In this document: in pieces, positions 1 to 32,000 of the stretch
Position numbering within the stretch: the stretch's first letter is position 1
How the letters are laid out: every line of letters begins with the position of its first letter
DNA from: Candidatus Electrothrix sp. GW3-4
GTDB lineage: Bacteria > Desulfobacterota > Desulfobulbia > Desulfobulbales > Desulfobulbaceae
DNA: 32,000 nt
Assembly (NCBI RefSeq): GCF_037902255.1
Contig: NZ_CP147990.1
Coordinates: 4,560,001 to 4,592,000, forward strand
Reading direction: 5' to 3'
Made by a program: the position numbers and the translations under genes
Notes under the pieces: model-generated
Told to the model about the DNA's origin: nothing
The model's input: the letters and a program-made list of their open reading frames with translations, nothing else
Database searches by the model: none

Positions 1-9212: not shown

Positions 9213-10559
9213 ATGAGCACAAGACGAAGCGCTGACCGCTGTCTCCTTATCCTCCTTGATGGCCTGGGCGACCGCGCCTATCCCGCACAGGGAGATCGCA
9301 CCCCTTTGCAGGCTGCTCATACCCCGAACCTGGATGCCTTTGCTCAAAGTGGGTCCTGCGGTCTCCTCCATGCCGCTCGGCCTGGTATTGCCCTACCCAG
9401 TGAAAACGCCCATTTTGCTCTGTTCGGGTATCGAGAGCAGGAGTTCCCTGGTCGGGGCCTGTTCGAGGCATTAGGGGCTGAATTGGATATCAGGCCCGGA
9501 GATATCGCCTTTCTGGTCCATTTCGGAGCCGCCGAGGTCCGGGAGCAGACCCTTTTTCTGAAAAAACATCGTCCTAAAATCTCCCCAGAAGAGACAAAGG
9601 CTTTCACAGAGGCCATCGCCTCATATACCTGGCATGGGAATAATGGTGATGAAACAGAGCCTGTTCAGATTGATTACCTGCCCACTAAGGGCCTGGACGG
9701 CATTCTCCGCCTGCGTGGCAAGGGGCTGAGTTGCCAGGTCACCGATACCAGTCCTCCCCAGCATGACCACCCCCTGCTCATGGCCCTGCCGTATCGGGAG
9801 GCGGAAGATCTGCCAGCTGCCCAGCGAACCGCTGTGGCTCTGAACAGTTATATCGTCTGGTCTCATGATATCCTGAGCAAACATCCTCTGAATCTGCAAC
9901 GACAAGAAAAGACGCAGGAACTGGTCAACGTCCTGGTCACCCAACGCCCTGGGACTCCAGGGCAGATCCAGTCCTTTGCCGAGCGCTGGGGAATCCAGGG
10001 GGCCTCCCTGTCCTCGGGCCTGATGTACTGGGGTCTGGCAAGCTATCTGGGGATGCGGGTGGAAAAGGTCAAGGATACCGATGATCCGGGCCGGGATTTG
10101 GCGGAGCGTTTACGGCTTGCGGACTCTCTCGGTAAGGAATACGAGTTCCTTCATGTTCACACCAAGGCCCCGGACGCGGCAGCCCATACCAAGGATCCCA
10201 AGAAAAAAGTAGCAGCCATCGAGTCCCTGGACAAGGGCATAGGCGAAATGCTGCCGAACTTGCTTGATGGACGCACCGTTGTTATTATCACAGCTGATCA
10301 TTCCACTCCTAGTGCTGGCCCTCAAATCCACTCGGGAGAGCCGGTTCCCATTGCCGTGGCCGGGCCAGGTCTTCGTCGCGATTTGGTGAGTGGATTTGAT
10401 GAGGTCCAATGCGCTCCCGGAGCCCTGGGCTGGGTGCAGGGTCAAGACCTCATGCCCATGGTCCTCAATTTTCTTGATCGGGCAAAACTGATCGGCTTGA
10501 TGGATACCCCGGACGATCAACCCTATTGGCCGGGCAAGAGAACACCGTTTAGACTGTAA
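9213..10559 (+). CDS. ApgM-type cofactor-independent phosphoglycerate mutase family (alkaline-phosphatase superfamily metalloenzyme); could instead be the 'proposed homoserine kinase' subfamily
   Basis: LLILLDGLGDR...HTPNLD at the N-terminus, HVHTKAPDAAAH, and ITADHSTP near the C-terminus are metal/phosphoserine-site motifs of this superfamily. The length is 448 aa. Confidence 0.7.
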   Translation: MSTRRSADRCLLILLDGLGDRAYPAQGDRTPLQAAHTPNLDAFAQSGSCGLLHAARPGIALPSENAHFALFGYREQEFPGRGLFEALGAELDIRPGDIAFLVHFGAAEVREQTLFLKKHRPKISPEETKAFTEAIASYTWHGNNGDETEPVQIDYLPTKGLDGILRLRGKGLSCQVTDTSPPQHDHPLLMALPYREAEDLPAAQRTAVALNSYIVWSHDILSKHPLNLQRQEKTQELVNVLVTQRPGTPGQIQSFAERWGIQGASLSSGLMYWGLASYLGMRVEKVKDTDDPGRDLAERLRLADSLGKEYEFLHVHTKAPDAAAHTKDPKKKVAAIESLDKGIGEMLPNLLDGRTVVIITADHSTPSAGPQIHSGEPVPIAVAGPGLRRDLVSGFDEVQCAPGALGWVQGQDLMPMVLNFLDRAKLIGLMDTPDDQPYWPGKRTPFRL

Positions 10560-10591
10560 TCTCTGTTCCCCTTCAATATCAGGAGGTACTC

Positions 10592-11146
10592 ATGACCAAG
10601 ACAGGCGTTATTCACGGCCGTTTTCAGATTCTTCATAATGATCACCTGAAATATCTCCTGGCAGGTAAGGAGAGATGTGAGCATCTGGTGGTGGGGATCA
10701 CCAACCCTGATCCCTGTCTGACCAAGGCTGATGCCGCAGATCCGAAACGAAGCTCAGATAAGGCCAATCCCTTTACCTATTTTCACCGTTACCAGATGGT
10801 GCGTGCCGCCTTGACCCAGAGCGGTGTGGAAGAAAAAGACTTTTCAGTGGTTCCTTTTCCCATCAATTTTCCTGAGCGATATCATTATTACCTGCCTATG
10901 GATGCTACCTTCTTTCTCACCATCTATGATGACTGGGGGGAAAGAAAGCTGGAGATGTTTCAGGCCCTGGGCCTGATTACTGAGGTGCTTTGGCGCCGAA
11001 CCCTGGCCACCAAGGGCCTGTCAGCAACTGATATCCGGGAGAAGGTGGCTGCTGGTGAACCTTGGCAGCATCTGGTGCCGCTCGGTGTTGCTGAAATTAT
11101 TAATAACGTCATAAAAACGACCATAACCACCGCTATAGGCGAATAA
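10592..11146 (+). CDS. NadM-like nicotinamide-nucleotide adenylyltransferase / cytidylyltransferase-fold protein
   Basis: HGRFQILHNDHLKYL (an H-x-x-H nucleotidyltransferase motif), NPFTYFHRYQMV, and SATDIREKVAAGEPWQHLVP (an ISGT-x-IR-like motif). An AGGAGG RBS lies at 10581-10586, 5 nt upstream of the ATG at 10592. Confidence 0.7.
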   Translation: MTKTGVIHGRFQILHNDHLKYLLAGKERCEHLVVGITNPDPCLTKADAADPKRSSDKANPFTYFHRYQMVRAALTQSGVEEKDFSVVPFPINFPERYHYYLPMDATFFLTIYDDWGERKLEMFQALGLITEVLWRRTLATKGLSATDIREKVAAGEPWQHLVPLGVAEIINNVIKTTITTAIGE

Positions 11147-11446
11147 TTTCCCTCCTTTCTCAAGGGCCGGATCGTCTCGCTTCGTTTGAGAAAAGTATTT
11201 TTTCCATAGACCTCTCCGTGCTGTTCCCCCCCCTCCTTTTCTCCTGTTTTAGACAGGAAGGCAGTTAACACAATTCTAATAGTACCCTAACCCCGCTGTA
11301 ATTGGTCCTCGGTATAAACAGCGACAGTGAAAAAAGAATGCGCAGAGCTGTGCAGACAGCTCTCTGTGAAAAAGGCCCGTTCTGCGGTCCAGATAATACA
11401 AGATCCACAGAGTAATTGAGTGACCGGAAAGGTAGCGGGGAAAGAA

Positions 11447-12739
11447 ATGAGTAACAAAGGGACAGGGAAAAAAATATCACAGGCCTCAGCCATGAGGCGA
11501 GTTGAACTCGGTCTGGCGCGTCGTCGTCGCAGAGAAGAGCGGTTTCGCAGATTGAGCTTTTCCGCTGTGGTCCTGAGTATCGGCTTTCTTGTGCTCCTCT
11601 TTGCCTCGATCATCTCCAATGGCTGGTCTGCCTTTCTCCGGACCGATATCCTGCTTGATGTTCATTTTGACAAGGCAGTCCTGGATGTCAACAGTCTGGT
11701 GAATGCCAACTATGGTAAATTGATTAAGCAATCTATGCGGGAGCTCTTGCCGGAGGTTGCGTCACGGCGGGATAAGCGGGCGTTGTACAGGCTGGTCAGT
11801 TCCGGCGCTTCCTATGAGTTGCAGAAAATGGTGGTAGCTGATCCGGCATTGATCGGAAAGACGGTCTCCCTGTGGCTGCCTGCCGATGATCTGGCCGATA
11901 TGTTGCTCAAGGGTAAGATAGACAGGGAGAGCCCGGAGACAGAGCGTGCCATGTCGGATAAGCAGATTCAATGGGTTGACCACTTTATTGCGCAGGGACG
12001 GATGAAACAGCATTTTAATACCACCTTTTTTCAGGCAGGTGATTCCCGTGAGCCGGAGTTGGCAGGCATCAGGGGGGCAGTGATGGGCTCCCTCTTTACC
12101 TTGCTGGTGACCCTCGCTCTCTCCTTTCCTGTGTCTGTTGCTGCGGCTGTCTACTTGGAAGAGTTTGCACCAAAGAAGAGATGGACCGACCTGGTTGAGG
12201 TCAATATTAATAATCTGGCCGCTGTCCCTTCCATTGTCTTTGGCCTGCTGGGGCTGGCTGTCTTTCTTAATTTTTTTGGCATGCCCCGCTCCTCCCCCCT
12301 GGTTGGGGGGATGGTCTTGTCCCTGATGACCCTGCCGACGATTATTATCGCCAGTCGCGCCTCCTTGCAGGCGGTGCCCCCTTCGATCCGGGAGGCAGCC
12401 TTAGGCGTTGGGGCCTCTAAGATGCAGACCGTGTTCCATCATGTTCTGCCGCTGGCCATGCCCGGTATGATGACCGGAACCATTATCGGCCTGTCACGAG
12501 CCTTAGGTGAGACCGCCCCGCTGCTGATGATCGGTATGGTCGCCTTTATTGTTGATGTGCCAGGGAACATCACGGACCCAGCCACCGGCCTGCCTGTTCA
12601 GATCTTTCTCTGGGCCGATTCGCCAGAGCGGGCCTTTGTTGAGCGGACATCCGCCGCCATCCTTGTTTTATTAATGGTCCTGATTGCTATGAATGGGCTG
12701 GCGGTCTATCTGCGGCAGAAGTTTGAACGGCGGTGGTAA
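11447..12739 (+). CDS. pstA: Phosphate ABC transporter permease PstA (long form with N-terminal TM helix and periplasmic loop)
   Basis: LEEFAPKKRWTDLVEVNINNLAAVPSIVFGLLGLAVF, ASRASLQAVPPSIREAALGVGASKMQ and SRALGETAPLLMIG are PstA signatures. I preferred the ATG at 11447, preceded by GGGGAAAG, over the GTG at 11420. Confidence 0.85.
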   Translation: MSNKGTGKKISQASAMRRVELGLARRRRREERFRRLSFSAVVLSIGFLVLLFASIISNGWSAFLRTDILLDVHFDKAVLDVNSLVNANYGKLIKQSMRELLPEVASRRDKRALYRLVSSGASYELQKMVVADPALIGKTVSLWLPADDLADMLLKGKIDRESPETERAMSDKQIQWVDHFIAQGRMKQHFNTTFFQAGDSREPELAGIRGAVMGSLFTLLVTLALSFPVSVAAAVYLEEFAPKKRWTDLVEVNINNLAAVPSIVFGLLGLAVFLNFFGMPRSSPLVGGMVLSLMTLPTIIIASRASLQAVPPSIREAALGVGASKMQTVFHHVLPLAMPGMMTGTIIGLSRALGETAPLLMIGMVAFIVDVPGNITDPATGLPVQIFLWADSPERAFVERTSAAILVLLMVLIAMNGLAVYLRQKFERRW

Positions 12740-12900
12740 GCCACTCTCCGTATGTTGTTACCTACCTATGTGAATGAGGGGTTATCCATCTCCTACAAAA
12801 TAAACGATCCCTCATTCGCATCTTTTATAGCAATCAAGAAGGGTTGCTGGAGTTTGTCCTGGAAGGGATCAAAAAGAAGAAAGGAATGCAAGGAGAAAAG

Positions 12901-13935
12901 ATGAAGAAAGCACTATTTGTTGCAGCCTGTATGCTGCTGGCCTCTGATGTCTGGGCAGGTGGAAGAGACTATGTCTCTATTGTGGGCTCCTCCACCGTCT
13001 ACCCCTTTGCCACCACGGTGGCGGAACGATTTGGCAAGACCAGTTCCTTTAAGACCCCAAAGATCGAATCCACCGGTTCTGGTGGGGGGATAAAGTTGTT
13101 CTGTGCCGGTACCGGTATTGATACCCCGGATATCACCAATGCCTCCCGCAGGATCAAGAAGTCTGAATACGATACCTGTATGAAGAGCGGGGTGAAGGAA
13201 ATCGTTGAGGTGAAAATTGGTTACGACGGTATCGTGTTGGCCAATTCCAAGAAGGCAAAACGCTTCACCCTGACCAAAAAAAATATCTACCTTGCCTTGG
13301 CCCGGACTGTACCCGACCCCAAGGGGAGCAAGACCTTTGTTGACAATCCCTATAAGACTTGGAAGGATGTAAACGCCTCTTTGCCTGATGTGAATATTGA
13401 GGTTATGGGACCTCCGCCTACCTCAGGAACCCGTGATGCCTTTGATGAATTGGCTATGGAGGGGGGCTGTAAGACCTTTCCCTGGGTGAAGGATCTTAAA
13501 AAGAGCGATAAGGAACAGTTTAAGACCGCTTGCCAGGCCTTGCGCGAAGACGGTGCCTATGTGGAGGCTGGAGAAAACGATAACCTGATCGTCCAGAAAC
13601 TGGAGGCCAACCCTGATTCTCTGGGTATCTTCGGTTTTAGCTATCTCGACCAGAACGCTGATAAGATCCAGGGCGCCATCGTTGATGGGGTTGCGCCTGA
13701 TTTTGATCACATCGCCAGCGGTAGCTATTCCATTTCACGCCCGCTGTACATGTACGTCAAAAAATCCCATGCTGGTGTTGTTCCTGGCCTGGAAGAGTAT
13801 CTGGCTGAATTCAGCAGCGATCGTGCCTGGGGCGATGAAGGCTATCTGGCGGAGAAGGGGCTTATTCCCATGCCGGAAGAGGAGCGTACCCAGGTTACCA
13901 AAGCGGTCAAGGAGCTCACGCCGTTACAGTTGTAA
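12901..13935 (+). CDS. pstS: Phosphate ABC transporter substrate-binding protein PstS family
   Basis: Signal peptide MKKALFVAACMLLASDVWA. IVGSSTVYPF, ESTGSGGG and PPTSGTRDAF are typical PstS/PBP-like-2 motifs. The ATG at 12901 is preceded by an AAGGAG RBS. Confidence 0.85.
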   Translation: MKKALFVAACMLLASDVWAGGRDYVSIVGSSTVYPFATTVAERFGKTSSFKTPKIESTGSGGGIKLFCAGTGIDTPDITNASRRIKKSEYDTCMKSGVKEIVEVKIGYDGIVLANSKKAKRFTLTKKNIYLALARTVPDPKGSKTFVDNPYKTWKDVNASLPDVNIEVMGPPPTSGTRDAFDELAMEGGCKTFPWVKDLKKSDKEQFKTACQALREDGAYVEAGENDNLIVQKLEANPDSLGIFGFSYLDQNADKIQGAIVDGVAPDFDHIASGSYSISRPLYMYVKKSHAGVVPGLEEYLAEFSSDRAWGDEGYLAEKGLIPMPEEERTQVTKAVKELTPLQL

Positions 13936-14024
13936 ACGTACCTGCATGCTGAAGAAAGCAGGTTTGCTGAGTTACGTATACTAAAAGCCGCTGGAAGAAC
14001 GTTCCGGTGGCCTGAGGAATCGAG

Positions 14025-14942
14025 ATGATTATTGCAGAACGTACCTATATGGATAATAAAAAGCCGTATCTTGCTGGCTATGGAGAGGCAGAACAAGAGA
14101 CTCTGTCCTCCTCTCCCCGTGTTGGTGACCCGTTTTCGGAGCGGGAAGAACTGGCCAAGGAGACAGTTGGTGAGCCCTTTGTCGACGCACCCCGTATGAC
14201 CGGTCGCGGTGTCAATGTCTGGTATGGTGATAAACAGGCCATTATGGACGTGAATATTGATATCGGCAAAAATCAGGTCCTTGCCATGATCGGGCCTTCT
14301 GGCTGCGGAAAATCGACCTTTCTCCGCTGTTTGAACAGGATGAATGATACTATTCCGTCGTGTCGGGTTACTGGTGATATTATCCTTGATGAATTGAATA
14401 TCTATGGTAAAAAGATAGATGTGGTACCGCTTCGAGCTAAGGTGGGGATGGTCTTTCAGAAACCCAATCCCTTTCCCAAGTCCATCTACGATAATATTGC
14501 CTATGGCCCAAAGATTCATGGATTGGTCGATAATCGAATGGAACTGGATGAGGTCGTTGAGTATTCTCTGACCAAGGCCGGGTTATGGGATGAGGTCAAG
14601 GACAGGCTTGATCAGTCGGGAACAGGTCTCTCTGGAGGTCAGCAGCAGCGTCTTTGCATTGCCCGCGCCATTGCTGTTCGACCCGAGATTATCCTGATGG
14701 ATGAACCCTGCTCGGCCCTTGATCCCATTGCCACGGCAACAGTAGAGGATCTGATTGACGAATTGCGTAAACAGTATACCATTGTCATTGTCACCCATAA
14801 TATGCAGCAGGCCGCCCGGGTGTCCCAGCGTACCGCCTATTTTCATCTTGGCCGGTTGATTGAGGTGGGCATTACGGACCAGCTCTTTACCAACCCCGGA
14901 CATAGCCTCACCGAGGACTATATCACAGGACGCTTTGGTTGA
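14025..14942 (+). CDS. pstB: Phosphate ABC transporter ATP-binding protein PstB
   Basis: Walker [10 protein letters not shown], the PstB-typical [20 protein letters not shown], the ABC signature [14 protein letters not shown], Walker [12 protein letters not shown], and an H-loop VTHNM. The N-terminal ~50-aa extension makes the exact start uncertain (14025 or 14049). Confidence 0.9.
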
Positions 14943-14953
14943 TTTATTAAGGT

Positions 14954-15397
14954 ATGTCTAAGAAATATTCGGTTCTCTTTGTCTGTATTCATAATTCTGC
15001 TCGGAGCCAGATGGCAGAGGCCTTTTTGCGCGAGATCGGCGGTGAGTATTTCACAGCGGCTAGTGCTGGTCTGGAGGCTGGATTTCTTAATCTCTTGGTT
15101 ATTCAGGTAATGGGGGAGATTGGCCTTGACATTAGCGTTCAATCCACCGATGATATTGACAATGTTATTCGTCGTTCTGAAGCATTTGATTACGTTATTA
15201 CGGTCTGTGATGCCGCAAATGCCCAACGTTGCCCACTTGTTCCTGGTACCATGCACAGGTTGCATTGGGGCTTTGCGGATCCAGCCGCCTTATCAGGTAC
15301 TGATAAAGAAAAATTGGCACAGGTGCGGGTGATTCGGGACCAGATTCGAGCGCAGGTCGCTGCTTTTGTCCAGAGCTTCGGCATTCCCGTTTCGTAA
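14954..15397 (+). CDS. arsC: Arsenate reductase, thioredoxin-coupled LMW-PTPase family
   Basis: The C-x5-R-S P-loop VLFVCIHNSARSQMAEA plus the downstream Cys pair VCDAANAQRCP, as in pI258-type ArsC. The gene starts 11 nt after the pstB stop. Confidence 0.8.
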   Translation: MSKKYSVLFVCIHNSARSQMAEAFLREIGGEYFTAASAGLEAGFLNLLVIQVMGEIGLDISVQSTDDIDNVIRRSEAFDYVITVCDAANAQRCPLVPGTMHRLHWGFADPAALSGTDKEKLAQVRVIRDQIRAQVAAFVQSFGIPVS

Positions 15398-15462
15398 GAT
15401 CTGGCAAAAGAAAACAGACGGTCTCGATAATGTATGTTATGAGCTCAAGAAAGTTTTTGTGT

Positions 15463-15503
15463 CAGCCACCGTGTTTTCACCGTAAGGCGCGGCGGCTGTT
15501 TTT
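15463..15503 (+). terminator. Possible intrinsic terminator after arsC
   Basis: CAGCCACCG (15463-15471) pairs with CGGCGGCTG (15490-15498) with one mismatch, and is followed by TTTTT. The loop is long (18 nt), so this is only moderately convincing. Confidence 0.4.
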
Positions 15504-15542
15504 ATCTGAAGAAAAGAAGAAGATGGAACGGAGGAGAAGATA

Positions 15543-16685
15543 ATGAAAAAATGTTACTCAACCGGTGCTCTCACCATGACTGTTGGGGCGATGTTACTTG
15601 GTGGCGCTGTATCGGCCTCAGCCCTTGAAGTCAAATCCGGCAACGATAATGTGCAACTCAATCTCTACGGTCACATCAACCGGGCAGTTATGTCTGTTGA
15701 TGATGGCAATGAAACCAAGATTTTTCATGTTGATAATACGAATTCTGAAAGCAGAATCGGCATTAATGGAGAAGTGGCGGCATATGACTCCCTGACAATA
15801 GGTGGAAATGTTGAAGTGGAATGGCAATCCAACCCTTCACATAAAGTATCAATGCAGGAAGAGAGTATCTCCAGCGAACTCAAAGAGCGAAAAATGGAAG
15901 TTTATTTTGATTCTGAAAAGATTGGTAAATTGTCCATAGGGCGGGGGGATATGGTCTCAAATGGAAGCTCGGAGGTTGACTTGTCCGGCACCGGTGTTGC
16001 TGGTAACTCCGGTGCAGCTGATGCCGGTGGTGGCTTTGCCTTCGTTAATACTACTCCTGTAGTCGTGGCTGAAGGTGAAGAGGCTGAGAGCATTACAGTC
16101 GGTGATGTTTTTGACCAGATGGACGGATTGAGCAGGCGGAATAGGGTACGCTACGACACGCCAACTTTTGGAGGTTTCTCTTTCGGTGTATCCGCCGGTG
16201 AAGAGGAGCGTGCTGATGTTGCTCTCACATATTCCGGTAAATTTGCTGGTGGAACAAAGCTGAAAGCTGCGGTGGCCTACTCTGACCCAGGTGAAGGGGG
16301 GGACTACACCCTGATCAGTGGTTCTGCTTCTCTCCTGCTCGGGTTTGGCCTGAACTTCACCGTTGCTGGCGGTACCCGCGACCTGGATGATATGCCTGCT
16401 GGTGGTGATGATCCGACCTTTATGTACGGTAAGATCGGGTATAAGACCAAGATCTTTTCCGCCGGTTCCACAGCCTGTTCCTTTGATTACGGGGTGTACT
16501 CCAATATCGAAAACCAGGACACTGAAGAAGAAGGCACTGCCTTTGGTGTGCAGGTTGTTCAGAAATTTTCTGATTACAACACCGAGCTGTTCGCTGCTTA
16601 CCGTAATTTTGAACTGGAAGATAATACCGGTGCTGATTACGAGCCCATTACCCTGGCCTTGGCTGGCGTTCGTCTGAAATTCTAG
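15543..16685 (+). CDS. Outer-membrane porin (general Gram-negative porin fold)
   Basis: Signal peptide ending in ASA-LE. The sequence alternates in a beta-strand-like pattern rich in G, Y and D. YGHINRAV resembles a first strand, and the C-terminal ...AGVRLKF ends with an aromatic residue. A GGAGGAG RBS is present. Confidence 0.7.
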   Translation: MKKCYSTGALTMTVGAMLLGGAVSASALEVKSGNDNVQLNLYGHINRAVMSVDDGNETKIFHVDNTNSESRIGINGEVAAYDSLTIGGNVEVEWQSNPSHKVSMQEESISSELKERKMEVYFDSEKIGKLSIGRGDMVSNGSSEVDLSGTGVAGNSGAADAGGGFAFVNTTPVVVAEGEEAESITVGDVFDQMDGLSRRNRVRYDTPTFGGFSFGVSAGEEERADVALTYSGKFAGGTKLKAAVAYSDPGEGGDYTLISGSASLLLGFGLNFTVAGGTRDLDDMPAGGDDPTFMYGKIGYKTKIFSAGSTACSFDYGVYSNIENQDTEEEGTAFGVQVVQKFSDYNTELFAAYRNFELEDNTGADYEPITLALAGVRLKF

Positions 16686-16710
16686 TCGAAAAAGTGTACT
16701 TTTTCTTTTG

Positions 16711-16739
16711 GGGGCGTCGTTAATGGACGCCCCTTTTTT
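16711..16739 (+). terminator. Rho-independent terminator downstream of the porin gene
   Basis: GGGGCGTC (16711-16718) pairs with GACGCCCC (16726-16733) around a 7-nt loop, followed by TTTTTT (16734-16739). Confidence 0.7.
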
Positions 16740-16772
16740 CTTCCCCCCTTTTCGGCAGCGTGTTTCTTGCTG

Positions 16773-19559
16773 TCAGATCTTTTCAATCCGAGTTTTGATA
16801 TACTTCAGCGGCGGGGTCCCAGACCAGGTACAGGCAAGGTTGGGTGGCAGCAGGACATTGGTGTTGAAGCCTCCACATTCTGGATATTTTGGATCTCCTT
16901 CCAGACCGTATTTTCCGCCAAACCCACCTCCAGCAGCCAGGACCCCCTGACGAATCCCCCAAGTCACCTTGGCTGTCGCTGTGGCCTCCCCCCAGGGTGA
17001 GGAAATCAGCACTTCATCACCATCAGAAATATCGAGCTGCTTGGCATCCTGGTAATTCATCCAGACCGGATTTGAGCCGCATTTTTTGACCAATGCGGGA
17101 TTCCAGAAGGTTGAGCAATGCTCATGCTCAGCGATTCTGAAATAACCGATGATCATAGGATATTTATGGTCTGGTTGCAGTTCCGGCCAATCAGCATAAG
17201 GTGCAATATAATCTGGCAGGGCATTGCCTCCGATCTTTTTTGCGGCCGGGTTGATAAAATTATACTTACCGGTGAGCGTGGTACCAGAGGAACCGTAGCC
17301 AGCTGGCGGGTTAAAGGAACCCCATTCCCGGTGCTTATAAAATTTTTGTGCGTCCGTCACAAAATAGCCGGTCTCGTAGAGTATATTCAGACTGACCCCC
17401 TGTCCGTGGAGCTGATTCGTCATGTATTCTTCTTCACTCTTCCAGGGAAAATATTCCCCATACCCGAGGCGCTCTGCCAGTCCTGTAAAGATGGCCACCA
17501 CAGAACGAGAGTCATACAACGGTGCAATGGCCTTTCGGCCCAACGAGATAAAGGATTCATACATCCAGTCCGATATCACCCGGCTCTGCTCAAGATAGGT
17601 ACAGTCGGGCAGGATCACATCACAGAGTTCTGTGGTATTGCTCATAAAGCAGTCGATGGCGCAGGTGAATTCCAACTGACGCATAGCACGCTGAGTTGAG
17701 GGCTCAGAACCATCCGACATGACCGGATTACCAAAATAGCAGAGCATGGCCTTGAGGCGTCCTGCCTGGACATCCTCTTCTAAATAGGCAGGAATCCATC
17801 CCTTCCAGAGTTTACTCCTGTTCAACTTGAACTTCTCCGCATTATTGGGAGGCTTGGGCTGACCGTCTCCCCAGGGAGAGGCGAGCTTGCGTTTGCCAAT
17901 CAGACTGGGGCCACCAGGCGCATCAAAACTCCCGACAAGGGCGTTCAAGGCTTGAATGGCCTGGGTGGCATGAACAGCATTGGGTACCTGGGCCACACCA
18001 GTCCAGGACAGGGCCGCTGCTGCAGGGGCGGCAGCGGCAAACTCCCGGGCCAGGCGTTCAATGGTCGCCGCAGGCACCCCACTGATACCCTCTGCCCAAA
18101 AGGGGGTGCGGAGAATACCGTCTTCCTCGCCCTGCAGCCGTCGCTTGAAGGCCGCAAAACCGTAACACCATTCCTTGACAAAGGCCTGATCGTACAGGTT
18201 CTCCGTCACCAGGACATAGGCCATTGCCAGGGCCAGGGCCCCGTCTGTCCCAGGGAGAATGGAGATCCATTCTGTCGAGACCTCAGCGGTTTCGCTTCGC
18301 CGCGGGTCTACGGTTACTAACTTTGTGCCTCGCTTTATAGCCTGCTTGAGCAGATTGAGTTTACGTTGCCCTACAGAAGTTACCAACTCATTAATACCAA
18401 AGAGGAGAATGAATTCCGAATGGGCATAGTCAATCCAGGGACGCTTATCATTGCCGCAATGCTCGTTGGCCATCCGGTTGGGATTGTCGCACATTTGACG
18501 ATGGGTGGTCTTATTCGGCGTTCCATAGGCAGCCATCACGGCATCATGGCACCAGCTATTGAAATCATTGCCTTGGTGGAATCCCACCGTCTTGGGATCA
18601 AGGCTCTTCAGGCGGGAGGCTGTCAGGTCCAGGGCCTCGTCCCAGGAGGCCTTTCTCAAGCGGCCATTTTCCCGGATCAGGGGGGTCTTCAGGCGATAGG
18701 CCGAATAGGTATTTTTATGGGCATTGGCCCCTTTGATGCAGAGTCGGCCGCCTCCCTTGGGGTCACCTGCCAGACCACTGAGACCGGTGATCACCTGATC
18801 CCTGAGTTTGACCTCCTGACCGCAGAGCCCGGCACAGATATAGCAATGGGTCTTGATTGTGTTGTCTGCTTGCTGAGGGATTGCCCCTGGGGATAAGGTT
18901 TGTGGCTGGGTATCAAGTATCAGCAGGGAAAGGGGCTGAGAAAACTGCTCCAGATCTGTTTTCTCCAATGCTGATTGTACCGCCGCTTCAAGCACCGTCT
19001 GGGTGAGATCGGCCAAGCCCTGGTACCATTCGGTCTGCGCAGCAGAGCGAAGCATTTCACAGAAGGCATCAGCCCAACCCAGATGTTGGCTGAGAAAAGC
19101 CCGTTGCTTCTCTTCCGTTCCTTGTTGTTCAGCCAGATAGGCCATAAATTCCAACTCAACCGCGATATGGTCGTCCAGGTCCGGGTAGGCAGGATTTTTA
19201 TGTACTCCGTTATTGGAATACGCCTGGCGGACCGCAAAGACCGGTTCCTGCATAAGCAGGGGCTCTTCGCTGAGGTGGCAGGAGGCATAGGGGAAGACAG
19301 GGTTTTTTCCTGCATTGAGAAAAAGTCCTGCATATTCATAACGCAGCTCGTTATAGATGTCCTGGGCTGAGCCCCCCTGCAAGGTTGCTGTTATCTTGGC
19401 CAGGCCAGAGCGGAGACCAGGAGATGCGCAGTTGGCTGCTGCTTTATTCAGCTGGTCAAAGAACGGGTTTGCCTGCATCTCTTCAAGAAAGGCGAGCGGG
19501 ATTTCGTCCTGATAGAGGAAGGAAAGAAAACGGTATACAGTTGCTGTTGCGTTGTGCAT
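16773..19559 (-). CDS. Molybdopterin (Mo/W-bisPGD) oxidoreductase catalytic subunit with N-terminal TorD/DmsD-like chaperone domain fused; no Tat signal
   Basis: Residues ~1-200 (YRFLSFLYQDEIP...YEYAGLFLN...PDLDDHIAVELEFMAYL...FLSQHLGWADAFCEML) follow the TorD-family pattern. They are followed by an FeS motif C-x2-C-x3-C-x27-C (HCYICAGLCG...RLCIKG), molybdopterin-binding regions (DPRRSETA, ILPGTDGALALAM), and a C-terminal MGD-binding beta-barrel (VWMNYQDAKQLDISDGDEVLISSPWG). Confidence 0.8.
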   Translation of the reverse strand: MHNATATVYRFLSFLYQDEIPLAFLEEMQANPFFDQLNKAAANCASPGLRSGLAKITATLQGGSAQDIYNELRYEYAGLFLNAGKNPVFPYASCHLSEEPLLMQEPVFAVRQAYSNNGVHKNPAYPDLDDHIAVELEFMAYLAEQQGTEEKQRAFLSQHLGWADAFCEMLRSAAQTEWYQGLADLTQTVLEAAVQSALEKTDLEQFSQPLSLLILDTQPQTLSPGAIPQQADNTIKTHCYICAGLCGQEVKLRDQVITGLSGLAGDPKGGGRLCIKGANAHKNTYSAYRLKTPLIRENGRLRKASWDEALDLTASRLKSLDPKTVGFHQGNDFNSWCHDAVMAAYGTPNKTTHRQMCDNPNRMANEHCGNDKRPWIDYAHSEFILLFGINELVTSVGQRKLNLLKQAIKRGTKLVTVDPRRSETAEVSTEWISILPGTDGALALAMAYVLVTENLYDQAFVKEWCYGFAAFKRRLQGEEDGILRTPFWAEGISGVPAATIERLAREFAAAAPAAAALSWTGVAQVPNAVHATQAIQALNALVGSFDAPGGPSLIGKRKLASPWGDGQPKPPNNAEKFKLNRSKLWKGWIPAYLEEDVQAGRLKAMLCYFGNPVMSDGSEPSTQRAMRQLEFTCAIDCFMSNTTELCDVILPDCTYLEQSRVISDWMYESFISLGRKAIAPLYDSRSVVAIFTGLAERLGYGEYFPWKSEEEYMTNQLHGQGVSLNILYETGYFVTDAQKFYKHREWGSFNPPAGYGSSGTTLTGKYNFINPAAKKIGGNALPDYIAPYADWPELQPDHKYPMIIGYFRIAEHEHCSTFWNPALVKKCGSNPVWMNYQDAKQLDISDGDEVLISSPWGEATATAKVTWGIRQGVLAAGGGFGGKYGLEGDPKYPECGGFNTNVLLPPNLACTWSGTPPLKYIKTRIEKI

Positions 19560-19833
19560 TGTCCAGTCCTTAAGGTTGTCCGATGTTCTATATGGTTCGC
19601 AGGAACGGCTCTTTGTAAAGAACTTCGTCTAGTTGATTTTGGATATTTGTTCTATTAATAAGTTAAAAATCAATACTATATGTGGGAGAGATGTGGTATA
19701 TCATGCTCTGTTATTCTTTGTCAACCGGATTTTCCGGTGGAGAGATATCAGAAGATGAACCCAAAAAACAGGAAGACTGACTTGGTCGTTGCTACGATAC
19801 CCTGAGCAACCGGTACAATCGACGGAGGAGAAA

Positions 19834-21021
19834 ATGCTAAAGAGGAGATGGAATCGATGGTGGTTTATGTTGCTGGCAGCGGTCTTGCTGCTGAGCTGGC
19901 CACCGTTACTTTTGGGACAGGAGATGGCGTCCTCAACCACCCAGATTGAGCTGCCCGCCAAATTGGCAGCAGTGGTGGCCAATACCCCCACCGGTACTGA
20001 TGCGGGCCAGATTGACCTTCAGGCGGAAAAAGGTTTTGCTGGTATACCAGGGGCACCGCAGATTAACTATCTTGTCGCCTTTCTCTGGGCGATCTGGGTT
20101 GGCTGGATCTTTACCACCGTGGGGGCCTTTGGCGGTATCATGGCTGGAGTGGGACATCTGACCATCTTTGGGCTCGGGCTGTATGCAACAGGCTTTAAAA
20201 CAACCAACCCTGAGTTGAACGCCATGTTGACCGATATGATCAGGGCCTCTAATCAATATCTTGTTGGCTTGGCCGCCCTGATCTCAACCTATAGTTTCTA
20301 CAGGATGAAGCGATTGGTGGTCCCCCTGGGCCTGGCGCTCGGCCTGGGGAGTGTTAGCGGTGGCCTGCTGATTCCCTGGCTGACAGCGGGCAAGATCCAG
20401 CTCAGTCAGTATATTGGCTGGTTCGGTATTGCTGTCCTGGTTATCGGGGGATTTATCTTTTACAGCACTACAGAGCGCAGCCATTCCAAGAAGAGCAAGG
20501 CCGATGAGGCGGCCAAGGCCTTTCAGCAGGCCATGAAGGAGCAAGGGGGGAATGATGGGCAAGGAGTGCTCTTTCAGTCCTTCAGCCCGAGCAAAATAAC
20601 CTTCTCCTTTTACGGAACAGAGTTTCGCTTTAACCCGATCCTGGCCCTGATTGGTGGCATGATCATTGCCTCTATTTCTTCTTTCCTGGGGATCGGAGGC
20701 GGCTTTCTCTATGTTCCTTTTTTGACCAGCGTTATCGGTCTGCCCATGTACATCGTGGCAGGGACTTCGGCCTTGGCTGTGCTGCTGAGTATGGTGACCA
20801 GTGTCTTCTCGTATGTGGTTTTGAAGGGCACCTTTATCAGTTGGAGCCTGGTCGGCATCGAAATGGTCGGGGTGGCTGTGGGGGCCTTTATTGGTCCCAA
20901 GACCCAAAAATATATCCCGGAAAAGATTCTAAAATGGCTCTTTGTGGTTCTGGCCGCTTATGTCGGTATCCGCTATTTCAGCAAGGGCTTCTTTAATCAG
21001 AGCTGGTTACCCCCGTTTTAA
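19834..21021 (+). CDS. TauE/SafE (TSUP) family anion exporter-like membrane protein
   Basis: Polytopic hydrophobic protein with two halves, each carrying the family G-G-G motif (GAFGGIMAGVG; FLGIGGGFLYVPFL). I preferred the ATG at 19834, preceded by GGAGGAG, over the TTG at 19789. Confidence 0.7.
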   Translation: MLKRRWNRWWFMLLAAVLLLSWPPLLLGQEMASSTTQIELPAKLAAVVANTPTGTDAGQIDLQAEKGFAGIPGAPQINYLVAFLWAIWVGWIFTTVGAFGGIMAGVGHLTIFGLGLYATGFKTTNPELNAMLTDMIRASNQYLVGLAALISTYSFYRMKRLVVPLGLALGLGSVSGGLLIPWLTAGKIQLSQYIGWFGIAVLVIGGFIFYSTTERSHSKKSKADEAAKAFQQAMKEQGGNDGQGVLFQSFSPSKITFSFYGTEFRFNPILALIGGMIIASISSFLGIGGGFLYVPFLTSVIGLPMYIVAGTSALAVLLSMVTSVFSYVVLKGTFISWSLVGIEMVGVAVGAFIGPKTQKYIPEKILKWLFVVLAAYVGIRYFSKGFFNQSWLPPF

Positions 21022-21139
21022 TCCGCTTTACTTTTTCACAGCCTCTGTCCCTGCACTCCGTCCTTGCGCTGGATGGAGGCTTATTCATTAACCGTCCATG
21101 CAGCATAGAGCATATCTCGTTTCTTCGTCTCTTGATTTC

Positions 21140-23494
21140 TTAAGGCAGATCACTCTCCCTCTGCCGCTTATTGCTGTACATCCTTCTATCGGCTGTATTT
21201 AAGAGCTGATCTTCTAATGTTCCGTCGTCCGGGTAAAGCGCTGTCCCCATAGCGGCGGAAATAGCCAGCTCAAGGGTCAGGGAGAGCTGGCAGGGAGCTT
21301 CCAGGTCTGCATTGACCTTATCGACAACCTGTATCACATCATCCTTGCCCTGTATCCCTGGAAGCAAGAGGACAAACTCATCCCCTCCCATACGGGCGAC
21401 CAGATCTTCCACGCCTACTGAGGAGAGGAGGCGGCGGGCCATCTCTTGGAGAAGAAGGTCTCCAACATCGTGGCCGTACTGGTCATTCACCGGCTTGAAC
21501 TTATTCAGATCAATAAAGACCAGGGCCAGTTTGCTGTTGTTCTGCTCAGCTCGGGCCAGTTCCTGTTTAAAGCGCTCATAGAAAAGCAATCTATTGGCCA
21601 GCCCAGTGAGGCAATCATGGTAGGCATTATAATGGAGCTGTTGCTCCATAATCTTGCGCTCCGTGATATCGGTGGCGATTTGGATCTTGACCTCACGACC
21701 ATCGAACCATGTGATCACCCGATCATGGAGTTCATACCAGCGCTCATTAAAGGGGTTTTGCCGTTCCCAGACATAACTTTTGTCTGCATAGTCGTTATTG
21801 TTGCGGAGCAGGGTATTGGGACAGGATTTGCAAGGTCTTTTGAGCCCTTTGTGTAAGCCCTTCCAGCAGATGGAGCCGGTTATGTCACCGAAAATTTCAG
21901 CAGCGTATTTATTGAGAAAGAGGATTTCGTAGGACGCCGTATCAATGACGTACACCATCGCATCCATGCTGTCGAGGACCGTGAGGAGTTGCTGATGGGC
22001 TGCCTTCAATGCCTCTTCTGCCTGCTGTCTTTCGCTTATATCCCGCACAATGGCCACAAAACAGGCTGAGTTATGATCTGGTGTTATATATTGCAGGTGG
22101 ATTTCAACCGGAATTCTGGTCCCGTTTTTATGCTGATGCACGGTTTGCAGGAAGAGGCTCTTGGGCTCCCCTTCTGTTAGTCGGGTGATTATTTTCCTGA
22201 ATGTTTCTTCTGTAAAATCAGGCTTAATGGAGGCGGGCGTCATCTGGAGAAATTCTTCTGTCGTGTAGCCAACCTGATCCTGTCCTCCCTGATTAACATA
22301 GGTAAAGAGCAGCGTTTCTGGATCAAACATGAAAACGCAATCATGGGTCCTGTCCAAAACATCTTTAAAATGATTCAACTCCAGACGGGTTGTTTCACGG
22401 CTTGCATAGAAGCTGATCAGGAGCCAACCAAGCGGGCCCAGCAGGAGAAAAAGGACGACATTGAACATGACCAGGCTGTAGCGGGCCGATGTCAGATGAT
22501 CCTGTTCAATCTGCTGAAGAGGAAGGCGAGTCACCAGCTTCCAGTAATAATCCCCAGCCCTGATTTTTTGCTCACTCTGTCCAAGCGGTTGGCTGCAGCC
22601 TGTACTTGAGGTCATGCCGTCACTTAAGGGATGGATTGTTGCAAAGGTAAAGAGGTTTTCATCAAGCAGAAATTGTCCGGTAGACTGTGTTGCCAAGGTT
22701 TTCCAGGCCTCAGGATATCGGGCAGCAAAGGTGTGGTCCTTTTTTTCCGGCCACATAAAGGCCCAGTTATCTTCCTCTCGTTCACTGTATAACCAATACC
22801 CCTCTCGATTCAGGAGCATGAGCTTGCCGTTAAGGCGTTGAGCTGTCTTCTCAACCAGTTGGTCGAGAATCTCCTGACCCAAATAATTCAGGATAATAAC
22901 CCCCTGTTTTTTTCCGGTGTGGTCAAAGACGGGGGTGCCGAAGCGAAGTATGGGCTTATAGGGAAGCTCAAGAGTGCAATGTTCCATGTTCAGGTCAAAG
23001 CGGGAGACAAAGATTTCTCCTGGGTTGAGTTTGATCGTATCCTGAAAATAATAGCGCTTGCCTTTAAACTGGAGCTCTTCTTGGGACACGAGAACACTTC
23101 GGTCTGCAACACGGTTGAGCCGTATTTGCTCCATGCCCTCTTTGTTGATTAGTCTGATCTGATGGTAGATCTGTCTATGCTGTGAAAAAAGACGCAGTAT
23201 TTTTGTAATGTTTTTCCGCGATGCTTGCGGATTTTTTTCAGTGGAGGATTCTCTGTATGCGTCGCTGAGAATTTTGAGGTCTGTGGTGATATTGTGAAAG
23301 ATTTTTTGGATTCTCTGCTCATGGTGGCCAATGATATGTTGTTCCTCACCCTTATGTAAGGCATCCTGATGCCTTTTTTCGTCGAGATAAAAGAGGAAGG
23401 AAATAAGGAGACTCAACAGCATGATTGGAACAATCAGGAGGAGAAAACAGGAGAGTTTGTTCGGGCTATGTATGCTCTGGAACTGCTTTTGCAT
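21140..23494 (-). CDS. Sensor diguanylate cyclase (TM - Cache-like periplasmic domain - TM - 2x PAS - GGDEF)
   Basis: Two hydrophobic helices flank an extracytoplasmic region of about 300 aa. There are two PAS-like blocks ending in DISERQ and DITERK. The GGDEF domain reads YHDCLTGLANR...RMGGDEFVLLL. Confidence 0.85.
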   Translation of the reverse strand: MQKQFQSIHSPNKLSCFLLLIVPIMLLSLLISFLFYLDEKRHQDALHKGEEQHIIGHHEQRIQKIFHNITTDLKILSDAYRESSTEKNPQASRKNITKILRLFSQHRQIYHQIRLINKEGMEQIRLNRVADRSVLVSQEELQFKGKRYYFQDTIKLNPGEIFVSRFDLNMEHCTLELPYKPILRFGTPVFDHTGKKQGVIILNYLGQEILDQLVEKTAQRLNGKLMLLNREGYWLYSEREEDNWAFMWPEKKDHTFAARYPEAWKTLATQSTGQFLLDENLFTFATIHPLSDGMTSSTGCSQPLGQSEQKIRAGDYYWKLVTRLPLQQIEQDHLTSARYSLVMFNVVLFLLLGPLGWLLISFYASRETTRLELNHFKDVLDRTHDCVFMFDPETLLFTYVNQGGQDQVGYTTEEFLQMTPASIKPDFTEETFRKIITRLTEGEPKSLFLQTVHQHKNGTRIPVEIHLQYITPDHNSACFVAIVRDISERQQAEEALKAAHQQLLTVLDSMDAMVYVIDTASYEILFLNKYAAEIFGDITGSICWKGLHKGLKRPCKSCPNTLLRNNNDYADKSYVWERQNPFNERWYELHDRVITWFDGREVKIQIATDITERKIMEQQLHYNAYHDCLTGLANRLLFYERFKQELARAEQNNSKLALVFIDLNKFKPVNDQYGHDVGDLLLQEMARRLLSSVGVEDLVARMGGDEFVLLLPGIQGKDDVIQVVDKVNADLEAPCQLSLTLELAISAAMGTALYPDDGTLEDQLLNTADRRMYSNKRQRESDLP

Positions 23495-23868
23495 AATGAC
23501 GCTGAGAGTAACTGGGCGTTGTTCTTTTCTTTAAAGAGTGAGGGTTAATTGGACAGCGCTTGCGGTGTTTTGAAAAATACTTTTATTTTGTCCCACGTTG
23601 TCAGGGTTGGACGTGCATTTGCAGCGCTTCTTAAACCATAATGGCAGCAAGAAGTAAAGAGTAACCCGAAGAAGCAATGCTCATTCTGGGGCGAATACAT
23701 GCTTAAGAAAGGGCGTTTTTTCAGGTAGGCGCAGATGACAATCTTTTCATCTTGCATATCCTTTTCTGTCATCATAGCCAGTTATAAATAAAGAGTTGGG
23801 GTATCCTCCTGAGTTTTAACCGCCCAGCATTTGTTGAAGAAGAAAGGGGAAAACCATAAGGAGATGCT

Positions 23869-24334
23869 ATGAGACAAGTAAAGATAAAAGTGCTCGGATG
23901 TTTTCTGTTGCTCTTGGGTTGTCCTTTTCTCTGCTGAGGGGCTGAGGTTGGCTGGTTATACGGACTGGCGCTTACCCAATGCCAAGGAGCTTCAGAGTAT
24001 TGTGGACTATAGCCGTTCCCCGCTGGCAACCTCTTCGCCTGCCATTGATCCTGTGTTTCAGACGAGCCGGATTAAGGCCCCGGACGGACATCTGCAATAT
24101 CCCTACTTCTGGACCAGTACCAATCATCAGGAAGGCCGGAATTACTATGAAAGTGCGGTCTATATCGCCTTTGGCAGGGCCTTAGGAAAGATGCGCGGCA
24201 GGGTAATGGATGTGCATGGGGCAGGGAGGCAGCGGAGTGATCGGAAGACAGGAGGTCGCAGGGATTATCCCGAGTATTTTGGTTCCCAGGGGGATATGCG
24301 GGTGGTGTTGGTCTTTCTTTGCCTATTGCATTAG
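23869..24334 (+). pseudogene. Decayed DUF1566 (Lcl C-terminal domain) gene: orphan signal peptide plus frame-shifted domain remnant
   Basis: An AAGGAG RBS precedes the ATG at 23869, which encodes MRQVKIKVLGCFLLLLGCPFLC followed by a stop (23935). From 23948, in a different frame, comes GYTDWRLPNAKELQSIVDY...YFWTST...ESAVYIAFGRA...DVHGAG.QRSD, a recognisable DUF1566 core. It has no ATG start of its own, and its tail (VVLVFLCLLH) looks non-native. Confidence 0.45.
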
Positions 24335-24388
24335 CAAAAAGGCGCAAGAGTTCATGTCTGGTGAATGAGAAGCATTGAGATATTGGAG

Positions 24389-24430
24389 CCGGGCTCATCC
24401 TCTCAGAGGAAGAGCCCGGTGTGTTTTTTT
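24389..24430. terminator. Strong hairpin plus T-tract between the convergent DUF1566 relic and pit (potentially bidirectional terminator)
   Basis: CCGGGCTCaTCCTC-tca-GAGGAaGAGCCCGG (24389-24419; 13 bp with one A/A mismatch) is followed by TGTGTTTTTTT on the + strand. On the minus strand the same hairpin sits directly after the pit stop codon, preceded by an A-tract. Confidence 0.6.
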
Positions 24431-25694
24431 AACCGAATATCCCTTTCAGCAAGAAGAAAAAGATCATCGCCAGAATCGCTCCTACCGGCAGGGTCACCAG
24501 CCAGGAGATGATGATGTTCAGTACCACCCGCAGGTCCAGTGCCCCTATGCCACGGGCCAGACCAACCCCAAGCACTGATCCCACCAGGATATGGGTAGTG
24601 GAAACAGGCAGGCCGGTCCGGGAGGCCAGCACTACGGTGGAGGCTGCAGCCAACTCAGCACAGAAGCCACGGGAGGGGGTGAGCTCAGTGATCTTGGTGC
24701 CCACCGTGAGCATAACCCGATAGCCCAGAGTGACCAGACCAGCCACGATACCGCCGCCACCGAGGAGGAGTATCCACAGGGGCATCTCGGATTTTTGCAT
24801 GACCTCACCACCAGAAGAGACAATACTGACCACGGCAGCCAGTGGTCCGATACCGTTGGCCACGTCATTGGAACCGTGGGCAAAGGCCATTGAGCAGGCT
24901 GTGAACAGCATCATAGGCGTGAAGACCTTTTCTACGCTGGCAAAATGAAAATCCCGATCTGCCTCAGGGTCTTCTGCCACCTTGCGTACCAGCGACCAAC
25001 CAAGCAGGGCGGTGAGGATACCAATGACCACGGCTGCTGCAAAGCTTTGGCCAGCAGTCAGGTTCACATGCAAATGTTTGAGACCTTTGAACAGAGTGAC
25101 CAGCGAGATGATAAAGCCCACGAGAAAGATGTAGAACGGGGCATATTTTTTGGCATTCTTGAGCGGATTATCCGTGTCAAAAATCAGCTTGCGGGTACTC
25201 ATGACCAGGATAAAGGAGATGGTCCCGCCCACTGCTGGCGAGATGACCCAGCTGGCAATGATTGTCCCGATCTTTGACCAGTTGACAGCATCGCCCCCAA
25301 TGCCAACCAAGGCAAAGCCCACCAAGGCCCCGACGATGGAGTGGGTGGTGGATACTGGCCATCCCTTTGTCGAGGCAGCCATCAGCCAAATCGCGGCAGC
25401 CAGGAGGGCTGCCAGCATGCCGTAGACCAGGATCTCTGGTTTGTCCACGATACTGCTCGGGTCAATAATCCCTTTGCGGATGGTCTTGGTGACATGCCCG
25501 CCTGCCAACACCGCACCAGCAAATTCAAAGATGATGGCAATACCGATCGCCTGTTTGACAGTGACTGCCCCAGCACCCACTGAGGTTCCCATTGCATTGG
25601 CCAGGTCATTAGCCCCGACCCCCCAGGTCATGTAGAGGCCAAAGATCATCGCCAGGATGATCAAAATTGTTCCGTAGGCCGTTATTATTTCCAT
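24429..25694 (-). CDS. pit: Inorganic phosphate transporter, PiT family
   Basis: Duplicated PiT signature GANDLANAMGTSVGAGA (N-terminal half) and GSNDVANGIGPLAA (C-terminal half) in a polytopic membrane protein. An AAGGAG RBS is present. Confidence 0.9.
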   Translation of the reverse strand: MEIITAYGTILIILAMIFGLYMTWGVGANDLANAMGTSVGAGAVTVKQAIGIAIIFEFAGAVLAGGHVTKTIRKGIIDPSSIVDKPEILVYGMLAALLAAAIWLMAASTKGWPVSTTHSIVGALVGFALVGIGGDAVNWSKIGTIIASWVISPAVGGTISFILVMSTRKLIFDTDNPLKNAKKYAPFYIFLVGFIISLVTLFKGLKHLHVNLTAGQSFAAAVVIGILTALLGWSLVRKVAEDPEADRDFHFASVEKVFTPMMLFTACSMAFAHGSNDVANGIGPLAAVVSIVSSGGEVMQKSEMPLWILLLGGGGIVAGLVTLGYRVMLTVGTKITELTPSRGFCAELAAASTVVLASRTGLPVSTTHILVGSVLGVGLARGIGALDLRVVLNIIISWLVTLPVGAILAMIFFFLLKGIFG

Positions 25695-25757
25695 TATACA
25701 GCTCCTTATTTATCTATCTTTGTCCTGTCGCTCTTCTTCTTGCCTCTGTTTGACGGT

Positions 25758-32000: not shown

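Follow-up and report, generated by a model that had tools for sequence, protein, structure and literature searches.

A TorD-family chaperone domain fused to a Psr/Phs-like molybdoenzyme is conserved in cable bacteria and sulfur-disproportionating Desulfobulbales

Here we show that a domain of the TorD/NarJ/DmsD (REMP) chaperone family and a molybdopterin oxidoreductase are encoded by one gene in Candidatus Electrothrix sp. GW3-4, and that this fusion is real, conserved, and under purifying selection in its chaperone part. The explanation that we favour, and consider probable if far from assured, is that the gene product is a single cytoplasmic chain composed of a TorD-type chaperone, a tether of approximately 40 residues, and a Psr/Phs-like bis-PGD enzyme, with the chaperone acting in cis and a sulfur anion serving as substrate. 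Which enzymes process sulfur intermediates in cable bacteria and sulfur-disproportionating Desulfobulbales is an open question (PMC12998232, PMC6976610), and the fused gene would represent a conserved cytoplasmic Psr/Phs-like enzyme of these organisms. Full-text literature searching returned no earlier description of a TorD-molybdoenzyme fusion.

The window analysed is a stretch of 32,000 nucleotides (contig NZ_CP147990.1, positions 4,560,001 to 4,592,000), and positions given here are those of the window. Features of the fused gene and its surroundings are summarized in Table 1. The catalytic region contains Molybdop_Fe4S4, Molybdopterin, and Molydop_binding domains (residues 234-286, 289-697, and 807-920), all above Pfam cut-offs and in the expected order; based on these domains, the fold, the FS0 cysteines, and the predicted cysteine ligand, the fused protein is placed among the catalytic subunits of Mo/W-bisPGD enzymes (DMSO reductase superfamily). 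A first-pass annotation of the same DNA had described an FeS motif, a Q/P-rich linker, and a TorD domain occupying the place of a missing Tat signal. The motif (C239-x2-C242-x3-C246-x27-C274) and the linker text are both read in the translation of the fused frame, and translation and homologue alignment agree on the missing signal: the RR motif is absent from the N-terminus and linker of the fused protein, and none of the aligned homologues has a Tat motif in its linker. The proposal in that annotation of a cytoplasmic enzyme with a built-in chaperone gains support from profile, structure, and conservation evidence.

Table 1. Features of the fused gene, its divergent neighbour, and the flanking control signals (window positions).
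Feature	Position	Strand	Basis or remark
Fused gene (P0001), TorD-domain / Mo(W)-bisPGD oxidoreductase	16773..19559	(-)	928-aa single ORF, ATG start
TorD/NarJ/DmsD-family (REMP) chaperone domain, aa 1-195	18975..19559	(-)	PF02613, TorD NCBIfam, and fold
Linker, aa 196-233 (38 aa), in Tat-leader position	18861..18974	(-)	Sequence variable, RR motif absent
FS0 [4Fe-4S] domain, aa 234-286 (Cys239, 242, 246, 274; Lys276)	18702..18860	(-)	PF04879
Molybdopterin oxidoreductase domain, aa 289-697	17469..18695	(-)	PF00384, E 7.9e-36
Cys357 codon, predicted Mo/W ligand, invariant motif H-R-x-M-C-D	18489..18491	(-)	Aligned with Thermus PsrA Cys173
Molybdopterin dinucleotide-binding domain, aa 807-920	16800..17141	(-)	PF01568, E 1.6e-15
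TauE/SafE-family (TSUP) permease, signal peptide, likely true start ATG 19834	19789..21021	(+)	PF01925, E 2.9e-23
Divergent control region	19560..19788	(.)	Sequence reading; pattern matches only
Palindrome ACCGGAAAATCCGGT, abutting TTGACA	19738..19724	(-)	Control region, pattern match only
TTGACA, then 18 nt, then TATACC	19724..19719 (TTGACA)	(-)	Control region, pattern match only
GC-rich hairpin between convergent porin gene and fused gene	16710..16734	(.)	Pattern match only

The N-terminal domain is a member of the REMP family by profile. Residues 47-168 match PF02613 (Nitrate_red_del) with an E-value of 1.7e-27 (96.6 bits vs a cut-off of 22.2), Shewanella TorD (1n1c) matches with an E-value of 1.9e-13, and the NCBIfam TorD model aligns over residues 3-195 (model positions 10-206 of 211), although the score of 83 bits vs a cut-off of 132 for the equivalog NF003442 places the domain below TorD proper. 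Profile searching, named in the first-pass annotation as a possible refutation of its TorD-like domain, thus came out in favour of it. The AF2 model of this part (pLDDT 87.9) has the all-alpha REMP fold and resembles YcdY, DmsD, NarJ, and TorD (TM 0.64-0.72, target-normalised). L75, F76, P86, W87, D126, and H127 of DmsD, which we take to form the leader-binding pocket, align with L79, F80, P90, Y91, D130, and H131 of the fused protein, and F80, P90, Y91, and H131 are invariant across 71 homologues. dN/dS values of 0.12-0.21 for the TorD domain (linker, 0.17-0.74; catalytic core, 0.05-0.09) point to purifying selection within the chaperone domain. This domain shares with TorD, DmsD, NarJ, and YcdY a full-length all-helical architecture and the conserved LF..G...P.Y.S and D-H motifs, and it directly precedes the presumed client. 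Known REMPs, however, are separate proteins of approximately 200 residues which dissociate again after binding a Tat leader or N-terminal tail, whereas here the domain is covalently joined to a client that lacks the twin-arginine motif.

The fusion is found well beyond the window. More than 115 full-length homologues (50-84% identity) contain all four Pfam domains, and a search of 185,579 species genomes recovered 167 related stretches; in samples of 201 genomes from the order and 401 from the phylum, 20 and 6, respectively, have an orthologue. Carriers are sulfur-cycling Desulfobacterota, including the cultured Desulfofustis glycolicus DSM 9705 and Desulforhopalus vacuolatus DSM 9700, which would be open to genetics and biochemistry. 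The earlier call for a survey of the fusion and its split versions is thereby answered: more than 115 homologues share the architecture, which is present in about 167 genomes, and split versions, in which a torD gene is followed by a gene for a Tat-leader enzyme, exist elsewhere in the phylum. Such split forms, together with short TorD-only matches that in some cases stem from fragmented Electrothrix assemblies, might suggest that a frameshift or the loss of a stop codon has artificially joined two ordinary genes, the refutation that the earlier annotation had itself put forward. We reject this reading, whose probability we regard as negligible, since the same uninterrupted ORF is present in complete chromosomes and in more than 115 protein clusters derived from independent assemblies, and since no Tat motif is present in the linker of any homologue aligned. 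Long N-terminal extensions of other near relatives are not TorD fusions; two (P0147 and P0254) are ferredoxin-domain fusions and one (P0189) has no recognisable domain.

One split locus illustrates how the fusion might have arisen. In locus L081 (G335:C57), an ORF for a 166-residue TorD protein, 35% identical to the fused domain, is followed in the same frame by an enzyme with an MKRRDFLKF leader, a single TAA stop separating the two. Gene order and frame are thus as in the fused gene, but the locus encodes two proteins, the twin-arginine leader is intact, and the enzyme groups with the canonical Tat-PsrA clade rather than with the fused clade. The fused clade is monophyletic on a long stem with a Tat-bearing enzyme as sister; because that sister is itself long-branched and other near neighbours are without a leader, a Tat-exported ancestor can be called likely, but not more, from the tree. 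In the explanation that we favour, a torD gene directly preceding a Tat-leader enzyme gene would have been the starting point, probably the ancestral order, after which the stop codon would have been lost and the leader would have decayed into a tether, leaving the enzyme cytoplasmic. Acting in cis, the chaperone domain would then keep the apo-enzyme ready to receive its cofactor, and would remain docked on the enzyme afterwards.

Structure prediction is consistent with such docking. The AF2 model of the full-length protein has a pLDDT of 90.7 and a pTM of 0.90 with a structured linker, and from a pTM of this value for the whole protein the TorD domain is predicted to have a fixed position on the core, as the AlphaFold check proposed with the first-pass annotation was meant to reveal. 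The linker helix (residues 198-210) has a pLDDT of approximately 88-92 with or without the catalytic domain, and in the prediction the linker packs against the TorD domain also when the core is left out. In NarJ/NarG (PDB 8jzd), a REMP recognises a leader-derived N-terminal peptide of a cytoplasmic Mo-bisPGD enzyme, which the tether may match; NarJ is, however, a separate protein, and NarG, which has an Asp ligand and depends on NarH and NarI, belongs to another clade. We tentatively raise, as an unlikely reading, that the tether is a fossil Tat leader held permanently in the TorD groove and that, together with TauE, the enzyme forms the missing cytoplasmic step for a thiosulfate- or polysulfide-like anion. 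A linker HMM reaches into the Tat leaders of relatives for few sequences only and with low scores, so that the similarity is weak. If true, the fossil leader would make the protein a natural, covalently trapped chaperone-client complex and an exported enzyme turned cytoplasmic, and the missing step would be one that concerns cable bacteria and sulfur-disproportionating Desulfobulbales.

A rigid placement of the TorD domain on the core is also what would be expected if the domain had ceased to be a chaperone and become a lasting structural or regulatory subunit, such as one that covers the FS0 face occupied by PsrB in PsrABC or docks a redox or signalling partner. The gene neighbourhoods are compatible with this: the nearest unfused relatives have a Fer4_11 gene directly downstream, which has been lost from the fused loci, histidine-kinase and receiver genes flank the fused gene in non-cable relatives, and a related enzyme bears a fused receiver domain instead. 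Invariance of the DmsD/TorD leader-binding pocket signature, which would follow from a continuing need for peptide binding, nevertheless argues against a purely structural role, which we consider doubtful, and the two roles are mutually compatible. How TorD-type chaperones grip the body of a molybdoenzyme during cofactor insertion is still unclear, and a chaperone and client in one chain would be a convenient structural object, particularly as their fixed arrangement is confidently predicted.

Among solved structures, the catalytic part is closest to PsrA of Thermus thermophilus PsrABC (2vpw; sequence E-value 1.6e-62, Foldseek E-value 7e-45, TM 0.82), with an identity of only 27-28%. Cys357, which aligns with Cys173 of the Thermus protein, is invariant in the fused family, as are Cys239, 242, 246, 274, and Lys276 in 71 homologues. 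It is important to note that closeness to PsrA does not, as judged from sequence, amount to membership in PsrA/PhsA. The best NCBIfam model, PhsA, gives 284 bits vs a cut-off of 694, and the protein falls below every NCBIfam equivalog cut-off; two residues that we take to belong to the active site of Thermus PsrA, His145 and Arg332, are replaced by Gly330 and Thr520, both conserved in the fused family, so that the reaction may be something other than polysulfide reduction. PsrA/PhsA (including Salmonella PhsA) have the same FS0 cluster motif and cysteine metal ligand, but these enzymes carry a Tat leader, reside in the periplasm, and are accompanied by PsrB and PsrC genes, whereas the fused enzyme has none of these features and forms a separate clade. 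Similarly, the MOLY cluster of sulfur disproportionators, also from Desulfobacterota, pairs a molybdoenzyme related to Psr/Phs with a chaperone of the TorD family and has a proposed role in sulfur metabolism, but its MolyA, MolyB, and TorD/DmsD-type MolyC are three separate proteins predicted to be extracellular (PMC12998232), whereas the fused gene encodes one cytoplasmic protein without a MolyB-type subunit.

In agreement with the earlier annotation, which saw no adjacent FeS or membrane-anchor subunit gene, no PsrB-like Fer4_11 gene occurs within the window, and PsrB or PsrC (NrfD-type) genes are absent from the window and not consistently present in 71 related loci. The strongest Fer4_11 match of the genome (E-value 3.2e-26) adjoins a canonical Tat-PsrA paralogue approximately 2.4 Mb away, and the two remaining matches are likewise distant from the window. 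No conserved electron-transfer partner was found near the fused gene among the 71 related loci; a GltD-like FeS flavoprotein was discounted as a general partner, being present in 4 loci only and in two of these (L058 and L046) lying beside an unfused paralogue. The favoured explanation would have a stand-alone catalytic subunit exchanging electrons through FS0 with a soluble partner.

The paralogue raises a further alternative. PF02613 matches the fused gene alone in this genome (97% complete), even though a Tat-leader PsrA with its PsrB is present (G000:C1:2141181-2143400), and a member of that PsrA clade from a different genome has a TorD gene of its own next to it; the fused domain, as the only REMP of the genome, could thus also or mainly work in trans for the paralogue. 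We consider this improbable. Separate TorD genes are present in four of the five other carriers tested, and the fusion is kept regardless; tethering to a docked client of 700 residues argues against free action; and many Psr systems are not known to have a dedicated REMP.

With respect to substrate, the identity of the divergent neighbour as a TauE/SafE-type permease, given in the first-pass annotation together with a hint at a sulfur oxyanion or organosulfur compound, is borne out by its Pfam match, and the hint itself is strengthened by recurrence. Three TauE genes occur in the 4.64 Mb, this neighbour included, and of 36 well-flanked loci, 18, from several lineages, have an orthologous TauE gene no more than 8 kb from the fused gene, in support of a connection with a small anion that probably contains sulfur; TauE is absent from the other half, including 6 of the 9 cable-bacterium loci (window counted). 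The favoured substrate would be a small anion moved by the linked permease, with thiosulfate, polysulfide, or another inorganic sulfur species as the most likely choice. There is nonetheless an appreciable, if minor, chance that the substrate is no inorganic sulfur anion, the reaction being non-redox (hydratase- or hydrolase-like) or directed at an organosulfur, selenium, or arsenic compound or an N- or S-oxide. The missed equivalog cut-offs, the two replaced PsrA residues, the long stem branch, and the lack of a conserved electron partner all point this way, as do the rank of acetylene hydratase as third-best solved relative and the fact that TSUP/TauE permeases also carry organosulfonates. 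One residue speaks against acetylene hydratase itself: its catalytic Asp13, which we take to lie next to the second FS0 cysteine, corresponds to Ala243 following Cys242, a position filled by A, L, or G throughout the fused family. The invariant lysine between FS0 and the pterin, as in redox-active members, and the sulfur-cycling lifestyle of the carriers also speak against a different substrate. The downstream Pst-ArsC-porin genes were dismissed as part of the system, as they are not conserved beside the fused gene, save for the porin in some cable bacteria.

Pattern matches in the divergent control region provide, besides the promoter-like elements in Table 1, a second weak sigma-70 candidate from a consensus scan and an AAGGA 7 nt ahead of the ATG. 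No sigma-54 consensus was found in this spacer; relatives carry a sigma-54 activator near the fused gene. The hairpin downstream of the fused gene is likely a two-way terminator, which would make the gene monocistronic.

The first-pass annotation had described this gene as a TorD-type chaperone fused to the N-terminus of a molybdopterin oxidoreductase without a Tat signal, and every detail of that observation was confirmed. The gene is a single uninterrupted open reading frame, the translation of which contains both the linker sequence quoted there and the motif C239-x2-C242-x3-C246-x27-C274 of the [4Fe-4S] cluster domain (FS0). The TorD pattern of the N-terminal region was borne out by Pfam, by the NCBIfam TorD model, which is covered nearly end to end, and by Shewanella TorD (1n1c, E 1.9e-13). 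No twin-arginine motif was found at the N-terminus or in the linker, in either the translation or the homologue alignments. A TorD-molybdoenzyme fusion architecture is thereby demonstrated.

Coordinates of the fused gene and of related features. G, C, and L handles denote genomes, contigs, and loci; G000 and C1 are the genome and contig of the window, the others belong to relatives.
Feature	Location	Remarks
Fused gene	window 16773..19559 (-)	928 codons
Sole PF02613 match in the genome	window 18975-19559	fused domain
Nitrate_red_del (TorD/NarJ/DmsD) domain	aa 47-168	Pfam, E 1.7e-27
Alignment to TorD model	aa 3-195	NCBIfam
Fe4S4 domain	aa 234-286	Pfam
Molybdopterin domain	aa 289-697	Pfam
Dinucleotide-binding domain	aa 807-920	Pfam
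Palindrome (candidate operator) and TTGACA box	window 19719-19738	ACCGGAAAATCCGGT
Tat-PsrA and PsrB	C1:2140745-2143400	
Long formate-dehydrogenase-like ORF	G000:C1:2063246-2067391 (-)	one in-frame TGA
Split form	L081:2069-4855 (-) (G335:C57)	
Receiver-fused enzyme	L089:2300-4915 (-) (G195:C66)	
Fused gene with nearby paralogue	L058:7956-17983	
Conserved row	L026:91-14940	Desulforhopalus vacuolatus DSM 9700
~200-aa membrane protein	L026:14335-14940	after TauE gene
~200-aa membrane protein	L065:996-1613	after TauE gene
~200-aa membrane protein	L044:4734-5396	between TauE gene and fused gene
PhnD-like protein (PF12974)	L065:6692-7651	
PhnD-like protein (PF12974)	L005:7055-7948	

More than 115 full-length homologues (918-973 aa, 50-84% identity) emerged from a search of 5.8 billion protein clusters; nearly all carry the four Pfam domains in their precomputed annotation, and they belong to Candidatus Electrothrix, Electronema, Desulfobulbus, Desulfofustis, Desulfocapsaceae, and Desulfobacteraceae, which places the window in an Electrothrix-like cable bacterium. 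Related stretches numbered 167 among 185,579 species (one genome scanned per species) and include the cultured strains Desulfofustis glycolicus DSM 9705 and Desulforhopalus vacuolatus DSM 9700. Recurrence of the same full-length architecture in both sets rules out a frameshift or other assembly artefact. Even sampling of genomes recovered orthologues in 6 of the 401 drawn from the phylum and 20 of the 201 drawn from the order; the latter included all four sampled from the window's own genus and 13 of the 32 from another family, with none among the 29 that represent the remaining sampled genera of the window's family. When a library was clustered at 50% identity, the fused family yielded a single full-length representative, the next relatives being unfused and at most 35% identical. 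Source annotations of homologues read 'molybdopterin-dependent oxidoreductase', 'thiosulfate reductase', or a joint dehydrogenase/TorD label. Our literature search found no published description of a TorD-molybdoenzyme fusion, and engineered fusions are the only ones mentioned in a 2023 review on the maturation of molybdoenzymes. The MOLY cluster of sulfur disproportionators (MolyA, MolyB, and TorD/DmsD-type MolyC; PMC12998232) differs in that its chaperone is separate and it is predicted to be extracellular.

FastTree and IQ-TREE phylogenies of the catalytic part place the fused proteins among Psr-like groups, several of them Tat-bearing, as a single clade with support of 100 and a long stem (~0.78). 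Its sister is a Tat-bearing enzyme (support 99), itself on a long branch, and the clade is separate from a large one of leaderless ~700-aa proteins that includes paralogue E of this genome. The closest solved relative is PsrA (E 1.6e-62), and the best NCBIfam model is PhsA, yet at 284 bits against a cut-off of 694; the fused protein reached no NCBIfam equivalog cut-off. Cys357 aligns with Cys173, the molybdenum ligand of Thermus PsrA. The PsrA active-site residues His145 and Arg332 are replaced in the alignment by Gly330 and Thr520, and the acetylene hydratase Asp is absent, Ala243 standing in its place.

The reading with most support is that of a stand-alone Psr/Phs-like enzyme in the cytoplasm, the chaperone domain of which would act in cis and then remain docked; chaperone action, redox partner, and substrate are what we infer here. 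Two homologue alignments, of 17 and 71 sequences, show no variation in the four FS0 cysteines, in Lys276, or in the motif around Cys357, nor in the TorD-family signature (F80, L81, P87, P90, Y91, H131, W162), which aligns with the leader-binding pocket of DmsD. The linker varies in both length and sequence. Most dS values were saturated; pairwise dN/dS ranged over 0.05-0.09 in the catalytic part, 0.12-0.21 in the TorD part, and 0.17-0.74 in the linker (0.09, 0.20, and 0.31, respectively, in the least saturated pair); because of these values, we conclude that the chaperone domain is kept by selection, less tightly than the catalytic core. An AlphaFold2 model of the whole chain, built on the 71-sequence alignment (mean pLDDT 90.7), has a pTM of 0.90 although the N-terminal fifth is a separate domain, and so the predicted model sets the TorD domain confidently on the core. 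The linker is structured in this model (helix 200-210, pLDDT ~88), and since a helix (198-210, pLDDT ~92) is retained when the TorD-plus-linker fragment is modelled alone, the tether is predicted to pack against the chaperone domain itself. Foldseek matched the fragment to YcdY, DmsD, NarJ, TorD, and TtrD, and the whole model to PsrA 2vpw (best, TM 0.82), then ArrA. A docked TorD-like domain could also have taken on a new role as a structural or regulatory subunit, which we consider unlikely with the signature invariant.

Six PF00384 genes occur in this genome: the fused gene, a Tat-PsrA beside its PsrB, two long formate-dehydrogenase-like proteins, a NapA-like enzyme, and a leaderless paralogue. 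The only PF02613 match in the 97%-complete genome is the fused domain, despite the Tat-leader PsrA with PsrB and the NapA-like enzyme; other carriers have zero to three further TorD genes. That the fused domain acts in trans on Tat-PsrA is, in our estimation, quite improbable. The in-frame TGA of one formate-dehydrogenase-like ORF probably encodes selenocysteine.

In the window the fused gene stands alone, convergent with a porin gene beyond a GC-rich hairpin and divergent, 230 nt apart, from the TauE-family permease gene already noted on first reading, a neighbour that recurs in relatives' loci. Within the spacer shared with the TauE gene, upstream of the fused gene, lies a TTGACA box that has one base in common with a palindrome, a plausible operator; no sigma-54 consensus was found there. 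In Desulfocapsaceae and related lineages (~17 loci similar to that tabulated) the fused gene belongs to a conserved row: PPDK_N/PEP-utilising protein, DSP-type phosphatase, sigma-54 response regulator, small membrane protein, PAS histidine kinase, receiver protein, fused enzyme, GAF-PAS-HisKA protein with no recognisable ATPase domain, TauE permease, and a ~200-aa membrane protein. Cable bacteria lost the regulators, and only some retained TauE. Of the 36 loci whose flanks reach 5 kb or more on both sides, 18 have a TauE orthologue within 8 kb of the fused gene; these 18 represent at least six lineages and differ in gene order and orientation. Only three TauE genes occur in the 4.64 Mb of this genome. 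The enzyme probably works on a small anion that contains sulfur and that the TauE permease handles; a different kind of substrate, or a non-redox reaction, is a lesser possibility.

In several lineages the TauE gene adjoins one for a multi-pass ~200-aa membrane protein without a Pfam match; these proteins fall into three BLAST clusters of similar topology and may be permease partners. PhnD-like periplasmic binding proteins, at the two tabulated loci and six others, lie beside kinase/regulator genes or immediately ahead of the fused gene, and may be the sensor's ligand-binding partner.

A split version was found in another genome of the phylum (L081), where a 166-aa TorD-like ORF, 35% identical to the fused TorD domain, stops at a TAA codon; the next ORF, in the same frame, encodes a 760-aa Psr-like enzyme with a Tat leader (start MKRRDFLKF). 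Loss of such a stop codon would give one fused chain, in which the leader would have decayed into the tether; counted between the last TorD helix and the first FS0 cysteine, this tether has 44 residues, about the length of the split-form leader plus mature N-terminus (52 residues). This route is only plausible, because the split-form enzyme belongs to a different clade in the tree and linker-leader similarity is weak. The nearest unfused relatives have a PsrB-like Fer4_11 gene directly downstream, which was not consistently found in the 71 fused loci. Two further loci (L058 and L046) carry an unfused, leaderless 703-aa paralogue three genes from the fused gene, with a GltD-like FeS flavoprotein nearby. 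The L058 paralogue clusters in the tree with a related Psr-like enzyme (L089) that bears an N-terminal fused response-regulator receiver domain and is followed by a Fer4_11 gene, with PPDK_N/PEP-utilising and double GCV_H proteins nearby.
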